Below are positions 1 to 64,000 of a stretch of DNA of 64,000 bases, one piece after another (the first letter of the stretch is position 1; every line of letters starts with the position of its first letter). The translations under genes and the position numbers were made by a program. The notes under the pieces are model-generated. The model worked only from the letters and a program-made list of their open reading frames with translations. It was not told the DNA's origin and did no database searches. Source of the stretch: Mobula hypostoma (lineage: Eukaryota); the NCBI RefSeq assembly GCF_963921235.1, contig NC_086097.1, positions 88,972,001 to 89,036,000 on the forward strand. Reading direction: 5' to 3'.

Positions 1-174
1 CCAGTCCTTGTGTCAGACAGAGGATGATAACCAAAAGACAACGATTTAAAGTAATCTGTGAGGAATTAAAGGGAAGCTGGGGAAAATACTCGGCTGGCAT
101 CTAGCACTTTGTGCTTGGAAGAGTGGTGGAGGCAGAAGCCTTCATCATATTTAAACCAAGATTGGGGGTGTGGT

Positions 175-965
175 GGACAGCAAGGAGACTATCAAAGCTT
201 GCAGCAGATCTGGACCAGCGGGAAAAATGGGCTGAAAAGTGACAGATGGAATTTAATGCAGACAAGTGTGAGAATTCCATGCAGACAAGTGCGAGGTGTT
301 CACTTCAGTAGGAACAACCTGGGTAGGTCCCACACAGTGAATGGTAGAGCACTGAGGAGTGTGGTAGAACAAAGGGATCTGGGAATACAGATACATAATT
401 CATTGAAAGTAGCAACACAGGATGATAGGATCATAAAGAAAGCTAATTTGGAGTTTCTTGTGCAGTTTTGATCATCTACCTACAGGAAAAATGTAAATAG
501 GGTTGAAAGAGTACAGAGAAAATTTACAAGATGTTGCCGAGTCTGGAGGGCTTGAGTTACATGGAAAGATTGAATAGGGAGGACATTATGCCTTGGAATG
601 TAGAAGATTGAGAGGAAATTTGATAGAGATATACAAAATTATGAGGAGTATAGATAGGCAGGCTTTTTCCACTTTGGTTGGGTTGGACTAGAACTAGAGG
701 TCATGGGTTAAGGATTAAAGGTGAAAGGTTTAAGGGGAACATGAGGGGAAACTTCTTCATTCAGAGGATCATGAGGGTGTGGAATGAGCTGCCAATGCGA
801 GCTCGATTTCAACATTTAAGAGAAGTTTGGATAGGTACATGGATGGTAGGGGTATGGAGGGCTATGGTCCCAGGGCGGATCACTGGGAGTAGGCAATTTA
901 AATCTGTGGCACAACAAGGTCTGGATGGGCCAAAGGGCCTGTTTCTGTGCAGTACTTTTCTATGA
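175..965 (+). mobile_element. CR1 LINE 3' fragment (decayed ORF2 C-terminus and 3' UTR)
   Basis: Translations such as TRTRGHGLRIKGERFKGNMRGNFFIQRIMRVWNELP and EQRDLGIQIHNSLKV are typical of the CR1 ORF2 end; frameshifted. Boundaries approximate. Confidence 0.85.
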
Positions 966-989
966 CTGTAAACAGTGTCAGTAAGAAAT

Positions 990-1170
990 TTAAACCATCA
1001 GCTGGAGGAACTCGGCTGGCCAAGCAACATCTGTGGGAGGAAAGGAATTGCTGACATTGCTGGTCAGAGGATCCTGTTACAGGGTGTCAACCCAAAACGC
1101 CAACAGTTCCTTTTGCCCCCTCGGATGCTGCTTGACCTGCTGAGTTTCTCCAGCAGTCTCTTGTGTCAGT
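990..1170. repeat. Decayed head-to-head pair of Penelope-like element termini
   Basis: gctggaggaactc...gcaacatctgtgggaggaaagg is mirrored by ggatgctgcttgacctgctgagtttctccagc; same terminal motif as the other PLE ends in the window. Confidence 0.6.
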
Positions 1171-3879
1171 TTGAACACTTCAGTACTGTAAACAGTGAGG
1201 CTAAAAACTGTGGGGTGGGAAAGTGAGGTTAAACTCAACAGTCTGGCATCAACATGAAGGGCCAAATGGCCTCGCAGGCACTGTAACTGTCGCCCTGCTC
1301 CATGAGCACCTAAGATCAGATCATGTGGCAGCCCGCTTCCTAGGGTTGACACAAGCTGCGGAGTGCTTGTGTGCTAATGTCAGCTGTCCCCGTCTCTGTA
1401 ACCTTGTGCTTATAATATCCCTCCATGATATCGTATCTGGGATTCTGACACTCAGAGTGAAGGATGTTCCCAGGAGTGCTGCCGATTCCTTCAGAGTCTG
1501 GAGAGTTCCCTCCTGCTTGGGATCATTTTCTGCTGATTGATAGATAGATAGATACCTACCAGGAAGAGACGTGGCGGCTTTATTTCAGCCAAGTCGTTTA
1601 AGCCATAAGCAATGTGTGCAATTTCCTCCTGGGTTATCACTTTGAGATCCTGATTTGATCTACTTTAATGCAACTTAAGCCTTGGCTCTAACCCATGTAT
1701 TTATAACTTGGAGGCATTGACTTAGCATCAGTGCTCTTTCCAGCTGTTGTTTCTCTTCACACGAGCAGATTTAGGCACTGGGTATTAACAATTAGGGTTA
1801 GAAAAATATTCAAACGTGAACTGTTACAGCCCTCAAATCCTGACGAGGTCAGGACCACGTCATTGTCCTCCGTGCCTCCTTTAAGCAGGTGGCTTCCTGG
1901 TGCAGCAATACGTCTCCCAAGTTCAGTGATACCCTGGTAAACAACGGACATCTGTCTTCCAGTGGCTGTTGCCTCACGCAGCAGTGTGGGAATTTTGTTG
2001 CTCCGCCTCCTCAGGACCAGCGCTTTGGCACACTGCAAACTGCCTCCTCCGTCTGACAACCCAGTCCACTGTAACTCCAAAGAATTGCCCTTGTTCTCCG
2101 GCTTGGCCTGCAGGTGAGACCACCTGCCTATGACTCGGACCCCTGTGTGCTCTAACTCCCGTTCCGGAGCACGTAATCTGAAGTGATACTACTTTTGCGG
2201 TACTGAGGGATTGCTGCATTCTGACAACACGAACCCCTTCTTAAACTAAGGTGCAAAATGCCAGAAACACTCAGCCAGACTTGAGATGTTAACTCTGTTT
2301 CTCTTTCCAAAGGTGCTGCGTGACCTGCTGAGTGCTTCCAGCATTTTTATTTTAACTTTTAGATTTGCTTCAGCTTTCCAGCATTTGGGGTTTTCTGATT
2401 TTTCAACTTTAATTAAACTGAGGCTCTGTTTGCTCCTTCGGCTGGCTATAAAAGATCCTGTGGCCTTACATTAAAGGAGAACAGAAGTATGCCCATCCCA
2501 GTGTACTGGCCAATAATTGTGAACTGATATACTGTATCATAAAATAGCTGAAGTCAGTAATTTGATTTTGCGGTGCACAATGTGGCAGGCTTAATGTGTT
2601 TTGTATGCTCTGTGTAAAATGGCAAGGATGGGCTGCTGTTTTTGCTTCTTGAACCCTGTGTCCCCTATAGCCTCGGTTATTGTGTAGGACGGCAGGGTTC
2701 TGTGGGCTGCAGGTGCAGGATTTAGGAATATACCGTTATATATTTTGGATTAAAGGAAAAGGAAAGCAGAATTCTGCAGTTTAAGGCTCAGCTCAAGTTT
2801 TGGGTATTGTTACAAAATAATTGTTCCAGTATTTGTGACCATACGCTATAAGTGATACAGTCCTATAGGTTGGGTTGTGGCTCGTATGCTAGGACAGCTT
2901 AATTAGTTGGCTTTGCACAGTACCACATAACCTTTCTATAAATGGGGTAAACACTTTGCAATGTACATTGCAGATTGTGGAGTATATTATTGGTTGGATG
3001 ATCGTGTTAAGCGACGTGGTTGTGTTTGGGGTTTAATGGAGTTTGGACTGGGATCATAGAGTAGACAGAAACAGGTCCTACGGCCCAACTTGTCAATGCC
3101 GATCGAGTTGTCTACCTGAGCTTGTCTGCCCCATACAGCTTCAACCCTTTCCAATCCATAGAGCTGCCCTTGTGATTTTACAAACCTAGTTGCAATTACA
3201 AGTTTCCTGTTGTTTATCCCACACTGTCAGAACTTCCTGGCACACACATGAAGCGGCGTGACCCATGTGAATCCATCAACACACTGACAAGCAAACCAGA
3301 GGCCAAGTGAGAACACAAGCATTCAGTCTTTGCTCATTGCGTTGATGCCAGACTCACTGCACCCATTAGACGTGAGGAATGTGAATGAACCCATTGTGCT
3401 AAGTGTGCTTCCTTCCTTGTTGGAGAAAGATTTAAATGGAAGACAGCCTTCAAAGCTGATGCTTGTTGCTAAGCATGGCCGTATCCTGGCAACAACCCCA
3501 TCCCCATTCATTGGATGTTTAGGGATGGAGAGTAGGAGGGGGAGAGCTGCCAGTCAATGATGTATGAACAAAAGAATATATATATGTATGTATTCAAGGC
3601 GATAAGGTTATTGGGATATTGTGTTATGAAGTGGACAAACTTTGGACCAGACAAAATGAATCATTCCTAATTTTATTTCACAAAGATACGGCTTTGGGTA
3701 TCTTTATCTAACTGTTCTGGGCAATGCAGCAGAAACTCCAATGCATCTGGAGATACAGCAACAGATGAGGAAGGTCCCACACAGGTTCTTTAACGTTGAT
3801 CAGTTATGTGTTTAGTACCTCTTGTGGTTGTGCTGGGCTTTACTCCACTCTGCGCTGAACTGGGACTGTGGCCTGCAGC

Positions 3880-4130
3880 TAACGTGCTTCTGGAACAACT
3901 GCAGTGATAACTGGCTTTGTGTCTCACGTGAACTCCAGTCCTGAATGTTATTTGCTCACTTTTAGTGTTTGCACGATTTGTTTTCTGCACATTAGGTGTC
4001 TGATGGTCTTTTTTTAAATGGGGTCTATTGGGTTTCTTTGTTTTGTGGCTATCTGCAAGGAGACAAATCTCAAGGCTGTATATTGTATACATACTTAAAT
4101 AATAAATGTACCTTGAGCTTTTCAAACTTT
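3880..4130 (+). repeat. Non-LTR retroelement 3' tail fragment (Rex1/Babar-type tail)
   Basis: acaaatctcaaggctgtatattgtatacatactt...aataaatgtaccttga tail; a reverse copy of this family is the host split by the CR1 at 59040-61030. Confidence 0.55.
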
Positions 4131-4134
4131 GATT

Positions 4135-4630
4135 GAGACCCGCTCAGGATAACGAGTAGAGAAATAGATGAAAATCCAGGTCACGATTGAAGGGGAACGA
4201 AATAATTGTTACTCCGGATCTGATGCAACACAAAAACATTTAAGATAAGTTGAAGAACACAATAATAATTTTAAAAACAGAATAAACACTGTATTAATAT
4301 GTAAAATAGCTTATAAACTATATATTTTTAGTAGATTACGTCAATAAAGTGATGTACAGATTATGTACAGGAGTGTCTGTACATAAGTTGACTGACGGGA
4401 AATGACAAAGTAGTGGTGGTTGGGTGGTTGTGCAGGCTGTGTTTGTGGGTGGAGGTGTTGATCGGCCTTATTGCTTGGAGAAGGTCGTTGTATTTGAGCC
4501 TGGTGGTGCTGAGGTGGATGCTACGTAGCATCCTCCCCGATGGGAGTGGGGCAAACACTCCTCGAGCAGGGTGGATGGGATCCGTCCTGATGTTACTGGC
4601 CCTTTACTGACACCTTTTTGTCTATATGCC
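4135..4630 (-). mobile_element. Rex1/Babar-like LINE 3' fragment
   Basis: Minus-strand translation FAPLPSGRMLRSIHLSTTRLK matches the Rex1-type ORF C-terminal motif LPSGRRYRS. Confidence 0.7.
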
Positions 4631-5568
4631 CTCGATAGCGGGTAGGCTGGTTCATGGAAAGAGGACAGAGCTCAAGCTGTTGCAAGGATATGTTCATGCT
4701 CGTGTCCTCCGGAGGGCACAAGCAGACCCTACACAGGCAGAACAGTGAGCACACAGCATAAATACACACCCGGGAATCAGGTGAGTGTGGCCCACAATTA
4801 ATTTGTAATTACGTTAAGGAAGGATTAGAAAGGCGCATCATGATGAAGTGAGTCTGTGGTGATCGACTGGGATGAAATAACATGCCAAAGGCGTAGTTAG
4901 GAAACAAAAAAAGACATTGTGTAGGGGTTGGTGAATGCTGGCCAAGTACCATTAAATATAGAAGAGGCTATTTTCTAAGTGATAAGATAGGCAAAGACAG
5001 TTACTAAGCGAGTTGAACTGTCATATGGTATAATAAGTAAAACAATGGCACCGATGAAATGCTATGGTTACTGAGAAGGGGAAGAGCGAATTAATCGCAT
5101 TCTTTCGTGTCCGAATGGTAAAAGACCAAACAGATTGGGCGGACCCAGCAGGTAGGGTGTGAGAATGCTGGAGGCTTGCAGAACATGAAAATCACATATT
5201 TCACTTCAGGATCAGATGGTTGTAGAGGTTCATGTCCCACTCTTGAGCGTAATATCCAGGCCCTCTGAGTGCACAGTTGAAGGATCACAGCAGTTCCAAA
5301 GAAGCTGCCAATTAGACTTAGACAGGTCACCAGGATAGCCTCGCCCCTCTCAGGGGATGCTAGAAATCACTTCCTGCAGCTTTGCACTTCTTCTATGTAG
5401 TGGCTAGCATTGATTCTTTAAAGTTCAAGAAAACGCTGTGCAATAAATACATTTTATTACCTTAAATTTTGCAATTGTCTTAAGCTTTGGTGCAAGGCTT
5501 CCCATTTTCTTTCCAGTCACCTTGGATCTCAAGCTCTGGGTGTTTGAAGGCTGGTTAAGTTGCTGGCC

Positions 5569-5958
5569 ACACACACAAAATGCTAGTAGAACACAGCAGG
5601 CCAGGTAGCATCTATAGGAAGAGGTACAGGAGACGTTTCGGGCCGAGACCCTTTGTCAGGACTAACTGAAAGAAGAGATAGTAAGAGATTTGAAAGAGGG
5701 AGGGGGAGAGGGAGATCTGAAATGATAGGAGAAGACAGGAGGGGGAAGGGGTGAAGCCAAGAGCTGGAAAGTTGATTGGCTAAAGGGAAACAAAGCTGGA
5801 GCCAAGGGAGAAAGAAAGGGGGAGGGTAGCACCAGAGGAAGATGGAGAGCAGGCAAAGAGTGATTGTGAGAGGGAAAGTGAGAGAGAAAAAAAGGGGGGG
5901 AATAATAAATGAATAAATAAAGAAAATAGGAGATGGGGTAAGGAGGGGCATTAGCGGA
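5569..5958 (-). mobile_element. Penelope-like element terminus with a mutated hammerhead motif (5627-5664)
   Basis: Reverse complement reads TAGTC-CTGACAA-A-GGGTCTCGGCCC-GAAAC-GTC; core G8 is changed and stem I disrupted; preceded by the pyrimidine-rich tract seen in other PLE ends. Confidence 0.75.
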
Positions 5959-5959
5959 A

Positions 5960-7378
5960 CATTTTCAACATTTCTTTGGAATAGTCCACTGTCCCCTCAG
6001 GCTTCAAGGAAGCCACTATCATTCCAGTGCCCAAGAGGGTGGCGGTAACTGCCTCGACAACTGACTGACCCCCAGTGGCACTGATCTCAACAATAATGAA
6101 GTGCTTTGAGGGGCTGGGTGTGGACCACATTAAATCGAATCTTCCTGCTACATTGGACCCTTTCCAGTTCACTTATCGCTGAAATCACTCCAGAGGTTAT
6201 GCCATAGTCTCTGCACTCCACTTGGAAAATGGTGCCTCACATGCCAGAATTTTGTTATCGACATCAGCTAGGTGGTTAATACGATCATCACTCAGAACCT
6301 GGTGGGTAACCTGTCCTCTCTGGGTCTCCACACCTCTCTCTCTAACTGGATCCTGGACACAGTCAATCCGTGTTGGCAGCAATATCTCGAACTCCATCAC
6401 GCTGAGCCCTGGCGCTCCGCAGGGCTGCGTGCTGAGGCTGCCACTGTTCACGCTGCTGACGTATAGCTGCACCGCCAGGTCCAGTTCAAACTGAATCATC
6501 AACTTCGCTGATGACACAACAGTGGTTGGCCTCTTCAGCAACGATGACGAGACGGTGTACAGAGCGGCAGAGCAGCTGGAAGGATGGTGCGAGTCTCCAG
6601 GCAGACAAGGCCAAAGAGGTGATTGTGGACTTTAGGAAATTACAGGTTGGCCACTCCTCACGGCACATACCCAGTCCCTCCATGGAGAGAATTAGGAGCA
6701 CCAAGTTTCTGGGAGTGCACATAACTGACAATCTCAAATGATCCCTCAACACCACGTCTTTGGTCAAGAAAGCACAGTATCTCCATTCCTGAGGATATTG
6801 AGGTGAATAAGCCCCCCCCCCATCCCCATTTTAACTAATTTTTACAGGTGCACCATTGAGAGTGTCCTGACCAGCTGCATTACGATCTGGTACAGGAACT
6901 ACAAGGCATCTGACTGCAAGACCCTACAAAGGATTGGGAGGACTGCTGAGAGGGTCATTCCATCAGAGATATCTATCAGGAGCGCTGCACAGGCAGGCAG
7001 GCTCCTTAGCATTGTCAATGACCCCTCCCACCGGTACTACAATCTCTTAGACCCCCTACCATCAGGCAGGATACCCTAACATTAGGACAAGAATTGTTAG
7101 GATGAGAAACAGCTTCCCCCAGGCCGTGAGGCCACTGAACTCCCTGTCACCACCCAGGTCTCATCACGTATGAAGTGCCAGTAGCATTATGCTGTTTATT
7201 TTTTTTAAACTTGTGTCATTTCTGCACATTATTATTTGTTAATTTATTTGTGGTAATGTTACTTTGTGTGTTATGTGTGAGTTATATGTAGTGTGTTGTG
7301 CACCTTGGTCTAGAGGAACATTTCATTTCAGGGTATGCATGTTTATGGGCTGAATGACAGTAAACTGAACTTGAACTT
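5960..7378 (+). mobile_element. Rex1/Babar-like LINE, decayed RT region and 3' tail
   Basis: GAPQGCVLRLPLFTLLT, INFADDTTVVGL and KEVIVDFRK...STKFLGVHITDNL motifs; ends gtaaactgaacttgaact. Confidence 0.85.
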
Positions 7379-7419
7379 CCATTCTTGCAATTAATTCCTT
7401 CCCCAGTGATCTTCAAGAC

Positions 7420-9060
7420 TATATGACCATAAGACATAGCAGAATTAAGCCATTCAGTCCATCAAGTCTACTCCGCCATTCCATTATTGCTGATTATTTT
7501 CACTCTCAATCCCATTCCCCTGCCTTCTCCCTGTAACATTTGATACCTTTTGTTAATCAAGAACCTATCAGCTTCTGCCTTAAATACACTTAATGACTTG
7601 GCCTCCATAGCTGCCTGTGGCAATGAATTCCATAGATTCACCACCCTAGCTAGAGAAATTCCTCCTCTTCTCTGTTCAAAATGGAAGTCCTTCTATTCTG
7701 AGCCAGTGGCCTATGGTTCTAGGCACCCCCACTATAGGAAACATCCTCTCTGCATCTACTCTATATTGGCCCTTCAGTAATCGGTAAGTTTCAATGAGAT
7801 CTTCTCTCATTCGTCTAAACTCCAGCAAGTACAGGCCCAGAGCCATCAAATACTCGTCATACATTAACCTTTCCATTCCTGGGATCATTCTCGTGAACCT
7901 CATTTGGACCCTCTCCAATGCCAGCACATGTGCCCCAAAACTGTTCACAGCATTCCAAGTGTGGTCTGACCAATGCCTATTTAAAGCCTCAGCATCACAT
8001 AATTGCTTTCATATTCTAGTCCTCTTGAAAAGAATGCTAACATTGCATTTGCCTTTCTTACCACTGACTCAACCTGCAAGTTAACCTTTAGGGAATCCTC
8101 CGCAAGGACTCCAAAGTCCCTTTGCACCTCCGAGTTTTGAATTTTCTCCTCTTTTAGAAAATAGTCTATGCCTTTATTCCTTCTGACAAAGTGCATGACC
8201 ATACACTTCCCTACACTATATTCCATCTGACACTTCTTTGCCCATTCCCCTAATCTGTCTGAGTCCTTCTGCTGCTTCTCTGCTTCTTGTCCGTCAACCT
8301 ATCTTCTCATCATCTGCTAACTTGATCACAAAGCCACTAGTCCTCGTCAGCCAACTTGGAGGTGTCTTTTATTCCCACTTCTTTGCCTCTTGCCAGTCAA
8401 TTAATCTTCCATCCATGCTAGTATCTTTCCTGTAATACCATGGGCTCTTGCTAAGCCATCTCATATATGGCATCTTGTCAAAGACCTTCTCAAAATCCAA
8501 GTGAACAACATACACGGACTCTCCTTTGTCTATCCTGTCTGTAATATCCTCAAAGAATTCCAATGGATTTGTCAGGCAAGATTTCCCCTTAAGAGCATGT
8601 TTTCTTTGGCCTATTTTATCCTGTGTTTCCATGTATCCTGAAATCTCATCCTTAATAATGGACTCCAATATCTTCCTATTATAGCCTAACTGGCCTATAA
8701 TTTTCTTTTTTCCTCCCTCCCTTCTTCAAGAGTGGAGTAACATTTATAATTTTCCAGTCCTCTGGGACCATTCCAGAACAGTTATTTTTGAAAGATCACC
8801 TCTAATGCCTTCAAAATCTCTTCAGTTACCTCTTTCAGAAATGTAGTTCAACTGGTCCAGGTGACTTATCTACCTTCAGACTTTTCAGCTTCCCAAGAAC
8901 CTTCTCCTTAGTAATAGCTACTGCACTCAATTTTGGCCCCTGACACTTCCAAATTTATTGCCATTTTGCTGGAGTCTTCCATAGTGAAGACTGATGCAAA
9001 ATACTTATTACATTTGTCTGCCACTTTTTGTCCCCCATTACTATCTCTTCAGTGTAATTT
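7420..9060 (-). mobile_element. CR1 LINE ORF2 (RT) fragment, decayed
   Basis: Minus-strand translations GKSCLTNPLEFFEDIT, VVHLDFEKVFDKMP and ERVQMRFTRMIPGM. Confidence 0.9.
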
Positions 9061-9134
9061 TCCAAGCAGGTGTTACACCTTGCCCAAGGGTGACCTGCAG
9101 GTTAGCAGAGGGAAGGAGAGCCTTACACCTTCTT

Positions 9135-10165
9135 TAACGTTGCAACTGTATAGGACCCTGGTCAGGCCCCACTTAGAGTACGGTGCTCAGTTCTGGTCGC
9201 CTCACTATAGGAACAGGGTTGCCAACTGTCCCGTATTAGAAGGGACATCCCGTATATTGGGCTAAATTGGTTTGTCCCATACGGGACCGCCCTTGTCCCG
9301 TATTTCCCCTACTAAAGTAGAGCGTTCCTATGAAACCTTTCGTGCTGAAATGGTGTAAAGCAAAGAAGCAATATGGGGGGAAACTTTTGAGCATTCCCAG
9401 ACCCAAAAAATAACCTACCAAATCATACCAAATAACACATAAAATTGAGAAGATTAAGCCAAAACTGATTTGTAGAGAAAAAAAATCGGCATGTACATGT
9501 ATGCGCACGTCACATATGTGCATGTCACGCATGCGCACACAGGTGCCCGCGCAAGGCTTTATGGTCATGGTAGTCTTCTCGGGGTAAACAAAAGTGTCCT
9601 GTATTTGACTGCTACCTTTGTCCTTTATTTGGGAGTGAGAAAGTTGGCAAACCTATATAGGAAGGATGTGGAAACCATAGAAAGGGTGCAGAGGAGATTT
9701 ACAAAGATGTTGCCTGGATTGGTGAGCATGCCTTATGAGAATAGGTTGAATGAACAAGGCCTTTTCTCCTTGGAGCAACAGAGGATGAAAGGTGACCTGA
9801 TAGAGGTGTATAAGATGATGAGAGGCATTGATTATGTGGATAGTCAGAAGCTTTTTCCCAGGGCTGAAATGGCTAGCATGAGAGGGCACAGTTTTAAGGT
9901 GCTTGGAAGTAGGTACAGAGGAGATGTCAGGGGTAAGTTTTTTACGCAGAGTGGTGAGTGCATGGAATGGGCTGCTGGCGACGGTGATGGAGGCGGAAAC
10001 TACAGGGTCTTTTAAGAGACTCCTGGATAGGTACATGGAGCTTAGAAAAATAGAGGGCTATGGGTAACTGTGGGTAATTTCTAAAGTAAGTACATGTTCA
10101 GCATAGGATTGTGGGCCGAAGGGCCTGTATTGTGCTGTAGGTTTTCTATGTTTCTGTGTTTCTTT
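9135..10165 (+). mobile_element. CR1 LINE 3' fragment interrupted by a hAT element
   Basis: LYRTLVRPHLEYGAQFWSPHYR resumes after the insertion as RKDVETIERVQRRFTKMLPGL; tail ttctatgtttctgtgtttct. Confidence 0.9.
9214..9655. mobile_element. Non-autonomous hAT DNA transposon (Blackjack/Tip100-like MITE)
   Basis: TIRs cagggttgccaact / agttggcaaaccta; perfect 8-bp TSD TATAGGAA at 9206-9213 and 9656-9663; repeated subterminal gtcccgtat motifs. Confidence 0.9.
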
Positions 10166-11452
10166 GGTGGAGACGTGTCTCCACCCTGTCTCCTGAAATG
10201 TTTATTGTAATAGACACTTTCTATCTAAGCTTCAGCGAGGTAGAAGTTCGTCTTTGATTGGAAAGATGAATTTTACCAGATTTTAAATCATGTGGGATCA
10301 GCTGCCAGAGAAGATTGACAAAAGACATTTACAAAATTTAAAATCGTTTGGACAGACACATGGATAGGAAAGGTTTAGAATGGTATGAAGCAAACACAGG
10401 CAAATGGGATTAGTTTATATTGGCATCTTAATTGGCATGCACAAGGGCCTGTTTCTGTGCTGTATATTACGATGCTAGTTCTAAAGTGTATCATGTCTTC
10501 CTCCTGAGTTTTGGTTTCGTTAATTTAAGTGATTTATTGGGCTGGGAGAGCAGTGGTGGCTGATGGGAATATGATCTGCTCCATTGACCAGAGGTGAATT
10601 GGTAACCCAGTGAAAATTTGGGCGAAGGGTCACACTGTTGCTTTTTCTGTATATACACATATGCACGTGTGTGCAGCAGAGAAGGCTGAGCTAATGAATG
10701 GGGAGAACTAGCTCTCTGCTGCTGACTGCAGGCTCACAGCCATTGTTTGTTGGACGAAGAGGAATCTGTTAGCCTGCTGGAGAAATGACTCACACTCTAT
10801 CAAGCACAGTGTGGGAACCCTGGAGGATAAAGATAGAAGGAAGTATTATTTATCACTCAAGCTTCACAGTTCCTGGATGTGCAGGAGAACTTTGCAGATA
10901 CTGTATTTCATAGTGCAGTGATTCCTGCAATTTGTGGACAATAAAGAACCTGACCTGTTATACACCGATGATAAACAGTGATAGCACTTACACAGGGGCT
11001 ACTAACTCTTACCCTCAATACGTATACAGTGATGGTTGTTGCACTTAGCTTCAATAAATATGGGGGTACTTTCATGGACTCTCAGTAAACTGACTATAGT
11101 GTGATGTGGTGAGTAACATTTGCCCTCTGTAAACTGATCGTAGTTACACAATGAGTAATGCTAAACTTCAGTAAACCGTGACTCACTGTAAGGTTAGAGT
11201 AACTCTAATCTTAAATACACTGTGACTGTATTTCCTTACCATCAAGTGGCAATCTGACAACTAGGTAATCTATTTAACTTTTATTATGTGAGTGATAACT
11301 ATTAACTTGGGCATCTGAGAGCTCCTGTACTATTTAGATAGTGCTATGGGATTGTCTGAAAGAGCAAACAGTTCATCCTAAAGACTGTAGACATTAGCAT
11401 AGATCACAAGCAGTGTAACCCCACTCCTAACGTTTGCCTGGGCACCCTACAG

Positions 11453-11698
11453 GAGTGGAGTGAGAAGCTTGCCCGACTGGCACAGGTGAGGGCGAGCAGT
11501 TGCCAGAGGAGTCAGCAGGACCAGCAGATTGAGGTGGCGGAGGAGGAGGAGGAGGAGATTGGCTGGAATTTTCACACCACTATGGACCCAAGAGCATCTT
11601 TCTCAAATGTCATCGACGTCTGGTTCAGAGAGGCTCAGAATTACCACTACCACACGGGCCAGTGCAAGTACAATGCCTCGTGCCAGCATTATACACAG
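11453..11698 (+). CDS. CLEC18A: CLEC18 exon (CAP/SCP domain): EWSEKLARLAQVRASSC...WFREAQNYHYHTGQCKYNASCQHYTQ
   Basis: Acceptor ctacag| and donor CAG|gtgggt; 246 nt, phase 0-0; CAP signature HYTQ; collinear with human CLEC18 DWSDSLAQLAQARA...CTHYTQ. Confidence 0.93.
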
Positions 11699-12199
11699 GT
11701 GGGTACCCCGACATTGTCTCTATTGACATTGACCTAGATGCTGGAGAGCACTGTTATGTTATAATTAATTGATCATCCCCGCAGTGTCCAGTGCAGCAGG
11801 ACACTAGACTGTGCTCCTTCCCCACAAAGCCTTGGTGTGGCTGCGCCCCGAACTTCGGTGCACCCCTCAGAAGGTACTCCTGCACCCTGGAACGTACCAG
11901 TGACGGGCATCCCCTACACTGGAGGACCAGCCAGCTTTGGGTGAACCAAAGTGCATCTTTCACTGACTTGATGACATTCCATCTGCAGTTCATGTTTGCG
12001 TTTGGTGTGTGTCCCTGAGAACAGAGCATACGGAGTAGAGTGATCAGTTGGTAGTGTATCAATTAGTGCAGCAAGATGAGATGCCTGGGCCATAGTCTGC
12101 CTGTTGGACACTTACCTGAATCTTCAGTGCTTTTAGTGGATTTTTGGAAATCTTTGCTCTTTATCACAATGACTGGAATGTGCAGAGTTGCCTGACTGT

Positions 12200-12635
12200 A
12201 TCAACGAAGTTACCAACTTTAACCCGATTGCATCAATATAGGTCTCTCTAACTTCCAGTAATTTCTCCCCCTCCCCACTCCCTTCTGTATTTTTTCACCT
12301 CCTTCTGGTACCCCTAGTCCTCCTTCCATTTCCTCCATGGCCTAGTATCCTGTCCTATTAGATTGCTTCTTTTTCAGCCCCTTGCCCTCTTCCGCCTCTC
12401 CTCTCCCAGCTTCCTACTTCATCTCCCCACATCCCACCCAAATTCCCCATCACCTGGTCTCACCCTCCTTATTCTGGCTTCAGCCCCCTTCCTTTCCAGT
12501 CCTGATGAAGGCCCTCAGCCCGAAACACCAACTGTTTATTCCTCTCCATAGATGCTGCCTGACCTGCTGAGTTCCTCCAGCATATTGTGTGTGTTGTTCA
12601 AGATTGGCAGCATCTGCAGAATCTCTGGTCTTTAT
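12200..12635 (+). mobile_element. Penelope-like element terminus with a mutated hammerhead motif (12497-12534)
   Basis: CAGTC-CTGATGA-A-GGCCCTCAGCCC-GAAAC-ACC-AACTG (cleavage triplet altered), followed by gatgctgcctgacctgctgagttcctccagc. Confidence 0.75.
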
Positions 12636-12858
12636 GCCTAACTGTCTGCACTCTTGGATAATGTCATATCCTGCCCTGTACTACTTGATGCATTGTACTA
12701 CTGCCTGTCCTCCGCGCTGCCAAGTCCTGCCCTCCACCTTGTCTGGTGCCAACATTTGCTTTGCCAAGCACCCGCTTCAGTCTCTGTCACTGTTGGTTTT
12801 CAGTGGGCAAGAGCTATGAGAGTGAGAGACCCCTAACCTTCTGGTCTTTATTTCACAG

Positions 12859-12956
12859 CTGGTGTGGGCCACTTCAAGCAAGGTGGGATGTGGCAAGCAC
12901 GTTTGTGTCCAGAATGGGCAGTGGATGGTGAATATTGGCTGTGCCTATTCTCCAGG
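12859..12956 (+). CDS. CLEC18A: CLEC18 exon (CAP domain): LVWATSSKVGCGKHVCVQNGQWMVNIGCAYSPG
   Basis: tttcacag| ... CCAGG|gtaaga; 98 nt, phase 0-2; CAP motifs LVWA..GC and CxYxPG. Confidence 0.95.
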
Positions 12957-13299
12957 GTAAGAGCCTATGGAATAACATGTTTCCAGTTAGAGCCAGGAGC
13001 TCCTTAACTCCGTGGGCCACCATTAGTCATGGTACTTCCATCCTCACATCTTCTCACCAGCTGGAGCCCAGTGGAAGTGGATGGATACTTTGGGAGTTAA
13101 TTACTTCATCCTGGGCTGTCAGTCAAAGGTTTTTTTTTTAACTATCTCCATTATACTTTAGTATGTTTATAGTAAAAGATTTTAGAACATTGCTTTTTGT
13201 TATTTTTTTTCTGGGACTTTGTGTGCACCATTGTCTATCGTTTATCTTTAATTTCTAGTGTTGGTGCCTGACAAATCCTTTTTTTGGGCCAATTAAAGT

Positions 13300-14290
13300 C
13301 AAAGAGCACTACAGCACAGAAAACAGGCCCCTTGGCAGATCCACTCTGTGCTGAGCTCTGATTCTGTCTTGTCCCATTGACTTGCACCCGGACCATAGCC
13401 CTCCATACCCCTCCTATCCGTATACTTATCTAAGTTTCTCTTGAATTCTGAAGTCAAATCTGCATGCACCATTTCTGCTCATTCAGCACTCCCACTACCC
13501 TCGGAATGAAGAATTTCGCCCTCAGATTCCGCTTAAATATTTCATCTTTCATGCTTAAAGTATGACCTGTAGTTCTAGTCTCAGCCAACCTCAGTGGGAA
13601 AAGCATGTTGCATTTACCCTACATTAGATTAGATTAGATTATGAGGACACACAGTCCTCTCTTATTGTCATTTAGTAATGCATGCATTAAGAAATGAGAC
13701 AATGTTCCTCCGGTGTGATATCACAGAAACACAGGACAGACCAAGACTGAAAAACTGACAAAAACCACATAATTATAACATATAGTTACAACAGTGCAAA
13801 GTAATACCGTAATTTGATAAAGAATAGACCATGGCATGGTAAAAGTGTCAAAGTCTCTCGAAAGTCTCATCATCTCACTCAGACGGTAAACCTCCAGCGC
13901 TGCAAACTTGCCGATGCAGCATCCTGGAAGCATCCGACCACAGTCCGACTCCGAGTCCGTCCGAAAACTCCGAGCCTCCGACCAGCTGTCCGACACCGAG
14001 CACTGAGCACCATCTCTACCGAGCGCTTTGACCCCGGCCCCGGCAACAGGCAAAGTCGAGGATTTGGGGCCTTCCCCTCCGGAGATTCTCGATCGCACAG
14101 TAGCAGCGGCAGCGAAGAGGGCATATAAACCCCTCATAATTTTGTATGCCTCCCTCAGATCTCCCCTCATTCTCCTACACTATAAAGTCTTAAACTATTC
14201 ATTCTTTCCCTGTAACACAGGCCCTCAAGTCACGATAACTTTCCTGTAAATTTTCTCCGTACTATCTCAATCTTATTGATACATTGATAC
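13300..14290 (-). mobile_element. CR1 LINE 3' fragment interrupted by a younger element
   Basis: Minus-strand MRGDLREAYKIMRGL at about 14125-14170; CR1 sequence resumes at about 13624. Confidence 0.75.
13625..14123 (-). mobile_element. Non-autonomous non-LTR retroelement with (AATCT)n tail, nested in CR1
   Basis: CpG-rich body and a minus-strand tail gacaataagagaggactgtgtgtcctcataatctaatctaatct; splits the CR1 between tttaccct and aaacccctcataat. Confidence 0.6.
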
Positions 14291-14717
14291 ACAGGGTTGA
14301 AGGTTTAATTAGTAGATGAACCTCATATCTTTTCACATGAACAAATCCACCATGTCCGCACCCCCTTCCCCGTCCCATTCAATCATCAATATCACTTTGA
14401 AGCATTTGTTTTTTTTTCTTTCATCTTTATCAATAGGGGGCATTTTGATTCTGGACTAATGGGACAGAGGTAATTTCTCATGGTCTCACAGTCTGTGTTT
14501 GGAGGCAAAATAGGGTGGCAGGATGGAGATATGTCTCTACCAAAGGAGGTGTAAGATGCTCCTTCCCTCTGCTAGCCTGCTTTACAATGATGACCACATA
14601 TTATTTTCCTTGGAACATCACATCATGCCTCGTCTCCCAAAAGGTGTAAAACTGCAAGTTCTTTTTTTGCTTTTACAGAAGCAAAACCTGCTCAGTTGAG
14701 AGGGATAATCTGAAATT

Positions 14718-15040
14718 GAGTGGCGGGGTGGAGATCTTCCCTCTGCTAGCCTGCAGGTCACCCTTGGATGAGGTGTAGCACCTGCTTAGCCCTTCCCTTC
14801 CCCCCCACCCCACCCCCAATCAGGGGTGCCACCATGGGAGCAGGTGCTGGATGGTCGTATGAACAGGTGGGGCATATCACAAGTCCTGGTTATGTGACCA
14901 CCGACGCCAGGCAGAGAGTCTCTGAAAGACACTACCCAGAAGAAGGCAATGGCAAACCACTTCAGTAGAAAAATTTGCCAAGAACAGTCATGGTCATGGA
15001 AAGACCACGATCGCCCACGACATACAACGCGGCACATAGC
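14718..15040 (+). mobile_element. RTE-related bipartite SINE / non-autonomous RTE element
   Basis: Contains gaaggcaatggcaaaccacttc (RTE/Bov-A-type motif) and a 3' tail shared with the RTE LINE at about 17400-17795; partial copies of its head at about 14512-14580 (+) and 9070-9135 (-). Confidence 0.65.
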
Positions 15041-15414
15041 GAATGAACTGAACTTCTTTTCTAGTGTGATTGAGTCAGACAGTACAGAAGTCGGCTCTTC
15101 AACCTGCTGTGTCCGTGCTAACCATCATGTACCCATCCCTATGAATCTCATTTACCAGAGTTTGATCTGTGTTCACGTGCACATCTGGGTGAAGCACAGG
15201 TGTAAGCCTGCTGCGGCTCGTATGAGCACCACAGAGAAAGAAATAACAGTTAGTGTTGCACTAAGTAAGCTTGGTAACATCTCCTGCATAAATTCATCTT
15301 CGAGGATTTGATTATCTTGCCATTGCGCTTAACAGAGATATCAATGAATGGCCTGTACCTGTACTATGCTGAGCTCTCTTCAAATGACACTGCACGGTAA
15401 ATGGGATTAATGGT

Positions 15415-15770
15415 ATACAGAACGCCGAACAATGTGCTGGAAGAACTCAGCAGGTCAGGCGGAATCTGTAGGAGGAAAGGAATCGTCGATGTTTTGGGCC
15501 AAAATCCTGCATCAAGACTAAGTACAGAGGCTAGATATCCAGTATAAAGAGAAGAAGGGGAGTGGTGATAAGGTTTCTGAGGAGATTGGTGGACTGAGGA
15601 GGGGTGTATGATGAATGGCAAGGGAGGGGAGCAGGGGAACTCGAAACGTCGACATTTCCTTCCCCACCCCCACCCCCACCTCACTGGTGCTGCTTCACTC
15701 ACTAACTTCCTCCAGCAGATTGTTTTAAGCCCCATATTCCAGCATCTGCAGTCTTTGTGTTTCTCCAGCA
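15415..15770. repeat. Head-to-head Penelope-like termini (decayed hammerhead motifs)
   Basis: gtgctggaagaactcagcaggtcaggc...gtcgatgttttgggccaaaatcctgcatcaagact (minus) and cgaaacgtcgac...cttcctccagcag...ccagcatctgcagtc (plus). Confidence 0.6.
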
Positions 15771-15931
15771 TAGGTGTTACCAACCTCTTTTTGTACCCTG
15801 GACCAATATCATTAAGCAAGGGTCCACTTGGGAACCCCTGATCTAGCAATTTACTTTCATGGACTCTTTCCCCAATACTTCAGCTGCATCCCATACATCA
15901 TTCTGGGTCCCAGGCTGCAGTTTTGGAATAA

Positions 15932-16213
<282 letters not shown>

Positions 16214-16799
16214 TAAATCACTCTCAAGCAATCCTCATAGCCAGCCTTGTTCATTAAAGGAGACTTGAAGGATGAGTGTACAATGCGGGCACTGAACTGT
16301 TGTCAAATTAAATCCTAAACAGAGTGTCACTGGAACACTGGAGTGTTTGAAAGAAAACTGTTAGGATCAGAAACAAATTTCACAAATTTGCTTGGCAAAT
16401 TTAACAAATTTCATGACATATGCTGGTGATATTAAACCTGATTCTGATTCTGTAATTCTCATGTCAGGCATAGTTTGTGGGGAGAGAAACAGAGACAATG
16501 TTTTTGGTCCAAGACCTTTTGCTAGAAGTGAGTGTTTCTTCCTTTCAAAAAAGTAACAGCAATTTGTAAATTGAGTCCTTCTCTTCCATTATGATTAAAG
16601 GCTTTACACAACTCCTCCTGTATCTTAAAGTTTTCATCCCTTCTTAAAGATTCCCCTTCACTTTCAAATTTCATCAGGCAAGGTTACTCTGACTTAAAGG
16701 CTTTATACACCAGACTTGTATTATCAGTTTAGCAATATTACGCTTGAAACCATCCCTTAAAATGTTACCAATGTGTTCATTATTTGGAAGATTTTGTGT

Positions 16800-17165
16800 A
16801 CCCTTCAACCATCAGGTTCCTGAACCAGTGTGGTAACTTCATCCACCCTAATGCAGAACTGCTACGACAACCTATGAATTCACTTTAAGAACTTCACAAC
16901 TCATGTTCTCAGTAATGATGTATCTATCCATCTGTCTGTTTGTTTATTTTTACACATTGCTATTATTATTATTTGTTCCGTTTTCATATTTGTCCAGTTG
17001 TCTTCTTTTGGTTATTGGTTGTTTGTCAGTATTTTGTATGTAGTTCTTCCATTGACTCTATTTTTGTTCTGCTGTGAATGCCTGCAAGAAAATAAATCTT
17101 GTGATAGTATATGGTGACAAACAGTATATGTACATTGACAATAAATGTACTTTGACCTTTGATGT
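16800..17165 (+). repeat. Rex1/Babar-like LINE 3' UTR fragment
   Basis: cccttcaaccatcaggttcctgaacc...gcctgcaagaaaataaatct...aataaatgtactttgacc, similar to the tail at about 31440-31775. Confidence 0.65.
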
Positions 17166-17399
17166 TAGATTATCCACAACCCAATTTTCCAAGCCTCAGC
17201 GTTCCTAACGGTCACCTCTACACAACCTCCACCCAACTCCACCCTTAATCTTCAATTCCAAAAGTCTTTCCACAAGCTTTGTTTTGTAGTCAAAATGCAG
17301 TGATAGAATTGTGATTAACAGCATAGTAAATGTAACATGCAGCGGGCTGATTTAATGAACGGAGCTTAAGTAAGAGTTTTATTTACTTTCTGGATCTGG

Positions 17400-17795
17400 A
17401 GATACAGAAGTGAATGCTGGACAATGTCAGAGCAAAATGAGGGCAGACTCGAAGCTGCAGAAATGTGTTTTTTGAGAAGATTGATGAAACTATTGTGGAA
17501 GGACAGAGTAACAAATGGGGAAGTGTTGCAAAACGCCAGAATAAGAAGAGAGCCGCTATCTTCAATCAGGAAACTGCAGCTGGAATTTCTGGGACATGTA
17601 CTGAGGAACGAGAAGCTCGAACATCTTGCAGTGACGGGAAAAATTGATGGAAGAAAAAGTCATGGTGGACAGTGCACGATATTCATGAGTTATATCAAGG
17701 GATGAACAAAAGTTTTGAAAAGCTTATTAGAACTTCTCGGAAAAAAGACCATGATCATTCATGTCATACGACACGGCACATAATGATGATAATGG
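17400..17795 (+). mobile_element. RTE-clade LINE 3' fragment
   Basis: LEAAEMCFLRRLMKLLWKDRVTNGEVL...QLEFLGHVLR...GKIDGRKSHG is a typical RTE ORF C-terminus; ends in an (ATG)n tail. Confidence 0.85.
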
Positions 17796-19010
17796 GCATT
17801 TATCGACCAATAGATTTGCCCTTGAGAAGCGGTGGTGAGTTGTCTACACTGCCGTTGTTCTGGTTAGGAGACTCCCACTGTATTGTTGGAAAGATGGTTC
17901 CATGGTCAGACCCAGTGATGCTGAAGGACTGGTGTTATATTTCTAAGCCGGAGTGATGCACAGTTTGGAGGATAACCTGCAGTTGTTGGTATTCCCATGC
18001 ACCTGCTGCTCTTGACCTTCTTGATAGAGGCTGCAGACTTGGGAATTGCAGATGGAATATTCTGAATGAATTTCTACATTGTGTAGACTTTGCACACTGC
18101 AGCAAATATATAGAGTTTGTAGAGCTAATGGAGCCATGGGTGCTGGGTATGCTTCAGGCAAGAAGCAACTTGATCCAGGATGGTGTTGAGCTTCTGAAGA
18201 GTTTTCCAGGCAAGTGGAGAATATTCTATCACACTCCTAACTTTTGACAGTGGAGGGGTGTTTGGTGGCCAATTCTAACCAAACCAAATTGCCGCTGCTG
18301 GCGACCCCCGTGGATTTGTTGTACTTGTATGATGTGCCCTCAGCACCAATAATGATTGTTACAAAAGTCAAACCCTTTATTCAAGCCTCTATTAGCAATT
18401 GGCAAACATATGAACTTGAAGCAATGGAACTTAAGCATACCCAAGTGTAAGTTAAGCATAATAGAGCGGTCAACAGAAGATATGATATCTGTTGGACCCC
18501 AGCTACAAACTGCCACAAACAAAGCATGAAGATGTAACTTACTGCCTTCGCTTTGACCATGCCCCCAATCATGTGATTAGTTACTGTAATGAACACAATA
18601 AATGTGCAACCTAGAATACACTGGAGATAGAGAACAGGTGCATGGCTCCTACATGGTGTCGGAAGGTAGATCACTCACCAGAGAATATCTAAGCTCTGAC
18701 TTGCTCTTGTAGACACAGTTGTTATGGGGTTGGTCCAGAAGAGTTTCAGGTCAATGCAGTAAATATTGATGATATGGAACTTAGCTTCAGTAATGGCATT
18801 GAACATCAAGGATAGATAGTTGGTCCTCTCAATTGGAGACGTATGTCTCTGGCACTTGGGTGTTACTTACCATGGGTTAGTTCATGTCTGAATGTTGTCT
18901 GGGTCTTGCTTCATGCAGCCATGGGCAGCTTCATTGCTGAGGAGCTACAAAAAGGAATTTAACAATGTGATGAAAGAATTACAGGCATATACTGAATTCA
19001 GTGAACTGAC
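17795..19010 (-). mobile_element. Old decayed LINE (L2/CR1 group) fragment
   Basis: Heavily degraded; gcccttgagaagcggtggtgag and ccatgcacctgctgctcttgaccttc motifs resemble L2/CR1-group 3' regions; no long ORF. Confidence 0.4.
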
Positions 19011-19044
19011 ATCGTAACCACTTCTGATACGTGGCTGGAGGATT

Positions 19045-19300
19045 GGGCAGCACAGGAGTGTAGTGGTTAGCAGAATGCTTTACAGTTCCAGTGTCCCTGG
19101 TTCAATTCCGGTAGCTGCCTGTAAGGAGTTTGTACGTTCTCCCCGTGACCACATGGGTTTCCTCCAGGTGCTCTGGTTTCCTCCCACAGACCAAAGACAA
19201 ACCAGTTGTAAATTGTCCCGTGATTAGGCTAGGGTTAAGTAAGGGGTTACTGAGTGTCATGGCTCAAAGGGCCAGAAGGGCCGATTTCAAGCTGTATGTT
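19045..19300 (+). mobile_element. tRNA-derived V-SINE (HE1-like)
   Basis: A/B-box-like head (gtgtagtggttagc...ggttcaattcc) and V-domain ggagtttgtacgttctccccgtgacc...gggtttcctccaggtgctctggtttcctcccaca. Confidence 0.85.
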
Positions 19301-19399
19301 AGTAAGATAAAAGATAAATAATAAATATAAAATATAAAAGATAAAAGATAAATAATAAATATCCTGGGTTTTAACATCCACAGAAAAGGTAGGGGAATT

Positions 19400-21255
19400 A
19401 GAAACATAGAAACAGAGAAAACCTATTGCACAATACAGGCCCTTCGGCCCACAATGCTGTGCCAAACTTTAAAATTTACCTAGGGTTACCCATAGCCCTC
19501 TATTTTTCTAATCTCCATGTACCTATCCAGGAGTCTCTTAAAAGACCCTATCGTATCTGCCTCTACCACCATCGCTGACAGCCCATTCCATGCACTCACC
19601 ACTCTCTGGATTAAAAAAACTTATCTCTGACATCTCCTCTGTACCTACTTCCAAGCATTTTAAAACTGTGCTGTCTCATGTTAGCCATTTCAGCCCTGGG
19701 AAAAAGCCTCTGACTATTCACACAATCAGTGCCTCTCATTATTTTATACATCTCTGTCAGGTCACCTCTCATCCTCAGTCGCTCCAAGGAGAAAAGGCCA
19801 AGTTCACTCAACCTATTCTCATAAGGCATGCTCCCCAATCCAGGCAACATCCTTGTAAATCTCCTCTGCACCCTTTCTATAGCTTCCACATCCTTCCTGT
19901 AGTGAGGCGACCAGAACTGAGCGCAGTACTCCAAGTGGGGTCTGATTAGGGCCCTATATAGCTGTAACATTACGTTTCTGCTCTTAAACTCAATCCCACA
20001 GTTGTTTAAGGCCAATGCACCGTATGCCTTTTTAACAACACTGTCAACCTGTGCAGCAGCTTTGAGTGTCCTATTGACTTGGACCCCACAGTCTTACCAT
20101 TAATACTATATTCTGCCATCATATTTGACCTACCAAAGTAAACCACCTCACACTTATCTGGGTTGAGCTCCATCTGCCACTTCTCAGCCCAGTTTTGCAT
20201 CTTATCAATGTCCCGCTGTAACCTCTGACAGCCCTCCACACTATCCACAACACACCCAACCTTTGTATCATCAGCAAATTTACTAACCCATCCCTCCACT
20301 TCCTCATCCAGGTCATTTACAAAAATCACAAAAAGGAGAGGTCCCAGAATAGATCCCTGAGGCACACCACTGTTTACCGACCTCCGTGCAGAATATGACT
20401 CTTTTACAACCACTCTTTGCCTTCTGTGGGCAAGCCAATTCTGGATCCACAAAGCAATGTCCCCTTGGATCCCATGCCTCCTTACTGTCTCAATAAGCCT
20501 TGCATGGGATACCTTATCAAATGCCTTGCTGAAATCCATATACACTAGATCTACCGCTCTACCTTCATCAATGTGTTTAGTCATATCCTCAAAAAATTCA
20601 GTCAGGCTTGTAAGGCACAACTTGCCTTTGACAAAGCCATGCTGACTATTCCTAATCATATTATGCCCCTCCAAATGTTCATAAATCCTGCCTTTGAAGT
20701 AAGACTCACTGGGGTATAATTTCCTGGGCTATCTCTACTCCCTTTCTTGAGTAAGGGAACAACATTCGCAACCCTCCAATCCTCTGGAACCTCTCCTGTC
20801 CCCATTGATGATGCAAAGATCATTGCCAGAGGCTCAGTAATCTATTCCCTCACCTCCCACAGTAGCCTAGGGTACATCTCATCCGGTCCCAGAGACTTAT
20901 CCAACTTGATGCTTTCCAAAAACTCCAGCACATCCTCTTGCTTAATGTCTATATACTCATGCTTTTCAATCTTTTAAGTCATCCGTACAATCACCAAGAT
21001 CCTTTTCCGTAGTGAATACTGGAGCAAAGTATTCATTAAGTACCTCTGCTATGTACCCCAGTTCCAAACACACTATTCCACTATCACACTTGATTGGTCC
21101 TATTCTCTCACGTCTTATCCTCTTGCTCTTCACATACCTGTAGAATGCCTTGGGGTTTTCCTTAATCATGCCCGCCAAGGCCTTCTCATGGCCCCTTCTG
21201 GCTCTCCTAATTTCATTCTTAAACTCCTTCCTGCTAGTCTTATAATCTTCTAGAT
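19400..21255 (-). mobile_element. CR1 LINE, 5'-truncated, fairly young RT region
   Basis: ORF 20006-20674 has QHGFVKGK, YMDFSKAFDKV, SGVPQGSILGPLLF and KFADDTK; tail gaaacatagaaac at about 19400. Confidence 0.95.
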
Positions 21256-21469
21256 CAGTGGTCCCTAATGCTGCAAAGCATGTGCTACTGGGCCGCAAGG
21301 AAACGATATGATTTGGCAATACGAAATGATATGAGTCAGCTGCACCTTTCCTCATTTCCTGTCACGCACTGTTGAACTTGAACACCCCCCCCCCCCCCGT
21401 CGGCTGGTCCGCAAGAATATTGTCAATATTAAAACCGGTCCGCGGTGCAAAAAAAGGTTGGGACCCCTG
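21256..21469. mobile_element. hAT-Charlie-like MITE
   Basis: Ends cagtggtcccta... and ...ccggtccgcggtgcaaaaaaaggttgggacccctg are Charlie-type termini; no matching TSD. Confidence 0.75.
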
Positions 21470-21479
21470 TAACTCTCAT

Positions 21480-22860
21480 TAACTTGTTGGTCGTGGCCTT
21501 AATTATTAAGGGTGTTATCCTTTGAATAACAAGAGGATTTAACAATGCAAGGCACAAGCAAAGACAGTTGAGTAGAATTAGAGAAATAGGAATTGAATTA
21601 CGCTTCAGAGTTTGAGAGCTGTAAGATAGTATAATGCATATATTCAAAGATTAGACAAGCAAAGATAATTAGTTTTAATGGAGACTATTTTCTCAATGAG
21701 ACAAGTTGGGACAAACTGAAAAGTAGGATAGATTTTTAGTAAAAAAATATACCAAACACAGTCATGGGCAGGCTATACTGAATTTGGTAATGAGCGGTGA
21801 ACCTGGTTTTCTTAATATTCTAACAGTGCATGAGTATTTATGTACTACTCATCATAATATTGCTGAATTCAATATAGTGTTTAAAAGAAAGAAATTTGTA
21901 ACAGGTAACAGAAATCGAGATTATAGCAAGACTGATTTCAACCCCACATGACATACACAGTCTATGTAAATGAAGCAATGCTATGCATGGGTATATGATG
22001 GCAGATCAGCAGAGTATTTCGAAAGAACATTTGATTCAACATCGAAGGAGGGGCAGAAAAAGATCAGCCATGGATATGCAAAAGGCAAGAATCAACAGAA
22101 AAATACAAGGAAAAGCATGAATAGCTCAGGTTATAAAATTATTGTACAATTACTGGAAATACAAAGAACAAAGTGACATGGAATACAAGAGATTCTACAG
22201 ATGCTGGAATTCCAGACTAACACACTCAAAATGTTGGAGTAACGCACACAAAATGTTGGAGTAACACACACAATCCAGAGTAACACACACAAAATGTTGG
22301 AATAACACAAACAATCCAGAACAACACACACAAAACATTGGAGGAACTCAGCAGGTCAGGCACCATCAATGGAAAAGAACAAACAGTCGATGTTTTGGGC
22401 CAAGACACTTCTTCAGGACTGGAAAGAATGGAGAAAGAAGCCAGACTAAGAAACTGGGGGGAGGAGAAGAACTACAAGCTAGAAGATGATAGGCAAAGCC
22501 CGTGACATGGAAGATGTGTACAAAAAGGAGAGAAAGAACTTACAAGGAGTATTAAACTCAGTGCCCTTTGTGTAGGAGTTATAGTACAGAAAAGAAGGGT
22601 GTTAAGTATTATGGCCCCTTTGAGATCTGTTAAGAGTGATGTTGTGAATGACATTAAGGAAACACTGGTAACATTTGAGGGAAAAGGTAGGATTGTAAGG
22701 AAGCCAGTGTTGACCCGGGGTAGTTTGGCGAAACCTCTGAGAAGTATTGCACCAGAGCTGAGGCACGTCAGATGCAATGTCGTACCATAGCTCCTCTGCC
22801 TTTACAGAGACAGTTGAAAATCTCAACAGTGTAGGAGCAGGGGAATTTGACCAACATAAT
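21480..22860 (+). mobile_element. Very old decayed CR1-like ORF2 (endonuclease region) interrupted by a PLE terminus
   Basis: Purine-rich degenerate coding-like sequence with many stops (gggcaggctatactgaatttggta, atcataatattgctgaattc); weak recognition only. Confidence 0.35.
22185..22520 (-). mobile_element. Penelope-like element terminus with tandemly amplified end and decayed hammerhead (22384-22421)
   Basis: Reverse complement CAGTC-CTGAAGA-A-GTGTCTTGGCCC-AAAAC-ATC-GACTG; tandem units at 22219-22343. Confidence 0.75.
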
Positions 22861-22884
22861 TAAGACAGATAACACAGTGATTAA

Positions 22885-23530
<646 letters not shown>

Positions 23531-23759
23531 TAAACAAATAGATATGTGTTTATTTTCATCATTTCACAACCCCAGAATCATGGTAAGCTCCTTAAGTGAA
23601 AATTTCATTTCACTGGTAAAGAGTAGGAAACTCTTACTTTGAACTTGGTCAGATCCTCCAAGTATATTTATGATAATGATTCGATAATTGATCTATTGGT
23701 GACAACTGATGGTGAAAGAATGGTTGGACCCAAGGAGGGCTTCGTTGCTGTTCTAAGTG

Positions 23760-24078
23760 AAACATAGAAACATAGAAACATAGAAAATAGGTGCAGGAGT
23801 AGGCCATTCGGCCCTTCGAGCCTGCACCGCCATTTATTATGATCATGGCTGATCATCCAACTCAGAACCCCGCCCCAGCCTTCCCTCCATACCCCCTGAC
23901 CCCTGTAGCCACAAGGGCCATATCTAACTTCCTTTTAAACATAGCTAATGAACTGGCCTCAACAGTTTGCTGTGGCAGAGAATTCCACAGATTCACCACT
24001 CTCTGTGTGAAGAAGTTTTTCCTAACCTCGGTCCTAAAAGGCTTCCCCTCTATCCTCAAACTGTGACCCCTCGTTCTA
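23760..24078 (-). mobile_element. Young CR1 3' end fragment
   Basis: (AAACATAG)n tail; minus ORF KPFRTEVRKNFFTQRVVNLWNSLP...GYGGKAGAGF; same subfamily as 59040-61030. Confidence 0.92.
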
Positions 24079-24079
24079 G

Positions 24080-24908
24080 AAAGCCAAGGGATCTTTTGCC
24101 GTCCAGCTCCAGAGAGGTGTGCGGCCTCAGTTTAATGTTGTATCAGCAGGCTCATGGAACACGTCCACCTGCAGCTTCCCCTCCAGTTCGTGCACCGTCC
24201 ACACCTGGAAAAGCTGGGGTCGCCTGTTGTGTCCGGTGCTCTGATGTGTCCTCTACATTGGTGAGATCCATTGTAAATTGGCCGGGGGAGGGGGGGGGGC
24301 TGTTCCATCAAGCACCTCCCCTCCAATTGTCAAATGCAGAACCTCCTGGTGGCCAAACATTTTAATTCCCATTCCCATCCCTATGCCAATGTGTCGATCC
24401 ATGGCCTTCCCTTGTGCCAAGATGAGTCCACCTTCAGGGTGGAGGAGCAACACGTTATATTCCATCTGGGTAGCCTCCAACCTGATGGTATGAATTTTGT
24501 TTTCTCCTTCCGGGGTGAACAAATTCCACCCCCTCCCCTTCCTCTATTCCCCACTCTGACCTTTCACTTCTTCTCACCTGCCTATTACTTCCCTCCTGGG
24601 TCCCCTCCTCCTTCCCTTTCTGCTGTGGTCCACTCTCCTCTCCTATCAGATTCCTTCTTCTCCAGCCCTTGACCTTTCCTACTCACTTGGCTTCACCTAT
24701 CACCTTCCAGCTAGCCTCTCTCCCTCCCCCCCCCCCACCATCTTATTCTGGCATCTTTCCCCTTCTCAGACCTGAAGAAGGGTCTTGGCTCGAAATGTCG
24801 ACAGTTTACTCATTTCTGTAGATGCTGCCCGACCTACTGAGTTCCTCCAGCATTTTGTATGTGTTGTTTTGGATTTCCAGCATCTGCAGGCTTTTTTCAT
24901 GTTTGTCA
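24080..24908 (+). mobile_element. Penelope-like element remnant (GIY-YIG fragment plus terminus with hammerhead motif 24767-24804)
   Basis: VACCVRCS..ctctacattggtgag (LYIGE) and LVAKHFNSHSH...EQHVIFHLGSLQPDGMN are GIY-YIG remnants; CTGAAGA...GAAATGTC core present but stem I mismatched. Confidence 0.85.
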
Positions 24909-25239
24909 TTGATATCCTTTTTATTGTTCTGAAACTCCCTCCCCAGCTATACTGTGGGAGTACCTTTTTCGAAAGGACTGCAGCTCAGAGGCAAGTGGGG
25001 ATGGGTAACAACACTGACTTTGCCAGTGCTATCAACATCTCGAGAAAGTCAGGAGATTATCCTTGTATTTCTGGATACGGCCATGATTCCGAACTCTTCT
25101 GACTCCAAGTACTACCCACCATATGTATCTGATCAGAAATGTTTAGTCTATTGATTGGACTTGAAAATAATAAAACTTGACAGAAAACGGTTTGTTTTGC
25201 TGGAATTTGGCTGATGTTCAGGGGTCTGCCCCTAAATGA

Positions 25240-25401
<162 letters not shown>

Positions 25402-25920
25402 TGACTTGTTCACAGCAATCTACAGACTGAAGAGAGATCAAAACTGACAGAGTGACTTGCAGTGATGGACACCTGTCAGTCAGCAATCCTTCATGAGTGG
25501 CATCCGATTGGACACAACTCAACTGTTGGGCCCGGTGTCGCAGTATGTTCGGGTTTAGTTTCAGCCTTTGATTAGAGTTACACCGAAGTGTTACAAAAGC
25601 CAATAGAATGGTTCGAGGTGGAAAATTGAGGTTATGCTTAAGGATTAAAGTAAGGCATCAGGGTAGTATCAGATGTTACAATTAAAAATTAAGATTAAGC
25701 TTGGGTTTTATCATTAGAGTTAGAAAGTCAGGCGCTTATGTTTGAAGGATTTTAGGAGATGGGTTTCAGATTTGGAGTGATGCTGTGTTTTAAAGGTTTT
25801 GGATTAGGGTCTTAGTTTTAGAATTATTGTTGGTTTTAGAGGTTAGGGATAACTCTCAAAAGGCTCTCTCTATGTCACTGATTTAAAATAAGCATCAGCT
25901 GACGTGTATCCCTTCATATA

Positions 25921-26524
25921 CAGTGGATTCTGGTTATTTGGGACACATTGGGAATAGTGCATTTTGGCCCAGTTAACTGAAGTTTCATGGAAATAGTTAG
26001 AAAGGTATAAAAAAGACAAACTACTGTTTAACTGAGTAACAAACAATGTATTTATATGAAATACAGAACAAATTAGAACACATGCAATACTACTACAGTA
26101 ATAGAAAATTGTGTACTAGTTCCTAAAGCTATTGGCGAAGGAATTCGTCCAGTGTACGCTGCCATGTAGGGTAATTTTTTTGACTAGTTCATATCTTTTT
26201 GTGGCACCTTGGCAGGGGTCTGAAATTTTTTTAAGTCAAAATAAAAAAATAGAACTATCAAATATCACTGCTTTTTGAATTGGCGTCTGCCAGCCGAAAT
26301 GAATACCATAACACAAGCACACACAACTGATACTATTTAAAACCTGTTTGTTCTAAGTATGGTGTAGCGTCTAATAAAGGGTGTTAGGCAACTGTCTCCT
26401 GTCCCAATTAAACAGCATTGTGTCCCAAATAAACAAAGGGGATCCCACCTATTTTCTTGTTTGGTTTTTGTTCTTTAAGAATTGTCCCTAATAAACAGCT
26501 GCCCCAGTTAATAGGAATTCACTG
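25921..26524. mobile_element. Tc1/mariner-pogo (Tigger-like) non-autonomous DNA transposon
   Basis: Imperfect TIRs cagtggattctggttatttggg / cccagttaataggaattcactg, flanked by TA on both sides. Confidence 0.75.
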
Positions 26525-27230
26525 TATTCCTGGAGTCCTCTATTTGCCAGTCCTGATTAAGGTCTTGGCCCAAAATGTTGTCTGTCTGTTTCCCTCCATT
26601 GATGCCCGAGCTTCTCATTCCTTCAGCTTTATTTGTGATTTGCTGCATATGTTTGGGGTGGTTTGCCATCATGAATAGACCAAGATCATGGGCACGGCAG
26701 AAAAGCACTGTTTGTAGACTGTGTAAGACTCCTGTCCATAATTCCTTTCACTCCATTTGAACTAGTAGTCAGCGGGCTTCTTCACTGTTGCCCTTAAATG
26801 TGCTCACTGAATTAGAAGTGCTTGTCATCCTGCAGTGGAATGGTTGGTTCTCACAGAGCTGTTCACTGAATATTGTATTCAGAATGCAACAGCTCTGAGC
26901 CCAAGGTAAGGAGGACTGTGGATAGTCAGTCTTTCTTTTCCAGAAGGTCAGTAACTAAGCTGTACTAAAATAAAATATTAAGAATTCTGTTTGGAGACTG
27001 GAAAATTAGGAAAACAAGGAGCATCTCCCTCCTAAAAAAAATGTGGTAGAGGAACATACAACTGCAGCATTTGAAATACATTTGGATAGGTACATGGATA
27101 GATAAAAGTCTAGTAGACAGGACAAACACAAAGTGCAGGGGGAACTCAGTAGGTCAGAAAGCATCTATGGAGAGGAATAAGCAGACCATGTTTTGGGCCG
27201 TGATGCTTCATCAGGACTTAAGCTTTAGAG

Positions 27231-27308
27231 CAGGGTTCCCAGTCTTTTTCTGTGCCATGGATAAATACCATTAAGCAAGGGATCCATGGGCCCCAGGTTG
27301 GGAACCTG
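27231..27308. mobile_element. Very short hAT-Charlie-like MITE (related copy at about 15770-15840)
   Basis: cagggttccca...ccatggataaataccattaagcaagggatcc...ggttgggaacctg; the 15.8-kb copy shares the cattaagcaaggg core and gggaacccctg end. Confidence 0.6.
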
Positions 27309-28361
27309 TTTTACAAGGATATGCAGGCTACTAGACAAAAGCAGAAGACATCATGTTTGGCATTGATGAGTTGGAATAAAGGGCCTGTTTTCATGATTTG
27401 TAACTCTTTGACTAACTCTAGCTAAAAAGCTATTAGGCTAAGTACAGACATAGTTTCATTTTTCCCATATCTGGAGATAGCAGTATTTTCTCAGATGGGA
27501 GAACGTTCCTCTCCAAATGAAGGGTCTCAACACATAACGTCAACTCTCCATTTCCCTCCACAGATTCTTCCTGACACATTGGCTTCACTCACTCCATCAC
27601 TGAACTATTCCCATGACCTATGCACTCACTTTCAAGGACCCTTCACCTTGTTCTCGATATTCATTTCATATTAATTATTATTATTATTTTGTACTTGCAC
27701 TCTTTTGCACATTGATTGTCCATCCTGTTGGGTGTGGTCGTTCATTGCTTCTATTATGGTTTTTTATACTTACTGAGTATACCCACAAGAAAACAAATCT
27801 CAAGGTTGTATATGGTGACATATATGTGCTTTGATAATCAATTTACTTTGAACTTCCTGGACTGTTTTTTGTGTTGACTGTCCAACCTTGCTGGCTTATT
27901 GCAGTATCTGACTGCTGGCACCAGAGGGCTCTCAGCAAGCACTGGCTCTGACTGGAGACAGCCTGTGTGACAGCTCCTGCTGTCAATATTTAGCAGGAGG
28001 ACAGTCAAACATTAAGCAGCTTTCTATTTGCCATCTGGTGCAGAGTGTGTCAGGTGAGTTAACAGAGCAGTAAGTAGTTGAATGAATGCATTGCAATAAG
28101 GCTAGCATCACGTCGTCCAGCAATGACTTGCATCCTCAGATGTATTACTAGTCAAAGTCTGATTGAGCCATATGACGAGAGGTCAGGACTGTGGACAAAA
28201 AGCAAAGCCAAAGGCCTGGGCTGTAAAAGGCAGAGTGAGAAGTTTTATTTTAAAATCCGGAGGACTGAAGGTACAGGCATCACTGATGGAGTAATGGGGC
28301 ATTCATTAGTGGCTTTACAGCTAGGCTAAAGGGAAGTTAAATTCAGGGACCTCAGTATTAA

Positions 28362-28800
<439 letters not shown>

Positions 28801-28899
28801 GCCTTTAAAAAGATGGTTCTGTCTTAATTCTGCTCATCTGACCTGGAATTTTTAGTGGTCAAGTGTTGTCCATTTTATCTGCTGAGGGAGGTCTCCACC

Positions 28900-30520
28900 A
28901 TCATCCTGGTAGTGGGTACAACCTACAGAAGGCTATTTTAATAGTAAAACAACAATTCCAATTGAGGTTAGAGATGGAATCAGATGTACGTCAGCTCTGG
29001 TGGGGTTTGCAGGCCATTATTTCCTGCAAAGTGAAACCTAACATGGTGAATGGTTGTGATGCTTCACTCCCAGATGAGTTCAATGCCATTTCTGCACACT
29101 TTGACAGGGAGAATAAAACATGAGTCCTGACGAAGGGTCTTGGCCCGAAACGTCGACTGTGCTTCTTCCTATAGATGCTGCCTGGCCTGCTGCGTTCACC
29201 AACATTTTTTGTGTGTATTGATAAAACTACACCTGTGTGAATCTCTGCAGCATCTGGTGACCCTGATCTCTGTCTCGGAGGATGATGTCAGAATATCTTT
29301 CAAGAGGGTGACCTCTCGGAAGGCATCAGATCATGATGGTGCGCTCAAAACCTGTGCCAACCAACTGGTGTGAATGTTCAAGGACATTTTCAGTCTCTCA
29401 CTGCTGTAGTAGGAGGTTCCCACCGCCTTCAAAATGGCAGGAATCGTGCCAGCGCCCAAGGAGAGCTGTCAACGACTTTTGCCCAATTGCATGCACATCC
29501 ATTGTGAAGAGGTGATTTGAGAGGTTGGTCATGGCCAGGATCAACTCCTGCCTAAGCAAGAAACTGGACCTGCTGCAGTTTGTTTATCTCCACAACTGGT
29601 CTACAGCAGATGCAGTCTCAGTGGCTCTCCACTTCGCCGTGGATCATCTGGACAATAGTAATTGATTATTGATTACAACTAGGTGTTCAACACAATCATA
29701 CCCTCATTTCTAATCAAAAAGCACCAAAATCTGGGCCGCTGTACCTCCCTCTGCAACCAGTTTCTTGACTTCCTCACCAGGAGACCACAGTCAGCGTGAA
29801 TCAGAAATAACATCTCTTCCTCCCTGACAATCGACACTGGTGATGATTGCTTATCCCACCGCTCTACTCTCTCTACACCCGTAACTGTGTGGCTAGGCAC
29901 ATCTCCAACGCCATCTATAAATTTGCTGATGACGTATCTGTTGTTGGCAGAATTTCAGATGGTGGTGAGGAGACGTACGGGAATGAGACAGATCAGCTAG
30001 TTGAGTGGTGTCGGAACAACCTTACACACATTGTTAGTAACATCAAGGAATTAATCGAGGACTTCATTCAGGGAAAGTCAAGGGAACACAAACCAGTCCT
30101 CAGCGACGGATCAGCAGTAGAAAGGGTGAGTAGTTTCAACTTCCTGGGTGTCAACATCTCTGAAGATCTAACCTGAGCCCAACATATTGATACAATTACA
30201 AAGAAGGCACAACAGGTCCCATATTTCATTGGGAGTCTGAGGAGACGTGGTGCGTCACCAAAGACTCTAATATATTAGATTTCTACAGATGTACTATGGA
30301 GAGCATTCTAGCTCGCTGCGTCAGTGTCTAGTGTGGAGGAGCCACTGCACAGGATTGAAAAAAGCTGCAGAAGGTTGCAAACTGAACCAGCTCCATCATG
30401 GGCTCTAGACTCCCCTGCATCAAGAACATCTGCAGAAGGTGATGCCTCAAGAAGGCGGCATTCATCAGTAAGGACCCCCATTACCCAGGACATGCACTCT
30501 TCTCTTTGCTACCCACTGGA
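28900..30520 (+). mobile_element. Rex1/Babar-like LINE, decayed
   Basis: RQLWWGLQAIIS, ALKTCANQLV and LYSLYTRNCVARHISNAIYKFADD motifs; carries a 101-bp insertion at 29120-29220. Confidence 0.88.
29123..29158 (+). ncRNA. Minimal type-I hammerhead ribozyme motif with intact core (Penelope-associated)
   Basis: AGTC (stem I) - CTGACGA - A - GGGT/CTTG/GCCC (stem II) - GAAAC - GTC^ - GACT (stem I'); all conserved core nucleotides present; predicted cleavage after 29154; helix III is the loopless palindrome ACGT. Confidence 0.8.
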
Positions 30521-30719
30521 ACACCACACACTGCCTCTCCAGGGAGAGCTGGGCATCTGAAGGAGGACGGGCAGCTGGCTCTGGTATTAACAGCTGCTGT
30601 CTGGACCTACGAAGTCAAAGTCGAGTTTATTGTCATATGTACAACAACATGCTTTTACAGGTGCAATGAAAAACATTCCCACAGCTTAGTCGCTGGCACC
30701 TAGAATCAGATATACAATG

Positions 30720-31775
30720 TTCCTGCTCTATCACTTTACACTTGATACTGTGTGGCTAAATACAGCTCCAATGCCATTTTCAAGTTTGCTGAGGACACCA
30801 CTGTCGTAGGCCAAATCAAAGGTGGGGACGACTCAGCATATAGGAGGGAGATTAAAAATCTGGCTGAGTGGTGCCCCAACAAAAACCTCTTACTGAATGT
30901 CATCAAGACCAAGAAGGTGATTGTTGGCTTCAGGAGGAATTCAGAAGGTGATTATGGATTTCCTTGAGCTGTACCTCATCGGAAGATCGGAGTTGGAGAG
31001 GGTCAGCAACTTTAAATTCCTCAGTGTTATTATTCCCGAGGACCTGCCCTGGGCCCAGCTCGTAAGTGCAGTTATGAAGAAAACATGGCAGTGCCTTAAC
31101 TGCCTTAGAAGCTTGCGAAGATTTGGCATGATATCTAAAACTTGACAAACTTCTGAAGACGTGTGGTGGAGAGTATATTGACTAGCTGCATCATGGCCTG
31201 GTATGGAAACACCAATGCTCTTGAATGGAAACCCCTACAAAAAGTAGTGCACACAGCCCAGTCCATCACGGGTAAAGGCATCCCCACCACTGAGCACATC
31301 TGTATGAAACCTTGTCACATGAAAGCAGCTTCCATCATGGGGAATCCCACCAGCCAGGTCATGCTGTCTTCTCACTGCTGCCTTCAGGAAGAAGGTACAG
31401 GAGCCTCAGGGCTCACACCACCAGGTTCAGTAACAGTTATTACCCCTCAACCATCAGCCTCTTGAACCAAAGGGGATAAATTCACCCTACTTCACTTGCC
31501 CGATCACTGAATTGTTCCCGCAACCTATAGACTTACTTTCTCAATATTTATTGTTTCCTTTCTTTCTCTCTTTCTTTATTATTTCTTTTCTTCTTTCTTT
31601 TTGTAATTGCACAGTTGGTTGTCTTTTGCCCACTGGCTGTCTGCCCTGTTGGTGCAGTCTTTCATTGATTCTATTATGGTAATTTATTGAGTATGTCTGC
31701 AAGAAAATGAATCTCAGGGTAGTATATGGTGATATATATGCACTTTGATAACAAATTTACTTTGAACTTTGAACA
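30720..31775 (+). mobile_element. Rex1/Babar-like LINE 3' portion
   Basis: AKYSSNAIFKFAEDTTVVGQI, ERVSNFKFLSV and VESILTSCIMAWYGN motifs; tail aaatttactttgaactttgaac. Confidence 0.88.
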
Positions 31776-33424
31776 TTCATGAGAAAAACAAGTAATGTAA
31801 TTTTTTTTACAAGTAAGAACACAATTAGAACAAACATGTCCATATTAGTATACAGTGGTCATAGTTTTGCTTTACTAATGAGGTGATTAAATTTATGCAA
31901 ATTGATTCCATGGCCGAGTGGTTGAAGGAAGTAGGTGTTCTTGAACCTGGTGCTGTGTGGGACTTCGAGATTCTGTACCTCCTGCCTGATGGTAGCTGCA
32001 AGAAGATGGCATGGCCTGGATGAAGGGGATGTTTGACGATGGACATTGTCTCGTGCAGATACTACTGATGGTGGGGAGGGATGTGCCTGTGATGTATTGG
32101 GCAGCCCCTGTACTCTCAGCAGTGTAAGTTGCTATGCATTCAAATGGCCATCTCAGTCAGACCCAGGAGCTGGCAGATGAGAAGATCAGGCAGTGGCTGT
32201 CGAGGAATTCGTGGCCATCCCCAATCCCACATTGAGTGCCCAAGGGTAGAGAAGTTGCGTCTGAAATGAAACCAGAACTTGTGGAACAGCGTTTTCAGGT
32301 ACTCTTAAAAGGGGCTGCATTCTCTTGCATTCTACATATGAATGAAACATTAACATTCGCAGGCAACTGGAATAGCAGGTGGCCTGGGAATCTGTCAATA
32401 AACATAGAAAGCTGTCATACCAACGGCTCTGTGCTACACTTACCATCCCAGGTCCCTGATTCCTGCTGTAAGGTGGGGGGTGATAGTTACATACCCACAC
32501 CCCACACCCCCCGCCACCATTGCTGCCAGTTGGCACAATGAATAGATCACCACGGACTCCAGGTCAGTCCATATAGGAATGTACCCCCCCGCCCCCCATG
32601 AAATGGAACAAAGAGTATTTCTGAAAGACAGTTCCTGTTGTGTGGAGCCAGCTCCCGATGGAGATTCTGGGGCCTGGACCCAATGAGAAATCCCAGCTGA
32701 ACAGGCTTCGGCCTAGAGGGGATCACCCCACAGCTGGTGATCCCACTTGATGGCCAGGAGTGATTGATGGGACAGTGTAGAGAGAGCATTGCTTTGTTTC
32801 AAACCCATGCTGTCTATGCCCAGGAGGGTTTGATAGGGCCAGGGCCGTGCAGAGGGAACTGTACTTGGTTTCAAGCCACTTCTCTTTTTTAATCTTTTCT
32901 CCCCTAGCTTATGCAATCCTGCTCTGGCGGTATTTGATGAAGAAGGATGCCGTATACTTTATTCCATACTGGTACAGGGTGCCAAACTGCAATCAGCTCA
33001 GATTATTTATCTGGCCTGAGAGCACTTAATGGGAAAGTAAAGTGGGTTGTTTACCTTGCATCTAACCCCTATCTGATTCGACACCAGCACTACTTTATAT
33101 TTAACTAATGCTAGGTTTGATAGAATACTGTAGATAGGCTGTTATATCTAGCCTGGCCCGACCAAGAGGTTTAGAAACACTCTATAGGCTGGAGCCTCGT
33201 TTATAATTGACATTTGAGTGTTTCTGACATTTGCTGTTTTCGTAATGAAATAATCTGATGTTCCGAACAGGTTATATATGAGGGGAAGAAACCTCCTTTT
33301 GTTCTGATCCTGCACTGATTAAAATTCAAGTATGCTCCATCAGAAATTTTCAGTGATCAGCTAAGTTTACATCCAGCATATGGTGTACCTAGATTGACTT
33401 GTGGCGATGCACTCTGTGCTCTGA

Positions 33425-33736
<312 letters not shown>

Positions 33737-34013
33737 TGAAGGTTACTGAGTGACAGGGTGGGATAGTTGGATTAATAGAAGGGAGATACAGTCAGTGGCA
33801 CAGTTTGGCGAGGAGAGAAGATACTGAGTGGCAGGGTGAGAGAGAAGAATTAACACCATGGAGATACAGTCAGCATCAGGGGGGGGGGGCTACAGAGTGA
33901 AGGAGGGAGCTAGATTAACACCAGTGGAAATTTCATCAATACTGCACGATGCTGGGGGAGAGTGATTACTGAGAGGGAGCTGGATAAAGGTGGTGATTGA
34001 ATTATAGAAATAA

Positions 34014-34133
<120 letters not shown>

Positions 34134-34547
34134 TGAGTGCCCCCTTTAATAACTTTCCATTGCCTTGAGTGAGCTGGTGGCAGCTCACAGCTCTGTGAAT
34201 CATTCTGCCGTAGTCACATATTACCAAGTGCGGGCTTTGCTGTTGTACTGGGGAAAACGGAATCCCAGTGTCTAGACTGGGCATGGGCCTTCCAGTATTG
34301 TGAGACTGACAGTACTTTGCAGCGTTTGGGCCAGGATCTATCCTAGTTTTAACAGAAAAGGAACATTCAATATAATTCAGTTCAATTGCAGTTTAATTGT
34401 CATTCAGCCATATGTGAATACTCATGACGACAGCCAAACCAGACAGCGTTACTCCGGGGCCAAGGTACAAAATACATTACCAACAGTCACACACAGCACA
34501 AAGCACACAAGGCACGTATAAGTTTAGAAAGATACAGCTATGCAATA

Positions 34548-35131
34548 CGAGGGGTGATTGATAAGTTCGTGGCCTAAGGTAGAAGGAGTCAACTTTAGAA
34601 AACCTAGCACATTTATTTTTCCTACATTTACACACTTAGTCCAGCGGTCATGGAGCATACGGATCCCTTTGTAGAAGTCGGCATCTTCGACCTCCGGAAG
34701 TGGTCCACAGCAGGGGTGATTGATAAGTTTGTGGCCTGAAGTAGAAGTTCTGCATTTTCACTCAAAGAGTTGAACTGCACGTGCATGTAACAAGAGCTGT
34801 ATAACTCATCTCCTTCTACCTTAGGCCACGAACTTATCAATCATCCCTGCTGTGGACCACCTGGAGGTCCAAGACGCTGTCGTTACATGCATGTGCAGTT
34901 CAACTCTTTGAGTGATAATGAAATTAATAACTCATCTCCTACCTTAGGCCACAAACTTATCAATCGCCCCTGCTGTGGACCACTTCTATAAAGAAGGGAT
35001 CCATATGCTCCACGACCACTGGACTAAGTGTGTACATGTAGGAAGGGACTATGTTGAAAAATAAATGTGCTAGGTTCTCTAAAACTGACTCCTTCTACTT
35101 TAGGCCATGAACTTATCAATCTTATCAATCA
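34548..35131. mobile_element. Mariner-derived foldback non-autonomous element with five TIR copies
   Basis: TA + cgaggggtgattgataagttcgtggcctaaggtagaaggag TIR; 34981-35064 translates HFYKEGIHMLHDHWTKCVHVGRDYVEK*, a mariner transposase C-terminus, with an inverted copy at about 34600-34676. Confidence 0.85.
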
Positions 35132-36879
35132 ATATAAGATTTCAAATGAGCCATCCAACACCACAGAAATATGCAGATGACCGCAATAGAGCTTGTCTTC
35201 TGACAAACGAACACTGGGGGGCAGCACTGACTCCAGCCTGGGCGCCATGCCACACCACCCCTGGTGGAACGCACCGACTCCGACACCTCCCTCTTGGCGG
35301 CTGTAAACAGGCGACACTGAGGCTTGAGGCCCTGAGTTCCATTCAACACTGCAGAGAACTGCAGTCGACCACAGTAGAGCTCGTCTTCTGCCGAGCAAAC
35401 ACTGGGGGGGCCGGGGAGGACAGCACAGCCTCCAGCCTGGATGCTGCAGCTCACCGGCTCTAATACCCCTCTCCTGGTGGCTGGAAATAGGCTACACTGT
35501 GGCTTTGGGCCTAGACCTCGCTATGACCAAGGCCATGCAGCTCCCCTGCTATCCACCCCTACTCATCGCCAGAAAAATCAGTGAATCGAACTTGTGGCGT
35601 ACCACATTAATAATGTCCAAAAAAGCTTTGCAGTCAGAAGAAAAGCAACCAAGACTGTTACTCGCTATTAGACTGTAAGCCTCCTTTGACTCAGATGGCA
35701 GCATGATGCTCAGCTCCTTCATTTTCTCGGCCAGCGAGCAACTCGCTGATGGGGTAGACCTGCACTGCTTTAAGTCCTTAAGATAGCAGTATCTTGCAAT
35801 CATTAAAAATACGCTTAAAAAGGACAGTGGACCTTCTGTTGACCCTGTAGAAGATGCTGTGATCAAACGTGCTGCCATGCTACCAGAAATCCTATTGAGA
35901 TTTAAGACTGTACTTGCAGAGGCAGTACAGTACATTGCACAGCCACCGTCGTCATGGTTACATCACTTTTACAGTAATGGGATGCTCCCCTTTTCCATAT
36001 TAATACAATGCCCTTGGATGGACCTGGTCTTAATTGAGCAGAATCACTGTGCAAAGCATTCACATTAGTAGAACAAAACCAGTAATACACTCATGGCAGG
36101 AATGGAGTAGTGTCCGTATGCATAGTAGTTACTGTGAAGGACAAAGTGTTTTTTCACAGCAATGGAGCTACCTCTGTGCATGGTGTTTACTGTCCTGGAA
36201 CTGTACCTCTGCACAATATTTGCAGTAATGGAGCTTCTTACTCTATGCAGTACTAAGTTGCAGTATTTACAGTCCCTATGTAGACAGTATGTGCAATATT
36301 GAAACAGTGCCCCATGCACAGTACTTACAACAATGCAACCCTATCTTGATGTAGAGTTTGTACAATCGTGAAGGAGTGCCAAGTACTTATAGTAATGTAA
36401 CTATCTTGATGCATAATGGAACAGTGTCTGGTGCTCCTTATTTATTGTGACGGACCTGCATATAACTTGCTTGCAGTATTGTCCCTGTCTACAATGTTTA
36501 CAGCAGGACATCTGAGCATTATGTGACCGTAAATGCTCTTTAGTGTGACAGTAGTGTTGCTGGGCAGAGTATTTACAAAGTACTCTCACATTGTAATTGC
36601 TGTAATGACTCTCTACAATCTTAGCAGCTGTGCTTCCTTGCTCAGTACTAACTATAAAGGCCCAGGCCTTTTGTTTTAAATTTTAGCTTTTGTAGATAAA
36701 ATCTTTGCAGCAATGACATTGCACAGTATCTTCAGTGATTGATGGTTTTCAGAACAGAATTACTGATAATATCAGTGTCCTCAGTTCAGTGCTTACTGTA
36801 ATGTGTGTGTACGCATTGTTTGGAGCAATGGGACAGTTCACCCACCACGGTACCTACAAAAGTAGAACAGTCCCCTTAA

Positions 36880-37056
<177 letters not shown>

Positions 37057-37749
37057 TAGATCATTCACATGACGGTGAGGTGAGGTGTGTAGATAGAGGT
37101 TTGGAGGTTTGGTATGAGGGAATATAATTTGGTAATAAGCAATTTCCAAATGCCAAGTACCTGAAATCCCAAGGGAGCTCTCTGTATCATTAGATCTTGA
37201 TATTTCACATGGGCCCAATCAATATGTAGCTCACCATGAGGTCTTTTCAATGACGTGATTAGCCTTCTAGTTGCCAAGGTCCACTTCAGTGACTCAGTTC
37301 GCCTAAATTTCTGGGTGGCCACAATCTTACTCCTTCATAATTACTTTTCTTTGCCATTAAAATGCTGTCACTAATTCACCCTAAGACAATTTAAGGGGGT
37401 TTTAAAGGTGGAAAATGAGTGGCATTATAAGAAGGCTAAATCCTCCTTTTCAAAGGGAATCTACCCTTCCAATTCTAGGCAGCTGTTGACAATAAACCAG
37501 TATCTGTCCCCACATTGTGCCTAATCAGTAAGCATGTTCCTAATTGTGTGAGCATTATAGAAGTGCTATAGGCTTTAATCCATTAAGATTGTCCAGCACT
37601 TCAGCTCAGTGCCAATCTTGGCTGTTTCAGTAACACTCTTGCTTATGAGCGAGTCCCCAGCATTTGAGTTGATATGTCTACCTCTTGTACCAAATACAGG
37701 AAACACGCAGATGCTCCAGAGCAGAATCAGAGCATCAGCTTTCCCTCAG

Positions 37750-38070
37750 ATTATTTTTATTTATTTACGGACATAGCCCGGAATAGGCTCTCCAGCCCTC
37801 TGAGCCATGCTGCCAGCAACCCTCAATTAAACCCTAACCTAATCATGAGACAACTCACAATAAACAGTTAAACTACTAACAAAGTCCTTCCTTCACCCCC
37901 CCCCCCCACTCCCTCTTTGAGTACACCTTTGGACTGTGGAAGGAAACAGGAGCACCTGAAGAGAACCCACACCTTCCACAGGGAAGATATACAAACTCCT
38001 TTCAGAGGATGCAGGGATTGAACTCTGCACTCCGAGCTGTAATGGCGTCACGCTGATCACTACGCTGCCC
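37750..38070 (-). mobile_element. V-SINE
   Basis: gtggaaggaaacaggagcacctgaagagaacccac...acaaactcc...gggattgaactc is the reverse complement of the V-domain and B-box. Confidence 0.75.
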
Positions 38071-38362
38071 TGGATTAGGCGGTGTCTCTCCGCCGAGCTG
38101 AAAGTGACATACCCCACAGCATCCGGTGACCTCGTGCTGTCTCTGTTCTGGGGACGGGAGGGTTGTTGTCTGTCTTGCGCTTACTCCTCCACATGCGATG
38201 GACTAGCGCAGATGAGGTAACAGTAATCAAGTTCGAATTTATTGTCATCGGCATACATGCCCAGGGCATAAGCGCCAGAAGATATTAGATTTTTGCGACA
38301 GCGGCAACAAACACAAAGCAATGTACATGTAACATAAACCAGTAAATATTTTATGTTTCCAG

Positions 38363-38391
38363 GAGAAGAGCATGTTGCGCTGTGGGAATGA
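38363..38391 (+). CDS. CLEC18A: Probable last coding exon of CLEC18: (R)EEHVALWE*
   Basis: tgtttccag| with the phase 1 required by the previous exon; aligns with human (A)QEHISRWGPGS*; TGA at 38389-38391; AATAAA candidates at 39126 and 39337. Confidence 0.75.
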
Positions 38392-41300
38392 AGGATCGAG
38401 TCAGATGTGTTTCCACAAGGGAGTAAAGAGGCCACCTTCACTTTGTTCCTGAGCTCCACTAACCACTACAGTAGTTTAGCGACTGGGGTCGTAGGTTTGC
38501 AATTGTGTTGAAAGTCAGGTTATTTTGTGGCTAATTACTGTTCCAGTCCTCTTGAAATTGGGCAGGTATTGTACTTTGGATTGTAAACCCTGTTGCTAAT
38601 GTACAAGGGGACTTGTTTCAAAGGAAAGGAGTATTATGTAAGAGGTCCTGGTGTTCTTCTGATACAGGAAGCAGGGTTGCTGCAGTGCTGAGTTTAGTGA
38701 TCTCCTAGGTAGAGCATTGTTAAAACCAATATTCATTAGAGTGCTAGCTCTCAGGAATACCTTGCTGCTGAATACTGGGGTGTAGGTCACTGCCTGAAGC
38801 TTGCAACAAGGACACCTCCTGGTTTTGGTCGTGCCTGGTTGCCCAGACCCTTTCTGCAGGGAGAACAGGAGTGGAACCTGCCATGTTAGCAGATGGGTTG
38901 CCTTTTACTGGTCCGCCTTTGCTTGCCTGGTGGTGGGAGCCCCTTTTGCTTTCTTGTTTTGCTGAGACCGAGATGCTCGCAGAGTTCAAAATTCTGGAGT
39001 TTGGGTTGGGAGGACGGGAGGGTGGCGGGTAAGGTAAAGATTCACCTTCCTTCCTCCCCTGCCCCCCACTCCCTCCCTGGGTGCGTGAAAATCAAAAAAA
39101 AAAATTGCAGATGCTGGCAACCTGAAATAAAAGCAAGTGCTGGAAATGCTCACTGGTCAGACAGCATTTTTGGAGAGAGATGTGTCTGGCGGGGTGAGTA
39201 TACATAGCTGTACTTTGGGTTCTGCTGGGGTGGAAGCGTGTTCCTCGCCCCTTCCAGCTGGAGCTGCATTGTCATCTGCGATACATCGAAAGGGCAGGCA
39301 TACTCACATTGAGAAGACTGTACCAAACCACTACTCAATAAACTAGTGAACTGAATGTCGTACAATATGTTGTATTTATAGCAGGCCTCTTAAATGGTCA
39401 AAAGATGTTAAAATCTTATAAAAGTAACTGGTTTGATATTGAAAGTGGTATTGTGCAGATATTCACCACATTGCAGCCATTTCCATCTTTACGGAAAACT
39501 GAACTGACGGTGATCGAAGTGGCAAGGAGCGGAAAGGGCCTGCCAGGATCCATTTGACTGGATATCCCTAGTCTCTTCGCCACATCCCCAAATCATGTCT
39601 ATGTCCAGGACTCCACCTAATTGACTCTCAAACTCACCTGGTTAATGGCCTTGAGTTGGCACATGGCATCTGAATACATCTTGCTGTGTTGTTGCTCTGA
39701 TAGAGTTATTGAGTGCAGGTGACACTGAACGAGGCCTGTAGCCCATTGTGTCCGTTCTGGTATACTGGCTACCTAACCTCATCTCATCTTCCAGTGTTTG
39801 ATCCGTAGCCTGACAGGTCTTTATGTTGTTTAAATGTGGTTAAGGTTTCTTCTTCTACCACAACTTGAGGTAGTTCCAGTCCTTCATCGGTCATTAAGTG
39901 AAAACACATTTTCTCATCTTTCCTCTTAAATCACTTTAAATTTTTGATTCCTCAGATCAAGGAAACAAGTCCTTCAAGTTTAATCTGTTTATGTCCCTGG
40001 CCCATCCACTCTTTCCTTATTGCTAAAATGTCCAAGTCCTGGAAATATCTTCACAAATCTAGTCTCCACCCTCTGTAGTGTAGTCATCATCCATATAATG
40101 TGACCAGAACTGCATAAGGTACTGTACTTAAATGGTATCTTAATCTAGAATATCCAGCTGTTCTTACATTCTGTATTTTACCTAATAAAGGAAGGTTTTC
40201 CATACGCCTTTTTAACCACTTTGGTGACCTATTCTGCTTTTAAAAAATATAAGGGCACATTAATTCTATTGTGTTTCTTGTATTTACTGTGATTGCCTGC
40301 AAGAAAAGGAATGTCAGGAATGTAATGGTGACATTTATGCACTTTGATAATAAATTTACTTTGAACTTTGATTCTGTAAGGTCCCTCTATTACCCAAACC
40401 ACACAATAAACTTATTATACATTCGATTAGCATGTTAAATCTCTACATGCATAGGTCACACTTTAAATTCCTCGTCAGTTTTCTGTTCAACTGAGTTCGT
40501 CATCCAAATTCGGAAGCAGGAAGTTTTCCTACTCCCTGACAACATGTCCAATCCTGAAAGTGTACGGTATTACACTGTTAACCAAACTCTACCCATGCTT
40601 TCTCTGTTTGCTGGTCTACATCGGTGTCTACTGTCAAAATAGAGTGAATTTTGTTCTGCAGTGCTACCATACTTTGTTTTATCATGGATTATAATCAGAC
40701 ATTTTCTGCTGACATATAGTAAAATGGGACAGATTGCTGTCCAGTTTCTTAGAACTGTTTCATTGCAATTTTATTTTGAAATAAATCAGCCTTTATCATT
40801 CCCTGGCAACAGGCTGGTGGATCCGAGAACAGAACTACATAGAAAGATGACATTCTATGCCTGTTCACACATCAATCCCATCTATTCCCACACTAATTTG
40901 CTCTATAGTCTATAAAATGTGATGAATGCAGGACTGAAAGTGTAATGTTTGAATGTATGCAGTATATGGAATAAGGTAAATGATCTTGTAGCACAGTTTG
41001 AGATTGGCAGATGTGACTTGGACATCACTAAGTCATGGCTAAAAGAAGATCATGGTTGGGAGCTCAATATCAAAGGATACACATTGCATTGAAAGGACAT
41101 TCAGGTGGGCAATGTGGCACTGTTACTTAAAAGGGGAAATCAAATGCTTAGAAAGGTAATATAAGATTGGAAGATGTAGAATCCTTGTGAGTAGAGTTAA
41201 GAAACTGCAAAGGTAAAAAGACCCTGATAGGAGTTATACAAAGGCCTCCAAATGGTAGCCAGGATATGGGGTACAAATTACAATGGGAGACAAAAAAGAC

Positions 41301-41992
41301 ATAAAAAGGGCAATTTTACGATGGTTATGGGAATTGCAATATACAGATAGATTGGGATAATCAGGTTGGTGCTGGATCCCTAGAGGGGGAATTTGTAGAA
41401 TGCCTTTTGGAAGGTTTTATTTAGAGCAGCTTGTGGTTGAACCCACTAGGGATTTCTGGATTGAGTGTTGTGTAATGAACCAGATTTGATTTGGGAGCTT
41501 AAGGACCCATAGGAGACAGTGATCATAATATGATAGAATTCACACTGTAGTTTGAGAGAGAGAAGCTAAGATCAGATTCGTCAGTATTACATTGGAGAAA
41601 AAGGAATTACAAAGGCATGAGAGAGGAGCTGACCAAAGTTGATTAGACATAGCAGGGATGATGGTAGAACAGCAAATAGTTAGTGCTTCTCTGGGAAGCT
41701 CAGAAGGTGGTGGATAGATACATTCCAAAGATGAAGTAGTATTCTAAAGGGAGGATAAGGCAATCGTGGCTGACAAGGGAAGACAAAGGCAGCATGAAAA
41801 CAAAAGAGAGGGCATATAATACAGCAAAAATTAGTGTGAAGTTAGTAGATTGGGAAGCTTTTAAAAACCAACAAAATGCAACTAAAAAGCAATAAGGAGT
41901 GAAAAGGTGAAATATGAAGATAAGCTAGACAATAATATAAAAGAGGGTACAAAATATTTGTTAAGATATATATGAAGAGTAAAAGGTGAGAG

Positions 41993-42186
41993 TGTGGTGA
42001 CCCACTTTCTGACACCCACGAACCGGCTCACGAAACAGCGCGCGCAGGCAGAGGGCCGGCAGCAAAAAGGGCGGGAACGGGAAGGCTTTAAAGGGGCCGC
42101 AAAGTTTGAATAAACCTCTTTCATCGCAACTCCAACTCACCGACTCCGTGTGGTTATTCTAGCGCTGTGTGTAGCACATCGCTACA
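41993..42186 (+). repeat. 5' LTR (194 bp)
   Basis: tgtggtgaccc...catcgctaca; contains tttaaa and aataaa; directly repeated at 45979-46159. Confidence 0.96.
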
Positions 42187-42188
42187 AT

Positions 42189-42202
42189 TGGTGACCCCGA
42201 CG
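42189..42202 (+). promoter_or_regulatory. Primer-binding site complementary to the tRNA-Trp 3' end
   Basis: TGGTGACCCCGACG, 2 nt after the 5' LTR, is the reverse complement of the vertebrate tRNA-Trp end ...CGTCGGGGTCACCA. Confidence 0.88.
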
Positions 42203-42226
42203 GCCCAAACGATATTTGGACCAGAG

Positions 42227-42928
42227 ATGACCGACGCTGCATCTATTCACGCAGTTTCGTTAGAACTGCCGGGCTTCTGGACGCTGCGACACCATTTATG
42301 GTTCGAACAAGCAGAAGCACAATTCCACATTCGGCAGATAACCTCGGAGTCCACTCGCTACTATTACGTGCTGAGCTCCCTCACCCAGGAGACTGCTGCA
42401 CAAGTTGAGGAGTTTATACAGTCGCCCCTGGAGGACGGCAAATACACAGCATTCAAAGCCCTGCTCATAAGGACTTTCGGACTCTCACGGCGCGAACGAG
42501 CACGCCGCTTAATGCACCTGGATGGTTTGGGAGACAGGCCGCCGTCAGCATTAATGAACGAGATGCTGGCCCTGGCTGAAGGACACAAACCCTGCCTCAT
42601 GTTTGAGCAGGCGTTCCTAGAGCAACTGCCCGAGGACATATGCCTGCTGCTGTTCGACGCAGATTTCAGCAACCCCCGAGAGGTGGCGGCCCGAGCAGAT
42701 GTGCTGTGGAATGCCAGGAAAGAGAGAGGGGCATCCGTTGCACAGATCACCAAGCCGCGTGCCCGACAGACCAGACCAGGCCCGGCAGCAGAGCCTACAA
42801 AACCCGGCGACGGGAGTGAGGAGCCCAACGAACAATGGTGTTTCTACCACCAGCGGTGGGGCACGGAGGCCCGCCGCTGCAGACCGCTCTGCAAATTCCC
42901 GGGAAACGCCAGGGCCAGCCGCCGCTGA
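42227..42928 (+). CDS. Gypsy Gag, intact ORF (233 aa)
   Basis: First ATG after the PBS; LELPGFW...WFEQAEAQF N-terminal motif; C-terminal Cys/His motif CFYHQRWGTEARRCRPLC. Confidence 0.9.
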   Translation: MTDAASIHAVSLELPGFWTLRHHLWFEQAEAQFHIRQITSESTRYYYVLSSLTQETAAQVEEFIQSPLEDGKYTAFKALLIRTFGLSRRERARRLMHLDGLGDRPPSALMNEMLALAEGHKPCLMFEQAFLEQLPEDICLLLFDADFSNPREVAARADVLWNARKERGASVAQITKPRARQTRPGPAAEPTKPGDGSEEPNEQWCFYHQRWGTEARRCRPLCKFPGNARASRR

Positions 42929-42951
42929 TGGCTACGGCGTCTGGCCATCAG
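42901..42951 (+). promoter_or_regulatory. -1 programmed ribosomal frameshift signal (G_GGA_AAC plus downstream stem-loop)
   Basis: X XXY YYZ heptamer in the gag frame; the -1 frame reads KRQGQPPLMAT...FLVDTGAEISV (protease); 42913-42924 pairs with 42935-42946. Confidence 0.8.
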
Positions 42952-45900
42952 GACAGCCTCCTGTACGTCTGGGACAAGCAGTCGGGACGCCGCTTTTTGG
43001 TCGACACCGGAGCGGAGATCAGCGTCTTACCTCTAACGAGTTACGACACCCGCAACAGAGAACCGGGACCCACCCTGAGGACCGCTAATGGCAGCACAAT
43101 ACGAACCTACGGCACCCGCACGGTGCGGCTACAGTTCAGCTCCAGCCGGTTCACGTGGGACTTCACACTGGCCAGCCGTGGCCCAACCACTGCTGGGGGC
43201 AGATTTTCTACGAGCCCACAGCCTGCTGGTCGACTTGCAAGGGAAGCGATTAGTCCACGCCAAGACTTTTCAAACGTCCTCCCTGGGTGAAGCACAGTTG
43301 CCAGCCCCACACCTGGACTCCATCACGCTGTCCGACGATGAATTCACCAGGGTCCTGGCGGATTTCCCATCAGTACTGACACCGCAGTTCACGGCAGCCA
43401 TGCCCAGACACGGAGTACAGCACCACATCCCGACCCAGGGACCACCCCTCCACGCCCGTGCTCGAAGGCTTCCCCCGGACAAGCTCCGACTGGCGAAGGA
43501 GGAGTTCAAGAAGATGGAGGAATTAGGGATCATACGACGGTCCGACAGCCCATGGGCCTCCCCCCTTCACATGGTGCCCAAGGCAACGGGGGGGCTGGAG
43601 ACCATGCGGTGACTACCGCAGACTGAACGAGGCTACAACGCCAGACGCTACCCTGTGCCGCACATTCAAGACTTCGCAGCAAACCTACACGGCGCAAGGA
43701 TCTTTTCCAAGGTAGACCTCGTCCGGGGATACCATCAAATCCCTGTACATCCGGACGACATCCCCAAAACAGCACTTATCACCCCGTTCGGACTTTTCGA
43801 ATTCCTCCGAATGCCGTTTGGTCTAAAGAATGCCGCACAGACTTTCCAGCGGCTAATGGACGCGAGCTGGACTTTGCATTCATCTATTTGGACGACATCC
43901 TCATAGCCAGCAGTAGTCGGCAGGAGCATCCACCTCCGCCAGCTCTACTCCCGCCTGAGTGAATTCGGCCTTACAATCAATCCAGCCAAATGCCAGTTCG
44001 GATTCGACACCATCGACTTCCTGGGCCACAGGATTACTAAAGACGGGGCAACCCCCCTGCCCGCCAAGGTAGACGCGGTCCGCCACTTCCGCCGACCCAA
44101 CACAATCAAAGGCTTGCAGGAATTCGTAGGTATGGTGAATTTCTACCACCGTTTCCTCCCCTCAGCAGCCCGAACCATGCGCCCCTTGTTCACTCTAATG
44201 TCGGGTAAGGGCAAGGACATTACCTGGAACGAAGAGGCCGCAACCGCTTTCGTTAAAACCAAAGAAGCCTTGGCAAACGCCGCGATGCTAGTGCACCCCA
44301 GAACGGACGTTCCTACTGCCCTCACGGTGGACGCATCCAACATAGCAGTCGGTGGAGTGCTGGAACAACTCATCGAGGGTCGCTGGCAATCCCTGGCGTT
44401 CTTCAGCAAACACCTACGACCACCCGAACTCAAATACAGTGCTTTCGACCGGGAGCTATTGGCACTATACCTGGCAATCCGGCATTTCAGGTACTTCTTA
44501 GAAGGTAGGCCCTTCACCGCGTTCACAGACCACAAACCGCTTACCTTTGCGTTCACTAAGGTGTCCGACCCCTGGTCGTCCCGCCAGCAGCAACATCTGT
44601 CCTACATCTCCGAGTACACGACGGACATCCGACATGTCTCTGGAAAGAACAATGTCGTGGCAGACGCACTTTCCAGACCTACCATACAGGCCCTGTCCCA
44701 GGGGGGGGACTATGCAGCGCTGGCAGAGGCACAGCAGGCAGACGCTGAGATCCCCAGTTACAGGACTGCAGTCTCCGGTTTACAGCTTCAAGACCTCCCC
44801 GTAGGCCCAGGTGAGAGGACCCTACTATGTGACGTAGCTACCGGCCAACCCCGCCCCGTCGTCCCAGCAGCCTGGCGCCGTGGGTGTTCGAATCCATTCA
44901 CAACTTAGCGCACCCCTCCATCAGGACAACTGTCCGGCTGGTCTCCAACAGGTTCGTGTGGCATGGACTTCGTAAACAGGTCAGTGAATGGGCCAAAACG
45001 TGTATGCAGTGCCAAACGGCCAAGGTGCAGCGGCACACCAAGGCTCCACCGCAGCAGTTCGAACCCACCCGCCGGAGGTTCGACCACATCCATGTGGATA
45101 TCGTGGGGCCCCTGCCAGTGTCACGAGGAGCACGGTACCTCCTAACTATGATAGACCGGTTCACCAGATGGCCAGAGGCAGTCCCGCTCAGCGACACCAC
45201 CTCCGAATCCTGCGCCCGAGCACTGATCGCAACCTGGGTAACCCGCTTCGGGGTATCGGCCCACATTACCTCCGACAGGGGCGCCCAGTTCACCTCCAGC
45301 CTGTGGTCAGCTATGGCCAGACTTTTAGGAACACAGCTACACCACACAACTGCCTACCACCCACAGTCGAACGGACTAGTGGAGCGCTTCCACCGTCACC
45401 TGAAATCGGCTCTCATGGCCCGCCTGGAGGGGCCTAACTGGGTGGACGAACTCCCCTGGGTCCTGCTCGGAATCCGCACGGCGCCTAAAGAGGATCTACA
45501 CACCTCGTCGGCCGAGTTGGTGTACAGCGCGCCCCTGGTCGTCCCAGGAGAGTTCATACCAGCCCCAAGGGGGCAAGAGGAAGAACCCACAGCAGTCCTG
45601 GACAGACTACGGGAGAGGCTCGGTAACCTGGCCCCCATACCCACTTCACAGCACAGACAGAGCCCGACCTGCGTACCCAAAGACCGGCAGAACTGTAAGT
45701 TTCTTTTTGTACGACGGGGCGGGCACCGGGCACCGCGACAGCGGCGCTACGAGGGGCCGTTTAAGGTGATCAGCAACAACGGGTCCACGTTCGTGCTGGA
45801 TATTGGGGGGAGAGAGGAGGTTTTCACGGTGGACCGACTCAAACCGGCCCATGTGGACTTGGCGCAACCGGTCCAGGCTCAGGCACCGCGGCGCGGCGCA
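42901..45900 (+). pseudogene. Gypsy pol (protease, RT, RNase H, integrase), broken by several frameshifts and small deletions
   Basis: FLVDTGAE (PR); [23 protein letters not shown] and [10 protein letters not shown] (RT); LTVDAS...DRELLA...TDHKPL (RH); HHCC, DDE and GPF motifs (IN), spread over different frames. Confidence 0.93.
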
Positions 45901-45965
45901 GAGGCAGACCTCCCAAACAGAGGCCGATCCAGACTGTGGACATTGGGGGAGGTATCGCCGGTTCT

Positions 45966-45975
45966 GGGGGGGGGG
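45966..45975 (+). promoter_or_regulatory. Polypurine tract (G10)
   Basis: G-run ending 3 nt before the 3' LTR. Confidence 0.85.
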
Positions 45976-45978
45976 TTA

Positions 45979-46159
45979 TGTGGTGACCCACGAACCGGCT
46001 CACAAAACAGCGCGCGCAGGCAGAGGGCGGGCAGCAAAAAGGGCGGGAACGGGAAGGCTTTAAAGCGGGCCGCGAAGTTTGAATAAACCTCTTTCATCGC
46101 AACTCCAACTCACCGACTCCGTGTGGTTATCCTAGCGCTGTGTGTAGCACATCGCTACA
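45979..46159 (+). repeat. 3' LTR (181 bp)
   Basis: Differs from the 5' LTR by 4 substitutions, a 1-bp indel and a 14-bp indel. Confidence 0.96.
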
Positions 46160-47325
46160 AGAGTGGATATAGGACCAGTGGAAAATGAATGGGAGAGTTA
46201 GTAAAGAGGGACAAAGAAATGGTAGACAAATGGTAAGTATTTAGCATCACTCTTCACTGTAGAAGACACAAGAAGAATGCTACAAATTCGAGTGTCAGGA
46301 CAGAAATGAGTGTAGTTGCTAAGGAGAAGCTGAAAGATCTAAAGGTGGATAAATCACCTGGACCAGAGGGACCACACCCCAGGATTCTGAAAGGGGTGGC
46401 TGAAGAGATTGTGGAGGCATTAGTAATGATCTTTTAAGAATTACTACATTCTGGAATAGTTCCAGAGGACTAGAAAATTGTAAATGTTGCTCCTTTCTTT
46501 AAGAAGAGATGGGGGGCAAAAGAAGGGAAATTGTAGGCCAGTTATCCTGACTTTATTGGTTGGGAAGATGTTGGGAGTCCATTATTAAGGATAACGTTTT
46601 GGAGTACTTGGAGGCACATGATAAAATAGGCTGAAGTCAGCATAGTTTCCTTAGGGGAAATCTTACCTGACAATTCTTTGAAGAAATAACAGGCAGGAGA
46701 GACAAAGGAGTGTCAGTGGATGTTGTTTACTTGAATTTTCAGAAGGCCTTTGACAAGATGTCATGTATGAAATTGCTTAATAAGATAGGAATGATACAAG
46801 CATGGGTAGAGGATTGGCTAACTAGTAGAAGGCAAAGAAAGTTGATAAAGGGGGCCTTTTCATGTAGGCTGCCGGTGACTAGTGGTGTTCCACAGGTGTC
46901 TGTGTTGGGACCGCTTCTTTTTACGTTATATGTCAATGATTTGGATTGATGGCTTTGTGGCCAAGTTTACAGATGATTCGAAGATAGATGGAGGGGCAGG
47001 TAGTGAAGAGGAAGCAGGGAGGTTGCAGAAGGGCTTAGACAGGTTAGGAGAATGGGCAAAGAAGTGGCAAATGGAATGTTGGGGTCTGTATGACCATGCA
47101 CAGGGCAAAAAAGTGTAGACTTTTCTCAATGGGGAGAGAATTCAGAAATCAGAGGTGCAAAGGGACTTGAGAGCCCTAAAGGTTAACTTGGTAAGGAAAT
47201 AATTAGGTGGTAAGGAAGGCAAATGCGATAGGAGCATTAATTTTGAGAGTACTGGAATATAAAAGCAAGAATGTAATGCTGAGGCTTTATAAGGTATTGG
47301 TGAGACCACACTTGGAGAATTGTGA

Positions 47326-47496
47326 GTAACACACACAAAATGAGTAGACCAGGCAGCATCTATGGAAAAAAAGTACAGATGACACTTTAGGCCAAAATGT
47401 AGACTGTACTCTTTTCCATAGATGCTAACTGGCTGCTGAATTCTTCCAGCATTTTGTGTGTTACTCAGATTTCCAGTATCTGCAGATTTTCTCTTG
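47326..47496. repeat. Inverted pair of Penelope-like termini inserted in CR1
   Basis: aacacacacaaaatg...gcatctatggaaaaaaagtacag is mirrored by ctgtactcttttccatagatgc...cattttgtgtgtt; ttgtga on both flanks; hammerhead CTGANGA segment absent. Confidence 0.75.
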
Positions 47497-49746
47497 TTGT
47501 GAATTGGAGTAGTCTGAGTAGTTTTGAGCCCCTTTTTTTTTAAGAAAAGATGTGCTAGCATTGGAAAGGGTCAACAGCAGATTCACAAAATTGATTCCAA
47601 GCATGAAAGGTTTAATGCACGAGAAGCATTTGATGGCTCAGGGCCTGTACTTACTGGAGTTTCGAAAAAGGAGGGGGCGATCTCATTGAAATCTGTCGAT
47701 TATTGAAAGGCCAAGATAGAGTAGATGTAGAAAGGATGTTTCCTATAGTGGGCGAGTCTAAGACCAGAAGACACAGGCTCAAAATAGAGGGATGTCCATT
47801 TAGAAGAGCAATTAGGACAAATTTCATTCACCAGAGGGTGGTGATTCTGTTGAATTCATTGCTACCACATATGGCTGTGGAGGCCAAGTCAATGGATATA
47901 TTTAAAGCAGAGGCTGATTAGTAAATGTGTTATAGGTTATGGGGAGAAGTCAGGAAAATAGGGTTGAGAGGGATAATAAATCAACCCTGATGGAATAGCA
48001 AAGCATACTCAATGGGCTGAATGGCCTAATTTTGCTCCTACATCCTATGGCCTCCACACAGTCCCATCATCTCAGGTTCTACCACCTGTCAACAATAAGG
48101 GTGCTGGGTCCAACCATTCTATACCTGTGTATACATTCCACTTGAGCAACCTCCCACTACAGTCCTTTCTGATTACCATCTTTGTTCGCCTTCATTGCCA
48201 CTTCTTCCAAATCTCTGTTATTTTCACAATATGGAAAACAAAACTGTGCATGTGAGATTCCACATAAACAGAAAGTCCTTATTTTTCGTTTCTGAATCTC
48301 TGTTCTGCAACCCTGTCTTGTTATTTCTCAATGTTTGTGAAACTGTACATCATATCTAATTCCATTCTGTGGATGCAGGGAAGCTGTTAATGTTCATTAC
48401 TAAAAGTGCTTTTTTTGGACATTCTGGAATTGTGAAGCCAGAAGATATTTGGGGACATTACTCTGGACCTCTCAGGTGTGAGCCTTCGAGAGAGAGTTTG
48501 TGTGGCTAACTTGACGACGTCCGGCCACAGTGGTGAAGCAATCACGGGATAATAATTGGAAGGGACACTAACTCCTGATTTCCCCCTGCGCCCCCCCCAA
48601 GACTAGGGGCCGCTTACTATTCCACCCTGAATAGCTAACCTAATTTCAAACTCAGTCTGCGTGTCATCATGCCTTTTACACACATTTTGGAGACATTAAA
48701 CAACTGTTCAAAAGTCAAACATTAGCTCTGCAGCTGAACTGTTGAACACAACCACGCTTGGACATAGCTTGAGAGCAGTGACATCCTACAGAAGAACCAC
48801 ACCTGAGACGACATCACTGGCCGTACTGTGTGTGGCAGTTCATAATTACTATGCGAGCATGGGTGAAAATGTGTTTGAATCCTGATTGGAATATGAGAAT
48901 TTGGCCTTCTGTGTAAGGAACAACTGCTAAAGCCAAGTCAATCCTGACAGGTGAACTCTGGTACCATACATCAAAAGCCAAGGGTGAAACTGAGATACCT
49001 ACCCTGCCCTAAGTGATGGTATATGCAACGTACCAGTTCAACCACCATCCCAAGTTGAATCAGCAGCCGTTGTTCAGTTCTTCAGCCAACTAGCTGGCCT
49101 ACCACCTCCAAGAGCAACTCTTTAGCCATTCTCTTGGGGTGAGGTGTTCAGGAATAGCACACTGAGGGAAGGGATGTGCTGTGACCTTGCTAAATGGTGA
49201 AATAAATCCAAAAGGCAGATGGACCACTACTCCTATTTCTTACTCTGATCTATAGTGCAATCTCCATTCTTATGAAGTCAGCTTGTCTGCCTCCATTTAC
49301 CAGACGTCCCTCCTGTACCTTTTGTGTTTCAGCATCGTAAATGATGAAAGACCTTGCGTTCCATCACACTTTTTTTTTATAATTCCAAGATGACCTGAAG
49401 TATTAACAACCACTGAAGCATAGTCACGGTGTAATGTTTGAAGGGCAACCAATCCCTGCACAGCAAGCTCCCACAAACAGCAATGTGTTAGACATTGTGC
49501 GATCCCCCCTATGCTTCCTCGAAGGGTGCCCCGGGATAGCTGCATCCACCTGCATTCAACATGTTATCCAATGGCGAGCGTGGCCTCTAATTCTGACACG
49601 CTGTCTCACCATTATCAGCCTGATCCATGGGCTGGATTTCCTGGAACGGCTGGGTTGTGCCTACATTTTGAAAGGCGCTGAAGATCAAACGGGCTGAGGT
49701 ACAGTTTACTTAACTAGCCAACACAAGTTACACCTAAACATCATTG

Positions 49747-49752
49747 TTTATT
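49747..49752 (-). terminator. Candidate polyadenylation signal (AATAAA) of the PPP1R14-family gene
   Basis: tttatt on the + strand, about 250 nt past the stop codon, after an A/T-rich 3' UTR segment. Confidence 0.55.
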
Positions 49753-49999
49753 AACACTTTAACAAAAAAAGTCATAAATAGCCACAAACATATTTTGCTT
49801 GTTTTCTGTTTTTTTTTACAAATGTGTGGGTTTCGACCCCCAACCTGGCATGCTTCAGAGATTTCAGTCCGGTGACTGGTCTTTCTTCTTTGACCAATAA
49901 AAGGGTGTCATTTACATGAACAGATCAGAGCGGGGTTCACCTGACCTCGCAGTCAATTCCATCATAGAGACTCTGTTCCGCTGGGAGTTGACCTCAGTG

Positions 50000-50068
50000 T
50001 CACTTCTTCTGGGAGACTGTCATTTTCCGAAGACCCTTTATTCTAATGAGCAGCTCATTGATAAAATC
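50000..50068 (-). CDS. PPP1R14 (CPI-17/PHI-1/KEPI family) last coding exon: DFINELLIRIKGLRKMTVSQKK*
   Basis: Long polypyrimidine tract tttctctttctcccttctttggtccag|; resembles PPP1R14C EFIKELLSRIRGMRKLSPPQKK and PPP1R14B AFISGLLDKIRGMQKLSTPQKK. Paralog identity uncertain. Confidence 0.9.
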   Translation of the reverse strand, partial: DFINELLIRIKGLRKMTVSQKK

Positions 50069-50428
50069 CTGGACCAAAGAAGGGAGAAAGAGAAAAGGAA
50101 TCAGCTTCTGCTCTCCTGCAACATTGTGTGGGCAATAGTCTGAGGAAACTAGGGATACGAGTGTGAGGGAGATATCACGGGTGTAACCTGGCATATTAAA
50201 CAGACTTGATAAATGGACTTCAATTTTCTTGGTAAATTTGAATTTTGTTAAAGACCCCACTAGAAAGTAAACCTTTGCTTAACATAACTGCAGCACTTAC
50301 AACCAGAGGGTGTGGCCTAAGCCCGGGAACAAATAAACTCTGAAAGTAGAATCCTTGAAGCTGACACAAGGAATTCTGCAGATGCCGGAAATTCAAGGAA
50401 CACACATCAAAGTTGCTGGTGAACGCAG

Positions 50429-50466
50429 CAGTCCTGACGAAGGGTCCCGGCCCGAAATGTCGACTG
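50429..50466 (+). ncRNA. Minimal type-I hammerhead ribozyme motif with intact core (Penelope-associated)
   Basis: CAGTC-CTGACGA-A-GGGTCCCGGCCC-GAAAT-GTC^-GACTG; 5-bp stem I; C15.2 changed to U (U.G wobble); predicted cleavage after 50461. Confidence 0.75.
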
Positions 50467-51565
50467 TACCTCTTCCTAGAGTTGCTGCCTGGCTTGCTGT
50501 GTTCACCAGCAACTTTGATGTGTGTTCCTCGAAGCTGAGTTCATTGATCAGTGTTGAAGTGAGTGAAGTTATCCATGCTGGTTCAGGAGCCTGATGGTTG
50601 AAGAGTAATTAACTTTCCCTGAACCTTTAATAACTTTTCCTGGTGGTGTGAGACCTAGGGCTCCTGTATCCCCTTCCCAATGGCCTGGTAGGTGGGAACC
50701 TTGATAATGGATGCTACAGTCTTGCAGCACTCCTTGTATTTATGCAATTTATATTTGCATTCATTTGCAAGATACATATATGCATTAGATTTTTGTTGCT
50801 GAATGAATTTCTGGAGATGATTACTTTGCATTTTAACATGTGATGATAGGTTATATCTTGTGCCAGTCTGGATTTTCCACTGGATGGATTATAGGTGTTA
50901 AAACCTATTCCAACATTTGAATTTAGAGCAGGGAAACAGGCCACTGGCTTCAGTATGCCCTTGCTCTTGTAGACTTAAACTCATTCATTTTTCCTCATAT
51001 TCCTGTAGCCTCCCCTTAAAAGGGAAGTGCGATCCACTTCAATTTGTGAGAGTGAATTCGAACATACTTTGGATAAATACATTTCTCCTGGATTGTTATT
51101 GCTTTCTCCCATTATCATTCTGGCATGGATCTGGATTCCTGTGCCACAGAAACCTCTAATGAAGTCATAGATACAACAGAGCAAAAGGCTGTTCAGCCCA
51201 TCAGGTCTGCACTGACTGTCAACTACCAACTTGCACTGATCCTACCTCTCCAGTCACGCATCAAGATATACCACGCACCTTCACCTTTGGCCATTCTCTG
51301 TGGCCAATTGACCTACTATCCTGCTTTGTACCTTCTATATTTTAAATGTCTTCATTAGATTACCCCAAATACTGCACCCTTCCCCCTCCCTTTTAGGGAT
51401 GTTCCCAGGCCTCCTGCTGTTCCACCAACCCTACCTGCTCCATTGAAGGATCATTTGAACCACGTACACTGCCATTAAGCCCTTTCTGTGTAACACAGTG
51501 CAGGCTTCATTGTTCTCCATGTGGAGTTTGCACAAGGACAGCTTCTATCCCGAGTGTTACACGGT

Positions 51566-52076
51566 AGTCTTAGGCACATTTATATGGCCAGAGTGCCTAA
51601 GACTTTTGCACAGTATTGTATTTGTTGATGTGGAGCGAAGGGCGAGTTTGTAAATCTGGCAGGAGCAAAGGAGTGTTGGGAATGGAGAGGGTGGAGTGCT
51701 GCGGGAGGATTTGTGGGACAGGTGGCAGTGAAGGAGTGCCCGGGCAGAGGGTGTGGCATGGATGCAGACACACCCAGTCCTGAGACACCAGGCAAGGTCA
51801 TTTGATTCTGCACAATTGGTTTATTGATCATTACTAGTGCTTTCCACTCCTTCCCCTCTCGCTTCCCCTTTTCTCAAATAATTTCCCTCTCCCTGCCCCC
51901 TTCGCACTCTCAGTCCAAAATAGAGGCCCATGTCAGAATCAGGTTTATCATCACTCACATATGTCATGAAATTTGTTTTTTTTTTGTGGCAGCGGTACAG
52001 TGCAATACGTAAAATTATGACAGTATTGTGCAAAAGTCTTAGGTACCCTATGTGACTAAGACTTTTGCACAATATT
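51566..52076. mobile_element. Composite repeat bounded by two Tc1-like mini-hairpins
   Basis: agtcttaggcac...gtgcctaagacttttgcacagtattgta and cagtattgtgcaaaagtcttag...ctaagacttttgcacaata. Confidence 0.6.
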
Positions 52077-52169
52077 ATATTCCATTCGAACAAAACTTTC
52101 ATACATCAAAAGGTGAACTCTTGATCTCCCAGTCTACTTTGTCATGTCCCTTGCACTTTGCCGATTACT

Positions 52170-52390
52170 CAATAACATTCTCCCTGTGAGTGGGTGAGTT
52201 TCTGCAGAGCTCCACCTTCCTCCCACATCCAAAGATGTGCAGGATGGTTGACCCTTGGTGTGTCAATGAGTGATCGAATCTGGGAGAATCGATGGGAATG
52301 TGGCAAGAATAGACAGGGATAAACATATATGGGTGCCTGATGGCCAGTGTATATTTAATGGGCCGAAGGAAGGGGCTGTTTCTGTGCTAA
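52170..52390 (+). mobile_element. V-SINE fragment
   Basis: cattctccctgtgagtgggtgagtttctgcagagctccaccttcctcccacatccaaagatgtgc V-domain; tail gggccgaagg...ctgtttctgtgct. Confidence 0.65.
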
Positions 52391-53788
52391 CAAAGTCCAG
52401 AACTGAGCCCTCTAAGGGTAGTTAATGCAAGATTCCATTCACGTTTCAAATAACTGATTGAATTTTGAATTCTATTTCTCTAAAAATTGCTCTTTTAATT
52501 TCTGATGCCAGCTTTAAAATTATGCAAAGCTAGTGATATTAATCCCCACTTTTCTGTGTAGATAGTATTGTACTTGTCTGTATTTAGTAACAATGTTGAC
52601 TAACACTAAGATTGAATGGAGACTGTTGTTGGATGGTAATACTAATCCCACCTGTCTATCAGCACGCTTGGTATCAACCGGTGGGTATGAAGTTGGTCAC
52701 ATTGCCCAGCAATATGATTTAAGAAAGCAAGGACTTGCATTGATAGAGACTGTTCACAAGGGGGTGTCGAAAGGAAATGTGGAACGTGCAATGTGAAATG
52801 TGCAATGGTAATCACCATTGCAATGCAAACAGTTTGAACACAGCAAGAAATTAACAATAAAGAAGTAAGAGGAAAGATAATTGCCTTTTGGTTGAAAACT
52901 AAATACTGGTGTTCACCAAGTCTTCTTTACAAAGTACCAATAAATCTTTTACATCCAGCTCCTAGGCATTTATTACTCATCTATAACCACTTTTGAGGAG
53001 ACTATAGTGGACCTGCTGGAATACAACTGAGAGGGTCAGCAGGTTTACTTTATAGCTGGAGTCAACTACATCAGTGTGGGGCAAGAGTCACATATAGCCC
53101 CAAGGTGTACATGGAGAGCATATTATATTTTAGTGAATTAGGTTACTTTTTATGATGACCCAATAGCTTCAGTCTTTTCTGATCCTGCTGCCTATACTTG
53201 CCTTTGGTCATTTTTGTGCGTCTGCTGGATCACATGCCCGTGAACAATGCCCACGCAGACCTGGCTGTTGCAAGAAGCAGACAGTGAAGAACCTCACCCT
53301 TCTAACGCCAAATGAGAAGGCAAGAGCCCCTTAATGACTTGAAATAAGACTGAGAGGGAATCTCATTGAAGTGCACAAAAAATTCTTACAGAGCATGGTA
53401 GAGAGGACACCAACCATCCGGGATAGACAGTTTGAGATCTTTGCATCCCTGTGGAGATTTCACTTATGTAATTAGCTCATGAAGAGAGCTGTAGTGGTTC
53501 AGACACTGAGTATACTCAAGTTAGACATCTGTATTAAGTATATCAAGGGATATAGGGTTAATTCAGGAAAGTGGTGTGGAGTTGAAAGATTGGCCTTGAT
53601 CTTCTCAAATGATGAAGCTGGATCAAAGATTGGAATGCCCTGCTCAACTCCTTACGGAAGCAGTATTAATACAATTCCCAGCTTGTGTGCCTACGGGACC
53701 AACCCATCCCCTTGCTCCTCCTGCACATGAACTCATCGAAGAGACAAGAGTGTTAGAGGGACATAAGAGAGCAGTAGAATTCACTTAC

Positions 53789-53821
53789 CTCTGTCGGTTT
53801 ACAGCATTCGTGTAGCATCTC
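53789..53821 (-). CDS. PPP1R14-family 33-nt exon: EMLHECCKPTE
   Basis: cattgcag| ... GAG|gtaagt; phase 0-0; matches the family segment EALVDCYKPTE. Confidence 0.9.
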
Positions 53822-54280
53822 CTGCAATGAGAAGGAAAGACTGTCACCTCAAGCTAGAGACATCAGAAAAGAGACATTAAAATATTGAAGCAAGATCCGT
53901 ATCATGGTTCTGATATTCCCTGTAGTCGATCTTTCTTTCACAGATGTTGAGTGGAATTTCCCCGCCTGTCAGGGACCACAAAACCATTGGTGAGAAAGGC
54001 CAGTTCCCCATGTGCAAAACAGCACCGGTGTTGAATGGCGAGGCGAATAAACCATGAAAGCAGAAGAGTGATACATTTTTTATTTTGCATGATTGCACAA
54101 AAATGAGGAACGTTGAACAAATCAGCTTGGTCAGGCCACGATTACTGTTGTGCAAGTTCAGTTTGTTGAGAAATAAAACAGCTTATTGGCCTATCAATTA
54201 CTCAAGGCAGTCTGCATCAGGGATGTACCCGGGTTACTACAGTAAGGGAGGCAATTGCCGATTTTTGTGTCCTCACTGGC

Positions 54281-55434
54281 GCCATTCCCTTTTCTCAATT
54301 CCTCCATCTCTGCTGCATCTGCTGTCAGGATGAGGCTTTTCATGAGGCTTTTCATGAGGCTCTTCATTCCAGAACGAAGGAGATGTCGTCCTTTTTCAAA
54401 GAAAGGGGCTTCCCTTCCTCCACCATCAATGCTGCCCTCTACCGCATCTCTTCCATTTCGCGCACGTCTTACCCCATCTTCCCACTATGCCAGCAGGGAT
54501 AGGGTTCCTGTTGTCCTCACTTACCGCCCCTCCAGCCTCCACATCCAGCACATAATTCTCTGGAACTCCTGCCATCTCCAACGGGATCTCACCACCAAGC
54601 GCATCTTTTCTCTCCCCGCCCCCCACTTCCTGCTTTCCACAGGGATCACTCCCTACGCGACTCCCTTGTCCGTTTGTCCATCCACACTGGCATCCTCCTG
54701 GCACATCCTTGTAAGTGGAACAAGTGCTACACCTGCCCCTACACCTCCTCCCTCACTACCACTCAGGGCCCCAAACAGGCCTTTCAGGTCTGTTGGGGTC
54801 ATAGACTGTGTCCGGTGCTCCCGGTGTGGCCTCCTGTATATTGGTGAGCACCTATGCTCCGTCCGCCAGAAGAAATGGCGTACACCTCCCATTCCCAATC
54901 TGGTATGTCTATCCATGGCCTCCTCTACTGTTGTGATGACGCCACACTCAGGTTGAAGGAGCAACACCTTATATTCTGTCTGGGTAGCCTCCAACCTGAT
55001 GGCATGAACATCAATTTCTCAAACCTCCAGTATTGCCTCTCCCCCTTCACTATTCTCTCACCTCATCTCCTTGCCTGCCCATCACTTGCCTCTGCTGCGC
55101 CTCCCCCTTTTCTTTCTTCCATGGCCTTCTGTACTCTCCTATCTAATTCCCCCTTCTGCATCCCTGTATCACTTTCACCAATCAACTTCCCAGCTCTTTA
55201 TTTCATCCCTCCTCATCCAGTTTCACCTCTTACCTTGTGTTTCTCTCTTCCCCCTCCCCCTCCCCACCTTTTAAATCTACTCATCTTTTTTTTCCTCCAG
55301 TCCTGCTGAAGGGTCTCAGCTCGAAACGTTGACTGTACTCTTTTCCATAGATGCTGCCTGGCCTGCTGAGTTCCTCCAGAATTTTGTGTGTGTTGCTTGG
55401 ATTTCCAGCATCAGCAGATTTTCTCTTGTTTGTG
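54281..55434 (+). mobile_element. Penelope-like element remnant (RT C-terminal region, GIY-YIG endonuclease, terminus with hammerhead 55298-55335) inserted in CR1
   Basis: RDRVPVVLTYRPSSL, VIDCVRCSRCGLLYIGE and EQHLIFCLGSLQPDGMNINFS motifs; hammerhead CAGTC-CTGCTGA-...-GAAAC-GTT-GACTG has an A6C change; host CR1 gtcctcactggc|acaggaatagtgccag is split. Confidence 0.9.
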
Positions 55435-57965
55435 ACAGGAATAGTGCCAGGGGATTGGAGAATGCCAAACGTTGTTCCTTTGTTCAAGAAAGGTAATAGG
55501 GATAATTCTGGGTATTCTGGGAATCTCAGTGGTGGGCAAACTATTGGAGAAATTCTTAGAGACAGGATTTGCGAGCATTAGGAGAAGCATTGTCTGATTA
55601 GGGATAGTCAACATGGCTTTGTGGGGGCCGACTGACCCTCACGAGCCTAATTGAATTCTTTGAGGAAGTGATGAAACATATCAATGAAGGCAGAGCAGTA
55701 GATGTGGTGTATATGGATTTTAGTAAGGCATTTGACAATGTTCCCCATGGCAGGCTAATTCAGAAAGCCAGGAGGCATGGGATCCATGGATTCAGAATTG
55801 GCTTGCCCACTGAAGGCAGAGGGTAATAGTAGATGGAGCATGTTCTGTCTGGAGGTCTGTGACCAGTGGTCATGGACAGGTACAGCACATAAACCGGCCC
55901 TTCAGCCCATCTATTGCATGCCGAAACCATTTACTCCCATTGACCTGCACTGGGACCATAGTCCTCCATATCTCTACTATCTATGTCCATATCCAAACTT
56001 CTCTTCAACATTGAAATCAAGCCCACATGCCCAGTTGCGCTGGCAGCTCATTCCACACTCTCATGACCCTCTGAAGAAGTTTCCCCTCATGTACCCCTTA
56101 AACTTCTCACCTTTCACCCTTAACCCATAACCTCTGTTTGTAATCCCACCCAACCTCAGTGGAAAAAGCTTGCTTTCATTTACTCCTCATAATTTCGTAT
56201 ACCTCTATCAAATCTCCTCTCAATCTTCTATGTTCTAAATAATACAGTCCTAACCTATTTGATCTTTCCTTATAACTCTGGTCCTCCAGACCCAGCAACA
56301 TCCTTGTAAATTTTCTCTGTACTCTTTCAAACTTGTTTTCATCTCTCCTGTAGGTGGATGACCAAAACTGCACACCATACTCCAAAATAGGCCCTAGCAA
56401 TGTCTTACACAACTTCAATATAACATCCCATCTTCTGTACGCAATACATTGATTTATAAAGACCAATGTGCCAAAAGTTTTCCTTATGACCCTCTATCTA
56501 TCTGTGATGCCACTTTCAATGAATTATTTATCTGTATTCCCAGATCCCTTTGTTCTACCACACTCTTCAGTGCCCTTTTGTTCACTGTGCAAGACCAACC
56601 CTGGCTGGTCCCTACGAAGTGCAAAACCTCACACTTAGTTGCATTAAATTCCATCTACCATTTTCCAGCCCATTTTTCTAGCTGATGCAGATCCCTCTGC
56701 AAGCCATGATAGCCTTCCTCATTGTCCACTACACCCCCAAATCTTAGTGTCCTCTGCAAACTTGCTGATCCAGTTAACCACATTATCATCCAGATCATTG
56801 ATATAGATGACAAACAATGAAGAACTCAGCACTGAACCTTGTAGCACGCCATGGGTCACTAGCCTCCAGTAAGAGAGGTAACACTCTATTACCACTCTCT
56901 GGCTTCTCCACAATGCCAATATCTAATCCAATTTACCACTTCATCCTGAAATCCAAGCAACTGAATCTTCTAGACCTGCCTTCCACAGGGATCTTTTCTG
57001 GGACCCTTGCTGTTAGTGATTTTTATAAATTACTTGGATGTGGAAGTGGAAGGGTGGGTTAGTAAATTTGCAGATATCACAAAGGTTGGTGGTGATGTGG
57101 ATAGCGTACAAGGTTGTTGTAGATGAATGGGACATTGACAGAGCTGGATTGAGAAGGGGCAGATGGAGTTCAACCCGGAAAAGCGTGAGGTGATTTACTT
57201 TGGAAGGTTGAACTTGAAGGCAGAATACAGGGTTAATGGCAGGATTCTTAGCAGTGTGGAGCAACTGCGGGATTCACATCCATAGATCCCGCAAAGTTTC
57301 AGTACAAGTTGATAAGAGTGCTTAGGAGGGACATGGAGTATGGGCTTGCTCAGTTGGGGGACTGAGTTCAAGAGCTGCGATGTGAATTTGCAGCTCTATA
57401 AAACCCCAGTTAGACCACATTTGGAGTATTGTGTTCAGTTGTAATTACCTCTTTATAGGAAAGATGTGGAAACTTTAAAGAGGGTGTGGAGGAGATTTAT
57501 CAGGATGCTGCCTGAATTAGAGAGTATGTCTTATGAGGAAAGGTAGAGCAAGGTAGGGATTTTCTCTTTGGAGAGAAAGAGGATGAGAATTGACTTGATA
57601 GAAGTGTACACAAGGTAATAACAGGCATGGATTTAGTGAATAGCCAGAGACTTTTTCCCCCCAGGGTGGAAATGGCTAATGCAAGGGGGCATAACTTCTA
57701 AGTTGTTGAGAGGAACTTATAAGCGGGAATGTCAAAGGCAGGTTTTTTTTCTTACACAGAGAGTGGTAGTTCATGGAACATGCTGCCAGTGGTGGTAGTA
57801 AAGGAAGAAACAATAGGGACATTTAAGAGACTCTTGGATAGTTACATAGATTAAATAAAATTAGAGGCTACGTGGATGGGAAGAGTTAGATTGATCTTGG
57901 AGTAGGTTAAAGGTTGCCACAACGTTGTGATCCAAAGTGCCTGTACTGTGCTGTACTGTTCTATG
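55435..57965 (+). mobile_element. CR1 LINE RT region, interrupted by an antisense CR1
   Basis: VPGDWRMPNVVPLFKKG and atggattttagtaaggcatttgac motifs; host gtgaccagtggt|ttccacagggatc is split at 55870/56981. Confidence 0.88.
55871..56980 (-). mobile_element. CR1 LINE 3' fragment nested in CR1
   Basis: Minus ORFs GVLQGSVLSSSLFVIYINDLDD...KFAEDTK and ERVQRKFTRMLLGL. Confidence 0.88.
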
Positions 57966-59039
57966 TTCGATCAATCAGAAAACAGACACTTCACAGGAGC
58001 AATCGAGTGCCAGTGTACACTTTCTGCTGATGATAAACTCTGCATTCAGGATATAACTTAGCAAAATCACTTATTTGTTTTCTGAAATGCGCCCATCAAT
58101 CTCTACACACAGTGTGCTTGGAGCTGATGCATGACAACAAACTAATCGCAAAAGGACTTTCAACAAGTTTGATCAAATGGGGCATAAAAGTTCTGACCAA
58201 GGGTGCAGACCTGAAAGCTAGATTCTTTCCACAGATGCTGAGTTTTTCCAGCATTTTCTCTTTGTCCTTGATTTTTAAATAAAATTGCAAAACCCAGCAG
58301 ATCTTCTCGTCTTCATTTTAAGGGCTCAAATGAGATCCTTCATTGGGATTGGAATGCTGGCACTCTTCAATATGGCCGCAACAAAGAGACTTTCTTTAAG
58401 AGTGGATACACTTGGTTTTTATTAGTGTGCACCAACCATGCAGTTTAAGAACAATCAGAATGACTTAAGTGCTCTAATCACAAGTGGCTGAAAAGGTGCA
58501 TTTTCACCCCACCCTTTAAGGAAGAAATCCTGGAAGTCTTCCTAATGTGAAGTCTTCATTCCAGCCAGAATCTCTAATGAGCTCACCAGAGGGAGATCAT
58601 TCAACGGGCTCCAACCAAAGAGACGATCCAACGGGCTCTGTGCCAGCAGAGCCATTAATTTGGAGAGACCCATTAAACAGTCTGACTGGAATGAATGAAT
58701 GATAATCTATTGGTATTGAAGATGGAATGCTTAGAGTGCAGTTAGCCCAGGAGTATCATGACTGTCTGCAGTAAGTCTCTCTCTCCCAGTGCTTCCTTAA
58801 GCTACTGTCTGTCTACAAATTGTTCCAGTGCTTCAGGCATGCTCTCTGGTCAATTAGAGTGACCATACTCACTATATATGAAAGTCTGAGCTGTTTTTCT
58901 AATCCCATCATGTTCCTGTGCTTCTAATAAGGCACTGGGAACAGTAATGAAATTCAGGTATGTCCTCAAAGTACATTCATTATCAAAATGTGCATCTATA
59001 TATACAACTTTGAGATTCGTCTCCAGAAAACAAAGAACC

Positions 59040-61030
59040 ATACAAATTAGCCAGAGAAAGTGGCTCACCTGAGGACTGGGAGAAATTCAGAGTTCAGCAG
59101 AGGAGGACAAAGGGCTTAATTAGGAAGGGGAAAAAAGATTATGAGAGAAAACTGGCAGGGAACATAAAAACTGACTGTAAAAGCTTTTATAGATATGTAA
59201 AAAGGAAAAGACTGGTAAAGACAAATGTAGGTCCCCTGCAGACAGAAACAGGTAAATTGATTATGGGGAGCAAGGACATGGCAGACCAATTGAATAATTA
59301 CTTTGGTTCTGTCTTCACTAAGGAGGACATAAATAATCTTCCAGAAATAGTAGGGGACAGAGGGTCCAGTGAGATGGAGGAACTGAGCGAAATACATGTT
59401 AGTAGGGAAGTGGTGTTAGGTAAATTGAAGGGATTAAAGGCAGATAAATCCCCAGGGCCAGATGGTCTGCATCCCAGAGTGCTTTAGGAAGTAGCCCAAG
59501 AAATAGTGGATGCATTAGTGATAATTTTTCAAAACTTGTTAGATTCTGGACTAGTTCCTGAGGATTGGAGGGTGGCTGATGTAACCCCACTTTTTAAAAA
59601 AGGAGGGAGAGAGAAACCGGGGAATTATAGACCGGTTAGCCTAACATCGGTGGTGGGGAAACTGCTGGAGTCAGTTATCAAAGATGTGATAACAGCACAT
59701 TTGGAAAGCGGTGAAATCATCGGACAAAGTCAGCATGGATTTGTGAAAGGAAAATCATGTCTGACGTATCTCAGAATTTTTTGAGGATATAACTAGCAGA
59801 GTGGATAGGGGAGAACCAGTGGATGTGGTATATTTGGATTTTCAAAAGGCTTTTGACAAGGTCCCACACAGGAGATTAGTGTGCAAACGTAAAGCACACG
59901 GTATTGGGGGTAAGGTATTGATGTGGATAGAGAACTGGTTAGCAGACAGGAAGCAAAGAGTGGGAATAAACGGGACCTTTTCAGAATGGCAGGCGGTGAC
60001 TAGTGGGGTACCACAAGGCTCAGTGCTGGGACCCCAGTTGTTTACAATATATATTAATGACTTGGATGAGGGAATTAAATGCAGCATCTCCAAGTTTGCG
60101 GATGACATGAAGCTGGGCGGCAGTGTTAGCTGTGAGGAGGATGCTAAGAGGATGCAGGGTGACTTGGATAGGTTGGGTGAGTGGGCAAATTCATGGCAGA
60201 TGCAATTTAATGTGGATAAATGTGAAGTTATCCACTTTGGTGGCAAAAATAGGAAAACAGATTATTATCTGAATGGTGGCCGATTAGGAAAAGGGGAGGT
60301 GCCACGAGACCTGGGTGTCATTATACACCAGTCATTGAAAGTGGGCATGCAGGTACAGCAGGCGGTGAAAAAGGCGAATGGTATGCTGGCATTTATAGCG
60401 AGAGGATTCGAGTACAGGAGCAGGGAGGTACTACTGCAGTTGTACAAGGCCTTGGTGAGACCACACCTGGAGTATTGTGTGCAGTTTTGGTCCCCTAATC
60501 TGAGGAAAGACATCCTTGCCATAGAGGGAGTACAAAGAAGGTTCACCAGATTGATTCCTGGGATGGCAGGACTTTTATATGAAGAAAAACTGGATGAACT
60601 AGGCTTGTACTCATTGGAATTTAGAAGATTGAGGGGGGATCTGATTGAAACGTATAAAATCCTAAAGGGATTGGACAGGCTAGATGCAGGAAGATTGTTC
60701 CCGATGTTGGGGAAGTCCAGAACGAGGGGTCACAGTTTGAGGATAAAGGGGAAGCCATTTAGGACTGAGATATTAGGAAAAACTTCTTCACACAGAGTGG
60801 TGAATCTGTGGAATTCTCTGCCACAGGAAACAGTTGAGGCCGGTTCATTGGCTATATTTAAGAGGGAGTTAGATATGGCCCTTGTGGCTACGGGGATCAG
60901 AGGGTATGGAAGGAAGGCTGGGGCAGGGTTCTGAGTTGGATGATCAGCCATGATCATAATAAATGGCGGTGCAGGCTTGAAGGGCCGAATGGCCTACTCC
61001 TGCACCTATTTTCTATGTTTCTATGTTTCT
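59040..61030 (+). mobile_element. Young 5'-truncated CR1 LINE (RT nearly intact)
   Basis: 377-aa ORF with YLDFQKAFDKVPH, SGVPQGSVLGP and KFADD; only a stop near 59487 and a few indels; (TTCTATGT)n tail; apparent AACC TSD at 59036-59039 and 61031-61034 splitting an older repeat. Confidence 0.95.
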
Positions 61031-61184
61031 AACCCAATGGGCACTATTATATAAAGAAGAGTGTCAAACACCCAATGTGCTGGGGGAAAAACAGCAAATT
61101 GTGCAAACAATAAGAGTAAGCAAATAACATTCAGAAGTTCATGAGAGTTCACAACCATTAAGGCAGTCACAGCTATGCACTAAC

Positions 61185-61265
61185 CTGGAGTTTCGAGCGC
61201 TGGTCTTCATCTGAGATTTCTAGCAGTTCATCAATGTCAATCTCCAGCTCTGGGATTTCTTCCTC
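61185..61265 (-). CDS. PPP1R14-family exon: EEEIPELEIDIDELLEISDEDQRSKLQ
   Basis: tctttatttctgaag| ... CAG|gttagt; 81 nt, phase 0-0; matches PPP1R14C EEEMPEVEIDIDDLLDADSDEERASKLQ. Not shown in the ORF track. Confidence 0.93.
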
Positions 61266-62124
61266 CTTCAGAAATAAAGAGAACAGTTATTTAAACGACA
61301 TAGCAGACCCGGGAGCGGGGGGTGACAGTAAGAATTACCACAGGCTAATCATCTTAAACCTAGTTTCGGTTAAGGATGTGACAGTGTTGGAGAGGGTGCA
61401 GAAAAGAGGTTGACTACGATGGAACACCTCAGTCTCGAGATGAGACTGGAGGGGCTGGGTTTGTTTTCCATGGAGTGGAGCAGGGTACAGCCATGTATCT
61501 GAGGTATATATAATTACACAGAGTGGACGGAAAAAAAGAATCTCATATGAAGATGGATAAAATGAGAAGACATAGATGTAGAGTAAGAGTCATAGACTCA
61601 ATGGGGACCACAGAGAGTGGTGAGTACCCGAAATGCACTGCCTGAGAGAATGGTGTAAGCTCAGTTTCTAACATTAGCGAAATGTCTGGACATGAACTTA
61701 AATCACATAGGCATAGAAGGTTATGGGTCAGGTGCCGGGAGCTGGGGTTAATACTGATGATGCACACTGGTTGGCGTTGAGGTGTTTGGCCTAATGGTCT
61801 ATTTCCAGGCTGTATGACTTGATGCAGGTTTAGGAATCTATTATATTTACTCACAATTCCGCTTTTTGGGGCCCCAGTTGTATTTGTTCTTAGATGTCTT
61901 TTAACCAGCACTGAACATTCTACCACCACAAAGCATTTCAGTCTCAACGGGAAGTGTCGTTAGTGAACTTAGATGCAAAGTCATCGTCAGGATCTTCCTC
62001 AGATGCCCACTTCCAGAAAGGCTCTCTGAACCATAGTGTAGACTCCCATCTACCTAGAGGCAGAGTAAACACCGCCCTCACTGTGAAACTATTTGAAGAG
62101 AATTGCAGGGACCACAGTGGTAGA

Positions 62125-62465
62125 GGGGCACAGCCGGTACAGCCACTGCCTCATAGCGCCTGTGGGCCAGGTTCAATCCTGACGTCCAGTGTTGTCTCTG
62201 TGGAGTTTGCATGCTCATCCTGTGACTGTGTGAGCTTCCTCTGGGGGCTCCAGTTTCCTCCCACATCCCAAAGACATGCAGGTTGATAGGTTAGTTGGCC
62301 ATTGCCAATTGCCCTTAGTCTGTGGTGAGCGGGAGAATCTGGGGCAGTTGATGGGAACATAGGGAAAATTAAAAATGATATTAGTGTAAATGGATGGCTA
62401 ATGAACAGTGCAGACTTGATGGGCCAAAAGGCCTTTTTTCTATGCTATGTCACTCTATAACTCTA
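62125..62465 (+). mobile_element. V-SINE (HE1-like) with CR1-type tail
   Basis: ggttcaatcctgac B-box; gtggagtttgcatgctc...ctccagtttcctcccacatcccaaagac V-domain; gatgggccaaaaggcc tail. Confidence 0.8.
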
Positions 62466-62879
62466 TGATTACTACACATAGGCCTTTTTCTACCTCACCA
62501 AAGCATTGCCTGGGAGGAATCGTAGAATGCCCACTTGAAATTTGAATACCCACAGAAATTTGTCTTCACCTCATGTTTACTTCACGATGACAAGCAATAT
62601 CCATCAAACGGGTCATCAACAGAGCCAGTCTCAGTTCATACCGGTGTCAAACAGTATCGGCACTTCTTTCAATCAATCTCACTTCCAATAAACTTAGCTT
62701 TGCGTGGAGCTTTAGAACACAGGAGCAACTCTTGAAGCTATGACAACTATACTCCAGAACCATCCTCAGTAATCATGTTGTAGTATACAGACAAAGTGCT
62801 TGTGTCTGCTCAGAGGACAAGTTCCAAGCTTTTGTTGACTTATTTACTTAAGGTTACAAGTGGATGGGCTTTGCAAAGA

Positions 62880-63330
62880 CCCTTTACCAACTTGCCCCTG
62901 TTGTACAAAGCCAGCCTCGAACAAAGAAGTTTGCATTAAAACTCAGGAAAATCTGGACTACTTTGCATATCTCACCCCTCAGTGAAGGCAAATATTGATG
63001 ATGAGATTTGACATCACTTTCACTGGGCCAACACAACCTTTGGTCAGTTGGGATAAATATTGGTTTATCAGGCAGCTCTGATTCATTGGTATGTTTCTGA
63101 GACCTGGACTACCTCAAGCAGGCACATCAGGGCAATGGAGATATGTCCAAAGCTGATCTGGTATCCAGAAAATCACCAAATTAATTGAAAGGATAAATTA
63201 AAATGTCCTACATCCCCAGCACTAAGGCCCTCGTTCACTCTGTCAGCTCCACTGAGTAGACCATTTTCATCACTTGCCCAAAACCTGACACTCAGAACAG
63301 GCATCCAATCCAAGGAGCAAATTTAACATC
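62880..63330 (+). mobile_element. Old decayed RTE-like LINE fragment
   Basis: gaaggcaaatattgatgatgagatt...cctttggtcagttg and tctgagacctggact resemble RTE ORF segments; heavily degraded. Confidence 0.45.
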
Positions 63331-64000
63331 CCCACTGACTCCTGGGAATCTTTGGTCCACGACCAAAGTAGAGTAGAAATATGATAAGTTAGCATTGTGG
63401 GCACACAAAAGCTCCAAGAAAATGCAGGGGGAGTTCAATTCTTTACAAATCAAGTCAGGCATATTTATCCTATCTATGGAAGAGTCTGTGGTTCCCATTT
63501 TGACCTCATCAGTCCCCTGAGAACCCACAGAGATGGAATGAAAGCAACTCATCCTCAGTCCCAGGGGACTGGCAATGGAAAGGTTTCTGTATATATCCTG
63601 GGTTAGTTCACCCTGAGGAAGATATCTTCTCTGCATTGTGTTCATTCACAATGGATAGCATAGTGGGGAGAATTTACTTCTTTCATAGCTATGCAAAGCT
63701 GCTCACATACCTGGCAACCAATCCAGAGAATTCCTCTATATCTTTATACTACACACCAATACATAAGAGCAATCACAAATTCCTGTCACTCCTTGGGCAA
63801 TTTCCAGGACCATAACTAATCACTAGGTCCAGCCTCCCCAAGATAAACAACGAACAACTCACCTTAAAGACTCTGTAAACAGTTCCAACTCAGTGACCCT
63901 TCATCACAAGAACTTTTGTGCTGTTACGTGTATAAACTTAGCAGCTTTACAACTCATATAGTTAATGAATCATAAAGGGTGCTCTCTCTGGTGTCAAGGT

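Follow-up and report, generated by a model that had tools for sequence, protein, structure and literature searches.

The closest described relatives of the insert analysed here are Penelope-like elements (PLEs) with an endonuclease, or EN+ PLEs. According to the available portions of three reports (PMC8557442; PMC3846280; PMC11167929), their insertions are 5′-truncated and carry a pseudo-LTR (pLTR), an optional 30–40-bp tail and an inverted copy; the tail, again given as optional in PMC8557442, has been traced to two internal start sites of the reverse transcriptase (RT) in the accessible sections of PMC11167929. The Neptune type is defined in part by a CX2-5CXXC linker between RT and endonuclease (EN), which Nematis shares (PMC8557442, excerpts). 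In vitro, as far as the accessible text of PMC11167929 goes, a lizard PLE nicks AT-rich DNA, primes internally and uses uncut RNA as template; a template with a shorter 5′ end gives a shorter product, and hammerhead cutting is dispensable. The minimal hammerheads of metazoan PLEs have a published feature list (Cervera and de la Pena 2014; PMC4209133, in part), and according to a review (PMC6765202) such motifs are active in dimeric form, with very low rates.

We analysed a window of 64,000 nucleotides, the whole stretch of DNA presented here, which contains the following features.

28386..28493, + strand: upstream CLEC18A-like exon (tblastn, 94% to P0003 residues 287-322)
28860..31790, + strand, ends approximate: decayed host LINE, interrupted by the insert (RT pieces at 29847-31464)
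29113..29119, + strand: left copy of the target duplication, 7 bp, ATAAAAC (from the sequence)
29120..29122, + strand: filler of 3 bases at the 5′ junction, belonging to neither element nor target (the family has GTT here)
29123..29158, + strand: minimal type I hammerhead, with family position 0 at 29123 (from the sequence and exact genomic copies)
29159..29220, + strand: remaining pseudo-LTR to the first family 3′ end (+97), lacking the 36-nt tail (from 3′-end counts)
29221..29227, + strand: right copy of the target duplication, ATAAAAC (from the sequence and empty paralogous sites)
33476..33607, + strand: downstream CLEC18A-like exon (protein matches)

An earlier reading made from the sequence only had described a 101-bp block between 7-bp ATAAAAC repeats, and this is confirmed both in the sequence and by empty LINE sites. 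At 11 paralogous host-LINE loci without the insert, a single copy of the word (a one-letter variant in 3 of them) is followed directly by the downstream flank, which shows both duplication and insert to be genuine. That the insert interrupts a LINE was likewise borne out by the RT pieces and by sister copies that encode RVT_1 along with ALKBH8_N, a pairing that we take to mark Rex-Babar LINEs and on which the label Rex1-like for the host rests. The block does begin 3 nt before helix I, as had been said, but those three bases are not element sequence, and 30 loci with the same three letters have nothing further upstream in common. Because 29120-29122 belong to neither element nor target, the element-derived part is 98 nt (29123-29220) and not 101. 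Elsewhere in this LINE, at 31414-31457, many 3′-region contigs from four public runs loop back by about 41 nt and carry short variable inserts, which is a variable tandem unit in that LINE family. The window also holds, at 42110-46086 (+), a GC-rich LTR retrotransposon whose gag, protease, RT-RNase H and integrase frames are broken into pieces, presumably Ty3/Gypsy-like judging from its motifs.

Helix I of the hammerhead pairs 29123-29126 with 29155-29158 (4 bp), followed by CUGACGA (29127-29133) and an extra A (29134); helix II pairs 29135-29138 with 29143-29146 (4 bp), followed by GAAA (29147-29150), a palindromic ACGU without a loop (29150-29153) and C17 (29154). In family numbering the motif spans 0..+35, with the predicted cut between +31 and +32, after 29154. 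All of the minimal features are present: CUGANGA, GAAA, NUH, an extra base after A9, G10.1-C11.1, a palindromic 15.2-16.2 and a helix I of 4-5 bp. The strict intact 34-nt motif occurs in 7,638 exact copies genome-wide compared with 0 for the reversed control, and the hammerhead is therefore not a chance occurrence. In the available portions of PMC4209133 the described motifs share the core boxes, the extra base between 9 and 10.1, the G10.1-C11.1 pair, the loop-less palindrome and the 4-bp helix I, and are also mostly dispersed single motifs of truncated PLEs. They differ in that helix II is 7-8 bp in Schistosoma as opposed to 4 bp here, and in copy number, which is about 4,000 in coelacanth and about 9,000 in Xenopus as opposed to 7,638 exact and about 110,000 relaxed-core copies here, the latter extrapolated from 37 in 1.17 Mb.

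The canonical hallmarks of a hammerhead, an Rfam match and a stable helix III, are lacking, and a scan of the insert with Rfam at E≤10 matched no hammerhead model. Since helix III has no loop, the description of this motif as a complete hammerhead holds for a dimer and fails for a monomer. Even in the dimer, helix III is predicted to have only 4 bp (-1.7 kcal/mol). Folded as a whole, a 115-nt stretch does no better than shuffles (z 0.25). When folded in context, G5-A6-C7-G8 pairs with C15.2-C17 at a probability of 0.98-1.0, a decoy helix that the change from U7 to C, relative to the published minimal motifs, is predicted to create, and a lone RNA would, on this prediction, trap the core in an inactive shape. 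Retention of CpGs, which had also been claimed, applies to five of them, while the CpG of the helix II loop has decayed, though it is present in most exact copies. In a second young subfamily (L108:5116-5151 and L148-L165), C is replaced by U at 11.1 (…GGCCU-GAAA), so that G10.1-C11.1 becomes G-U or the register shifts to the extra A; copies with long open frames fall in this subfamily.

We put at roughly 0.8 the probability that 29123-29220 are the 3′-terminal 98 bases of an autonomous PLE of Neptune-type layout, likely pasted in by the element's own endonuclease and RT and carrying a ribozyme predicted to be inactive. A search with the 101-mer found 12 further matches in the window and many genome-wide, and in long copies the sequence upstream is a pyrimidine-rich UTR, preceded by coding sequence for GIY-YIG and RT. 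One randomly fetched locus (L108:1334-5215) is a whole element, pLTR-ORF-pLTR, with a target duplication and a spacing of 3,511 bp; tandem units elsewhere are spaced by 3,515-3,516 bp, and partial tandems form the pseudo-LTRs of a parent unit of about 3.5 kb. At L198:1284-4415(-) a frame is open for 1,043 codons and encodes RVT_1 (E 6e-5), then CX4CX2C (CKRNKCYTC, between RT and EN) and then GIY-YIG (E 0.001), both domain matches scoring under the curated Pfam cut-offs. A Pfam scan of decayed pieces of L108 and a PDB sequence search with the intact ORF each returned no match. The parent thus appears to have the layout of Neptune or Nematis, the name Neptune resting on domain order and the Cys linker, and the family shows the features of EN+ PLEs: a single RT/GIY-YIG ORF, pseudo-LTR tandems, an optional tail and inverted copy, and target duplications (7 bp here and 7-17 bp in other copies).

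Compared with Neptune-type EN+ PLEs as covered in the accessible parts of PMC8557442, PMC3846280 and PMC11167929, the family has the same RT, Cys linker and GIY-YIG in one ORF, the same pLTR-forming partial tandems, two 3′ ends about 36 nt apart, inverted pairs and target duplications, and a hammerhead at the pLTR-ORF junction. It differs by its very high copy number and by 5′ ends that pile up at the foot of helix I, a feature those parts do not mention; its long open frame, moreover, opens in the tail region, past the hammerhead on the downstream side, while the lizard Poseidon ORF starts at helix II. Non-LTR retrozymes, in the available text of PMC7229834 and 10.64898/2026.07.22.740005, have the same type I hammerhead and a kinship to PLE pLTRs, and the window copy is non-coding as they are. 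Retrozymes, however, consist of two or more units repeated head to tail, each with its own hammerhead, while this locus holds a single copy, with no tandem array, of one pLTR end with a target duplication. The insert thus belongs with the PLEs and is not a retrozyme, and a SINE is very improbable.

Exact counts over the 3.48-Gb genome, with reversed controls of 0-2, were 84,883 for +2..+17, 74,451 for 0..+17, 58,376 from -6 and 51,540 from -13. Stretches taken at round coordinates (1.17 Mb in all, with edge matches dropped and a few duplicates or mis-hits kept) contained 187 core matches, which extrapolates to roughly half a million arms, older subfamilies included. The insert is one among tens of thousands of short PLE end-pieces in this genome.

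We then turn to where these pieces begin and end, using a sample of 68 young arms picked solely by sequence downstream of the cut site: 25 from random stretches, 28 from a search with +38..+97 and 15 lying off-centre in other loci. Excluded were the window copy, any arm with less than 345 nt of sequence upstream or 175 nt downstream, and any that did not show the young-type pattern. The sequence-only reading had named random 5′ ends as the pattern that would speak against it; the ends instead pile up at helix I. Among the 44 non-inverted arms (24/68 are inverted), 14 start at -9..+4, with 8 of these at 0..+2, and none at +5..+45; another 14 start at -10..-310 and 16 run further upstream. The rate of 5′ ends at -9..+4 is 0.028 per nt as opposed to 0.0015 in the next 300 nt, about 18-fold (binomial p 2e-11), although alignment ends may shift by a few bases through microhomology. 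By source, the pile-up takes 7/16 random, 6/18 searched and 1/10 off-centre copies. No non-inverted young copy (n = 44) starts at the hammerhead cut site.

The genome-wide counts show the same boundary. Between +2 and 0, a step of 2 nt, they drop by 12.3%, compared with 1.8% per nt at -6..-13 and 1/39 in long copies; the step from 0 to -6 is confounded by older subfamilies. A purine at -1 occurs at 3,680 loci genome-wide, and 29/30 loci of this kind are true junctions (13 simple and 16 inverted), the remaining one being a point change. Contigs from public runs of two other organisms also have loose ends at 0/+1, but these belong partly to older subfamilies and were not counted as evidence. Being assembled, the run contigs do not speak to ends, strand or expression, and none of those aligned bridges the orthologous site of the insertion. 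Already known are the element type, the motif and its scattering as single truncated copies, as well as the tail and the inversions. The non-random 5′ ends at the base of helix I are apparently undescribed: no account of them came up in the literature searched for the pile-up or for ray PLEs, outside which lie most subscription papers and Repbase reports, and the pile-up may already be visible in figure S2 of PMC11167929 (coverage of the lizard element) or in the supplements of the Xenopus bioRxiv paper.

The 3′ ends of the same 68 arms fall at +90..107 (33/68) or +127..137 (32/68), with none between and 3 earlier; the window copy ends at +97, tail-less. These two ends correspond to the known optional tail of PLEs. 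An older family copy at 22182-22466 (-) has the segment of the first RT start site repeated 3-4 times head to tail before the tail, with periods of 22 and 41, as might come from slippage or from repeated re-initiation by a telomerase-related RT. At 50364-50533 there is a head-to-head inverted pair of the second young subfamily with an apparent 7-bp duplication (GAAGCTG), one arm running exactly from helix I to near +100 and the other from +61, with a tail. In inverted pairs generally (L106, L109, L111, L126, L141, L097 and others), the arms usually end near +97 and near +134, respectively, with their joint inside the hammerhead or close to it; the pairs look as if both DNA strands had been primed on two RNAs. 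Three further copies (L154, L155 and L166) have 3′ ends at +304 to +384, inside the ORF start, and in some another pLTR follows at once, which would reflect either additional sites of priming or insertions that hit the element itself.

The most likely explanation of the 5′ boundary, at just short of even odds, is that the element's RNA begins at the base of helix I and RT runs off its 5′ end, the short copies being run-off cDNAs. The hammerhead would then lie at the very start of the element transcript, directly downstream of TCAGTT at -6..-1, a word that resembles the initiator consensus. If the lizard PLE is a guide (PMC11167929, in part), the endonuclease would nick AT-rich DNA and uncut RNA would be copied straight through the hammerhead. 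Reverse transcription would start inside the RNA, at +97 for the window copy or at +134 for copies with the tail, and such 5′-proximal priming would yield a run-off cDNA of 100-140 nt ending at the RNA 5′ end (-9..+4), which repair would join to the target with a few filler bases. We favour run-off because the ends are sharp, none lies inside the motif, the initiator-like word is present, the Penelope promoter is internal and TATA-less (PMC2377424, in its available part) and the competing cDNA hairpin is weak. Against it, 12/20 copies containing the ORF start reach upstream to -30 or beyond and only 3/20 start at -4..+14, so many templates start further upstream. The lizard start sites, as given in the accessible text of PMC11167929, are AC-rich, whereas the sense-strand ends here are GU-rich. 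A cap-derived G at -1 was rejected, since the first 100 loci listed have 48 G and 52 A there, with no cap-like excess of G (p 0.42).

Structure could set the boundary instead, in that nascent cDNA would fold into the mirror hairpin (0..+35) and either leave the weak, pyrimidine-rich RNA template or be trimmed back by a nuclease, of the host or of the element, as far as the hairpin base. This would fit ends that match the hairpin base within a few bases with none inside the hairpin in non-inverted copies, the head-to-head inverted pairs joined inside the hammerhead, the many templates that clearly reach upstream, and a group of just 4 ends at -209..-222, close to a further hairpin predicted in the cDNA. 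The hairpin is nevertheless weak (-2.6 to -4.5 kcal/mol), falling outside the 25 strongest of 703 unit windows, and no ends of this sample pile up at a stronger one, at -185; we regard this explanation as unlikely, though a serious contender.

Young and old subfamilies alike have a polypyrimidine tract and AG directly at helix I, and the 3′ end of the D. virilis Penelope intron coincides with helix I's 5′ end (PMC4209133, excerpts), so the boundary could be a splice acceptor and the short copies could derive from spliced or splicing-related RNA. Two sets of 30 junction loci, however, have no common upstream exon, and their extra bases look like local filler; the contig joints listed for four runs (RNA status guessed) include no GT..AG joint over the pLTR. 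The lack of common upstream sequence rules out a shared spliced 5′ exon, and splicing in any form is improbable. An antisense template, raised for rotifer PLEs in the available text of PMC3846280, or a cut by the element's own endonuclease would share whatever probability the other explanations leave.

The sequence-only reading had proposed a young, PLE-mobilised mini-retroelement, and much of this stood: the hammerhead is of PLE type, and the copy is young and was inserted by PLE machinery. What fell is the distinct non-autonomous element, a discrete SINE-like unit of 100 bp with its own master copies, which we now consider very improbable. Many copies do share one 5′ start, measure 100-140 bp and lie between target duplications of 7-17 bp. 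Yet an autonomous PLE has these 98 nt as its 3′ terminus, the short copies come with two kinds of 3′ end, both inherited from the parent, and have no sequence of their own, and short and long copies occur side by side, unclustered, in both young subfamilies; none of this supports a separate mini-element. In a tree of 15 short and 29 long copies, which at 90 columns is weakly resolved with most forks open, there are 12 label changes compared with 12.7 after shuffling (207-210/500 shuffles as low), and the nearest neighbours of the window copy are long copies (97% over 89 columns). The shared non-random 5′ end is thus found, but an own lineage of short copies is not. In addition, the protein of the lizard PLE requires the ORF's first 172 nt (PMC11167929), which the short copies lack. 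"Stand-alone" describes the locus and not the family.

The insert had also been placed, in sense, in a CLEC18 intron, which is correct: it is flanked by + strand exons of a gene on the + strand. For the downstream exon, 92/93 candidates at E≤0.001 are largely named CLEC18A-like, the closest full-length ones being from rays, as is likely of the genome too, and one CLEC18A-like protein maps at least nine exons on the + strand, from 11453 to 37047; an exon atlas look-up scored under 0.9 and is a lead only. In run X5 (organism B, RNA status guessed), one 167-nt contig matches precisely the CLEC18 exon at 28386-28490 and continues unlike the window on both sides, as a spliced transcript would. Among the eight family pieces listed in the gene span, 3 are sense and 5 antisense, too few for an orientation bias, and the window copy is the only one with an intact core. 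As a cryptic acceptor in the intron the copy was ruled out, as it lacks a pyrimidine tract and its upstream sequence is purine-rich.

Cleavage of CLEC18 pre-mRNA after 29154, which would take a partner in trans to affect the gene, is the least probable of the proposals. The core is intact and sense, thousands of intact partners exist in the genome, and the lizard PLE hammerhead cuts with its protein present (PMC11167929, in part). Nonetheless, an effect on CLEC18 is unlikely because the RNA alone is predicted to be trapped, dimer helix III is short and weak, and no other intact copy, and hence no intact sense partner, was found among the pieces listed in the gene. Published precedent points the same way, as far as the available parts of the sources go: minimal PLE hammerheads show no activity as monomers and low activity as dimers (PMC4209133), 8/9 Xenopus dimer elements were uncut and 1/9 cut (10.64898/2026.07.22.740005), and introns that a slow hammerhead cuts still splice (PMC2995048, citing Dye 2006 and Fong 2009). 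The intronic copy is, as far as these predictions go, likely a neutral passenger, and as one of 7,638 exact intact motifs, this single locus carries little weight.

The weight lies with the family and with the question of what the PLE hammerhead is for, since none of the simple copies begins at the cut site and about one third begin just before the ribozyme. This pattern of ends fits the in vitro result that the template is uncut, and it predicts either a precise RNA start or an enzyme stop. More tentatively than for run-off itself, we propose that 5′-proximal priming with run-off at the hammerhead foot is a second product of the Penelope cycle, recorded in thousands of junctions of the ray genome, and that about one in three simple insertions is an uncut ribozyme in a precise cassette of 100-140 bp. 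Solo hammerhead stumps should not be called retrozymes or SINEs. If the proposal is true, DNA alone maps the start of a PLE transcript, the copies show in vivo that uncut RNA is the template, and the solo minimal hammerheads strewn over animal genomes would be explained without a separate SINE.
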